Source: Malacoraja senta (Eukaryota). Taken from it: a stretch of DNA of 64,000 nt. The translations under genes were made by a program, and so were the position numbers. The notes beneath the pieces are model-generated. The model saw nothing but the letters and a program-made list of their open reading frames with translations. It did not search any database and was not told where the DNA came from. Positions 1 to 64,000 of the stretch are shown here, in pieces. Position 1 is the first letter of the stretch; every line of letters begins with the position of its first letter. The stretch covers positions 24,552,001 through 24,616,000 of the forward strand of contig CM075978.1 in assembly GCA_038087875.1 (NCBI GenBank), given 5' to 3'.

Positions 1-2659
1 TGAATTTATAGCTGTTCCAAGTGTACGAACCCTGCTCCTAGAATGAACATTGAATTCTTTAAATTTAGGTAACTGCCAAACCCCCCCCCCCCCCCCCCCC
101 ACATTGCTTCCTCTTGCATCATAATTCGTAGTTCTTCAATCTTTTTGTCTCCCACCTTCTGTCATTTCACCTCTGGCCTTTGTCCAACCACCTATCAACC
201 GTATCTGCCTATTATTTGTCAGTCCTTTTCCTGCCCCACCTCTCTTCCAGCATTCCTCAATCCCACACCCCACCACAATCAGTCTGAAGAAGGGTCCCAG
301 ACCCAAAAATCACCTGTCCATATTCTCCAGAGATGATGCCTGACATGCTGAGTCACTCCGGCACTTTGTGTCTTTTCTCATCTATCTTTACTGTCAAAGT
401 AAATAAATTTATAATCTATTTACTTGTTCTTAGATTATATGCCAGTTGCAACTGTCTTGATCATTCACTTAAGTTGATTTATTTTCCTTTGTTGCCTCCT
501 CGCCTTCCTACTTAGCTAGTTATTGTCAGAAAACTTAAGACATATACAGCTGTGAGCCTGATCTTTTGAGCATTCCATTCAAAACAGCCTAGCAGCCTCA
601 AAAAACCTATTTAATCCTATTTCTAATGCTCTTTAGACAATCTTCTCTGCATGCTGATATGTCTACGTCTGTCTGTTTGGCTTATAGAAGCATACCTGTT
701 GGCTACAACCCTATCCTCGCACACTTTGCACTGGACTTCTGCCACTAATTAAGCTTTCCAGTGACTTCCTGGGTGCTCCTCCAAAATATTGTGTGGTTAT
801 TTCCCAAGTGTTAGGGAAGAATTTTCAAAGAACTAATCTGCATCAGTTATGTTGTGATATTGATTGGGTTATCTGAGGTAGGTGTAAACCATATGAAGAA
901 ATGTTCAATTTTTCACTTCTTGAAAGGATGAATTGAATATACATTGATGCAGGAGTAACCTACTGATCCAAACAATAGGACTTTATTGAACCATCTACAC
1001 TACAGCAAAGAGTAAGCTTACAGATTCTGGAGTTCTTTATGAACCAATAAATCGTATTCAACATGTTCTGATACCATTTTTATGGCAGAATATAATGAGT
1101 AGGGTTTAATTAGACACAACTTCATTGTACATTCAGTTTACTAAATCATCATTTTGGGAGGGAGTCATAGAATTACCATATGAAGCTAAAAATAAAAATA
1201 ACATATTTGCAGCATTATATTCATTTCTATATCCAATTAAGTATATATTTCAATTGCAGTTAGCACAATATTGTGAGATATTGGGATATCGTACAGGTAG
1301 ATACCAGTTTGTCATTTTTTATGTGGGTTGTGGATTAGACTGACTAAAGTGAAGTTTTGCAGAATTTGATCTTATGATTTCCTGTTTGAATGTGAAATAC
1401 TTTTGGAGAGAAGAACAGCCTGTCTTGTGGTCATCGACATGGCAAGAACCCTTACTGCAGATTTCAGTTTAAAATCTGGGCACTTATCTCCAGTGATTTT
1501 CTGTGAATGAACTTGACAGTCATTGGGAGACAACATGCTGGACAAAGATAACAGCATGGTATTTGACATTGTAGATCATAGACCATTACGAGTAGGGTTA
1601 TGTAGGACAGTCAAAGCCAACCCCATTCTCAAAATTTCAACAACAAAAAACAGTGATCTAACAACCTTTAAACCCACCAACCAGCTCCATACATGCACAT
1701 GTTCTGCTTCTGGGAGTTGATGTTTAACCACATATAGTTTTTTTGTCAGTTACATGGTGATTTGATTGCTAGTTCTAGTAATCTTGCTGTTATTACAAAC
1801 ACAAAATCCAGATAAATGTTCCAACTGACCTGCTTAAAGTTTAAGCTTTTAGAAACATTATGGAGTTTGAAAATTCAAATATTAAAGATGTTAAAATTGG
1901 GAGGAATAATATGTTTATTATTATTATAATAATATAATTGAAATGATGGAGGCAGAAGGCTTTGGATGAGAACAGATCTTTGAAGGTGGCAGGGGAAATT
2001 AATGATGTGGTTAGTAAAGTGCTTGGAATATTAGTCTTGCAAAGAGTCTCATTAAATAAAAAAAGTATCAGGCTAAATTTTTATAAATTGCTGTTTACAC
2101 ATCAGTTGGAGCATTGATCTGGATTTTATGTTTGTAATAACAGCAAAACTATTAGGACTAACAATCAAATCACCATTCATTAAAACTGCTATTGGTGATT
2201 TCCTTTATTTCTTCCATTTATTAGACATGAATATGAGATCAGAGAAACTGCCAGAGAAGTTTACAACGCCAGTTATATCGCCAACAGCTTCAATATTGTG
2301 TCAATTTCTGGTCATCTTTGTGTAGGGGAAATGTAAGATGGTGTAGAAGAGATTTATAAGGGTAATGCCTGGATTTTAGCTACAAGGAGGATTGATTTGG
2401 TTGGAAATGCTATCTCTGGACAGAAGCTAAAGGGAGACTTAATTGAGATGAATTAAAATAAGACACCTGGAATGAGTAAATAAGAAGGTAGATAATGCTG
2501 GAGAAACTCAGCGGGTGAGGCAGCATCTATGGAGCGAAGGAATAGGTGACGTTTTGAGTCGAGACCTTTCTAAGAAGGATCACATTCCTTAGCCCAGGGA
2601 TCAAAAACCAGGGAGCATTCGTTTGTGGGAAATTGCCAGATGCTGTTTTAAACGGAAGA

Positions 2660-2833
2660 TGGACACAAAACGCTGGAGTAACTCAGTGGGTCAGACGGCA
2701 TCTCTGGAGAAAAGGAATAGGTGACTTTCGGGTCGAGACCCTTCTTCAGACTTTTGACCAGTCTGAAGAAAAGTCTTGACCCAAAACGTCATCTATTCCT
2801 TTTCTCCAGTGATGCTGTCTGACCTGCTGAGCA
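2660..2833. repeat. Inverted pair of Penelope pLTR segments, each with a hammerhead-like motif
   Basis: ~80-bp arms around the spacer TTTGACC; minus-strand motif CTGAAGA-AGGGTCTCGACCC-GAAA-GTC at 2749-2723. Confidence 0.8.
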
Positions 2834-3711
2834 TTCATTTAATATAGATGGTAGGATGATTTGAGGAGAGAATGTTTCCACTGGCGGGAAAGTCTAGGAC
2901 CAGAGGCCATAGGCTCAGAATAAATGGCCGTAATTTTCGAAAGATGAGGAATTTCTTCAGTCGGGGTAGTGAATCTGTGGAATTCATTTCCACAAACGGC
3001 TGTGAAGGCCAAGTCAATGATATTTTGGCGTAGGTTCTTGATTAGTAAGGGGGTCAAGGGTTATGGGGGAAAAGGCGAAAAAGGAAAGATAGATCGGCTG
3101 TGATTGAATGGCGGAGTAGACTTGATGGGCCAAATGGTCTAATTCTGTTCCTTGAACTTATGACTTGACTACATTGTCATTGCAAACTTGTTTTCCCTTA
3201 TCTAGACTTGGGTGACATAATCAATAACCCAAACTTAGGTGACATAATCAATAACTTCTGTGAAAATGTGGTCTGGCCTTGATATTGATGGTCTTGATAT
3301 CAGGAACACAAACTATTACTTTAAGTTCTAAGACCATATATGGATGCTTACGAGAAATGTTGATTCATCATTCTTCCAATTGTTGTAGATTATAATTTCC
3401 TCTCGGAGTACAATACCTTGACTATTATTAAAACATCATGGGGTTAATATTTTTGTGCCGTGACTACCTGGTTCTGTGTAACTATTGGCTTACTAATTAA
3501 CTCATAACATTCAACACGCTAATCATCCAAAACTCCAACCTGGACGCCTTAATGTTTGGTTGAAAAGTCTGTAGCATAAGATTGCCATTAAACTGAATGC
3601 GGATAGGTCCGTTGGAAGTTGGAATGAGAGTATGGTCAAAGGTAATCTCCAGGATATTAACGAAGCGGGATCTGTGATGGTGATCCATTGAATGTCAAAA
3701 GTGGATTGTTA

Positions 3712-4197
3712 TGGGCCTGTCCCACTTAGGCGACTTTTTGGGCGACTGCAAGAGACTATGTAGTCGCCACATGGTTGCCATATGTTTGCGGGTGGTTGCC
3801 GGGTAGTTGCCTTCATGGTCGTGAGGAGTTCCCGCATTCTGGGAACTAGTCGCGGCCTCATTATGGCCGCCGCGATTTTTTGAACATGTTTGAAAAATTA
3901 GCGCCGACTAGAATGAAGCCGCCATGGAGAGTAGTGAGATTTCTCGTGCCGTAGGTTGGTCGCCAGGAGGTCCTAGTGGGTTGCCAGAAGGTTAAAGGTT
4001 CTCATAGATTGTAGCCAATGCTGACCTGTGAATTTCATTGATTCATTGGAGAAAATAAAACGTAAGAGTGGTTTTCAGAACCAAGTATAATTAAATGTCC
4101 GCCGGAGCTTCACGGCCGTGTATCTCTGGCTTATTACAAGTTGTCCAGTTGCCGGTTTTTCAGTCACCTGAAAAATTGCCTAAGTGGGACAAGCCCA
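3712..4197. mobile_element. PIF/Harbinger-type MITE
   Basis: TIR TGGGC(C/T)TGTCCCACTTAGGC; 3-bp TTA TSD at 3709-3711 and 4198-4200. Confidence 0.88.
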
Positions 4198-4227
4198 TTA
4201 GACTCTTGGTGGGGATGGTCATTGTCT

Positions 4228-5224
4228 TAGAAACATAGAAAATAGGTGCAGGAATAGGCTATTCAATCCTTCGAGCCAGCACCGCCATTCAATATGATCA
4301 TGGCTGATAAATCAGAATCAGTACCCTGTTCCTGCTTTCTCCCCCTGTCCCTTGATTCTGTTAGCTCTAAGAGCTATATCCAACTCTCTCTTGAATGCAC
4401 CCAGTGAATTGGCCTCCACTGCCTTCTGTGGCAGAGAATTCCACAGCTTCACAACTCTCTGGGTGAAAAAGATATTCAACATCTTAGTCCTAATTGGACT
4501 ACTGCTTATTCTTAAACTGTGACCCCTGGTTCTTAAACTGTGACCCCCTGGTTCTGGACTCCCCCAACATCAACATTTTTCCTGCATCTAGCCTGTCCAA
4601 TCCCTTAAGAATGTTATATTTCTATCCCCTCTCATCCTTCTAAATTCCAGTGAATATAAGCCTAGTCGATCCATTCTTTCATCTAATGTCAGTCCCGGCA
4701 TCCCGGAAATTAACCTGGTGAACCTACACTGCACTCCCTCAATAGCACGAATGTCCTTCCTCAAACTAGGAGACCAAAACTGCACACAATACTCCAGGTG
4801 TAGTTTCACCAGGGCCCTGTGCAACTGCAGTTGGACCTCCTTGCTCCTATACTCAAATTTTCTTGCAATGAAGGCAAACATGCCATTTGCTTCCTCACTT
4901 GCCTGCTGTGCCTGCATGATTACCTTCAGTTATTGATGTACAAGGACACCTAGGTCTCGTTGCACCTCCCCTTTTCCTAATCTGACACCATTCAGATTAT
5001 AATCTGCCTTCTTGTTCTTGCCACCAAAGTGGATAACCTCGCATGTATCCACATTATACTGCATTTGCCCACTCACCCAACCTATCCAAGTCGCCCTGCT
5101 GCCTCACAACTCCCACCTCGCAGCTCACACTGCCATCCAGCTTTGTGTCATTCGCAGAATTGGAGATGTTACATTTAATTCCTTCGTCCAAATCGTTAAT
5201 ATATATTGTAAATAACTGAGGTCC
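4228..5224 (-). mobile_element. CR1 3' fragment running into an assembly gap
   Basis: LEYCVQFWSP and RLGLYSLE motifs; AGAAACATAGAAAATAGG tail. Confidence 0.9.
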
Positions 5225-5424
5225 NNNNNNNNNNNNNNNNNNNNNNNNNNNNNNNNNNNNNNNNNNNNNNNNNNNNNNNNNNNNNNNNNNNNNNNNNNNN
5301 NNNNNNNNNNNNNNNNNNNNNNNNNNNNNNNNNNNNNNNNNNNNNNNNNNNNNNNNNNNNNNNNNNNNNNNNNNNNNNNNNNNNNNNNNNNNNNNNNNNN
5401 NNNNNNNNNNNNNNNNNNNNNNNN
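5225..5424. other. Assembly gap (200 N, true size unknown)
   Basis: Run of N; the two sides belong to unrelated elements. Confidence 1.
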
Positions 5425-6072
5425 CATCGTCCTCCCCTCACCCATTCCCTGCCCCAGCACCTACCCAGGTCATAGAGCAGCGCCAGGGCCTGGAACTCGG
5501 CCTGGTTCTCGTAGTCGGCCCGGCCCTGGCTGTTGGCGACCGAAGCATTCGAGGACCTGACTCTTGACGGAGCCGGGCTTGCTGTGCCGAGGGTGGGATG
5601 AGGGTGGCGGATGGCCGAGCCAGAGCTGCCCACAGAGCAGGAAGCAGAGGCTGTGCACCAGGATGGCGGCGGCCCCCGAGATGCTGGCACACCTTGACCA
5701 GGCCCCGGGCTTGGGCACAACTCCAGCCCTCAGCTCGGCCGCCGCCTGGGATCCAGTCCAGGCCCCGACCGCCCCATTCAGTGCGTCGATGGTGCCCCGG
5801 CGACGCCCCTTCCTGATTGACAGGAGTGGAGACCAATCTGCGTGGCAGTGACTGACAGCAATCTGTGCATGCGGTTTTTTAAAAACCATTTTAAAACCTT
5901 AATAACTTTTACAATATACCATTGATCGGAACGAAACTTGTTGCACTCACAGCACAGGCGAACGGTGAGCAAGCAGGCGAAAAATCGGAGTGCTATCACG
6001 TACCGTTTCTGCGCAAATAGAAAAACCGCGCAAACCGGAAGAGCACAAGATCAGAGTTTTAGTTATGTATAG
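5425..6072 (-). mobile_element. Non-autonomous Helitron (3' end lost in gap) with SAC3D1-like cargo
   Basis: 5815-6072 is homologous to 52720-52960 (5' terminal block GAGCACAAGATCAGAGTTTTAGTTAT). Confidence 0.8.
5465..5700 (-). pseudogene. Captured, frameshifted SAC3D1-like (SAC3/GANP domain) exon fragment ending at a phase-1 donor G|GTAGGT
   Basis: Translates across one frameshift as AAILVHSLCFLLCGQLWLG...SVKSQVLECFG / QGRADYENQAEFQALALLYDLG, resembling the SAC3D1 'Q.CF..L..CY......Q..FQ.L.LLYNLG' block (from memory). Confidence 0.55.
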
Positions 6073-8591
6073 CTGACTCCCACGTACACAACTTGCTGAC
6101 TATCTCCTAATCAGCCCTGGTCCATCTAAATGCGTGTATATCTTATCCCTCAGAATACTCTCTAGTAACTTTCCAACCACAGAATATTCTCAAGTCACTT
6201 TCCAACCACAAAGGAGGAAAGGAAATTCACCAGGATGCTGCTTTCGATGGAGCATTTCAGTTATGAGGAGAGACTGGAGAAGCTAGGATTATTCTCTATT
6301 GAGCAGGTTGTTAAAAGCAGACATAATTGCGTTACATAAAACTATGAAGAATACAGATGGGGAAGACGATAGGAAACTGCTCCCCAGTGATAGATAAAAC
6401 TAGAGGATATAGTTCTAGGGTAAGGGGGAAGAGATGTAGAAGGAATATGGGAAGGAGGTTCTTCACCCAGAGACAATTAAATACCTACTATGCACTGCTT
6501 GAGAGAATGGTTGAAGTTGGGCTGCTCTCAGAATTTGTGTTTGTACGAGCATTAGAATCATTCAGGCAAGGGGAGGTATAGATCAAGGGGTAAGATTGGA
6601 TTCATCTAGAAGCGTGCTTTGGATTAACCTAGAGGTAGGCATGGACAAGTTGGGCAGAATGGCCTTTTCCATTCTGTGCGGTTTTATGAAAGACATGTTG
6701 GTTAATTAACCATTAATCTGTAGATGAGTGATGGAATCATGAAGGAGTTCCTGGGAATGTGGGAAGAATTTAAAAATAGATTGGATGGGTATATGGACGG
6801 GAAAGGAATGGAGGGTTATGGTCTGAGTGCAGGTAGATGGGACTAGGGGGAAGTATTTTATTTTTAATAAAAAAAAATTAAAAAAAAATTAATGTTCGGC
6901 ACGGACTTGAAGGGCCGAGATGGCCTGTTTCCGTGCTGTTATGGTTATATGGTTATATGGTTATATGGTTATATAATGAAATGTGATTAATTTAAGAATA
7001 GTGTCAAATGGTGGCTAGATGGTTGGTGTATACTCCGTGGGTTTAAGGACCGATTTCCATGCTGTGAGACTCTAAATCAATATGTTAGTTCAAAATTATA
7101 TTTGAGTTTAAGCCTTTACATAGTTGCTTGATTCAGCAGTCAGGAATTTCCAGGAGTCTGAAAGCTAACATTAAGATGAATAAGGGACTGTTCGTAATTT
7201 TAATCTGCCTCTGTGACTCAGACCAACAGAAGCCACAGTAAATTGTTTTTAGTGAGCAAAATAAAGGACTCAATTGAGAAAATAACTTTATAGTTTTGCA
7301 GGCTTAGCAACAGCAATCTTTAAGCGAAGAAGTAGAAACCCTACCTTGTCAGACTCAATTTGAAATGGTATAATTTATTGAAGCAGTATCTTACAAATAT
7401 TCCCGTTCAACTCAGTATTCAGGCTATTATAACTATTTTGTTATTGAATACTTTTTCATGCATTCTGCCTTCCTTAATTCTGCTCCTATCCTAGACCCAG
7501 TATCATGACATCATTTTTAGATATGCTACTGTCCTTGTAATTAATCAGGTAAGAGAAATACAGAGATTATTTTGACTTTCACAAAGTGCATTGGAGACAC
7601 AAGAAACTGCAGATGCTGGAATTTGGAACAAAAATTAAAAAGCTGGAGGATCTCAGTGGGTCAAGCAGTATCCATGGTTTATCACTTTAAAGCCTCTACC
7701 TCCCCTCCCCATTGCCACCTGGCTCCATCTACCCATTATCTCCCTCCTTACCCTGGTTCTATCTATCGCCTGCTACCCCCTGCTTCACCCCTCCCTCTCA
7801 TCTCATTATACAGGCTATCTCCCCTCCACACTCTCAGTTCTAATACAGGGTCTTGTTCCAAAACATCAACTATCCATTTGCCTCCAGAGATGTTGCCTGA
7901 CCCGCTGAGTTCCTCGAGCAGTTTATTTTTTGCTCCAAAAATCTATTTTGGACCCCTTCCCATTTCTCCTCCAGATTCTGCACCTCAACAACATCAGCAA
8001 AAAAATAAATGCTGGGTTTCACATGTACTTTTGTATCAGCCAGTTCTACTACATGCTTGTGACATCTCCACTCTTTCTAATTTGTCACACTGAGGATGTC
8101 CAGAAATTCTAACTAACCTTTTGAAAGACTAAAATCTTTGTCTTCTACCTTAATTCACCTCAATTCTTTGAGGTATACCAAACTTTTTACACACTGAAAT
8201 CTAATCAGATCCTGACAACATTTGCCAATAACATATATTATTTTGCCAACTCTTCTATCTTCCCTGGATTCAAAACCACTTTCGTTCATCCAGTTATAAA
8301 TCCTGTCATGACTATTCCCACAATTTTGATCAGCTTCACATCTTCCACCTTTCAATCAATTTGAATTTACCTATTCAGCCTTCATTCCTAGATTTATACT
8401 AGACTAAGTGGGACCCGTTGGGTCCCATGTTCACATGGGAGGGCTGGTCCCCCAACGCAATATTCCACCTCTCCACCAATTCCAATATTGGTGGCCAGTG
8501 GGGGGGCTTTCTGGAGTGCTAGTATGGGTGTGGGCCGAAGGGACTGGGTTCCAGAGGGCTAGTATGGACATTGTGAGCTGAATGGATTCTT

Positions 8592-8757
8592 GGGCTGGCA
8601 GCTCAGTCACTCAGGCCTGGTGGGCTGGCACTCAGTCACTCAGGCCTGGTAGGCTGGCAGCTCAGTCACTCAGGCCTGGTGGGCTGGCAGCTCAGTCACT
8701 CAGGCCTGGTGTGCTGGTAGCTCAGTCACTCAGGGCTGGTGGGCTGGCAGTTCACTC
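8592..8757. repeat. 30-bp minisatellite GGGCTGGCAGCTCAGTCACTCAGGCCTGGT, ~5.5 copies
   Basis: Direct tandem copies. Confidence 0.95.
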
Positions 8758-8774
8758 ACGACTATTCTTTGAAA

Positions 8775-9207
8775 TTCCATTTCAAGCAGAGTGCAGGCCA
8801 CCAAATCCAAATGCAATTTCATACCATTTCAAGCAGAGTGCAGGACACCAAATTCACATGCAATTTCATACCATTTCAAGCAGAGTGCAGGCCACCAAAT
8901 CCAAATGCAATTTAATACCATTTATAGCAGAGTGCAGGCCACCAAATCCAAATGCAATTTCATATCATTTCAAGCAGAGTGCAGGCCACCATATTCAAAT
9001 GCAATTTCATACAATTTCAAGCAGAGTGCATGCCACCAAATTCAAATACAATTTCATACCATTTCAAGCAGAGTGCAGGCCACCAAATTCAAATGCAATT
9101 TCATACCATTTCAAGCAGAGTGCAGGCCACCAAATTCAAATGCAATTTCATACCATTTCAAACAGAGTGCATGCCACCAAATTCAAATACAATTTCATAC
9201 CATTTCA
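8775..9207. repeat. 47-bp minisatellite TTCAAGCAGAGTGCAGGCCACCAAATYCAAATGCAATTTCATACCAT, ~9 copies
   Basis: Unit starts at 8781, 8828, 8875 and so on. Confidence 0.95.
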
Positions 9208-11552
9208 CTGGAAGGGGTGCTACCTTCATCGTGGTGATTGACAGGCGAGAGGACCAATCAGCTGATCTCAAGATTTTTTTAATATTCATAACTTTTTTAA
9301 TTTTCATCGATGGGAAAAATCCTTGGGGCTGCCTCAGCAGAAGAGGATTGAGAGTAAGATGGCCAAAAATCATAGCGATATATAGTAGCGTTTTTTCTTA
9401 AATCAATATACATCGCAAACAGGAAGTGGTCAAGATGAGACTTTTAGTTATATATAGATATGGCTTGCATTTCTAAAACAGTTCAACTTTAAAATTCTCA
9501 TTCTTGTTTTCAACTCCCTGCATGGGTTCACACCTCCCTAAATCTATAACTTTCTCCAGTTCTATAACCTTAACATCTCCTGCACTCCTTAATTTCTGGT
9601 CTTTTGTGCACACGGTTAGAATTGTTCCACTGTGTTCAATTATTAGGAAATAGAATAAAGTAACCCAGAGAGAGGCCCTCCGGCCCACAATATCCATGCC
9701 GAACATGATGTCAGGTTAAACTAATATCTGCCTTCACATAATCGATATCCCTCCATTTGCTGCATATCAATGTCGTATAAGCCTCCACTGCCACCTCTGG
9801 CACCTCATTCGATGCACCCACTGTGTTCTGTGTAAAAAAAGTTGCCTTGCACATCTCCTTTAAACTTTGAACCTCTCACGTTAAAGTGATGTCTTGTTGT
9901 GCTTGACATTTCAGCCTGGGAAAAGGATTCTGACTATCTACCTATCTATGCCCTTCATAATTTTATATGCTTCTATTAAGCTTCTATACCTCAACCTCGG
10001 ATATTTCAGAGAAAACAATCCAGGTTTGTCCAATGTCTCCTTATAGGTAATAACCTCTAATTTAGGCAGCTTTCTGGATTCTACCTCTTCTGCACTGTCT
10101 CCAAAGCCTCAATATCCTTCTTGTCATGAGGTTAGAACCACACCACATTGGAGTCTAACCAATTGCAGCCTAACCAAAGTTCTATAAAACTGCAACGTGA
10201 CTTCCGAACACTTACACTCACTACATTGATGTAGCCAAGCATACAATACACCTTCTTTGCCATTCAATCTACTTGTGCTGCCACTTTCAAGGAGCAATGG
10301 ACTTGGACCCCAAGATCACTCTATACGTCAGCACTGTTAATGGTCTTTCTGTTAACTGTATATTTTCCCGTTGCATTTGACCTCCCAAAGTGCAACACCT
10401 TACACTTGGGCATTAGAATCGCATTTTTAATTTTTCTGCCTCTCTTTACTTTCTACTTCTTCTCTGGTTGTACCTCAAGATTGAAGATGAGCATGGATTC
10501 AGAGGTGGCTGCTCAAGCAAATGTGGAAAATGCAGATACTTTCACAGATAGTACTTTTCCCAGGGGAATCAATAACTAAAGGGCATAGGTTAAGGTATTA
10601 GGGTAAAGATTTCATAGGAACCTGAGGGATTTTTTTTCCACACAGGGTGGTGCTTATGTCGAATGAGCTCCCATAGGAAGTGGTTGAGGCAGCTACAATT
10701 ACTATATTTAAGGGACATGTGGACAAGTACATGAATAGGAAAGGGTTGCAGGGTTAAGGGCCAAACGTAGACAAATGTGACTACGCCAAGGGCATATTGG
10801 TTGACGTGGACAAGTTGGGCTGAAGGGACTGTTTCCCTGCTGAATGATTTCATGTGGGTTTCCTCCTCAAGACAAACTGGCAAGTTATTCAGCTATTGGG
10901 CCATTCTTTGGAAAGTGAACCAGAATGTCACACACGTTACCAAGTGGCATCACATAAAGTAATACATTAAAAAATGATTGTAAGAGATTAATCTTATTCA
11001 TTGCTATTTTCCTACCTACAGAACTATAATGCATGTCTGCTAAAGATATGAACATCCTAGTTTTTTTTTAATTCACAAGGGTTTGTGAGATAAAACTGAG
11101 TTTTGAAAAAAAATGCTTCTGTGTGAGGTCACACACGTGACCAGTCATATTTGACCTCTGACCCTAAACAAACATTGTCAGCATAACATAAATATTTCAC
11201 TTGATAATTTTCAAAAAAAATATGAATCATATATACAGTACAAAACAATATACCTGTAATGTTTCAGAATTAGAAGAGATGTATTCCATAATTTTTCATA
11301 TTTTTGGTCACACATGTGACCACTGTAAATTGTCCATGTGAAGAAAAATCGAGATGAGAGAATACAGGAGCAATAAGTGGAGGAATGGTACTGATTTTAA
11401 TGCTCAGACAACCAGCAGCACGAGAAACGACCAGAACATGAGTGAAAAAATAACCTTGGGTTATGTGCTCACCAGCACAACAACCCTCTAAACCTGTCCC
11501 ACAATTTAATTCACATCTAAACATAATTTTCAAGATGTTGGCTACCTGAAAG

Positions 11553-12053
11553 GTTGTCTGGTTCTGGTTGATTACTCCACAAACACCTCCTAAGTGGTCA
11601 TCTCGCGCATGTCGGAGTGAGTAGAGTAGCGATTAAATTTTGAAGTGGGCCTTTTTGACCAAGTTGAGGAGTTCTAGTTGCTCAATCCTCTTTTTAAATG
11701 ACTTAACACCGGGAGCAGCGCGTGTGTTGGGTGGTAACCTATTCCATTCCCTTATCATCCTTGGGTAAAGGGAATATTGGTAGCAAAGTTTATTGACATT
11801 TAGCGAGTTGATGATGCAGGGACCGTTATTTTGTCTTGTTTCATGGCAGTTGGTGCTCTGGGATGACGGAAGATTTGATAGCGTGATTTTGTGAATCTCC
11901 TTGTAAATTGCAATAAGTCTTAGCCTAATTCTGCGGAGCTCTAGGGTATCCCATCGGAGAGAAGTCAGCATGTTATTCACGCTTGATTTGCGCTTGTAGT
12001 CATTACATACAAAGCGGGCTGCTCGGCGTTGTACTTTCTCCAGGGTGATCTTG
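11553..12053 (-). mobile_element. 3' end of a distinct CR1/L2-group LINE (Daphne/Crack-like)
   Basis: Open frame LEKVQRRAARFVCNDY...LRWDTLELRR...YSLYPRMIREWNRLP*, short 3'UTR and (AACCAG)n-like tail. Confidence 0.75.
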
Positions 12054-12339
12054 TTTTCTGTTTCTCTCCTAAAGATGTCGTTTCTCTCACTAGTTCCTGT
12101 TTTATTTAAAATGCTCCATTGGTCATAGAGCACTCTAGTCACGGATGGTGAAAAGGCTATAAATACACAACAGCTCTCGGCACAATTCCTTTCACCCACG
12201 TATTACCCTGTACTATTCTAACCTACAATCAGGTATTTTCCAGTTGCCAATTTACCTCCGAACCAGACGCAAGTATTACATTTTACTTTCCAGTTCTATC
12301 ATGCAAAACCGGTTAAACCGAGATTAATAAAATAGGTAG

Positions 12340-12620
12340 GAAGGAACTGCAGGTGCTGGTTTACATTGAAGATAGACATAAAATGTTGGAGTAACTCAGC
12401 GGGACAGGCAACATCTCTGGAGAGAAGGAATGGGTGACGTTTCGGCTCGAGACTTCTTTGGGCTTTGAAGAAGGGTCTCGACCCGAAACATCACCCATTC
12501 CTTCTTTCCAAGATCAATTCTTCATGTCTCCTTCACCACGCCTGAATTTTTTCCCTACTTTCCATCCGTAATCCCACCCCTGTCCCGCTGAGTTACTCCA
12601 GCATGTTACGTTTATCTTCA
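12340..12620. repeat. Inverted Penelope pLTR pair just upstream of the LGALS3 promoter
   Basis: GGAGTAACTCAGCGGGACA ... TGTCCCGCTGAGTTACTCC arms; central TTGAAGAAGGGTCTCGACCCGAAACATC at 12465-12492. Confidence 0.8.
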
Positions 12621-12639
12621 TTATTTAAACAGGGGCATG

Positions 12640-13051
12640 TCTGAACCGCTCTGCGACTCCACCCCTCATCGTGGGAGAGGCGACGTGATGACTGTTACAG
12701 GGCGTTGCTGAAGTCTTAAAAGCTGCTGGAAGTGAGTTTGCGTCCAATTCGTAAGTTTTGAGGCAGGACTCAGGCCAGGTACTGTGACTTTTTTTGAGGG
12801 AGTGGGAAGGTAGTCAATGCTTTGGAATGATCGACTCCTGAGCTGGGATTTTTGGGGGAATGAGGGGCTGGTTAAAGTTGAGGCTGGGCAGGGAATATAA
12901 GTGAATATGTTTCGGGCCGTTGGTTTCCGGAAGTATTGACCCGGGCTCGGTTCGGATCTCCTCGGCTTCTATGCTGCAAAACCTTTGCTCTCATTTTCTA
13001 ATCATCACCTCGCCGGCACTGCTTAATTAATCGTTCCATTTCTAACTGCAG
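12640..13051 (+). promoter_or_regulatory. Putative LGALS3 promoter, non-coding first exon and intron 1
   Basis: CpG-richer segment upstream of the ATG exon. TATA-like CTTAAAAG at ~12715, candidate donors GTAAGT (12751) or CAG|GTACTG (12779), ETS motif CCGGAAGT at 12927-12934. Confidence 0.4.
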
Positions 13052-13081
13052 GTTATCCTATAGGACTGCATCGGCAGGACC

Positions 13082-13084
13082 ATG
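13082..13084 (+). CDS. LGALS3: Galectin-3 start-codon exon (exon 13052-13084, only ATG coding)
   Basis: ctaactgcAG acceptor ends at 13051. Kozak-like ggaccATG is followed directly by a GTAAGA donor at 13085. Phase 0 fits the downstream exons. Confidence 0.65.
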
Positions 13085-14134
13085 GTAAGACGTATCAGAA
13101 CTTTATGGGCCAGTTGAACGCGATCTTAACTCTTGTCTCACCTCTCCTGGTCTGGCTAGACCTGGTAATATTCCACCCAGTTCCACAACATACCGCCCAC
13201 CCCACCCTTAACTGCTCCCTTCATATCTCCACTCTCCCACATACTTCTCCTCCCTGTAACATTCCACGCTCCCTCCTCCCTTAGCCCACCAGTACTTCTT
13301 CACCCCTACTGGTGTCATCGCCTGAAGTGTCCCGACCTGAAACAACATCGTCAGTTCCTCCAGTACATTGTGCTTTGCTCAAGATTCCAAGAGCAGTTCT
13401 CCATGTCTCCTTCACTACGCCTGTCCTTTTCCTTACTTTCCATCCGTATTCCCACCCCTTCTTCCCTGCAAAAGCAGCACTAAAAACAATAGTGTTAGAA
13501 AACAAATGCCACCAACGGATCATTCTGCACCTAAATCTTCCTAACATCACTCATTGAGTTATTACTGAAGCCGTCTTCTAATTATGTAGGTTGTGGAAAG
13601 GGCGCGCATGTTTGAAATGTCTTAATTTGAAGTAAATTTGTTGCATTTTGTAGATAACCAGTTTCCGTTGCTACATAAATCTTCTGTTATGGGTTACTTT
13701 ACATAGTGGCTATTAAGATTTACATTTACAGTTGAAAACAAAATCTGGTGTAATGTAGTTTTACAGGTATGTAAAGCTTAATTAGTGATGTTAGTCACAC
13801 CCATGAAAGGCATGTAATCAAGAAATGTTGAAGACTTGCAAATATATAGACAGATTTGCCTAACTAAATCTTATTATGACATAAAATAAAGCCCATCCAC
13901 TCGCGCGCCTACAGCAATTATTGGTCTTGTTCTTCCTCCTCTGATTCTAAACTTTGGTGTGCTCCCTATTAAATAAATGAACAATAGCTGATTAAATTCC
14001 AGTATGACATGCCTATCCTCCCCTTCCTTGAGGCAGTTGAATTAAACAATTCCCTTCCAAAAGCTCGTATTTAATATCTAATTGTTCCTTGGTTGGAAAA
14101 AATAATTTAAATACATTTCTTTATTTAATTTCAG

Positions 14135-14146
14135 GATAATTCATTG
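14135..14146 (+). CDS. LGALS3: Galectin-3 micro-exon copy A (DNSL)
   Basis: tttcAG|GAT AAT TCA TTG|GTGAGT; 12 nt, phase 0/0; resembles the galectin-3 N-terminus MADNFS. Confidence 0.6.
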
Positions 14147-14501
14147 GTGAGTATGAAAAACCCTCTGTTCGTTGAACTTTTACCAATAAAAATGTATTCA
14201 TGTATTCTAACAATCATATTATGTAGATTATGTTATTGCACACAAAATATTACTAATCGCTGATTTAATTTAAGTTAACTTCTGTGAGTAACCAATCTGC
14301 CACACATTAGTGCTTCACAGTGAGTATTGCCCATGTTGGGACAGTACACATTGGGGATGTAGTGTGTGGTGCTTCAAAGTCCATTGGTCACTCATGGAGT
14401 TCTTCCCTTCCCCTCTCCTCACAATTTGCCTCCGAAAGATCAATTGCTATTTCTCAAGTTGGTTGAAAATAATAATTTAAACATATCTCTTGGTTTTTCA
14501 G

Positions 14502-14513
14502 GATGAATTATCA
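14502..14513 (+). CDS. LGALS3: Galectin-3 micro-exon copy B (DELS)
   Basis: ttttcAG|GAT GAA TTA TCA|GTGAGT; 12 nt, phase 0/0; gives M-DELS-LEDAL, paralleling MADNFS-LHDAL. Confidence 0.65.
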
Positions 14514-15484
14514 GTGAGTATGAAAAACTCTGTTCTTTGAACTTTTACCAATACTTTTCAAACATATCCATGTATTCTGACAATCATATTATGTAGATCG
14601 TGTTATAGCAAAGTTATACCAATATATTATTAATCACTGATTTAATTTATGTGAGTAATCTGCCACACATTTGTGCCTCACAATGAGTATTGCCCATGTT
14701 GGGACAGTACACATTGGGCATAGAGAGTGTGGTGATGTTTTTATTGGAATCTGGTTTGATTGCCTGAGTTTTTGCAGAGTCTTTACATGATTTGTCTCTT
14801 GTTGCTTCAATATATTTTATGAAAATGAGAAACCATCTGCTTAACAGATGCGCCATAACATTATCCATATTTGCATGCATGTATTCTCTTTAACTTTCTC
14901 ATGCATATTTAGCATATACTTTAACTTTGCCGATCTTTCACGTGTGGAATATTTTTGGGTTCCTTCAAAGTTCATTGGTCACTAATGGAGCTCTTCCCTG
15001 CACGTCATATTTTGCCTCTGAAAGGACAATTTTATTTCTCAACTGAAATCAAATTGCTTACCAATGGAGAGTAAGAACAAAGCTGCATGGGGTTAGTGAA
15101 TGAGAGGGAAGATTTGAGGATGTGAGCAGAGTGCTCTTGTGCTGTGCTTCCTGAGAAGGGCAGTTGCGTTATTTCTTAATAGTGGATCAGCTTTGCTGAC
15201 GGTGGACGGTGTCAGTGACTCAATGGAGCATTTGAAATTGTGTGTTCGAGCAGGTTCAACCCAGGGATTGTCTTGCTCTTGATACACTCATATCCACAAT
15301 ATTAATTTGTCAAAATTAAGAACACAATTAATACATACATTGAGCAAACTCTGATTTGGTGCATGCTCACTCTGGGTGTTCTCGTTGTCACAGCAATTGT
15401 GAAACACTAATTCTGACCCATATTTTGTATCATCTTGGTCTAGGATGAAGTTTTAAGACTTTATGGCCCAAGTCTGATTACCTA

Positions 15485-17087
15485 CAGTGGCTTGCAAAAG
15501 TATTCATACCCCTTGAACTTTTCCACATTTTGTCACGTTACAACCACAAACGTAAATGTATTTTATTGGGATTTTATGTGATAGACCAACACAAAGTGGC
15601 GCATAATTGTGAAGTGGAAGGAAAATGATACATGGTTTTCAATTTTTTTTACAAATAAACTGAAAAGTGTCGCGTGCAAAAGTATTCAGCCCCCTTTACT
15701 CTGATACCCCTAAATAAAATCCAGTGCAACCAATTGCCTTCAGAAGTCACCTAATTAGTAAATAGAGTCCACTTGTGTGTAATCTAATCACAGTATAAAT
15801 ACAGCTGTTCTGTGAAGGCCTCAGAGGTTTGTTAGAGAACATTAGTGAACAAACAGCATCATGAAGCCCAAGGAACACACCAGACAGGTCAGGGATAAAG
15901 TTGCGGAGAAGTTTAAAGCAGGGTTAGGTTATAAACAAATATCCCAAGCTTTGAACATCTCACGGAGCACTGTTCAATCCATCATCCGTAAATGGAAAGA
16001 GTATGGCACAACTGCAAACCTACCAAGACATGGCCGTTCACCTAAACTGACAGGAGAGCATTGATCAGAGAAGCAGCCAAGAGGCCCATGGTAACTCTGG
16101 AGGAGCTGCAGAGATCCACAGCTCAGGTGGGAGAATCTGTCCACAGGACAACTATTAGTCATGCACTCCACAAATCGGGCCTTTATGGAAGAGTGGCAAG
16201 AAGAAAGCCATTGTTGAAAAAAAGCCATAAGAAGTCCCGTTTGCAGTTTGCCACAAGCCATGTGGGGGACACAGCAAACATGTGGAGGAAGGTGCTCTGG
16301 TCAAATGAGACCAAAATTGAAGTTTTTGGCCTAAATGCAAAACGCTATGTGTGGCGGAAACCTAACACTGCACATCACCCTGAACACACCATCCCCACTG
16401 TGAAACATGGTGGTGGCAGCATCATGCTGTGGGATGCTTTTCTTCAGCAGGGACAGGGAAGCTGGTCAGAGTTGATGGGAAGATGGATGGAGCCAAATAC
16501 AGGGCAATCTTGGAAGAAAACCTGTTAGAGTCTGCAAAAGACTTGAGACTGGGGCAGAAGTTCACCTTCCAGCAGGACAACGACCCTAAACATACAGCCA
16601 GAGCTACAATGGAATGGTTTAGATCAAAGCATATTCATGTGTTAGAATGGCCCAGTCAAAGTCCAGACCTAAATCCAATTGAGAATCTCTGGCAAGACTT
16701 GAAAATTGCTGTTCACAGACGCTCTCCATCCAATCTGACTGAGCTTGAGCTATTTAGCAAAGACGAATGGGCAAAAATTTCAGTCTCTAGATGTGCAAAG
16801 CTGGTAGAGACGTACCCCAAAAGACTTGCAGCTGTAATTACAGCGAAAGGTGGTTCTACAAAGTATTGACTCAGGGGGGCTGAATACTTTTGCACGCGAC
16901 ACTTTTCAGTTTTTTATTTGTAAAAAAATTTGAAAACCATGTATCATTTTCCTTCCACTTCACAATTATGCACCACTTTGTGTTGGTCTATCACATAAAA
17001 TCCCAATAAAATACATTTACGTTTGTGGTTGTAACGTGACAAAATGTGGAAAAGTTCAAGGGGTATGAAAACTTTTGCAAGCCACTG
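15485..17087 (+). mobile_element. Tc1/mariner (Passport-like) element with frameshifted transposase 15861-16869
   Basis: TA TSDs and ~210-bp TIRs starting CAGTGGCTTGCAAAAG. The ORF is broken by a 10-nt deletion (~16055) and a 1-nt deletion (~16432) relative to the 44-kb copy. The first catalytic D is mutated (WSNETK). Confidence 0.97.
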
Positions 17088-17335
17088 TAGTTCCTCACAA
17101 AACAGTCCAGGTCTGTATGAGGTGCTCTGAGTTTACATTGGGCATTTCTATTATTACGAGCCAAATTTTTTATTCGATTGCACTCTTCTGCCTTTCTCTG
17201 CATCTTTTGATTTTTTCAAATATTATTGATTAAAAACCTTACTGTTTTTAGTCACCAACAAAAACTTTAAAATATTTTATCAGTGCTTTTATCTTGTATT
17301 AAGTATATTTTGGAAAAAATATTTTATCTCTTTAG

Positions 17336-17707
17336 TTGGAAGATGCATTGGGTCATGATCTTTCAAGTGGTTCCAAATTGAAACCAGGACAGCAGGGACC
17401 CTGGCCTGGGCAGCCTTTGCAATCGGGACCCTCGCCTGGGCAACCTGGACAACCGGGACCCTGGCCTGGGCAACCTGGACAACCGGGACCCTGGCCTGGG
17501 CAACCTGGACAACTGGGACCCTGGCCTGGGCAACCTGGACAACCGGGACCCTGGCCTGGGCAACCTGGACAACCGGGACCCTGGCCTGGGCAACCTGGAC
17601 AACCGGGACCCTGGCCTGGGCAACCTGGACAACCAGGACCCTGGCCTGGGCAACCGGGACCTAGGCCTGGTCAGCCGGGACCTCCTGGGTCTACTCCTAG
17701 AGCTTTG
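17336..17707 (+). CDS. LGALS3: Galectin-3 Pro/Gly-rich N-terminal domain exon ([16 protein letters not shown]-([10 protein letters not shown])x9-...TPRAL)
   Basis: tctttAG acceptor and GTAAGT donor at 17708; 372 nt, phase 0/0; LxDAL motif and P/G/aromatic repeats typical of chimera-type galectin-3. Confidence 0.92.
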
Positions 17708-17819
17708 GTAAGTGTTGATCTTTGAAATTTATGTAATGCATATTAATCGATGAATTCCAAACCTTATTTAGTTTCGAGATACACTGTGAAAAAGGGCCCT
17801 TTAGCTACCTAGTCCATGC

Positions 17820-19118
17820 CAGGCACGTGCCGTGAGTAATTACTCGGGGCAGGCAGGCGGCTTTAAAAAAAAATCTTAAACCGTGCATGCGCAGATTGTT
17901 CTCTCCTTAAAAATAAAAAAAATAAAAAAATAAGTAACAATTCAATTTGCCCAAGGCTTCTAAATCTCCTTCACTTTTAAATTACTGAATGGGTGGCGGG
18001 TGGAGAAATGGTGGGAAAAATGGGAGCACACAGGGACGTTGAATCAGTTGTCATCTTATTGAATGACAATACCAATTCAAGGTACCAATTGGAGGGAGAG
18101 TTCCTTTCACAGCGTGTGGAGAGTCTGTGCCAGGGGTTAAAGATGCAGGGAGGGCAGGAGTGTTGAGAAGGAGGGGGTCGGAGGTAATTCACTCACTCAC
18201 CGCTGCCGCAGCGCTCCAGGCACGGACAGCAGAACTGGCCGCCACTTCTGGCGAAGGAAGCAGCTCGGGTGACTGCGAGCGGCCACCGGAACCCGACAGG
18301 CGAACCGGCTGCCACTTCAGCGCCTTCTGCCGGCCCGCTCACCTCTGGCAGTGCTCTCCATCTGAAAACCTCTCACCTGCCACTCACCGGCCTGAGTGAG
18401 GCCGGCGAGCAGCAGGAGAGAGGTTTTCAGATGGAGAGCACTGCCTGGGGTGTGTGGGGACCGGCAGAATGGGCTGTCCGGTCCCGGCGGCCACTCGCAG
18501 CCACCCGAGCTATTTCACTCTCCAGCCACAATGCGTTGGCTCCGTGCCCAGAGCGTCGCAAGTGGATTACTGGCCCTGATCCCCTCCTTCACAACGCTCC
18601 TGCCTTCCCTGCAAATTTACCCCGGGCCAGACTCCCCAAACACTGTGAAAGGAGCTCTCCCCCCACCCCACCCCGGGAAATACAGTATTTAAAAACATTA
18701 AGCACCAAGAAATGTACTTACCACATTATCGGTGCACGGACTCCATTCTTTTCTCTTTGCTTCCTAACATACCCTTCAGATAATGGCAATTTGAAAAACC
18801 AGCCAAGAAACTTGCTGCGCATGCGCAGTAGGCTGCTGCGCATGCGTAGTACAGCAAAGGCAGAATTTCTGCTGCCTTCAGCTCCGCTTGAAATTGACGG
18901 CTTCCAGCAGCGCTGACGGCACGTGGACTGCACAGACCTTCCCGTGTTACAAGTGCTGCGGTTGAAAGGCCCGGAGAATTATGCCTACCTAAGAGATCGA
19001 TCTCTTAGATAGGCATAATTCTCCCATGCCTTTACTATTTATATTTAATGACTACCATGTCATAATTTTAGTCAGGGTAGGCAGTGCCTACCTTGCCTAC
19101 CCTGACGGCACGTGCCTG
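17820..19118. mobile_element. Non-autonomous hAT element inserted in a SINE remnant
   Basis: Perfect 14-bp TIR CAGGCACGTGCCGT; 8-bp TSD GTCCATGC/GTCTATGC. Confidence 0.92.
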
Positions 19119-20836
19119 GTCTATGCCGACCCTTCACATAAGTTCAATGTTATCCCACTTTCTCATCCACTCCCTACACATTAGAAACAATTTTACCGAA
19201 ACCAAAGTAATATTATTGTTAAGATCGAACATGTCTACAACACAGATTTTTCATGAATATGTATTTTAAATTACTTAAACACAAATTATCTTTGGCTTTG
19301 CTGTATGATCCTATTGGAAATTCAGGGAGTGGGAGCAGGTGTGTATCTGCAGATGTGTCCTGACAGGACTTGAATGGTGGTTCTCCAGCTTGATGTAAGG
19401 GAATTAAAACAAGAGATGCCTGTAGGTAGAATATCCATACAGACTCGGAAGGTAGTAGACCAGCTTGGTGCTTCAAAAATATGTGCCAATACATATAGGT
19501 CAATTTCAAGAAAGCTTACTGCAGGGTTTTGGGATCTGTCAAGCAATAGGATTGAAGACAAAGTGCTGGGGTAACTCAGCGGGTCAGGCAGCATGCCTCG
19601 GGAACGTGGATGGGTGAGGTTTCGGGTCAGGACTCTTCTTGAGACTGATCAAATTGGTTAAAGAGAAAGAAGTGGTAGGGCATAATGAAAAGATACATAC
19701 TTAATATCTTCTTACATATTCGGAAAGATATTTAAAAATCTTCACTTATTCAGCTACAGCTAACTTATGAAGGAATGAACTCCATGCTTGTTAAAGTTGA
19801 ATTTCAGTGTCAGAGTGATTCTTGGCTATAATCGAGACACATAAGAAACATTTGCTTATACTGGAATCAATAAACCGTGCCATGGTCGTTATATATCACA
19901 CATGTACAAAATGACCATACTATGTATTTTAAGACGGCCTCTCTTGGCTCTGCTGCAGTAGAAGAAGGAAATTCAGCATGTTTCTCATAAATGTGGAGCA
20001 GGATAAGTAATCCTGAGTGCTGTTGATCTTACTCTTCTAAGAAAAGCCAAACATTATGAATGCGTAATGTAGATTTACCCAGGAAGGAAATAATGATTTG
20101 TTAGTTCAATGGGGAAGCGCGGGCATCAGCAATGTGCTCAATTGCATGTTCTGGACCTTTGCACTGCAGCTTCAAAGAGACATGCTAGTGATCGAAGTTA
20201 ATGAAACTGGCCATTTGTTCCAGTCTCAGCCTTGCCATAGAGGCAAGAGGTGTGATGTAAGTTACTGAGCAAAGGTGTGAGGTGCATTTTATATCTTGCC
20301 TATCAGCTGTATGCCAGTCATAGCTGTTGCATCTCATGACATTTTAAATTACTAGCTGTTTAATATGTTTATAAATTATTTTATGTTTAAAATATTTTTG
20401 TACCTTTTAATTTGTTTGACTTTGTAAATTGTCTTTGATTAGAGACATTTGGAAGTTAGTGAAAGGCCCATATGAGGTGAAGGCCTCCTGTGGGTGGTAC
20501 CTTACTTTCCGGTATTTGCTGTGCCCTGCTCCACCTTGTGGAAAGACTGAAGCAGCAACCACTAGCAGCTCCTTGTGTGCTCTGCAACTGCTAAAGGTTA
20601 ATGCAACCAAAGACTAGCACCAGGAATCACCTACCTGGAGAAAGATTGGTCAACTCTTTTTGGGACTTGGTCAGTCTTTTAGGGACTGGGATTATTTTCG
20701 CTGGACTTCTCATAGTTTTACAAGTATGAAACATAATAACATTTAGCAATTTTCATTATTCAAAAGTGTTTCATGGAGGTTTCGCAACTTTTTTTATTCC
20801 AGATGCATAGATTTTGTTTTTATTTTGAATTTACAG

Positions 20837-20922
20837 ACTCTGCCGTATAATTATCCTATCCAAGGTTGGCCTCCAATGAAAATGTTGATAATTGAGGCGA
20901 CTATCAAAACGAATGTTAACAT
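20837..20922 (+). CDS. LGALS3: Galectin-3 CRD exon 1 (TLPYNYPIQGWPPMKMLIIEATIKTNVN)
   Basis: ttacAG acceptor and GTAAGT donor; 86 nt, phase 0/2; matches the VPYNLPL...MLITILGTVKPNAN pattern. Confidence 0.9.
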
Positions 20923-21079
20923 GTAAGTTTTATGTTTTACAGTGATTTGAAAATGTATTTAATATAAGATGTGATGCTTAAACCTTCTGTATGAAGATTT
21001 GTAATTGTTTTTTTTGTTTATTGGGACAAACAGCACTGCAGCTTGTGTACAAGGCACCTTGCCCAAACATGGGGATCGA

Positions 21080-21737
21080 ATTTTCATCCTACACCGACAC
21101 CTCCCTCCCCTTTCTTGATCTCCATCATAAAAGATAGACTAGAGACTGACGTCCATTATAAACCTACTGACTCCCACAACTATCTGGACTACGCTTCTTC
21201 CCACCCTGCCTCCTGCAAAGACTCTAATCCCTACTCCCAATTCCTCCACCTGTGCCCAAGATGAGGTGTTCCATCCGAGATGTCCTCATTCATTAGCGAA
21301 CGGGGGTTCCCCTCTTTTTTAAAATCATAGATGAGACCCTCACACTTGTCTCCTCGGTACCTCACTGCTCCGCCCTTGCTCTCCCACCCCCCAGTCACCA
21401 GGGACAGAGTCCCCCTAGTCCTCATCTTTCACCCTATCTGCCGTCGCATACAACATATAATTCCAATATTTTTGCCACCTCCAACGGGATCCCACCATTA
21501 GCCACATCTTCCCATCTCCACCCCTTTCCGTTTTCTGCAGTGACCGTTCCCTCCGCAACTCCCTGGTTTACTCATCCCTTCCCACCTAGAGCACCCCCTC
21601 CCCAGTTAACGACTCCAGCAAACGCAGGAGATGCAACACGTGTCCCTATGCCGCTTCCCTCGACTTGCACCTCCTCCAACCTCATCTACTGTATCCACTG
21701 TTCCAGGTGTGGACTCCGATATATTGGCAGGACCAAA
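21080..21737 (+). mobile_element. Penelope-like element fragment (RT C-terminus + GIY-YIG endonuclease), decayed
   Basis: TDVHYKPTDSHNYLDYASSHP and CTSSNLIYCIHCSRCGLRYIG motifs. Confidence 0.88.
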
Positions 21738-22436
21738 TTGCTTCACAAACTATTATACCATTAATTTTGATGTCATCTGAAAACTTGCCAATCATTCTCA
21801 TCTAAAGTGTTAATAGATATGACAAACAGGGGACCTAGCACTGATCCTTGCAGCACACCACTGGTCACAGGCCTCTACTGCTACCTTCTGCCTCTTACCA
21901 CCGAGCCAATTTTGAATCCACTTTAATAAAGTGCTGGAGTCCATGTTTGCTTACCTAACTTCAAAAACGTGCTGGCTTGTAAAATTGTAAATTGTCCCTA
22001 GTGTGTATCGGATAGTGTTAATATGGGATCGCTGGTCGGCGCGGACATGGTGGGCCGAAAGGCCTGTTTCCGCACTGTATCTCTAAACTAAACTAAGCTA
22101 ACTTTCTGGGCTAGTTTACCATGCTGGCCCTTGTCAAAGATCTGAGATACCACAGTTAAGATCACAATCAGATGAGCCATGATCCCATTCAATAGTGGAA
22201 CGGGTTTGAGTGACCCACTTTGTCTCCTGAGTCATGTTTGTGACAATGGCTAGCACAGAGCTCTAGTGACCTGTGTTTGATCCTAATATAGGCTGCTAGT
22301 GTTGAGTTTGCATGTTCTCCCTGTCACCATGCGTGTTTTTTCCCACTAATCTTGTTTCCTCCTGATTGCAAAGATGTGATGATAAATTAATTGACTACTG
22401 TACATTACAACGTGCCAATGGGTGGTACGAGCATTA

Positions 22437-25400
22437 TGGTGGAGGAGCAAATTATGTGAGATAGGAGAGATTGCGGGGAAATGAATAAGGGAAGTATAGA
22501 GGGGTGTAAAATGAGGGTAGAAGCAATAGGTAGCAAGGTGAAAAGTAAACGTGGCAGGCAGACAAATCCAGGGCAAAAATCAAAAAGGGCCACTTTTCAA
22601 CATAATTGTATAAGGGGTAAGAGCGTTGTAAAAACAAGCCTGAAGGCTTTGTGTCTCAATGCAAGGAGCATTCGTAATAAGGTGGATGAGTTGAATGTGC
22701 AGATAGCTATTAATGATTATGATATAGTTGGGATCACGGAGACATGGCTCCAGGGTGACCAAGGCTGTGAGCTGAACATCCAGGGATATTCAATATTCAG
22801 GAGGGATAGACAGAAAGGAAAAGGAGGTGGGGTAGCGTTGCTGGTTAGAGAGGAGATTAACGCAATGGAAAGGAAGGACATTAGCTTGGAGGATGTGGAA
22901 TCGATATGGGTAGAGCTGCGAAACACTAAGGGGCAGAAAACGCTAGTGGGTGTTGTGTACAGGCCACCTAACAGTAGTAGTGGAGTTGGGGATGGCATCA
23001 AACAGGAAATTAGAAATGCGTGCAACAAAGGTAAAACAGTTATAATGGGTGACTTCAATCTACAATCGAGGAGGAGGAGCCATCTTGGGGAACGGCTGCT
23101 AACCAGCAGCCGTCCGTTAAATTCACTTTTTTTCTTAGTTTTTTAGTTTTTTCTGTCTGTCTGCTGGGGAATTTTGACTTTTCATGTGGGGGGGTAAGGG
23201 GGAAACTATTTTCTAGGTCCCTACCTGGTCGGTGAGGCAGCTTTTTCTCCGGGCTGCCCCGTCGACCCGTCCTTGCGGCCTACCAACGGGCCTGGAGTGG
23301 CGTTTCCTGCCAGGGACTGCCCAGCACCTTCAGCTTCGGTGGCGGCACAGCGCTGGAGCGCTATCGCGGAGCGGGCGATGCCTTGCCTGGGTCGCCACGC
23401 TGGATCGACGCGCTGGAGCTCTGGTGAGCTGTGCCGCCGAGCTCAACACCTCCGGGCTGCGGGGCTGCGGAGAGGAGTGGGCGGCGCCGACTTTAACATC
23501 GGGAGCCTGGGAGCTCCAAACCGGCGCGGCATTGTCGGCTTCGGAAGCCGCGGCCTCCGGTAGGAAATGCGGCTGTTCCAGGTGGCCCAGCCGCTGAGAG
23601 GACTCTCCCGACGCCGCGGCAACAGCACCCGGTGAGAACGGCCAGGAACAGCGGGCCTTCGTAGAGGCAATAGCGGAGGCCTCAATAGGGCTGACTTTGG
23701 GAGAACTGGGGATGGGGACTGGACATTGTGCCTTCCCCCACAGTGGTAACCATTGTGGGGGGATGATTTTTGTATGCTGTGTCTACTTTAGTCTGTGTCC
23801 AAGATGGCGGTCGGAAGGGAGAGTGGACGCTGGCGCGGTTTAGCTGCCGCTGCTCTCTCTTCACATTGTGTTTCTGATTTTTTTTTGTGTGTTTTTGGAT
23901 CGAATTCTGTCTTTAATTTGTGTATTGGTGATGTCTTTATAATTTATTTTACTCCGATTATATGTTTCGTACTTGTTAAACCCTGTAAGGTGTCCTTGAG
24001 ACTTTGGTATAAGGTGCCCATAAATAAAATTTATTATTATTATTATTATTACATATAGATTGGGTGAATCAAATTGGCAGGGTGCTGAGGAAGAGGATTT
24101 CTTGGAATGTATGCGGGATAGTTTTCTAAACCAACATGTAGAGGAACCAACGAGAGAGCAGGCTATTCTAGACTGGGTAATGAGGAAGGGTTAGTTAGCA
24201 GTCTTGTGCGTGGCCCCTTGGGCAAGAGTGACCATAATATGGTTGAGTTCTTCATTAGGATGGAGAGTGACATTGTTAATTCAGAAATAAGGGTTCTGAA
24301 CTTAAAGAAAGGTAACTTTGAGGGTATGAAACGTGAATTGGCCAAGATTGACAGGCAATTGATTCTTAAAGGGTTGACGGTGGATATGCAATGGAAGGCA
24401 TTTAAAGACTGCATGGATGAACTACAACAATTGTTCATCCCAGGTTGGCAAAAGAAAAAATCAGGGAAGGTAGTGTATCCATGGATAACAAGGGAAATCA
24501 GGGATACTATCAAAACAAAAGATGAAGAGTACAAATTAGCCAGAAAAAGCAGCCTACCAGAGGACTGGGAGAAATTCAGAGTCCAACAGAGGAGGACAAA
24601 GGGCTTAATTAGGAAAGGGAAAATAGATTATGAAAGAAAACTGGCAGGGAACATAAAAACTGACTGCAAACTTTTTTATAGATATGTGAAGAGAAAGAGA
24701 TTAGTTAAAACAAATGTAGGTCCCTTGCAGTCAGAAACAGGTGAATTGATCATGGGGAACAAGGACATGGCAGACTAATTGAATAACTACTTTGGTTCTG
24801 TCTTCACTAAGGAAGACAAATAATCTGCCGGAAATAGCAGGGGACCGCGGGTCAAATGAGATGGAGGAACTGAGTGAAATCCAGGTTAGCCGGGAAGTGG
24901 TGCTAGGTAAATTGAATGGATTAAAGGCCGATAAATCCCCAGGGCCAGATAGGCTGCATCCCAGAGTACTTGAGGAAGTAGCCCCAGAAATAGTGGATGC
25001 ATTAGTGATAATTTTTCAAAACTCCTTAGATTCTGGAGTAGTTCCTGAGGATTGGAGGGTAGCTAATGTAACCCCACTTTTTAAAAAGGGAGGGAGAGAG
25101 AAAACGGGGAATTACAGACCAGTTAGTCTAACATCGGTGGTGGGGAAACTGCTAGAGTCAGTTATTAAAGATGGGATAGCAGCACATTTGGAAAGTGGTG
25201 AAATCATTGGACAAAGTCAGCATGGATTTACGAAAGGTAAATCATGTCTGACGAATCTTATAGAATTTTTCGAGGATGTAACTAGTAGAGTGGATAAGGG
25301 AGAACCAGTGGATGTGTTATATCTGGACTTTCAAAAGGCTTTCGACAAGGTCCCACATAAGAGATTAGTATAGAAACTTAAAGCACACGGTATTGGGGGT

Positions 25401-26512
25401 TCAGTATTGATGTGGATAGAGAACTGGCTGGCAAACAGGAAGCAAAGAGTAGGAGTAAACGGGTCCTTTTCAGAATGGCAGGCAGTGACTAGTGGGGTAC
25501 CGCAAGGCTCAGTGCTGGGACCCCAGCTATTTACAATATATATTAATGATTTGGACGAGGGAATTGAATGCAACATCTCCAAGTTTGCGGATGACACGAA
25601 GCTGGGGGGCAGTGTTAGCTGTGAGGAGGATGCTAGGAGGCTGCAAGGTGACTTGGATAGGCTGGGTGAGTGGGCAAATGCATGGCAGATGCAGTATAAT
25701 GTGGATAAATGTGAGGTTATCCACTTTGGGGGCAAAACCAGGAAAGTAGACTATTTTCTAAATGGTGGCCGATTAGGAAAAGGGGAGATGCAACGAGACC
25801 TGGGTGTCATGGTACACCAGTCATTGAAAGTAGGCATGCAGGTGCAACAGGCAGTGAAGAAAGCGAATGGTATGTTAGCATTCCTAGCAAAAGGATTTGA
25901 GTATAGGAGCAGGGAGGTTCTACTGCAGTTGTACAGGGTCTTGGTGAGACCACACCTGGAGTATTGCGTACAGTTTTGATCTCCAAATCTGAGGAAAGAC
26001 ATTCTTGCCATAGAGGGAGTACAGAGAAGGTTCACCAGACTGGTTCCTGGGATGTCAGGACTTTCATATGAAGAAAGACTGGATAGACTTGGCTTGTACT
26101 CGCTAGAATTTAGAAGATTGAGGGGGGATCTTATAGAAACTTACAAAATTCTTAAGGGTTTCGACAGGCTAGATGCAGGAAGATTGTTCCTGATGTTGGG
26201 GAAGTCCAGGACAAGGGGTCACAATTTAAGGATAAAGGGGAAATCCTTTAGGACCGAGATGAGAAAAACATTTTTCACACAGAGAGTGGTGAATCTCTGG
26301 AACTCTCTGCCACAGATGGTAGTTGAGGCCAGTTCATTGGCTATATTTAAGAGGGAGTTGGATGTGGCCCTTGTGGCTAAAGGGATCAGGGGGTATGGAG
26401 AGAAGGCAGGTACAGGGTACTGAGTTGGATGATCAGCCATGATCATATTGAATGACGGTGAAGGGCCGAATGGTCTACTCCTGCACCTATTTTCTATGTT
26501 TCTATGTTTCTA
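22437..26512 (+). mobile_element. 5'-truncated CR1 LINE (APE endonuclease + RT, stops/frameshifts), interrupted at 23065-24049
   Basis: CLNARSIRNK, GITETW, MGDFN, YLDFQKAFDKV, PQGSVLGP and KFADDTK motifs; (TTTCTATG)n tail. Confidence 0.96.
23065..24049 (+). mobile_element. GC-rich non-autonomous retroelement with L2-like tail, inserted in the CR1 endonuclease region
   Basis: Splits the CR1 sequence ...TTCAATCTACA|TATAGATTGGG with a ~4-nt duplication (TACA). Ends TGTAAGGTGTCCTTGAG...AAATAAAAT(TTA)n. Confidence 0.8.
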
Positions 26513-26559
26513 TCTTAATGGTATTTTCTGAGAGCCAACATGAATTTGATGGACCAACT

Positions 26560-27350
26560 CGCCAACGTAGAAATGTGGAGCACAAGAACAGGCCCTTCGG
26601 CCCACCATGTCTGTGTGGAACAAGACTATCTTTTAACTATCTGCGCATAATCCATATTGCTCCGTTCCCTGCATATCCATTTGCCTATCCAAAAGTCTGT
26701 TAAATACCACTATCGTATCTGCCTCAAACACCAACTCAGGCAGTAGGTTCCAGGCACTCGCCACCCCCTTTTTTTTTAAAGTTGCCCTACGCGTTTTCTT
26801 TAAACTTTGCCCCTCTCACCTTAAAACTAGGCCCGCTAGTATTAAATTTTTCCAAACTATGGAAAAAGGGTTTGACTGTCTACCCTATCGCTCACAATTT
26901 TTTATGTTTGTATCAAGTCTCCCCGCAATCTTCGGCATTCCAGAGGAAAAAAATCTAAGTCTGTCCAACCTCTCTATGTAGCTAATAACCCCTGACCCAG
27001 ACCACACTCTGGTAAACCACCACTGCACTCTTTCCAAAGCCTACATATTGTTCCAGTAATGAGATGACCAGAACTGCACAGAATGTTCCAAATGTGGCCA
27101 ATAACCTATGAAGCTGCATTCTGACATACTCAATGCTCCAACCTATGAAGGTAAGCATACCATATGCCTCATTTACCACATTATCTACTTGGGTTGCTAC
27201 TTTCAGGGAGCTATTGACTTGGACCCTATGATCCCGCTGTACATTAATGCCATTGTATATTTTACCCCTTACATTTGACCTCCCAATGTGCAACACCTCG
27301 GACTTGGTTGGATCAAATTCCATCTGCCATTGCTCCACCCATTTCTGTAG
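26560..27350 (-). mobile_element. Older CR1-family 3' fragment
   Basis: Degenerate WQMEF...VLHIGRSN motif and CR1 3'UTR. Similar old fragments at ~1950-2480, 6226-6690, 9650-10410, 28140-28630, 58203-58600 and 63450-64000. Confidence 0.75.
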
Positions 27351-27468
27351 CTGACCTTCTTTTGAAGATATGCAAATGCACCTCTTAAGTTAAATGGCTT
27401 GTTTGCTGGTCACTAAACCATTCAATGAAATAACAAAACAACATTTGACTTACATTTTATTTTCACAG

Positions 27469-27640
27469 GTTTGCCATTGATGTCTGCGCCGGCCATGATA
27501 CTGCTTTTCATTTTAATGTTCGTTTTAAGGAGGAGGACTATCAGCAAGCTATTGTCCGAAATAGCAAAGTCAATAATGTTTGGGGTCCAGAAGAAAGGGC
27601 TATACCAAACTTTCCATTCAAGAAAGGAGAAAAATTTGAG
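27469..27640 (+). CDS. LGALS3: Galectin-3 CRD exon 2, sugar-binding (FAIDVCAGHDTAFHFNVRFKEEDYQQAIVRNSKVNNVWGPEERAIPNFPFKKGEKFE)
   Basis: ttcacAG acceptor and GTAAGT donor; phase 2/0; intact galectin signature H-x-N-x-R...V-x-N...WG-x-E-E-R. Confidence 0.95.
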
Positions 27641-28635
27641 GTAAGTACATTGTTTGCCTGTATTTTCCTCTTTAATGAGTTGCCATAATTTTTTATATCT
27701 GTCCAAAATGAGGATACCTGGTTTAATGTTAAAAATATATTTATTTTAACTAATTTTAAAAAATAGTAAAAATCATTTGGTGCTTGGAACATGTAAAGTT
27801 CCAGGCTCAAGGGTCCATGTCATCCTGGGCAAAATTGGTCATCACTTTCCTGGGTCGATGCATAATTGCTATATTTTTTGGTATATATTTGATACTTCAC
27901 TGAGACTTTAATATATTTTTCTACTGATTAATGCAGTTTTATCACAGCTGTATGGTATGTTCTCTGTAGTTTCTTGAGAGACCTGTATGGTGAAGCGAGT
28001 CTTAATGAGCTGTGATAATGTCTCAGTTTTGCAAACACACCACACACCCCCATTCTGCTCTGATAGCATTCTAATAGCTCATTTCTGTAGAAAGATCTAT
28101 CAGCGTCGCTAAATATCTCTGATGATCTGGCATTTGGAGTAACAGAGTAGTACAACATGGAAATAGGCCTTTCGTCCCAACTTGTCCATGCCAACCTAGA
28201 TGCCATGCCCACTTAAACTAGTCCCATGTGCCTGTTTCTATTCCATATTCCTCTAAATCTTTCTTATCTATGTACTTGTCCAGATATTTTTTATATATTG
28301 GTATTGTATCTACCTCAACCAGTTTCTCTGACAGCTCATTCCATGCGTGTACCTTCCTCTGTGTGAAGAAGTTTCCCCTTGAGTTTCTTTTTAAATATTT
28401 TCCCCCTATCACCTTAAACCTATGCCCTTGATTTCTGATTCCCCTTCCCTGGGGAAAAGATTGCATTTACCTTATATGTGCCCCTCATGAATTTATATGC
28501 CTCTAAAATGATCACCCCCATGATAAGCTCTAAGGAATAACGTTCTAGTTTGCTCAACCTTTCCATATAACTCAGGCACTCAAGTTCTGGCAACATTCCC
28601 ATGAATCCTCTTTGCACTTTTTCCTGCTTCATAAC

Positions 28636-29250
28636 TTGCGCGAGGCTTCGGAGGCTCAATCCAGCGCTAAATGCAGCTCAACTCTGCCTGTCTCGCCGGA
28701 TTAACCTACAAGCCCTGACTGGACTGACGGGATACCAGCGCTGCTTCTCCGCGCTGGCCATATTTCCCGCAAGCCCAGGCAGGTTAACCTGGTGGGACAG
28801 GCAGAGTTGAGCTGGGTTTAGCGCTGCTTCTCTGCGCTGGCTGTGGGCCTGGGGGTACCGCGACCGTCTGACTCTCGACCTCTCTGGCCACCCATGGGGG
28901 GGGGGGGCACTCGGGACAGCGCCGGAGAGCCGGCCGGGATTGATCCTGGCTGCGGATGAGGCGCAGGTCTGTGCCACATCTCTCACCTCCAATCACCGCA
29001 CTCTATCCTCCGTCCCACCACCCCCCCCCCCCCAATCATCGCGCTGAATCATCATGTCCCACCCCCATTGCCTGCTAACCGACGTCTCTATCGTCCAATC
29101 GGCGCCCTCGATCAGCAGTCCCACCCCCACTGTCTCGCGGAAAGCGGAGATTTTAAAATCCGGATGACAAAAGCTTGGGGGGATGTCCCCCACCTCTCAA
29201 AACATGGGGGGGACGTGTCTCCTCTGGCCCCCCTCGGGTTTTCCCCCCTG
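28636..29250. mobile_element. One-ended GC-rich hAT-like insert inside an old CR1 fragment
   Basis: Right end GGGGGACGTGTC...CCCCCCTG is hAT-like; CR1 sequence resumes afterwards; no matching left TIR seen. Confidence 0.5.
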
Positions 29251-32200
29251 CTCTGAGCAACCCCACCAACATCTTGTCCAACTACAACATAATGTCCTAA
29301 CTCCTAAACTCAATGCCCTGACTTATAAAGGCCAGCATGCCAAATGCTGCTATCTCCAACCTTTGACATCTTAGCTTCACTTAACTTTGTAAGAAGACCT
29401 ACAAATCCATCATTAAGGCTGCTCAAGACACACCAGTTATGTGTTAAAGCTGAGGGAACAGAATGTGCATCCAGCTGCTTGGCACAGTAGAATTAGGAAC
29501 TGCTACTGAACTAGGAGTTATGTCGAAGGATAATACAGAGATCCTATATACCAATTCAAGATTCAAGAGATTCAAGAGACATTTATTGTCACATGCACCA
29601 ATTGGTACAGTGAAATTTGTGGTCACCATACAGCCATACGAATAAAAAAGAACACAGTACACGATAGACTTTAACATAAATATCCCCACACAGCAGAATC
29701 AAAGTTTCCCACTGAGGGAAGGCACCAAAGTTCAGTCATCCTCCTCTTTGTTGTTCACCCGTGGTCGGGGCCTCCTGAGCCAATTTCTCACCTGCATCAC
29801 ATTTTGCACTTCCATACCTGTGCAATACAGACTGTAAGACTGAATGAGGCATACATACTCATTGCAGCCAGTCGGCAAGTCAGTAATTTCCCCACAGAAG
29901 TATCGGATCAAATCTTGTCCAATGGGTAAATAGTTGACTCCAGAGAGAAGCTCAAAAGGTGGTACCTATGTGATTGCCCGGACACATTAAATACAATGAA
30001 ATGGTTGTTTCTTCTCTGTTTACCTGTTTTAAAATGCACAGAAAAAGGTTATTAAACTAATCTTTCAGTTGATACATCTGCAATGCACAGACCTCTGCCA
30101 TAAAGCTGTTTGGATGCAAAAGGGAGAGTGTACTTGTACTTAACATCTGCCAGAAAAATGTAGAACAGATAAATTGTGACATGAGCAAGAAATGCTAATT
30201 TAATATTAGAGCAAACATTTTGAAGCAGCCTGATCTAGCTGAAATCCTGTATGTACAACAGAGCTGAACATGTGCTAAACAGCATGAAGGCCTTATCCCA
30301 CCCTTGGTAGATCAAGGGACCTTCAACTCAAGATTAGTTGCTGAATTATTCTGATTGCTGCTGCAATTCTGTTCATTGTTGTTGCTGTCCAGAGTTATTT
30401 AAGATAAGTAGATTTGCAAGAAGTGGTGGCACAGATGAGAACTATTTTTCTTTTGCCAACTGTAGGGGTTTTGCACAACAGTTGCCTCTGGAATAACGAC
30501 ATTAGGAGTCCATTGCTTTTTATACAACAAGCTGAAGCAAATGAACGGAGGCTGCTCATGATAGGACAGGCTACTGGAAGATAGAGGAAAGATTTTTGGA
30601 AAAGTGTAGCAATATTTCAATCTCAGCATCAGTGATAACTAGTTAAGATGGCTGCATTCAACCAAAATTAAACAGTGAAAGCTGCTGTCACAACATCAAC
30701 CTCAGATGCCAATAACAATAACTTTGGCTAGGAATTCGGAAATGTTTTGCTCTTCAGGGGCAGATGCAGCTTTATCATCTGGAAATGTTTAAAGGCAATC
30801 ACTGATGCTTTTAGTCCATTTCATCTTCAACTAGATGCAATGCTGTCATGCAATTGCTGGGCATTTAGAGAAAAGCAGAACAAGCACAATGGGTTGTAAA
30901 GTAACCTACATGAAGTCTAAAAGCCTTGTCACTGTTCAGTTTAATCATACCATTTATTTTCCTGGCTAGCCTCCCATTTTCTGTCTCCTGCAAATATGTC
31001 TTCTGATAGTGATGTCCTACTATCCACCCCTCTCCCCACAGTCTCCTTCCACTCTGTCCCTCTCCCTCAGGCTTTACATTTCACTGCTCTTATCTGACAC
31101 CCTTTTCATCATCAGCTTTTGTCACATACTGCACCAATCTGCCAATCACACCCCGCAACTTTATCCACCGATCACTTGCCAGGCTTTGACCCACCCTCAT
31201 CTCTTTTCCAGCTATTACCCCCTCCCCCCCCAACTGCAATCAGTCTGAACAACCATCTCCACCCAAAACATTGCATATCAATTCCTTCCACAGATGCTGC
31301 CTGACCTGCTGAGTTCTTCCAGCACTTTATTTTCGCTCAAGATTGCAGCACCTGCAGTTCCTTATGTCTTCTTTGATACTTTGCGGTCCATTCCCTAACC
31401 TGCATCATGCACCCAAATCTCCTGTCTTTGCAGATCTATACTGATTCCAGATTAAGGAACACCTTAATAATGAAGCTGTAGTCCTTATTTTCAAATCCTT
31501 CCATAACTCAAATTTCCTCCAGTTATGCAGCCTTCAGTTATTTGCAGTCCTACAATTTTGGCCTTTTGAGCCCTAATTTTAAATTGGTCTTCCATTCAGC
31601 CTCAAGTTTCAGAGCTCTTCATAGCTGAATTCCACTACTAAACAGCTTCGCTTCTACTTTAAATACTCTAAACATTCTTTAGATTATCTTAAATATCTCC
31701 TTGCGTGGCTCAGTATGAAATTTTTGATTTTGCTCCGATGAAGCATCTTGCATATTTATTTCACTGCAGACCCATGTTGTTGCATTTGGTTACATAAGTG
31801 TGGCATGATACCTGCCTGACACTGAATGGGCATTGAATAATAGTACATCGTGATCCCACCCATTTTTGGGTGTCCATTCAATTTTCCAGCATCGCACAGA
31901 GATCTCACATTAATTAGGTGAAATCAAAATGTTGGTCAAAATCTTGACAAATGGGCAATGTTGACAAAAACTTGGAGCTACCTTATACTATATCCTTGAC
32001 TTACTCTATCATATGCCAAAGTTAGTGCACGTTTGCACCTGGTTTATCTCCATTTTGTACTAATGAAGCATTCCCTTAAAGTTAAACCAGATTTCTGCCT
32101 AGCATGTTAACAAAGCCTATCGCTGCAATCACCTCTTGCTCAAAGAAGATAGATTCCCACTTTTGGATGCATCAAGCTCCAACAATCTCATGCACTATAA

Positions 32201-32811
32201 GTACCATTCCATCCATATCCACGTTGAGCTTTTTGTCATGAACACCAATTCCATTTGCCAGTAATAGGTCTGCATCCTTCTGTACCTTGACTATTCAGGT
32301 GCCTGTTGAAAATATCTTCTTGCTCTGTTTGTTTGATGCTTAACTTCTGATTGCCTTTAGCAAATCACTCAGCCATGTTAAACCACTGCATTTGAAGCTT
32401 AGGATCAGTTTTAATGCAGAATTAGGATGGTCAATAAATATTAAGGTTAAGATTGAAAGTGTTGGTTGTGGGAGGGTGTATCGTCTTGGGTGTCTCCTCC
32501 CGATTACTTTGCAAATGTATGTCTGGCTGTGTGATGAGGAATGGATATTGGGAAAGCAGTTCAAAAATCAAACTAGTGGAGGTTAATGACAGTACAGAAG
32601 ATATAATTTGGAACTTTGGAATATTTGTTAGCTTCACCAGTTTCCAGTTAAATTTCTTAGTTGTGCTCATCTGGCCACACAATAGTAAAGGGGCATGGCA
32701 AAGGGGAGTGAATTGAAAAATGTGCTGGAGAAAGAACAATTTTTTTCAGTATATGCATGGAAATGATGTCTAGATTACTGAGTAATGTTAATACGGTCCA
32801 AAATGTATACA

Positions 32812-33518
32812 ATAGACAATAAGTGCAGGAGGAGCCAGCACCGCCATTCAATGTGATCATGGCTGATCACACCCTATCTATACTCCGTTCCAGCCTTCTC
32901 CCCATATCCCCTGACTTCGCTACCTTATTCGCCTTATCTAGCTCTCTCTTGAAAGTATCCAGAGAACCGGCCTCCACTGTCCTCTGAGGCAGAGAATTCC
33001 ACAGACTCACAACTCTCTGTGTGAAAAAGTGTTTTCTAGTCTCCGTTCTAAATGGCTTACCTCTTATTCATGAACTGTGGTGCCTGGTTCTGGACTCCCT
33101 CAGCATTGGGAACATGTTTCCTGCCTCTAGCATGTCCAAACCCTTAATAATCTTATGTTTCAATAAGATTTCCTCTCATCCTACTAAACTCCAGAGTATA
33201 CAAGCCCAGCCGCTCCATTCTCTCAGCATATGACAGTCCCGCCATCCCGGTAATTAACCTTGTAAACCTACGCTGCACTCCCTCAATAGCAAGAATGTTC
33301 TTCCTCAAATTAGGAGACCAAAACTGCACACAATACTCCAGGTGTGGTCTCACTAGGGCCGTATACAACTGCAGAAGGACCTCCTTGATCCAATATTAAA
33401 CTCCGCACGTTATTAAGGTCAACATGCCATTCGCTTTCTTCACTGCCTGCTGTACCTGCATGCTTACTTTCATTGACTGACGAACAAGGACCCCCAGATC
33501 GTGTTATACTTCCCCTTT
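32812..33518 (-). mobile_element. CR1 3' fragment running into an assembly gap
   Basis: RPHLEYCVQFWSP motif and CR1 3'UTR. Confidence 0.9.
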
Positions 33519-33718
33519 NNNNNNNNNNNNNNNNNNNNNNNNNNNNNNNNNNNNNNNNNNNNNNNNNNNNNNNNNNNNNNNNNNNNNNNNNNNNNNNNNN
33601 NNNNNNNNNNNNNNNNNNNNNNNNNNNNNNNNNNNNNNNNNNNNNNNNNNNNNNNNNNNNNNNNNNNNNNNNNNNNNNNNNNNNNNNNNNNNNNNNNNNN
33701 NNNNNNNNNNNNNNNNNN
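33519..33718. other. Assembly gap (200 N, true size unknown)
   Basis: Run of N; the CR1 on the left does not continue on the right. Confidence 1.
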
Positions 33719-33949
33719 TATTTCACATTTCTGGCTGGTGTTAAAAAGGATGAGATCTGCAACAAGTTTCAATTGTAGTTTTCTGCTAGCTTCAAATATT
33801 TCTCTTCGCAGTTTTATATTTCTCCTCAATTATTCTTCACTGATTTAACTCTTCTAAGAAAAATTAAAATATTATTTTATTTACATTTCTGTTTCATCAC
33901 TGAACATTACTATACAATCAAGGCAATCCAATTTTAGCAAAGGAGTAGC

Positions 33950-35670
33950 CAGTGGCAGACCTACAATTTTGGGGACCTGAAGCTTGAACTGTAATGGGGG
34001 CCCCTTCACAACCAGCAGCGAGGTTTGGGTAACCACTGTTATCTTCTTCAATGGGGTTGTTCCATGACAGATCACCACAAATTTTAATTTCTGTCATAAA
34101 TGTTAATAGTGTTTTAAATTGTTTATAATTATTTTATATTAAATATATTTAGAATGAAACATCCTTAATTTGAAAGTTGTACGGCTAGCCTACATGATAC
34201 TTTAATAACTCTTTAATTTTTATTTTAACTATTGAATTACACTATTATTAAAATATTTTTTAAACCTTTCTCATATAAACCCAAATTTTTTAAGCATTGT
34301 GGACTAAGCATGATATTCACCTCCAGAAAAAAAGTAGGAGGTATTGGCCGGGGGTCCAGGAGGCTGGGTAGGCCCCCGGTAAATTGAAAGTGATTCTCAA
34401 GCTTTCTGCTGGTAGTTCACATAACAGAAGCTTATAATTTTTCTAACACATAAGCAGCAAAATAACCCCAAAAGATATATATTTCATGAAATAGACAATA
34501 GGTGCAGGAGTATGCCATTCGGCCCTTCGAGCCAGCACCGCCATTCACTGTGATCATCCACAATCAGTACCCCATTCCTGCCTTCTCCCCATATCCCTTG
34601 ACTCTGCTATCTTTAAGAGCTCTACCTATCTCTCTCTCTTGAAAGCCTCCAGAGAATTGGCCTCCACTGCCTTCTGTGGCAGAGAATTCCACAGATTCAC
34701 AACTGTGAAAAAGTATTTCCGCATCTCCGTTCTAAATGGCCTACCCCTTATTCTTAAACTGTGGCCCCTGGTTTGGACTCTCCCAGCATGGAAACATGTC
34801 CAAACCCTTAATAATCTTATATGTTTCACTAAATGGTCTCATACCGCTAAAAAAATCTTTACAAAAAATGTTTTTGTAAATGTGTCTTTGCCTACCACTG
34901 AGATGAGAAAAAACTTTTTCACCCAGTCGTGAAATCGTGAATTTGTGGAATCCTCTGCCGTGGTCTTGTTACCTTCAGCAGCACCACGGTCTCCCTTACT
35001 GAGCTCAGACACCCACTTCTCCGCACCTGCGCTCACTTCTCCTCCCCTACACACCTACACCTCGACGATACCTCACTACCAAACTTCTCATACCTAAACC
35101 TCGCCTCGACTAAACCGTACCTCACTAAACCTCGCCCCTCAAATAAACCTCCCACCTCACGACTAAACTCCACCACACACCTAATCCGTGCCTCGATGAA
35201 TAGCCGCCTCTCCGCCGCTCCCGCTATTTATAGCCCCCCCCGGCCGTTGGCGGCGCCTCACGTGAACGGATCACGGGTGGGCCTAGAGCGGAGCGGGCGC
35301 ATTGCCCGAGAGAACAAGTGGGAGGGGAGGGACGCACGCGCGCTATCGTTGACGTCGAGCCCCACCCCCAGCCTGCGGTGGCCGCAGCCCCTCCCCGCAG
35401 GAGCGGGTGAGAGGCGGGGATTATGTGTAGGGTGGGAGGTTTAGTCGAGGCGAGGTTTAGTGAGTTGAGGTTTAAGTATGAGGTGAAGTTTAGTCGAGGC
35501 AAGAGGTTTAGTCGAGTTGAAAAATCTGATTAATTTCTAGGAAAAACAAAAAAATCGGAATTCCGATTTAAATCGGAAGAATATCTGGACTAAAGTCGCT
35601 TCTGGGGCCCTTCTGGGATTAGGGGCCCTGAAGCTTAAGCTTCATTAGTTTCACAGTAGATCCGACCCTG
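33950..35670. mobile_element. Non-autonomous hAT element with a nested CR1 fragment (34488-34830)
   Basis: Imperfect TIRs CAGTGGCAGACCTAC / CAGGGTCGGATCTAC; 8-bp TSD GGAGTAGC/GGGGTAGC; subterminal GGGG(C/A)CCTGAAGCTT motifs. Confidence 0.85.
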
Positions 35671-36431
35671 GGGGTAGCAGTCGTGCCATTGGAAAGAGTG
35701 GTTTTGGTTCATCTCTCTAACATCAAAACCACCAGTTGTTGAAAGAAGCAGCCTCCTTGGTGGCCAGAAAGTTTAATGGCTGAAGAAGTTAATTAATTAA
35801 CTTTATTATTCTGGTTATATCTAATGCAGATGCTTTAAACTGCTGGGGACAGACTTAAGACTTACAAAAATCAACTTTAAATCAAAAGGAAACAAACATT
35901 TCCTATGTTGGCCTGTTCCTAAAAAATGAAGCCCAACACTGTGTGCAGCTTCAACAACTTTGAAGTTCAATGCCATCAAGTGGTGTGTAAGTTACAGAAT
36001 GGCACTTTTGCACTGGAGATTGTAGTCATTCTTGCCATTACAAAATAATAGACCTATTCCATTGAATTTTTAAAAAATGGTTTGGCTTAAAAAATATGGC
36101 TGTGGCTTTTTTCAAGCTTGCCTGCATGATAGCTTTACAGCACAGTAGACTGCATCATTTCAGGTCACCACATAGGAAGAATATGGTAACAGTGGAGATA
36201 ATGCACCAGAATGTTGCCTGGAATGGAGGTTTCAGTTATTATTGATTGGACAGACTGTGTTTATTCACACAAGAATGTAACAGGCTGAGAGTAATCTTAT
36301 AGAGGTTTTTTAAATGATGAGGGCCATAGATTTATCTATCCCAGGCAAGGAGTCTGGAACTACAGGGTGCAGATTTAAGGTGAAAGGGAAGAAATTTAAA
36401 GGAGATCTAAGGGGCAGGTTTTTCACACAGT

Positions 36432-36690
36432 TAATAATAATAATAATAAAATTTATTTATGGGCGCCTTTCAAATCTCAAGGACACCTTACAGATTTTAC
36501 AGTAGAAACATGTAAACGGAATGAAATAAATAGTAAAGACATCACAAGTACACAAATTAAAAACAGATTTCAATCCGAACACATATCCGACAGCATATTG
36601 AGGCCTCCACAGTTACCTCTACGGAGGCCCGATGTTCCTGGCTGTTCTCGCCGGGTGCAGTTGTCCCGGCGTCGGGAAAGTCCTCGCAGT
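36432..36690 (-). mobile_element. Internally deleted copy of the 23065-24049 element
   Basis: Reverse-complement matches to the tail (CTCAAGGACACCTTACAG, (ATA)n) and to 23595-23685. Confidence 0.75.
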
Positions 36691-36747
36691 TGGTCAATGT
36701 TATCTGAAATAAGCTACCAGAGGAAGTAAAGGAGGCAGATACAGTTA

Positions 36748-37134
36748 TCTATATACTATTAAAACTCTGTGTGTGTGGATGGATGTGTGTGTGGATGTGT
36801 TTATTTATTTGTGGTTGTCACATTTGGCCTTTGATTCCTTGCTCCGCCAAAACCACAAGCGAAAACTCAGCGATTTTTTCCATTTCGCTAGACATTACAC
36901 TTTTACCATACCCTAACACACTCCTTATTAGATTTAGACATTTTTATGTACACATTTTTTAATAAACCCCCCCCCCCCCACTCACTCATTTTGTCTCCTC
37001 CTGCTGGCCAGCCACCATAACGGCTGCTGCCGACCGGCTCTGCTCCAAAAACGACGCCATTTCCTTTCGCTAGCGATTTTCGCCCCGGGGTCTGAAGCAC
37101 GTTCGGGGTCCAGACCCATCTGCTCTTGGTCTAG
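36748..37134 (+). mobile_element. Short non-autonomous Helitron
   Basis: A|TCTATATACTATTAAAACTC ... CAGACCCATCTGCTCTTGGTCTAG|T; interrupts a CR1-tail remnant with no TSD. Confidence 0.85.
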
Positions 37135-37405
37135 TCATGTTTATAAGGCCTTTAGACAGGTAGGAAAGACAATGATATGGATCTAATGGAGTTAACATAG
37201 ATAGGTATGGACGAGTTGGGCAGGGAAGGCCTGTCTCGACGTTGTAACTTTTCATGATTCTATCAATATGTTGGGGTTGTTGCAGGAGATTGAAAAGGCT
37301 CTGGACTCTTATTTGGAAAAATGGTTTAGTTCTTACAAGAATAAAAACTTGGTAAAAATATTTCAACCTGGCTGGAATTTTAAGATATGGGGACAGACCT
37401 CGCCA

Positions 37406-40400
37406 ACATAGAAACATAGAAAATAGGTGAAGGAGTAGGTCATTCGGCCCTTCGAGCCTGCACCGCCATTCAATATGATCATGGCTGATCATCCAACTCG
37501 GTATCCTGTACCTGCTTTCTCTCCATACCCCCTGATCCCTTTAGCCACAAGGGCCACATCTAACTCCCTCTTAAATATAGCCAATGAACTGGCCTCAACT
37601 ACCTTCTGTGGCAGAGAATTCCAGAGATTCACCACTCTCTGTGTGAAAAATGTTTTCCTCATCTCGGTCCTAAAAGATTTCCCCCTTATCCTTAAACTGT
37701 GACCCCTTGTTCTGAACTTCCCCAACATCGGGAACAATCTTCCTGCATCTAGCGTGTCCAACCCCTTAAGAATTTTGTAAGTTTCTATAAGATCCCCCCT
37801 CAATCTTATAAATTCTAGCGAGTACAAACCGAGTCTATCCAGTCTTTCTTCATATGAAAGTCCTGACATCCCAGGAATCAGTCTGGTGAACCTTCTCTGT
37901 ACTCCCTCTATGGCAAGAATGTCTTTCCTCGGATTAAGAGACCAAAACTGTACGCAATACTCCAGGTGTGGTCTCACCAAGACCCTGTACAACTGCAGTA
38001 GAACCTCCCTGCTCCTATACTCAAATCCTTTTGCTATGAATGCTAACATACCATTCGCCTTCTTCACTGCCTGCTGTACCTGCATGCCTACTTTTAATGA
38101 CTGGTGTACCATGACACCCAGGTCTCGTTGCATCTCCCCTTTTCCTAATCGGCCACCATTCAGATAATAGTCTACTTTCCTGTTTTTTGCCACCAAAGTG
38201 GATAACCTCACATTTATCCACATTATACTGCATCTGCCATGCATTTGCCCACTCACCCAGCCTATCCAAGTCACCTTGCAGCCTCCGAGCATCCTCCTCA
38301 CAGCTAACCCTGCCCCCCAGCTTCGTGTCATCCGCATACTTGGAGATGTTGCATTCAATTCCCTCGTCCAAATCATTAATATATATCGTAAATAGCTGGG
38401 GTCCCAGCACTGAGCCTTGCAGTACCCCACTAGTCACTGCCTGCCATTCTGAAAAGGACCTTACTCCTACTCTTTGCTTCCTGTCTGCCAGCCAGTTCTC
38501 TATCCACATCAATACTGAACCCCCAATACCGTGTGCTTTAAGTTTGTATACTAATCTCTTATGTCGAAAGCCTTCTGAAAGTCCAGATATAACACGTCCA
38601 CTGGTTCTCCCTTATCCACTCTACTAGTTACATCATCGAAAAATTCTATAAGATTCGTCAGACATGATTTACCTTTCATAAATCCATGCTGACTTTGTCC
38701 AATGATTTCACCACTTTCCAAATGTGCTGCTATCCCATCTTTAATAACTGATTCTAGCAGTTTCCCCACTACTGACGTTAGACTAACTGGTCTGTAATTC
38801 CCCGTTTTCTCTCTCCCTCCCTTTTTAAAAAGTGGGGTTACATTAGCTACCCTCCAATCCTCAGGAACTACTCCAGAATCTAAAGAGTTTTGAAAAATTA
38901 TCACTAATGCATCCACTATTTCTGGGGCTTCTTCCTTAAGTACTCTTGGATGCAGCCTATCTGGCCCTGGGGATTTATCGGCCTTTAATCCATTCAATTT
39001 ACTTAACACCACTTCCCGGCTAACCTGGATATCACTCAGTTCCTCCATCTCATTTGACCCCCGGTCCCCTGCTATTTCCGGCAGATTATTTATGTCTTCC
39101 TTAGTGAAGACAGAACCAAAGTAGTTATTCAATTGGTCTGCCATGTCCTTGTTCCTCATGATCAATTCATCTGTTTCTGACTGCAAGGGACCTACATTTG
39201 TTTTAACTAATCTTTTTCTCTTCACATATCTATAAAAGCTTTTGCAGTCAGTTTTTATGTTCCCTGCCAGTTTTCTTTCATAATCTATTTTCCCTTTCCT
39301 AATTAAGCCCTTTGTCCTCCTCTGCTGGACTCTGAATTTCTCCCAGTCCTCTGGTAGGCTGCTTCATCTTTTGTTTTGATACTATCCCTGATATCCCTTG
39401 TTATCCATGGATGCACTCCCTTCCCCGATTTATTTTTTTGCCAAACTGGGATGAACAATTGTTGTAGTTCATCCATGCAGTCTTTAAATGCCTTCCATTG
39501 CATTTCTACCGTCAACCCATTAAGAATCAATTGCCAGTTTATCTTGGCCAATTCACTTCTCATACCCTCAAAGTTACCTTTCTTTAAGTTCAGGACCCTT
39601 GTTTCTGAATTAACAATGTAATTCTCCATCCTAATGAAGAACTCAACCATATTATGGTCACTCTTGCCCAAGGGGCCACGCACAACAAGACTGCTAACTA
39701 ACCCTTCCTCATTACACAATACCCAATCTAGAATAGCCTGCTCTCTCGTTGGTTCCTCTACATGTTGGTTTAAAAAACTATCCCGCATACATTCCAAGAA
39801 ATCCTCTTCCTCAGCACCCTTGCCAATTTGATTCACCCAATCTATATGTAGATTGAAGTCACCCATTATAACTGTTTTACCTTTGTTGCATGCATTTCTA
39901 ATTTCCTGTTTGATGCCATCCCCAACTCGACTACTACTGTTAGGTGGCTTGTACACAACTCCCACTAGCGTTTTCTGCCCCTTAGTGTTTCGCAGCTCTA
40001 CCCATATCGATTCCACATCCTCCAAGCTAATGTCCTTCCTTTCTATTGCGTTAATCTGCTCTCTAACCAGCAACGCTACCCCACCTCCTTTCCCTTTCTG
40101 TCTATCCCTCCTGAATATTGAATATCTCTAGATGTTCAGCTCCCAGCCTTGGTTACCCTGGAGCCATGTCTCCGTGATCCCAACTATATCATAGTCATTA
40201 ATAGCTATCTGCACATTCAACTCATCCACCTTATTACGAATGCTCCTTGCATTGAGACACAAAGCCTTCAGACTTGTTTTTACAACGCTCTTACCCCTTA
40301 TACAATTATGTTGAAAAGTGGCCCTTTTGATGTTTGCCCTGGATTTGTCTGCCTGCCACTTTTACTTTTCACCTTGCTACCTATTGCTTCTACCCTCATT

Positions 40401-41805
40401 TTACACCCCTCTGTCTCTACATTTAAGAAACCCTTTCCCTTTAACTCCATCCTCAACTATCCCATTCGACACCCCACCCCCCTTATTCAGTTTAAAACCA
40501 CCCGTGTAGCAGTGGCAAACCTGCCTGCCAGAATGCTGGTCCCCCACCTGTTAAGATGCAATCCGTCCCTTTTGTACAGTTCCCTTTTACTCCAAAACAG
40601 ATCCTAGTGATCTAAGAATCTAAATCCCTGCCCCATGCACCAGTTCCTCAGGCACACATTCAGGTCCCGTATCTCCCTGTTCCTGCTCTCGCCAGCACGA
40701 GGAACTGGAAGCAAATTGGAGATAACAACCCTGGAGGTCCTGCTTTTCAGCATTTTTCCGAGCTCTCTAAAGTCACGCAGCAGAATATTCATCCCCTTCT
40801 TTCCGACATCGTTTGTGCCGACATGCACTACCACTTCTGGCTGTTCACCTTCGCCCTTGAGGATTTTCTGCACTCTGTCCGTGACATCCTGGATCCTGGC
40901 ACCAGGAAGGTAGCACACCATCCTCAAATCCCGTCTTTTGCTGCAGAAACCCCTGTCCGTACCTCTCACAATGGAGTCTCCCACTACAATGGCGTTGCCT
41001 GAGTTTGGTCTTTTTGGTTTTGGCTCAATAGCCCTATTCGCATCGCAAGCCAGTCTGCCGCTCAGTGTTAAAACGTCTTCTGTCCCGACAGCTTCTAAGT
41101 GGGTGAACCTGTTCACAATAGGTACAACACCCGGGGACGTTTGCATTCCATGCTTCCCTCCCTTTCTCACTGTCTCCCACCTTCTCTCTTCCAGTACCTT
41201 AGGTGTAACAATCTTACTGTAGGACTTGTCGAGGAACAACTCAGTTTCTCGGACAAACCCGAGGTCATCCACTTGCTTCTCCAGTTCCCCAACACGGTCC
41301 TTCAGGAGCTGTACCTGGATGCACTTGTCACATTTGTAGCAGCCAGAGGCACCAGCAGTGTCCTTGACCTCCCACATACTGCAAGAATCACACAGAATCA
41401 GCTTGCCTGACATCTCCTTCTTTCGTCTCTCCCTCTGCAGTGTTTTGCGTAGCCTCCTCTCCTCGCCAAAGACTCTCGAGCCAAAGACTCACACTTTTCT
41501 CACAGGGCAATTCCCTCACTGCCGCTCCCTAAGAGCAGTCTTGCTTATATTGACTGATAAATTGCCTAATTTACCAATTTACAATCCAAATTCCTCAGTT
41601 TTCAACTGTTTTCCCCGCTTTGACTCACTTCTCTCCTCCCTTGGGCTAGAGCCAATCAGCGTTTTCTCTTGCTAATCTTCTCCTGCTGTTGCTTCCAAAT
41701 CTACAGCAGCTCCGAGTAAAGTCTGCCTGTGCTTTGCCTCTCCTTTTCAACTGTTTTCCCCCCTCTGACTCACTTCACTTCTCCTGCTGTTGCTTCCAAA
41801 TCTAC
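37406..41805 (-). mobile_element. Near full-length CR1 LINE: 5'UTR, ORF1 (Zn-finger/leucine zipper + SGNH esterase) and disrupted ORF2
   Basis: ORF1 41413-40604 with CxxC..CxxC, a heptad segment, IVVGDS and HVGTND, cut by a premature TAG. ORF2 EN/RT fragments. (CATAGAAA)n tail at 37406. Confidence 0.96.
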
Positions 41806-42195
41806 ACCTACATCAAAGGTTTCCAAAGGAGGCGTTTCCTCAAAAAGGCAGGCAGCATTATCTCGTTATACACTCATTTCACTCCTGCCATCGGGAAGAA
41901 GGTATAGGAATGTAAAAAACTGACCTCCAGGTTCAGGAACAGCTTCTTCCCAACAACCATCAGGCTATTGAACACTCCAAATTCCAATTAAACTTCGAAC
42001 TATGAACTGTCTTGGTTGCACTAGGCTATTTTGGGGTTTTGTTTTGTTTTGCACTAATAGTGTTTTATTTATTGGAATTCTCTTTTTGTTTGTTTATCAT
42101 GTTATCTATTGAGCACTGTATTTACAGACCTGTCATGCTGCTGCAAGTAAGAATTTCATTGTTCTATTTCAGTACATATGACAATTAAACATTTT
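41806..42195 (+). mobile_element. Rex1/Babar-like LINE 3' remnant
   Basis: LLPSGRRYR ... RFRNSFFP type C-terminal motif. Confidence 0.6.
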
Positions 42196-44283
42196 TGACG
42201 TGGTGCTACATTTTCCTCCCACATCTCAAAGACATGCAATATGTCAGGTTAACTGCCATCATAATTTACCCCTGGAGAGTAGCAACATCTAGGGAAAGCT
42301 GACGGGAATGCGGGGTGAATATGTTACAAGGAAAATTAGTGGGGAATAGGATTGCTTAACTGTCAGGGTTCTCAAGATGAGCTTCTGGTGCCATAACTGA
42401 TATTGGAGATTCCTGCAGTACTTTCTGAAAGTCATTGTCTACTTTGTACAGCATGGTGACAACAATCCAGCTATCTGATTATCCTGCTGAATGAGTTCCA
42501 ACATAGGAACTGAAATTCATGCCGATTCAGTGGTTGCTTTTTCTGGCCTCTCTTTTGTTATGATTTAACTAAATATAGAGAAAGATTGAAATGAAAAATA
42601 ATCTAGACTTTCAAATCTGCAGAAAATTGATGAATCTTTTGGAAAAATTTAAAAAAAAACTTTCAAAAGCTCAAAAGGACATGACATTGCAATAGCAGAG
42701 AGAAATGCCTGGGATAAAACCACCATCTAAATTTCATCCCAACAGTGAAAGCTAACTTTTTTGACTTGCCGAGGAAATCTCTGAAGGATCTTTGATCATC
42801 TCTGAAAGGAGCATGTCCACTAAATATACAAATATAGTAAGGAGTTTAATGTCATGTGACCTTGATCAAGTTGTATACAATATAATACCATATAATACTG
42901 TGGCTTTCAACTGGAGGAGGAACCAACAGAAAAAGAGCATCTTCAGACACTGAAGGAAGGCCTCTCTGGACATGCTGCTGGGACTCTGGGCGTCGAAGTT
43001 TGTGTGTGTATATGCACAAAATCCTGACACTGCGGACAGCTCCCAGAAATCCAGGCCACAAATAGGTGAAACTTCAAACTGTAAACTTAATTGCTAAGTT
43101 AAAATGTTATAATGCATTTTGAAATAATATTTCAATGCAGAAACACATTTATACATGAATCAATATGCAAAACCTTTCAGATAATTGCAAACATCATAAT
43201 TAATGGATTTGCATTTTTTAAATAGTAAATACGACAATGTAATTTTTAAGAAACCATTCAAAAATCCCTTACACCAAGAAACATTCCAATATTTACATTT
43301 TGATTCCAGTCTGTTCTATTAACATTTCGTTTCCTTGAATCTATTAGAACTGAGTAGAACAATTTAACTATGACTGTAGCAAGGTTCGGTACCTGTTTGA
43401 CATAACTCTATGCTTTCAGGTCCACCCTTGTAGGTTTAAGCCACAATCTTTTTATTGTTTTCTTTAATGACATTAATCTGAGGCTAATTTTAGTGATTTG
43501 TGTAATTGTATCTTTAGATCTATTTTGCTTCTCACGGGCAACTCATTCGCCCATCCTTTCAAAAAACTTTCCAGTTGCATCCTGGTAATCCCCCTGTTCT
43601 GGTAATAACAGTAACACTAACAACGGGAAATAAATCCTGTTCAGTGCATTAGAATTAGACCAAGATCCTTGTTTCTAAAGGGAATTGAATATTTGAAATT
43701 AAAACATTTGCAAGTCTTGGGGAAAGAGTGCGGAAATAGCAGACAGACAATTGAATTATTTTTCACAGAGCTGACACAGGCAGTCTGGATTGAATGGCCT
43801 TTATTACTACATTATTCAGTTTCATGTTGAGTGAGATACATTGCAATGTGGCATTTGTTCACAAATTTTTATTCTTCCATTCTAATTATTTTGGTATTAT
43901 CTTTAGATAGTCTTTTTAGAAAACTTTAGACTTTCAATTGATTCAAAAGTTAGTAATAGTGTATTTTAATGCAAAGTATATTTGCTATAAAATGTATATA
44001 ACTTTGTATGTAACCAAACCTTAACCACTGCTATGGATCTCATTTTAAGTTATCTCCTTGCATATCTTTGATACTCCTTTTTAACAGGAAAGCTATCTTC
44101 ACAGCATGCATGAAATTGAAGTGTCCTGGCTCAGTGCCTTGTAGTGATTTTTTGTTGTTGGCAGTATTATACTAAAAAGAAATATTGAAGATCTTATGAC
44201 TGTCTAGAATCCAGAAGGTGATGCTTGTGGGAATTTTCTTAAGAGAACAACTTTTTATGCACCTGCAGTTTTTTGATGATATA

Positions 44284-45862
44284 CAGTGGCTTGCAAAAGT
44301 TTTCATACCCCTTGAACTTTTCCACATTTTGTCATGTTACAACCACAAACGTAAATGTATTTTATTGGGATTTTATATGATAGACCAACACAAAGTGGTG
44401 CATAATTGTGAAGTGGAAAATGATACATGGTTACAAATAAAAAACTGAAAAGTGTCGCATACAAAAGTATTCAGCACCCCTGAGTCAATACTTTGTAGAA
44501 CCACCTTTCGCTGCAATTACAGCTGCAAGTATTTTGGGGTATGTCTCTACCAGCTTTGCACATCTAGAGACTGACATTTTTGCCCATTCTTCTTTGCAAG
44601 GTAGCTCAAGCTCAGTCAGATTGGATGGAGAGCGTCTGTGAACAGCAATTTTCAAGTCTTGCCAGAGATTCTCAATTGGATTTAGGTCTGGACTTTGACT
44701 GGGCCATTCTAACACATGAATATGCTTTGATCTAAACCATTCCATTGTAGCTCTGGCTGTATGTTTAGGGTCGTTGTCCTGCTGGAAGGTGAACCTCCGC
44801 CCCAGTCTCAAGTCTTTTGCAGACTCTAACAGGTTTTCTTCCAAGATTGCCCTGTATTTGGCTCCATCCATCTTCCCATCAACTCTGACCAGCTTCCCTG
44901 TTCCTGCTGAAGAAAAGCATCCCCACAGCATGATGCTGCCACCACCATGTTTCACAGTGGGGATGGTGTGTTCAGGATGATGTGCAGTGTTAGGTTTCCA
45001 CCACACATAGCGTTTTGCATTTAGGCCAAAAACTTCAATTTTGGTCTCATCTGACCAGAGCACCTTCCTCCACATGTTTGCTGTGTCCCCCACATGGCTT
45101 GTGGCAAACTGCAAACGGGACTTCTTATGGCTTTTTTTCAACAATGGCTTTCTTCTTGCCACTCTTCCATAAAGGCCCGATTTGTGGAGTGCACGACTAA
45201 TAGTTGTCCTGTGGACAGATTCTCCCACCTGAGCTGTGGATCTCTGCAGCTCCTCCAGAGTTACCATGGGCCTCTTGGCTGCTTCTCTGAACAATGCTCT
45301 CCTTGCCCGGCCTGTCAGTTTAGATGGACGGCCATGTCTTGGTAGGTTTGCAGTTGTGCCATACACTTTCCATTTTCGGATGATGGATTGAACAGTGCTC
45401 CGTGAGATGTTCAAAGCTTGGGATATTTTATTATAACCTAACCCTGCTTTAAACTTCTCCACAACTTTATCCCTGACCTGTCTGGTGTGTTCCTTGGGCT
45501 TCATGATGCTGTTTGTTCACTAATGTTCTCTAACAAACCTCTGAGGCCTTCACAGAACAGCTGTATTTATACTGAGATTAGATTACATACAAGTGGACTC
45601 TATTTACTAATTAGGTGCACTGGATTTTATTTAGGGGTATCAGAGTAAAGGGGGCTGAATACTTTTGCACGCGACACTTTTCAGTTTTTTATTTGTAAAA
45701 AAAATTGAAAACCATGTATCATTTTCCTTCCACTTCACAATTATGCGCCACTTTGTGTTGGTCTATCACATAAAATCCCCAAAAAATACATTTACGTTTG
45801 TGGTTGTAACGTGACAAAATGTGGAAAAGTTCAAGGGGTATGAATACTTTTGCAAGCCACTG
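44284..45862 (-). mobile_element. Tc1/mariner (Passport-like) element
   Basis: TA TSDs and long TIRs; same family as 15485-17087, in opposite orientation. Confidence 0.97.
44485..45504 (-). CDS. Intact 339-aa Tc1 DD34E transposase
   Basis: Uninterrupted ORF with a paired-like [23 protein letters not shown] and SPDLNPIE; 34 residues between the second D and E. Confidence 0.95.
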   Translation of the reverse strand: MKPKEHTRQVRDKVVEKFKAGLGYNKISQALNISRSTVQSIIRKWKVYGTTANLPRHGRPSKLTGRARRALFREAAKRPMVTLEELQRSTAQVGESVHRTTISRALHKSGLYGRVARRKPLLKKSHKKSRLQFATSHVGDTANMWRKVLWSDETKIEVFGLNAKRYVWWKPNTAHHPEHTIPTVKHGGGSIMLWGCFSSAGTGKLVRVDGKMDGAKYRAILEENLLESAKDLRLGRRFTFQQDNDPKHTARATMEWFRSKHIHVLEWPSQSPDLNPIENLWQDLKIAVHRRSPSNLTELELPCKEEWAKMSVSRCAKLVETYPKILAAVIAAKGGSTKY

Positions 45863-46426
45863 TATGTATTGTTGATTGGCAATATTGCTCCTTTAGTATC
45901 AAGCATGCTTACTGAATGCTTCTGAAGAAGGGCCCCAAACCAAAAAGTCACCTATCCTTTTTCTCCAGAGATGCTGTCTGACCTGCTGAGTTATTCCAGC
46001 ACTTTGTGTCTATATTTACTGCTCTCTCTGACCCAGAACCTCTTAATGTTTGTTGCTGGTGCGTTGACACTAGCCAAAGAGGCAACACATGCAAATTCAC
46101 TGATGCTGATGCAAGAGTGTACATGAAAAGTCTCAGTGGACTATTTTACTGATTTAAAATTAAATTGATCTGTCATATTAAATTGATAATTTCCGAAGAG
46201 TGCAAACAGTTGTGTGAATTCCCACCTCATTAGAATTCTCGTGTTGCTTGCCAGTGGATAATTTACTTGACTGGAGTCCCTTGCTGTTTGAGGGAAAAGA
46301 TTTGCTGCTTTATTATGCATGCAGCTATTGTAACATTTGAAACAGATGTGTTTCTCCCCTACTCCACAACTTTCCAGGTAGCAAGGAAATTTGTGGTAAA
46401 ACTCTTCATTGATCCTTATTATAGAT

Positions 46427-47205
46427 AAATAGAAAATAGGTGCAGGAGTAGGCCATTCGGCCCTTCGAGCCTGCACCGCCATTCAATATGATCATGGCTG
46501 TTCATCCAACTCAGTATCCCGTACCTGCCTTCTCTCCATACCCCCTGATCCCATTAGCCACAAGGGCCACATCTAACTCCCTCTTAAATATAGCCAATGA
46601 ACTGGCCTCAACTACCCTCTGTGGCAGAGAGTTCCAGAGATTCACCACTCTCTGTGTGAAAAAGTTTTTTCTCATCTCGGTCTTAAAGGATTTCCCCTTT
46701 ATCCTTAAGCTGTGACCCCTTGTCCTGAACTTCCCCAACATCGGGAACAATCTTCCTGCATCTAGCCTGTCCAACCCCATAAGAATTTTGTACGTTTCTA
46801 TAAGATCCCCTCTCAATCTCCTCAATTCTAGCGAGTATAAGCCAAGCCTATCCAGTCTTTCTTCATATGAAAGTCCTGACATCCCAGGAATCAGTCTGGT
46901 GAACCTTCTCTGCACTCCCTCTATGGCTATAATGTCCTTCCTCAGATTTGGAGACCAAAACTGTACGCAATACTCCAGGTGTGGTCTCACCAAGACACTG
47001 TACAACTGCAGTAGAACCTCCCTGCTCCTATACTCAAATCCTTTTGCTATGAAAGCTAACATACCATTCGCTTTCTTCACTGCCTGCTGCACCTGCATGC
47101 CTACTTTCAATGACTGGTGTACCATGACACCCAGGTCTCGCTGCATCTCCCCTTTTCCTAATCGGCCACCATTTAGATAATAGTCTGCTTTCCTGTTTTT
47201 GCTTC
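46427..47205 (-). mobile_element. CR1 3' fragment
   Basis: 232-aa open RT C-terminal segment nearly identical to the other CR1 copies. Confidence 0.92.
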
Positions 47206-47339
47206 TCAATTATACTTCTCAAATAAAATGACTGCAGAGGTTGTTATCAATCATACTGCAAAATGATGTTATAAATCCTCTGGGTTGTACCTACCTGTTA
47301 CATACCAAAATGTTGTATGTACCAGCACTGGGTAAATCA

Positions 47340-48168
47340 AGTCTTGGGAGGGTAGAGAGTGAGAGGGAGTGGGTAGAGAGGGAGGGGGGGGGGGAGGGAG
47401 AGAGGGTAGAGTGGGGGGCGGGGGGAGTGGGGTATAGTCAGGGGAGGGGGGGTTAGAGAGGGTGGGTGTGAGGGTAGATAGGGAGAGGGCATCTCCCTCC
47501 TCCACCCCTCCCCATCTCCCTCCTCCACCCCTCATCTCCCTTCTCCACACCCCCCCCCCAATCTCCCTCCTCAATTCCCTCATCCTCCTCCCCTCACTCC
47601 CATTCCCTGCCCCAGTACCTACCCAGGTCGTAGAACTGGAACCCAGCCTGGTTCTCGTACTCGGCCCGGCCTGGCTGTAGACTCCAGCCGTCAGCTCGGC
47701 CGCCGCCTGGGCTCCAGTGGGCTCGTCCCGGACCCAGGTTCTTCCTTCGTTCCAGCGGCGGCTTTTTCCGCCCCGGTCACGGCCCCATCACAAGCCCTGG
47801 GCTCGGCTCTCAGTCCAGCTCCAGCACCACCCTCCCCGTCGGGTGCCAGCAGCGGCCGCCACATGAGTGCGCTGGAGTGCCCCTCCCTCCCGAGTGTTCC
47901 GTCCTGCCTTGCGAGTGCATTGTGACGTCACTCTGTTTTTACGAGATGGGTGAGTTTTCGGGCTGTTTTTAAAACTTTAAACGATTAATAACTTCGGAAA
48001 TATAGGAGGGAATGCGACGGGAAGATGTTTATCGCCTCGACGGGAAAAATGTGAGTAGGGTTTGTGAAACTGGGAAGGCTGTGGCCTAGCATTTGGAAGA
48101 AAATAGGAATTAACAAGATATTCACACGCGCACACACACACACACACGACTTTTAGTATTATAGAGAT
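47340..48168 (-). mobile_element. Helitron-family copy with a deleted SAC3D1-like cargo (47581-47720); left boundary approximate
   Basis: 47581-47720 aligns with 5425-5530 and 5720-5757; terminus GACTTTTAGTATTATAGA resembles the other family members. Confidence 0.7.
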
Positions 48169-48465
48169 AGATACAGCGCAGAAACAGGCCCTTCGGCCCA
48201 CCGGGTCCGCACCGACCAGCGATCCCTGCAAGTTAACACTATCCTCCACACGTTAGGGATAATTTTTACATTTACCAAGCCAATTAGCCTACAAACCTGC
48301 ACGTCTTTGGAACCGAAGATCTTGGCGGGGACAAAATCCACGCAGGTCATGAGGAGAACGTACAAACTCCGTACAGATGGCACCCGTAGTCGGAATCGAA
48401 CCCAGGTCTCTGGTGCTGCAAGCGTTGTAAAGCAACAACTCTACCGCTGCGCCACCGTGCCACCC
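48162..48465 (-). mobile_element. tRNA-derived SINE (HE1/V-SINE-like) with CR1-type tail
   Basis: A box TGGCGCAGCGG, B box GGTTCGATTCC, tail GGCCGAAGGGCCTGTTTCTGCGCTGTATCTATCTCTA. A related fragment lies at 21945-22095. Confidence 0.85.
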
Positions 48466-49190
48466 TCTACTTTACTTTATTTATTCCCAACAGCTTTTTA
48501 AACTACTCACTGTTGCTGCTCCACCTCCGGGGCTTGAAACTAGCTCAGCCCTTCTCGCCGAAGTCTTTTGAGCTAAAGCCTCAGTTTTGCACTTGGCACT
48601 TTTGCACAAGGCATTTATCCTCAACACAACCTCTCTCCCAACACAGTCACTCCCAACAAGCCGTTCCATGAAATCTTCCTTTCCTTTTAGTGACTGCTGG
48701 GTCCCTGCCTCAGCCAATCAAATGCTTGTTTCTTTAAATGTCCCGCCCATTCAATCAAAAAATAAATGGTTCTCTATTTTCTTGCCATTTTATCAAAATT
48801 GGTTACTCCACTCAAAATGGCTGCTCACCCTCTCTCTGCTCAACCTTTAAACAAAAGAAATGAGTAAAATCAAGTAACGTTTTTGTGTAAAGTGAATGTA
48901 CTGGAAAAGTACAGTACGGTTTAGGGCTTTTAGATCTGTATAGATTTAAAACTCTATCGTCCTTGACCAGTTTATGGGAGTTTTTTAATACATTTGCAGC
49001 ACATTTTAGTGAATATGCTTTGCCCCATTTATCTTACAACATGCCATATAAATGTGTTTTGCTTTTGATCATGATATGGATTTAGAATTATAATGTTTAT
49101 GGCAGTTTACTGCTGTGACAACACCCACACTGCTGTAAGTCAGTGGTAAGTTCACAACATTATTTTTGTTATTTACATACTGTTTTACAG

Positions 49191-49292
49191 GTAGTCAACT
49201 GTAAAGGGCAACATAGCATCTCATATACATTATCCAGAAATCAGACTGTGGTGGTAGAGTATACCCATGACAAAGATACAGACATGTTCCAG
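49191..49292 (+). CDS. PELI2: E3 ubiquitin ligase Pellino-2 exon 3 (VVNCKGQHSISYTLSRNQTVVVEYTHDKDTDMFQ)
   Basis: ttacAG/GTGAGT boundaries; 102 nt, phase 0/0; PELI2-type sequence. Confidence 0.95.
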
Positions 49293-49857
49293 GTGAGTTT
49301 TATTACATATTGTCGTAAAATAATCTAAAAGCTTACTAGATTCGGAAAAACTAAATCAATGCAGATTTTATGTTGCAATCCAACAGCGAGCCATTCTTCT
49401 TAGTCTGTTTTGGTGAATTCCTCTGGACTTCTGCTGATGTGCAAGCAATTCCATTGTAGAAGCACTCAATTTAATGTATCTTTCAAATGCGCAAGTTTCA
49501 ACTCCTCTATCAAATAAAATATTAAAAATAGTAATTGTAAATCTGGTATGATGAAACTGCCCCACATTGACCCAATTGCCATCACTAAAGTACATCTGCT
49601 TCTGCGGATAGTATGTTTCAGGAAGTAGTCTCTCCGGTTAAGCTTCTGACTGAAAGGCTGATCACTAGGTAAACCTGGAGGACCAACCAGGTAATGAAGG
49701 AGTTCAGAATGTATTACATTTTCTATTGATTGTTCACCTCTCACTATTAGAGAAGATGATTCAAAGAAGCCCTTGGCAGCTTGGACGTCACGTCACACAT
49801 GTTTAATTGGATGTAGATTGGGGGAAAAAATCTTCAGACTAAGGGGATTCAATATAA

Positions 49858-50650
49858 TTCGATATATAGGAGTCCACACTTGGAGCAGCGGATATAGTAG
49901 ATGAAGTTGGAGGAGGTGCAAGCGATCCTGTGCCGCAGGACTGCAACCACATAAGATGCAATACCTGTCCCTATACCTCCTCCCTAGACTCCGTCCAAGG
50001 ACCCCGACAGTCCATTCAGGTGAGGCAGAGGATCACTTGCACCTCTTCCAACCTCATCTACGGTATCCGCTGTTCCAGGTGTGGACTCCTATATATCGGC
50101 GGTACCAAGTGAAGGCTTGGTGATCGTTTTGCTGAACACCTCTGCAGTGCCCTCCTACACCTACGTGATCTTCTGGTTGCTAAACACTTTAACTCCCCCT
50201 CCCATTTCCATACTGACCTTTGTGTCCTGGGTTGGGCCTCCTCCATTGTCAGAGTGAGGCCCAAATCAAATTGGAGGAACAACACCTCATATTTCACTTG
50301 GCAGTTTACAACTCAACGGTATGAATATTAACTTCAGTTAACCCTTGCTTTCCCTCTCTCTCCATCCCCACTCCCCCATCCCAGTTCTGCGACTGACTGT
50401 CTGCCTGATTGAACTTTACTGATTGTGTGCCCCGTTGCCACCCTCTCCCTCAGCTGATAATGCTGTTCTACCTTTTCCTTGAACTTTGTCCCATTTGATC
50501 TTTCATTTTCACACCCTTCTCTTCCATATCTCTACTTCTCCCTCTACCCTACTCTCAGTCTGAAGAATGGTCTGAACCCAAAACGTCACCCATTCCTTCT
50601 ATCCAGAGATACTGCCTGTCCCGCTGAGTCACTCCAGCGTTTTGTGTATA
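49858..50650 (+). mobile_element. Penelope-like element 3' fragment with inverted 5' duplication and pLTR
   Basis: CTSSNLIYGIRCSRCGLLYIG motif; 49861-49929 is the reverse complement of 50029-50097; terminal CTGAAGAA...AAACGTC pLTR. Confidence 0.88.
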
Positions 50651-51367
50651 AAAACCGCTAGAGGTTGTGATCTATATCAGTGATAATAACATTGGTAGAT
50701 GAAAAGAATGACAACCTACAAGCAGATTAAACAAATAATATTAAAAAGGAGGATGTTGTTACTTACTGTTGGTGCCAAATGTTGGTGAGTACAGAAATAT
50801 GAAGTTAACATAGAAGGCATTACAATTGTTTTCTATGGAATGAGTGCTGAGAGGAGATTTAATTGAGGTGTATGGAATCATTAAGACTAGATGGTGAGCA
50901 TGAAGGACCTGTTTCCCTTAGCCGGGAGTTTCTGCATTTGGATATATAGAATAAAGTTAATTGTTGAAAGAATTAGTTGAAAGTTGGTGAAAAGTGCTAT
51001 CATCCTAGAATAGTGGGAGTCTGGAAACAACTGGAAAGGAGGCAGGAGTCTTTTGTCACCTTTGAAATGGAACTGGATGAGCCTTTGAAGAGTTGTAACT
51101 TGCCGGGAAGTTATCTTAGACTTTTGCTCTAAGAAAATGTGTGCACTGACTGGTTGGCATTTCTAATTTCGTTGTACATGTTTACATGTTATAATGACAA
51201 TAAAGTATTCATTCATTCATAATTTGATTTTGGCTATCATGGGCATGATGGACTGAAATATCTCATGTTTTATACATTTTTATGATTTAAGGATGACAAA
51301 GTCACCAATCAAAATAAATTACAATTATTGTAATGAGAAATTACTATTGGATAGCATTTATATAACA

Positions 51368-52959
51368 CTAGACTAAGTGCAGACCCGTTTGGTCTGCTCC
51401 CCCAACGCAATATTCCACCACTCACCTGGTCCCCCAACGCAACCTGTTCCTCCAGCGCAATATTCCATCACTCACGCATAGCCCCCAACTGCGCAGGCGC
51501 AGCTTATTTCCCCTAATCCCCCAGCACTCCCTCCCCCTCCTCTTCAGCCTCCCTCTTCTTTCCCCTCTCCTTCCTTCCCCCAATCCCTCCCTCCCTCTCC
51601 TTTCCCCTACCCTTAGTCACTCCCTCCCTCCATAACTCCTCTCCCCTCCCTACCCCCTCCTATCCCTCTATCCCCCACCTCCCCCACTCCTCACCTCCCC
51701 CACTCCTCACCTCCCCCTATACCCCTCCCCACTATCCCTCCTCACCTCCTCCACTGCCCTCCGTTCCCTCTATTCCCAACCCTACCTTCCCCACCCCCCT
51801 CCTCCCTCTATTCCTCCTCCTCCCCACTCTCCCTCCTCACCTCCCCCACTTTCCCCCCTAACCTCCCCCATTTTCCCCCCTCTCCCTCCCTACCCCCTCC
51901 TCCCCCTCAATCCCCTCACTGTCCCTCCTCACCTCCACAGGATCTTTCTCCTCTCCTCCTCCCCTCCCCCAATCCCTCCCTCTCCTTTCCCATACCCTCA
52001 GTCACTCCCGCCTTCCCTCCATAACTCCTCTCCCCTACCTACCCCCCTCCAATCCCTCTATCCCCCACCTCCCCCACTCCTCACCTCCCCCTATCCTCCC
52101 CACTATCCCTCCTCACCTCCCCCACTGCCCTCCTCTCTCTATTCCCCACTCCTTGCCTCCCCCACTCCCTCCCTCCTCTCTATTCCCCCTCCCTCACCAG
52201 ACATGAGACAGGAAAAAACAGAAAAAAGAGGAAGAGGTAGATTTCTCCGCGGATTTTGAAATTCGGCGAGGCCCCACCGCCGCTGCGAGGCTCCATTGCC
52301 GCGAGGCCCCACCACCGTCGCGGCCCCATCGTCGCGAGGCCTCACCGCCCCGGTCTCGATGCCGCCTGGATCGCCACATTGAACCCCGGACGGGGCCTGG
52401 CGGGTAGAAGCCCAGGTCGGACGAAGTGGCCGACGGGGCCCGCAGCTGGACACCACGGAGGCCGTGAAGTGGGCTCGCCTGCTCGGCACCACGGAGGCGC
52501 CCACAGACGCAGGCGAGTCCTGCCGGCGGAGCGTTATTGATGCTCACTCCGCTCCTTCAGCTTTATATTCTCCTCGCCGGGCGAGAGCGTTAGTGATGCT
52601 CACTTCGCTCCTTCAGCTTTATATTCTCCTTGCCTGGTGAGTCGGGCGCTGCCCGTGACTGACAGCGGACCTGGCCAATCAGTGCGGCGATGGTGCAGGG
52701 AGGGGCGTCGCTGTCCCAGTGACTGACAAGAGAGGAGACCAATCTGCATGGCGGCGACTGACAGGAGAGGCTACCAATCTGCATATGCACAGTTTTTAAG
52801 ATTTTTAAACCTTAATAACTTTTAAAATATACCATCGATCAGAACAAAACTTGTTGCCCTTGTAGCACAGGGGAATGGTGAGTAAGGTGGCGAAGAAACG
52901 TTGCGCTATCGCGTACCGTTTTTGCGCAAAACCGGAAGAGCACAAGATCAGAGTTTTAG

Positions 52960-53004
<45 letters not shown>

Positions 53005-53010
53005 TATAGA
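51368..53010 (-). mobile_element. Non-autonomous Helitron with C-rich low-complexity and CpG-rich cargo, in PELI2 intron 3
   Basis: CTAG terminus with hairpin GCAGACC...GGTCTGC; other end ...GAGTTTTAGTT(ATT)nTATAGA|T; A|T target site. Confidence 0.85.
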
Positions 53011-53325
53011 TTTGAGAAAATGTGACAACGTAACAGACAATATTAATTGAGGAAAATGACAGAGCTAAAAATTACTCAAGTTTTTAGTTATAACCTTGTA
53101 GATCTGAGATGCCTTCTAGATAAGAGATTTTAAACTAAATTTTAATGATCTGTTCATTGTTACGTGACTGGTATTTATAAATATTTTTTCAATATTATAA
53201 ATATTAATTTTAAATTGAAAACAATTATTTATATTTTGAAAATAGTTGTGCATTTGTAACACTTATCTACTCTGCTATGATCTGCAATACCATAATTATG
53301 TTATGTGTATTTGTTTTTTTCATAG

Positions 53326-53523
53326 ATTGGGAGGTCTACAGAGAACCCCATTGACTTTGTGGTTACAGACACTGTTTCTGGTAGCCAGAGTAATGATGAG
53401 ACACAAATCACTCAAAGCACCATCTCTAGATTTGCATGTAGAATAGTTTGTGATAGAAACGCACCATATAGTGCGAGGATTTATGCTGCAGGATTTGATT
53501 CATCGAAAAACATATTTCTTGGC
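53326..53523 (+). CDS. PELI2: Pellino-2 exon 4 (IGRSTENPIDFVVTD...FDSSKNIFLG), FHA core
   Basis: catAG/GTAAGT boundaries; 198 nt; FHA GRS and STISRFACRI motifs. Confidence 0.96.
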
Positions 53524-55027
53524 GTAAGTACATGTGGTGCAGGATTTGATAAATATAAAAGCAGGTTTTATTTTTAGCATGTTCAATGTGGGTAAATAGT
53601 TTGGTAGTGTGAATATTATTTTATCTTGTTAACCAGTTTAAACATAATGGCCCTATATTCTTTAGTGGAACTCTCCACTCAGACTTGCTGCTCACTATTC
53701 TGCCAAAGCTGCCTTCCTCTGATTTTAAGATTGAACTCGCTGGCTCAAGTTGTCCTGGAGATGAGTGATGAATCTTGGATTGGAACAAATTAATCAGATG
53801 GCGTGGGTGGGCCAACGCAGCCCTGCCAGCATTCTCTGGAAGCCTTTGAAAGACATGTCGTTAGACTGGTTAGGCAGATATAAAACTAATAAATAAAATT
53901 CAAACCTGAGAAGTGTGAGGTAAAGCTTTGTTGAGGGCAAACAAGGTGAAGGACTGCATGATAAATAACAGGATATTGAATAGTGGAGAATCTTGGAGTA
54001 CACACCTACATATCCTTGAAGGTAGTGGATCAGGTCATTGACATTCGGGTACATTCAAAATCAATTAATAAACACTTTAAGCAACACAGTTTTAAAAATT
54101 ACCATCCTTCAATCAACTAAAATCTCTGGAGCACTGTTAATAATTACAGATTTCAAAACAAACAAACATTAATTAATATGTATTTAGCTTACCCTATTGT
54201 TTCTGTTCATCCCTACAACTAAGCTATATAATCTGAATGCATTTAATAATTTAAGAAGGGTCCTGACCCTGACCCAAAATATCGTATGTACATTCCCTTC
54301 ACAGAGGCTGCCTGGTCTGCTAAGGATTTCACATCTAGCACAGGATCTGAGAGTAGATCAACTAGTGTAAGTGTTGGGGAAACTCAGCAAATTACTGTTC
54401 TACCATTGTCGTCCAGTTGCAGAGTATTCGTGAAAATTTGTTCATGACAGGTTTTCAACATCTCTATTCCTATGTGACTTCCAAAACTTATTGGCTCTGA
54501 ATGTTAAGAATTGTTCAGTTTTGAAAAGAATTGAAAGTTTTGAAAATGTCCTTAAGTTTCAGTTTTATTTTCATGTGCATTACAATTAAATAAACTTTTC
54601 CATTAAATACCTGAAAACCTATCCAAGCAGCAAGTATTATTTCACTTCCTTTAAATGCTTCTTATGTGTAAATTGCCAGTTTTTATAAGCATTATCATTT
54701 TCCATTATAGTCCTACTTTGTGGTAGTACACATTCTATGGTGTTAACATGTTATGAAACTTCTAAATTATTATATGTAAACAATTCTGAAGTCCTTTTGG
54801 TAAACATGTAACCATGTTTCAACAATTTTGATTATTAAATATATTCTGCAGATCCAAAGATGTATCTTTTATTTCAGATTTAGGGCTCGATGTAGATTGT
54901 GTAAGCAAATGTGGTCCTATCTTTACAAATGAAATATTTTCTAACAGCAGACAAATTTATCCTCTTGCTGAGTTATATTAAAATGTACATATTGTTAATC
55001 TATATTCTTTGGATTTGTTTTTAATAG

Positions 55028-55216
55028 GAAAAAGCTGCAAAATGGAAAAATCCTGATGGTCATATGGATGGGTTAACGACCAATGGTGTATTGGTAATGC
55101 ATCCTAGGGGAGGGTTTACAGAAGAATCTAGGCCTGGAGTGTGGCGAGAAATTTCCGTTTGTGGGGATGTCTACACGTTAAGGGAAACAAGATCAGCACA
55201 GCAAAGCGGAAATCTG
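55028..55216 (+). CDS. PELI2: Pellino-2 exon 5 (EKAAKWKNPDGHMDGLTTNG...RSAQQSGNL)
   Basis: aatAG acceptor; the CTG|GTTGGT donor gives 189 nt and keeps frame with exon 6. Confidence 0.93.
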
Positions 55217-56556
55217 GTTGGTAAACAAAGCCTTTCAATTTTAGAACGCGTTGGTTTACTAGTATATGGAGTATTTAAAGACTCCTGAGAAACAAAAACA
55301 GTATTCAAGTTATGAGTTTTTTTTAGAATCCTACATGCAGTTATGTCAAGCATGGCTTTGTGCTCTGGGAAGCCACAACCAGAATTGAAAATCCTTTCTT
55401 AAGAATTACTTTAAACAATTCTGTCATGAACATATGGGAAATTTCAAGAAGACTTTGTGTTTGACGTTAAAGAAGAATACATTTTTTTTTCATTATGGTG
55501 CAGATGTCGATAGATCTTGTTCTCGGAAAATATATGTTCGGTTAATGGCTGTTGAGCATGGGAAATGCTGTTGAGCATGGGAAAAGTGTGAAATGCCGTC
55601 TATTGTATTGGTCATCCCATCATGTTACAAGTTCCTTGGAGTTCTCAATCAGCACCTTATGAGAATATCTCCAGAAAATGTTTCTTCAAGAAGGGTTATT
55701 GAAAACGTGAGGGGCCTCACCCGTTTGAGGTTGCATTTGATTAGGTTTCTGAAATTGCAGCAGCAAACTCACCAAAATTCTAAATCAGCCCCCTCAAACT
55801 CTTTTTAAATAATTAGTATGTTTAGGTTATTGACATAAGGATAGTAATTATTTTTTTAGGTTCTGTTACAATGCATGTATTTAGACTAGGAAGTGTGGTA
55901 TTTTTTCCAATTAGTTTGGTGGCTCAGATTTCTTCCTTTGCAAAGGCATCCCTCTTTATCCTGGCTCAATCTCCATACAGAATGAAGGGACAAGATTTTG
56001 CTGATTGAGATTTCACCTTTTGGAGATAAAATACATTGAATATGAAAAAAATAATTTAAGTACATGAAATTTATAGATGAAACTTAAAAGGATTTTGTTG
56101 TTAACTATTTTTATTGCTGCACAATGAAAACACATACTGAGCTAACTGGAAAGAAAGTTGTCAAATCATTATGTCAGCAATGGGAAATATTTAAATAGAA
56201 GCCTTTTTCTCAGCTCTTCATTGCACTCAACAATCCTGAATTCTTCCCCAAACCGACCCTTGGCACCCAACAAAACAGGCTTTTTATAATAAGGGCCAAA
56301 AACTACCATCTAGCCCAATCTTTTGGTTCCACTAGTATTTCTAAGCCTTTTGTTACCTTGTTCAGTGAATGGTGAAGCATGTAATTCCAAAAGACCTTTC
56401 AGTCCTCTTTTTTACAGTAAATCTTATGCTAGAAATTAATGTCGACCTACTTTGATCCTAAAGTAGTTGCTGCTTAACTATGTGCCCAAAGCTGTAATTA
56501 AGTTAGAATGCATGATGTCTTTATGCTAGAAAGAATGCAGAGAAAATTTCCGAATA

Positions 56557-58201
56557 CAGTGCCCTCCATAATGTTTGGGACAAAGACCCATCATTTATTT
56601 ATTTGCCTCTGTACTCACAATTTGAGATTTGTAATAGAAAAAAAATCACATGTGGTTAAAGTGCACATTGTCAGATTTTAATAAAGGCCATTTTTATACA
56701 TTTTGGTTTCACCATGTAGAAATTACAGCAGTGTTTATACATTGTCCCCCCATTTCAGGGCACCATAATGTTTGGGACACAGCAATGTCATGTAAATGAA
56801 AGACATGTTTGGTATTTTGTTGCATATCCTTTGCATGCAATGACTGCTTGAAGTTTGTGATTCATGGACATCACCAGTTGCTGGGTGTCTTCTCTGGTGA
56901 TGCTCTGCCAGGCCTGTATTGCAGCCATCTTTAGCTTATGCTTGTTTTGGGGGCTAGTCCCCCTTCAGTTTTCTCTTCAGCTTATAAAAGGGATGCTCAA
57001 TTGGGTTCAGATGGGGTGATTGACTTGGCCACTCAACAATTGATCCATTTTTAGCTTTGAAAAAACTCCTTTGTTGCTTTAGCAGTATGTTTGGGATCAT
57101 TGGCTTGCTGTAGAATGAACCGCCGGCCAATGAGTTTTGAGGCATTTGTTTGAACTTGAGCAGATAGGATGTGTCTATACACTTCAGAATTCATTATGCT
57201 ACTACCATCAGCAGTTGTATCATCAATGAAGATAAGTGAGCCAGTACCTTCAGCAGCCATACATGCCAGGCCATAACACCCCCACCACCATGTTTCACAG
57301 ATAAGGTGGGATGCTTTGGTTCTTGGGCAGTTCCTTCTCTCCTCCATACTTTGCTCTAGCCATCACTCTGATATGTTAATCTTCGTCTCATCTGTCCACA
57401 AGACCTTTTTCCAGAACTGTGGTTGCTCTTTTAAGTACTTCTTGGCAAACTGTAACCCAGTCATCCCATTTTTGCGGCTAACCAGTGGTTTGCATCTCGC
57501 AGTGTAGCCTCTGTATTTCTGTTCATGAAGCCTTCTGCGGACAGTGGTCATTGACAAATCCACACCTGAAGAGTGTTTCTGATCTGTTGGACGGGTTTTG
57601 GGGGATTTTTCTTTATTATAGAAAGAATTCTTCTGTCATCAGCTGTGGAGGTCTTCCTTGGCCTGCCAGTCCCTTTGCGATTAGTAAGCTCATCAGTGCT
57701 CACTTTCTTCTTAATGATGTTCCAAACAGTTGATTTTGGTAAGCCAATGGTTTGGCTGATGTTTCTAACACTTTTAGTCTTGTTTCGCAGTCTCATAATG
57801 GCTTCTTTGACTTTCATTGGCACAACTTTGGTCCTCATGTTGATAAAAAGCAATAAAAGTTTCCAAAGGTGATGGAAAGACTGGAGGACAGACTAGGTGC
57901 TGAGAGCTCTCTTATACCTGCATTAAGGAGGGAATTAAACACACCTGAGCAATTACAAATGCCTGTAAAGCCATGTGTCCCAAACATTATGGTGCCCTGA
58001 AATGGGGGGACTATGTATAAACACAGCTGTAATTTCTACATGGTAAAACAAAAATGTATAAAATTGGCCTTTAATAAAATCTGACAATGTGCACTTTAAC
58101 CACATGTGATTTTTTTTTTCTATTACAAATCTCAAATTGTGGTGTACAGAGGCAAATAAATAAATGATGGGTCTTTGTCCCAAACATTATGGAGGGCACT
58201 G
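56557..58201 (-). mobile_element. Second-family Tc1-like element with decayed transposase, in PELI2 intron 5
   Basis: ~220-bp TIRs CAGTGCCCTCCATAATGTTTGGGACA with an inner direct repeat. Frameshifted fragments WTDETK, QQANDPKH and WPSQSPHLNPIE. TA on the left flank. Confidence 0.93.
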
Positions 58202-59447
58202 AATGTTGTCAGGACTGGAGGGGTTGTCAGGACTGGAGGGGTTGGATCGGCTTTATTCCTTGGAGCACAGGATTGTGAGGGGTGATCTTATAGAGGTGTA
58301 TAAAATCATGAGGGGAATAGATAGGGTGAATGCAGAGACTGTTACCCAGGATAGGTTAATCAAACACCTGAGGACAGATTTAAGATGAGGGGAAGATTTA
58401 ATAGGAACCTGAGGGACAACTTTTTCACAGTGTGGTGGGTATATGGCTTGAGTTGCCAGAGAAGATAGTTGAGGCAGGTGCAATAATAGCATGTAAAAGA
58501 CATTTGGACAAGTATATGGTACAAATAGACAAATTGAACTAACTTAGATGGGGCATTTTGTTCGGCATTGATGACTTGGGCCTGTTTCCGTGCTGTATGA
58601 CTCTAAGCTGCAGTTTTAAGACTTTCCTGTAATTGGACCTTGGTCTTAATCACATTTCCAGAGTTTTCCTTCAGTTGCAGTACTGGTCTGCAGTTGACCA
58701 TGGCAGTGGAGAAGGCTGAGGGACAGCACAGCAAATGCCATGCAAAAAGGTCACTTGGTCTAGCCAATATAGAGGAGGGTACATTGCGATCTTCCGGTTG
58801 CATGTCATTTCAACTCCACTTTCTATTTTGATATCAGCCTGTCTATCCTCTGCTGCCATATGAAAGCCAAACACACACAGGAAGAATAGCGCTTCGTATT
58901 CCACATCAATCCCAAATTCATGTTTCATGTATTACACTAATCGCTGTGTTGTCTTTACTTTTCTACCAACTCATCCAGGGTCCCTCTTTTTTCACCTTTT
59001 CCATCCTTCCGCACACCCCGTCATTACCTAGACTCATCAACCCAGTTAGTGTTATCACCAGAATTTGATAACTTGACCCAAGTTTTGACATCTTCTGACA
59101 TTCATAAATGCTTTCTGTAGGATGTCACTTCATGGTAATAAGGAATAACATATTTCCTGATTTTTGTTGTTGTTGCTTTTATTGAAGTGCAGAAGCCAAT
59201 AATAAACATTCCTGTCATACATACTTATGGAGGTAGACTGCTTCAGTGCCGCCTGGTCATTCTTGAACCTTCTTGGTCGGTGTTCTTGAGTTTAACACTT
59301 GTCATCCTACATTTCACATTGGAAAGGGATAAAACAAGACCATGCATTTATTTTTCTACACTGCTCATCGGGTGAATATAAGATATTTACATGAAATAAT
59401 TATGGAAAGAATTTCTTATGTATGCTTCATTTGAATAATTTTCTCAG

Positions 59448-60014
59448 GTGGAAACTGAAACAAATATTCTTCAAGATGGCTCACTTGTTGATCTTTGCGG
59501 AGCCACTCTTCTGTGGAGAACAGCAGATGGCTTATTCCTTACTCCTACTCAAAAACACATTGAGGCTCTTCGACAGGAGATAAATGCTGCCAGACCTCAG
59601 TGCCCGGTTGGTCTTAACACCTTAGCATTTCCCAGCATTAATCGCAAGGACATTGTGGAAGAGAAACAGCCATGGGCTTACCTCAGCTGTGGGCACGTCC
59701 ATGGTTACCACAATTGGGGACATCGCAGTGATACAGAAGCCAATGAGCGAGAATGTCCCATGTGCAGAACTGTGGGTCCATATGTACCTCTTTGGCTGGG
59801 TTGTGAAGCAGGATTTTATGTGGACGCAGGCCCTCCAACACATACATTTAGCCCATGTGGACATGTGTGTTCTGAAAAAACAGCAAAATATTGGTCACAA
59901 ATTCCATTACCACATGGTACTCATGCATTCCATGCAGCGTGCCCTTTCTGTGCAATCCAACTAAATGGAGAACAAGGCATCATTAAACTAATTTTCCAGG
60001 GACCAATTGACTGA
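59448..60014 (+). CDS. PELI2: Pellino-2 last coding exon with C-terminal RING-like domain, ending FQGPID*
   Basis: tctcAG acceptor; ORF with CGHVHG, CPMC, CGHVC and CPFC motifs; HRSDTEANERECPMC is PELI2-type. Confidence 0.98.
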   Translation: METETNILQDGSLVDLCGATLLWRTADGLFLTPTQKHIEALRQEINAARPQCPVGLNTLAFPSINRKDIVEEKQPWAYLSCGHVHGYHNWGHRSDTEANERECPMCRTVGPYVPLWLGCEAGFYVDAGPPTHTFSPCGHVCSEKTAKYWSQIPLPHGTHAFHAACPFCAIQLNGEQGIIKLIFQGPID

Positions 60015-62870
60015 TGAAGAGTTGAAAGACGACGATCGAACCGTTTTGAGAAATACTGTGAAAATAATCCACTGTCACTGTATCTCTGCTATTCCTGGTT
60101 AATCTTTTGTAAAGGTTTTGGGGAAAGGTGGGGAGACAGTGAGTAGATTGGTGTGGGATGCGTGTTTCAGTGATGCAGATGATTAATAAGTGTTTTATGG
60201 GTGAGGGTTTAGAGGTGCCATTCATAAAAGCCAGAACTAAAAATGAGAGTTCTCCTATTGTTCTAACCTATTTTGCTACAATGTGTCCTTTGTATAGTTT
60301 TATAATTTATATGGTTTTAATATATTATGTTATATGCTTGAACGGCCTGTCAGGATAAAGCTGTAAATCATTTTATGGCTATAGTGTAATCTTAGCAGTA
60401 AATTATTTACTTACTTAGAGATGCTTTCTTTTAGTAAGAACATTTAGTAATGATCATTCACTGCAGTTTGGTTTAAATTCTCAGGTGTGTAGGTAAATAT
60501 TGAGAAGGAAAATTCTGCACAGAGATCAATGGCAAGGTGAATTAGTATTTTCTACCTTCTGAAATATTCTGTAAAAGCTTTAAAAATATTTTGCAAATGT
60601 GTTGCTGAAAGTCTTAGCAATATTGTACTATGATTACACTTATTTTTGAATAAAGGGATCATCTGTGAAATCCTACTCCATCTTCAGGTACACAGGGAAA
60701 TATTGTGACAATTTAATTGAAACTGAATTATGAATTTTGTTTTTACTGTTGTGTACCAGTTATATTTTTACCATTTGCAGTCTAATCTTCATTGTGACTT
60801 TGATACTATTTATAGTCCCAATGATTGCTGCTCCTTATGTTACTTAAATTGCCCATCTTCTGTTCTGTCCATATTCAATATATCAAACTGCAAATACCTG
60901 CATAAATATCTTTAACGATTCAAGGATGGAAGTTATAATTGATAGCACAGCTGAGTAGCATGAATATTAAAAGGAATTGAGCTGTGATCCTAAATTAATG
61001 ACAGGTTGTAATAATCCAGAATCTTTGCAACTTCCTAAATGGAAAGATTATCCAGAATTTTTAATCGTTTAACAGCCGAATCATAATTAAAATATTTATT
61101 TATAATGCAGATGTAGCTTTTGAAATGTATGCTAATATTTCCCCAGGGTTATTTTGCAATTCTTTTGGGTAAATCATGTTGTTTAGAATGTATGAAAGTG
61201 GAGATGTAACTTGGTAAATATAGTATTTACCAAGGTAAAAAAAACTGATTCAGGATACAAATGCATTTTTTCTCTTCTTGCATTGAGGTGCTTTTGGTAA
61301 AGATACTATTATTTTCACAAACGAGTATCTTGAAACTATAAAAATCACTCACATGGCAGAATGAAAATCTATCTGAATTTATAAAACTTTTGTCTGTGTA
61401 ATGCTTGCAATTACTTCATTGAGGTTAAGCAGATTTGCATATCTGACTTATTGACTCCCTGTCGATAGAAATTGATTGTTTTATTTGCTTATTATGTACA
61501 GAACAATTTGGAGACTTGAGTAGGACATGTTTCTGAATGTGGCATTATCCATATTTTTACAATTTCCAAATTTTCAGTGTGGATCAAAAGTCAAGTGACC
61601 AGATATTACCCTTTAGGATCTTGTACATTAATTTCAATTACCACTGATACTTTCCATTACGTGGAAATATGCTCATGGAAATTCAGTAAAGATTAATATA
61701 TTTATTTGCCTTTTTATATTTTATAACGTTGTTGATTGTCCATAATTGAGCATTACAATATGTTAAAAAAGACACCGGGATTATTGGATTTAACCTTTGC
61801 TTAATTCCACTGCGGATAATTCCAGGTGACTGACCCTGGTAACAAACGTGTTCTGTTTTTACAGAGGCAGTTAGTTGATTTTGTCAGTAAGTTGTAAAAT
61901 ATTCAATATAGTAACCATACCCCCTCGGTAATGGATGACATCAAAAGCACATAAGATTGATAAGAAAGAATGATTACTAAAAGTGGAGAGAGGAAACTTG
62001 TTCTACCGTTCATAGGAATGATTGATTGTCTGTATGTTGGACTTTTCAATTTAATATTATGGAAGCTCATTCACATGTAAGGGTGTCCAAAAAGAGGCTG
62101 TTCATAATCCGGGGTCGGCCAGTATAAAAAAGATTAACTATTGAAGGACTAACTAAGTATTGTAGTGGTGTTGAGCACTCAGCAACATAATGATAAATCT
62201 TGTTGGAAAAATCCAGTATTACAAAATAGTCGAAGTTCTTGCAAAGTTGTTCGAAAGGTCCATGTTGATTTTGTCAGTATTCTGCACAAATGTTAATCTT
62301 GTCACTTGATCTGCAGGAAACTCCATTTGTTATAACAACAGTGGAGGATTAAAATTGCAATCGTCAGTGCAGAGATGGCCTTTTTTGATTATTTTTTTTT
62401 CCCGATTGTCACAGCAATGCTAATTTCTGAAGAGTTTACTGATTACATTTTGGGGTTATTGCCTCTTCAGGTGTACACCATTGAAATTTCCTCAGTTAAA
62501 ATATAAATAACATTTGGTTTGGTAAAGAATCTTGCCTAGGATGCTAATTGATTTCTTGTGATGTATCACATGCTAATAAAGGCATTTGCAAAAATGATTG
62601 CGTATTGCATATATTTTAGTTTGCATTCGGATTTTGCTTTGCATCACTTTTATACTTAGCAATAAGTAAGAAGCGTTAGAATGATGAGATTTTAAAAAAT
62701 GTGTTGCTTCATGTCATTCACAGCAGTAGGAAATATAATAATCCCAAAGCAATAAAAAGGAACAACGTTATCCCTGAAAACATTACTTCTACAAATCTTT
62801 CCCAGTCTTTGACCATCTAAGGTAAAATGTGACGGTAGTTTTAACTTTCAATCATTGCTCAAATAAAACA
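60015..62870 (+). other. PELI2: PELI2 3'UTR with candidate polyadenylation signals
   Basis: AT-rich stretch after the stop with no recognisable TE. AATAAA at 60649, 62575, 62751 and 62862. End approximate. Confidence 0.55.
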
Positions 62871-64000
62871 ATAATTGAGATGCCGTCCATTATTTATCTT
62901 ACTTCAATTTACTTCAGGGGAAATAATTGTTGGTGATTGTTCTGATTATCACCCATTTTATAGTTCCAAAAATATATATATTTTGCTCTCTTGAAGATCT
63001 CAACTTTGGATTGTGCATATTACATCCTTAAGAATGAAAATGAATCACTGGTTACCTTAGGTCAAAATACTACTTCCGGTTGATTTGAATCAAAAGTGAA
63101 CTACATTCTCTTTCCCATGGAGTCTTTTCACTTATTATTAATCCAAGAATATTCACACTCGTAATTCAATATTTTTTATTTTTTCATGAGACCTCATCCG
63201 TCTTTCTCTTCTTTTTGTTTAAATTAAAGTAGTTGGCTAGTTGCAAAATATAGTTTGATACTTTTGAAAACATTTTTGTTGCTTAAATGTTTTAATGTCA
63301 TACTCTTGCTGATAATTGTGCTGAACAGCAGGAACAATGATCCTTGAAAATGGAGAAAAATAGAACAGATATTCTATAAATATTTTTATATTCAGGGAAT
63401 TTTTTTAGTTAAGACCAATGTAGGTTCCTTACAAACAGAAACAGGAGAAATTATATAGAATGTAGAACAGAACAGCACAGGAGCAGGTCCTTCAGAGGGA
63501 TCTTGGAATCCAAGTCCATAACTCCCAGAAAATGTCTGTCCCAAACATGATGCCAAGACCAACTCTTATTTGCCTGCACATAATCCATATCCCCACATTC
63601 CCTGCAGAGCCATGTGTCTATCCAGAAGCCTCTTAAATGTCATTATCATATCTGCCTCCACCAGCAGTGCATTCCAGGCACTCACCACCGTTTGTGTAAA
63701 TAGACTTGCCCCACGCATCTCCTTTCGACTTTGCCTCTCTCACCTTAAAGCTATGCCCTCTAGTATTTCCTCCCTGGGGAAAAGGGTTCTGACTGTCTCA
63801 TAATTTTACATACTATCAGATTTCTCCTCAACTTCCAGCGTTCCAGAGAAAACAAAGTCTGTCCAAACTCTCACTGTAGTTAACACCCCTAATCCAGGCA
63901 TCATTTTGGTAAACCTCTTCTGCTCCCTTTCTAAAGCCTCCACGTCGTTCCTGTAGTGGGGCGACCTACCTGCACACAATACGACCAAATGCGACCTAAC

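Follow-up and report, generated by a model that had tools for sequence, protein, structure and literature searches.

We propose that positions 5425–6072 of the 64,000-nucleotide stretch of Malacoraja senta DNA analyzed here (the window) hold a dead, truncated copy of a non-autonomous Helitron that captured genomic DNA of the host gene SAC3D1 and amplified it, a reading to which we assign a probability of roughly 0.9. It is built on features read directly from the DNA, namely the Helitron termini, the copy number, the colinearity with the parent gene across an exon/intron junction and a series of deletions that leads from long to short copies. The features of the window, with the cargo assignments made by homology, are:

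5425–6072, minus strand: 5′ 648 bp of a non-autonomous Helitron copy of ~1.3 kb, with 76–88% identity to many copies genome-wide
5770–6072, minus strand: 5′ block of the Helitron backbone, to which 20 copies align with their 5′ ends and which is common to a Helitron with a different cargo at 52662–52967
5703–5769, minus strand: cargo part A, putatively a single 54-bp unit from the tandem array in SAC3D1 exon 1 (GAQA.AEPGARVVPEPRV in the parent protein)
5465–5703, minus strand: cargo part B, putatively the 3′ part of SAC3D1 exon 1, parent codons ~198–284 (211 of 260 columns identical)
5431–5464, minus strand: putative captured 5′ splice site, G followed by GTAGGT, and start of SAC3D1 intron 1 (29 of 33 aligned intron columns match parent locus L066 from position 1333 on)
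5225–5424, no strand: assembly gap of exactly 200 N that interrupts the Helitron; N runs of exactly 200 recur in the window and at other loci
8398–8460, minus strand: isolated 3′ end of the Helitron family, GGGACCCAACGGGTCCCACTTAGTCTAG then T
47550–47718, minus strand: putative second fragment of SAC3D1 cargo, consisting only of the repeat unit fused to the terminal ~70 bp of the exon, with the donor and a G-rich stretch behind them

The Helitron family and its copy in the window

Helitrons have a 5′-TC end, a 3′ hairpin followed by CTRR and no terminal inverted repeats, and they insert between A and T. The extent and ends of the present family were determined from 20 genomic copies (5′ ends) and 15 copies (3′ ends). 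Homology among the 20 copies extends over ~1.3 kb, and most of them start with TCTATACATAAC, which provides the 5′-TC terminus; the copies open with (T)CTATACATAAC, often behind a host A. At the 3′ end of the family (...ACTTAGTCTAG), 14 of the 15 copies carry a GGGACCC-AAC-GGGTCCC hairpin, ~7 nt reading ACTTAGT, and CTAG, in agreement with the hairpin and CTRR signature, and the host base behind CTAG is T, again in 14 of the 15. At the 5′ flank, an A precedes four unambiguous copies (L002, L006, L012 and L020) and a T or G others, and many 5′ ends adjoin microsatellites. The flanks of the compared copies are mutually unrelated, with no target-site duplication visible in them. In copies other than that of the window, the cargo is enclosed by the 5′-TC and hairpin-CTAG ends, as the sequence-only reading of this DNA had supposed from a 5′ block and the adjacent insert.

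Two further arrangements were seen at the 5′ end. In L005, L013, L015 and L019 it directly abuts the hairpin-CTAG 3′ end of another Helitron, forming head-to-tail arrays with the junction ...GTCTAG/TACATAAC, where the downstream copy is without its first four bases. In L006, L007, L009, L012, L014 and L018, an (ATCC)n or (ATCT)n microsatellite is found at the terminus, sometimes in place of the first 10–25 bases.

The genome contains at least 104 matches to Helitron_like_N (Rep). Several of them lie in uninterrupted open frames of 1400–1766 aa (e.g. G000:C3619:51176–51721, C4719:112731–113276 and C1:40977736–40978278), and autonomous Helitrons of this genome may therefore still be intact. A comparison of Rep-coding Helitron parts with the present family found only G-rich repeats in common and identified no autonomous element with the same termini.

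In the window, the backbone 5′ block is AT-rich with the terminus CTATACATAACTAAAACTCTGATC at 6072; the T of the usual 5′-TC is a G at 6073, and the remainder of the terminus is intact. The copy ends at 5425, the edge of the 200-N gap, so that only about half of the Helitron is present and its 3′ end falls outside the window; the sequence to the left of the gap is a different, unrelated repeat. The minus strand of 5425–5889 reads exactly as the sequence-only reading had described a GC-rich insert with two frames and a G/GTAGGT end: one frame of the strand gives AAILVHSLCFLLCGQLWLGHPPPSSHPRHSKPGSVKSQVLECFG, one frame of the insert reads AAILVHSLCFLLCGQLWLG...PGSVKSQVLECFG, and another reads QGRADYENQAEFQALALLYDLG, after which come G at 5465 and GTAGGT at 5464–5459.

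Other repeats surround the Helitron at 4300–5224 and 6073–6600, with ORFs such as ...NVDTCEVIHFGGKN... and ...ILRDKIYTHLDGPGLIRR, which we take to resemble pieces of LINE reverse transcriptase; a Pfam scan of the short ORFs in these two flanks gave no match.

Relationship of the cargo to SAC3D1

As judged by homology, the cargo is a fragment of the host gene SAC3D1. The GC-rich insert aligns with exon 1 of a SAC3D1-like gene of the skate Rhinoraja longicauda (XP_078252027.1) with 82% identity over 293 bp, and the alignment of window positions 5703–5431 with positions 1073–1365 of locus L066 runs straight through the exon/intron junction. At the protein level, the first window peptide matches the R. 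longicauda protein in 36 of 46 positions (residues 211–256, E 2e-17), and the second in 22 of 23 (residues 262–284, E 1e-13). Within part A, positions 5703–5750 are 83–96% identical to the repeat units of L066 (722–1021). Part B is decayed and differs from the skate gene by indels of 8, 11 and 1 bp, which produce the frameshift between the two window reading frames. The two donor bases GT, ahead of the 33 aligned intron columns, are also identical to L066, and positions 5425–5430 run on into G-rich sequence.

With Pfam, neither the frames of the window itself nor short pieces of it yielded a SAC3_GANP match. In a scan of the genome, PF03399 (SAC3_GANP; cut-off 27 bits) was found in three places only, at 33–40 bits, each time in a member of this Helitron family whose insert is longer. 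The three long copies read ...PWPLVHDFVMDRLRSVRQDMVSQRLGG.PAAAILQHSLRFLLCGQLWLG...EYKNQAEFQALALLY[DN]LG and cover HMM positions 71–179 of 289, with stops or frameshifts. For the better-preserved of these, a comparison with solved structures ranks SAC3 domain-containing protein 1 first (residues 161–238, with the alignment ending at LLYNLG), and the best match among 1.84 billion representative proteins is the R. longicauda SAC3D1-like protein (E 6.7e-30, 83% identity), with Mobula birostris SAC3D1 in third place. The peptide E values of 2e-17 and 1e-13 and the Pfam scores of the better-preserved copies bear out the SAC3D1-like origin put forward in the sequence-only reading. Given that the PF03399 match is partial and broken by stops and frameshifts, and that the window pieces have no Pfam match, the cargo is regarded as a gene fragment, not as a member of the SAC3/GANP family.

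The donor locus was read in R. longicauda because the parent gene was not found in the M. senta assembly. Two loci were examined, L066 and the chromosomal L081, and at both coding exon 1 starts with codon 1 and stops after the first base of Gly284 (Gly286 in the isoform of 446 residues at L081); the gene copy at L081 has the same exon/intron junction as that at L066. The exon ends ...CTCTACGACCTGG (CTGG) and intron 1 starts GTAGGTGCTGGCGCAGGGAAT, is ~4.4–4.7 kb long and ends ...CCCCCAG, with exon 2 resuming GT TCG GAT. The intron is in phase 1 and is placed immediately after LLYDLG, with the donor CTGG/GTAGGT. Both an intron of this phase at this site and an intron start like that of the window had been anticipated from the window alone, and the first ~30 bases of the parent intron match window positions 5464–5431.

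In the skate gene, exon 1 has about five units of 54 bp in tandem (L066 722–1021; L081 10238–10547), each encoding GAQATAEPGARVVPEPRV, and the number of units varies between Helitron copies and also between L066 and L081. The skate locus is flanked by two SINE-like repeats (L066 1–321 and 5600–5970), each of which has thousands of copies at ~90% identity in the M. senta genome, which sets the species of the window near the skates.

Searches of the M. senta assembly with residues 286–444 and 1–75 of the parent protein and with exon 2 DNA returned nothing at E ≤ 0.01, and the flanks of the skate gene retrieved only SINE-like repeats, at ~90% identity. That no intact SAC3D1 came up is more likely to reflect a hole in the assembly of a GC-rich region than loss of the gene.

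The cargo is without a start codon, without the C-terminal half of the domain (exon 2) and without an intact frame, and what it retains of the SAC3_GANP domain is incomplete; it is predicted not to be a working gene and to evolve like neutral repeat DNA. The only plausible activity would be passive, namely the scattering of a consensus 5′ splice site behind a GC-rich, exon-like segment. Of 53 sampled copies, 39 retain the consensus donor GGGTAGGTGC, and family members occur at low depth and on both strands in a poly(A) RNA run of another organism, two observations that would fit a use of some copies by the host, either through splicing to neighbouring genes, the copies serving as alternative first exons or as internal ones, or as a source of antisense or small RNAs acting on SAC3D1. 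We consider such use unlikely: no joint or loose end at the donor was seen in the ~6% of that other organism's run that was read, nor any use of the donor in two small, possibly RNA, contig sets, where coverage was likewise low and on both strands, and low coverage of both strands is what read-through of repeats would be expected to produce.

The transfer might also have gone in the reverse direction, the skate SAC3D1-like gene model having received its exon 1 from a Helitron, through exonisation or as an annotation artefact; the parent was indeed read from an automatic NCBI gene model, and one of its copies resides on an unplaced contig of 6.6 kb. This is very improbable, since (i) the chromosomal locus has the exon as well, and neither a Helitron 5′ block nor a 3′ end occurs there within 25.7 kb, (ii) 25 N-terminal codons of the exon are absent from the Helitrons, and (iii) the exon codes for the N-terminal half of a SAC3_GANP domain (233 bits) whose remainder lies in exon 2, and this half is conserved both in SAC3D1 of Mobula birostris and in the solved structure of SAC3D1. 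We retain SAC3D1 as the source and the Helitron as the recipient.

The Helitron copies pass from exon 1 into parent intron sequence and not into exon 2, and all 95 scored genome matches to the R. longicauda SAC3D1-like protein stop at or before residue 285. Intron sequence together with the constant absence of exon 2 excludes an mRNA-derived origin, and the cargo is predicted to stem from genomic DNA rather than from mRNA. In the 36 intron columns compared, the majority letters of the copies agree with the R. longicauda gene in 28. Beyond the first ~35–60 intron bases the Helitron tail is a G-rich repeat in which homology to the parent intron is inseparable from G-rich low complexity, the tail being 68–78% identical to the parent intron and 66–74% identical to unrelated G-rich regions; per 50 columns, identity is 0.62–0.86 with the parent intron and 0.44–0.74 with unrelated G-rich DNA.

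A processed (mRNA-derived) or duplicated SAC3D1 pseudogene that merely lies beside a Helitron end, the two not forming one mobile unit, would agree with the window taken by itself, where the 5′ block and the insert are visible and the 3′ end is missing. We find this hardly tenable, as the junction of backbone and cargo recurs in every copy examined, with the same 5′ and 3′ termini and in unrelated flanks, and as the donor is followed by intron sequence and never by exon 2. Finally, a chance likeness of GC-rich low-complexity DNA to SAC3D1, the insert being ordinary Helitron interior, would draw on the lack of a Pfam match to the window pieces and on a region that is GC-rich and then enters G-rich repeats common across the genome, but it is refuted and deserves practically no weight in view of the 293-bp alignment with the skate gene at 82% DNA identity, the two peptide matches, the longer copies above the Pfam cut-off, and an alignment that stops exactly at the end of the parent's exon and then enters the parent's intron.

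Deletion series, copy number and proposed history

Three long copies (L021–L023) are colinear with the parent from L066 position 559, at about codon 26 (...HRLEVA...), to position 1365 and beyond, and run through AVKEWRR, the 54-bp tandem repeat of exon 1 and the FVMDRLRSVRQD motif up to the donor; the junction between backbone and cargo lies after GTCCGCTGTCA. The window copy and most others have two internal deletions relative to this long form, the first of which leaves a single repeat unit (5703–5769), while the second removes the FVMDRLRSVRQD part. A still shorter form, in which the repeat unit is joined to the last ~70 bp of the exon, occurs at window positions 47550–47718 and in other sequencing runs, where contigs contain the same deletion joint (5533 to 5720). 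Comparison of these forms indicates that the window copy is an internally deleted derivative of the longer form, and that the original capture began near codon 26 and took in almost all of exon 1. The sequence-only reading had described a captured 3′ exon end with intron sequence, subsequently amplified; the capture across the exon/intron boundary and the amplification hold, and its limit to the 3′ end of the exon does not.

A second Helitron in the window (51426–52967, minus strand) has the same 5′ block (52662–52967) up to GTCCGCTGTCA, followed by an unrelated cargo, and a search of that cargo (52195–52662) against the SAC3D1 locus revealed no similarity. The different cargo may represent a second, independent capture. 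This element also has a G-rich tail, and within its internal segment of ~470 bp (52195–52662) a unit of ~60 bp is duplicated; the segment terminates in a donor-like CTG/GTGAGG.

In the 1.94-Gb genome, a first look yielded 4001 candidates with the 648-bp query and 1826 with the protein query. The 35-mer that spans the exon/intron junction, allowing ≤3 mismatches, occurs 518 times, and the reversed control 0 times, a number of near-exact junctions that agrees with the amplification expected from the window. The 44 distinct copies that were compared have a mean identity of 81% to each other and of 84% to the skate gene, and their majority letter equals that of the skate gene in 262 of 294 columns, values that speak for an old burst and for neutral decay since then.

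The same single change, GGTAGGTGC to GGTAGGTCC, recurs in a large proportion of the 35-mer matches, and the GGTAGGTCC donor variant apparently marks a distinct and numerous subfamily. Some copies have identical flanks (L002/L003 and L009/L010; G000:C14:9722697–9723377 and 9848475–9849155; C2:75686201 and C1:232892833), and others recur at a spacing of 3.5 kb on one contig (C535:11700, 15240 and 18781); their flanks and spacing imply that these copies owe their number to segmental or tandem duplication, or to redundancy of the assembly, rather than to transposition.

Sampled words of the 648-bp query are present in part in sequencing runs of eight organisms. In the runs of three organisms that were examined, contigs or reads cover the cargo region, and the family is consequently not confined to one species.

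We suggest the following history. An ancestral element would have taken up unspliced SAC3D1 DNA, from about codon 26 of exon 1 through the end of the exon into intron 1, the cargo being placed between the ~300-bp 5′ block of the element and its 3′ region. Uptake most likely proceeded via filler DNA or template switching inside an existing element, a route favored because the sister Helitron combines this 5′ block with another cargo. The chimeric element would then have been copied by rolling-circle transposition with Rep/helicase supplied by another element, and we infer that mobilisation occurred in trans. Internal deletions would have generated shorter subfamilies, which would make up most of the at least 500 copies, the window copy being a short form without the FVMDRLRSVRQD part.

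Comparison with known captures

Capture of gene sequence by Helitrons is a known route to exon shuffling and is documented mainly in maize and bats. The present family resembles the non-autonomous Helitrons of maize and of vespertilionid bats (Helibat) that carry gene fragments in its 5′-TC end, its 3′ hairpin with CTAG and its 3′ T, with A in the 5′ flank of several copies here, and likewise in an unspliced host-gene cargo that includes an exon/intron junction, in hundreds of copies and in subfamilies formed by internal deletion. It differs in its host, a cartilaginous fish that the shared repeats and the closest relatives of the cargo mark as a batoid, and in its cargo, exon 1 of SAC3D1. Chimeric transcripts are on record for the capture Helitrons of maize and bats, whereas the M. 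senta family is known here from genomic copies. With respect to SAC3D1 (SAC3/GANP, PF03399), the cargo is homologous to skate codons ~26–284, with FVMDRLRSVRQD in long copies and EFQALALLYDLG in all copies, but it would be only a fragment, neither a SAC3D1 gene nor a paralogue.

In the literature searched, we found neither a report of Helitrons capturing genes in cartilaginous fish nor a paper naming both Helitron and SAC3D1. The case is a clear but ordinary one of Helitron gene capture, a new example of a well-known process, and it leaves the understanding of how Helitrons work unchanged. It extends the known range of such capture by a well-defined case in cartilaginous fish that combines a parent gene, an exact 5′ capture junction and a long-to-short deletion series. 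For annotation it is also a warning: SAC3D1-like pseudo-exons, hundreds in number and equipped with good donors, can give rise to spurious gene models and SAC3_GANP hits, both in the M. senta genome and in those of at least some relatives.
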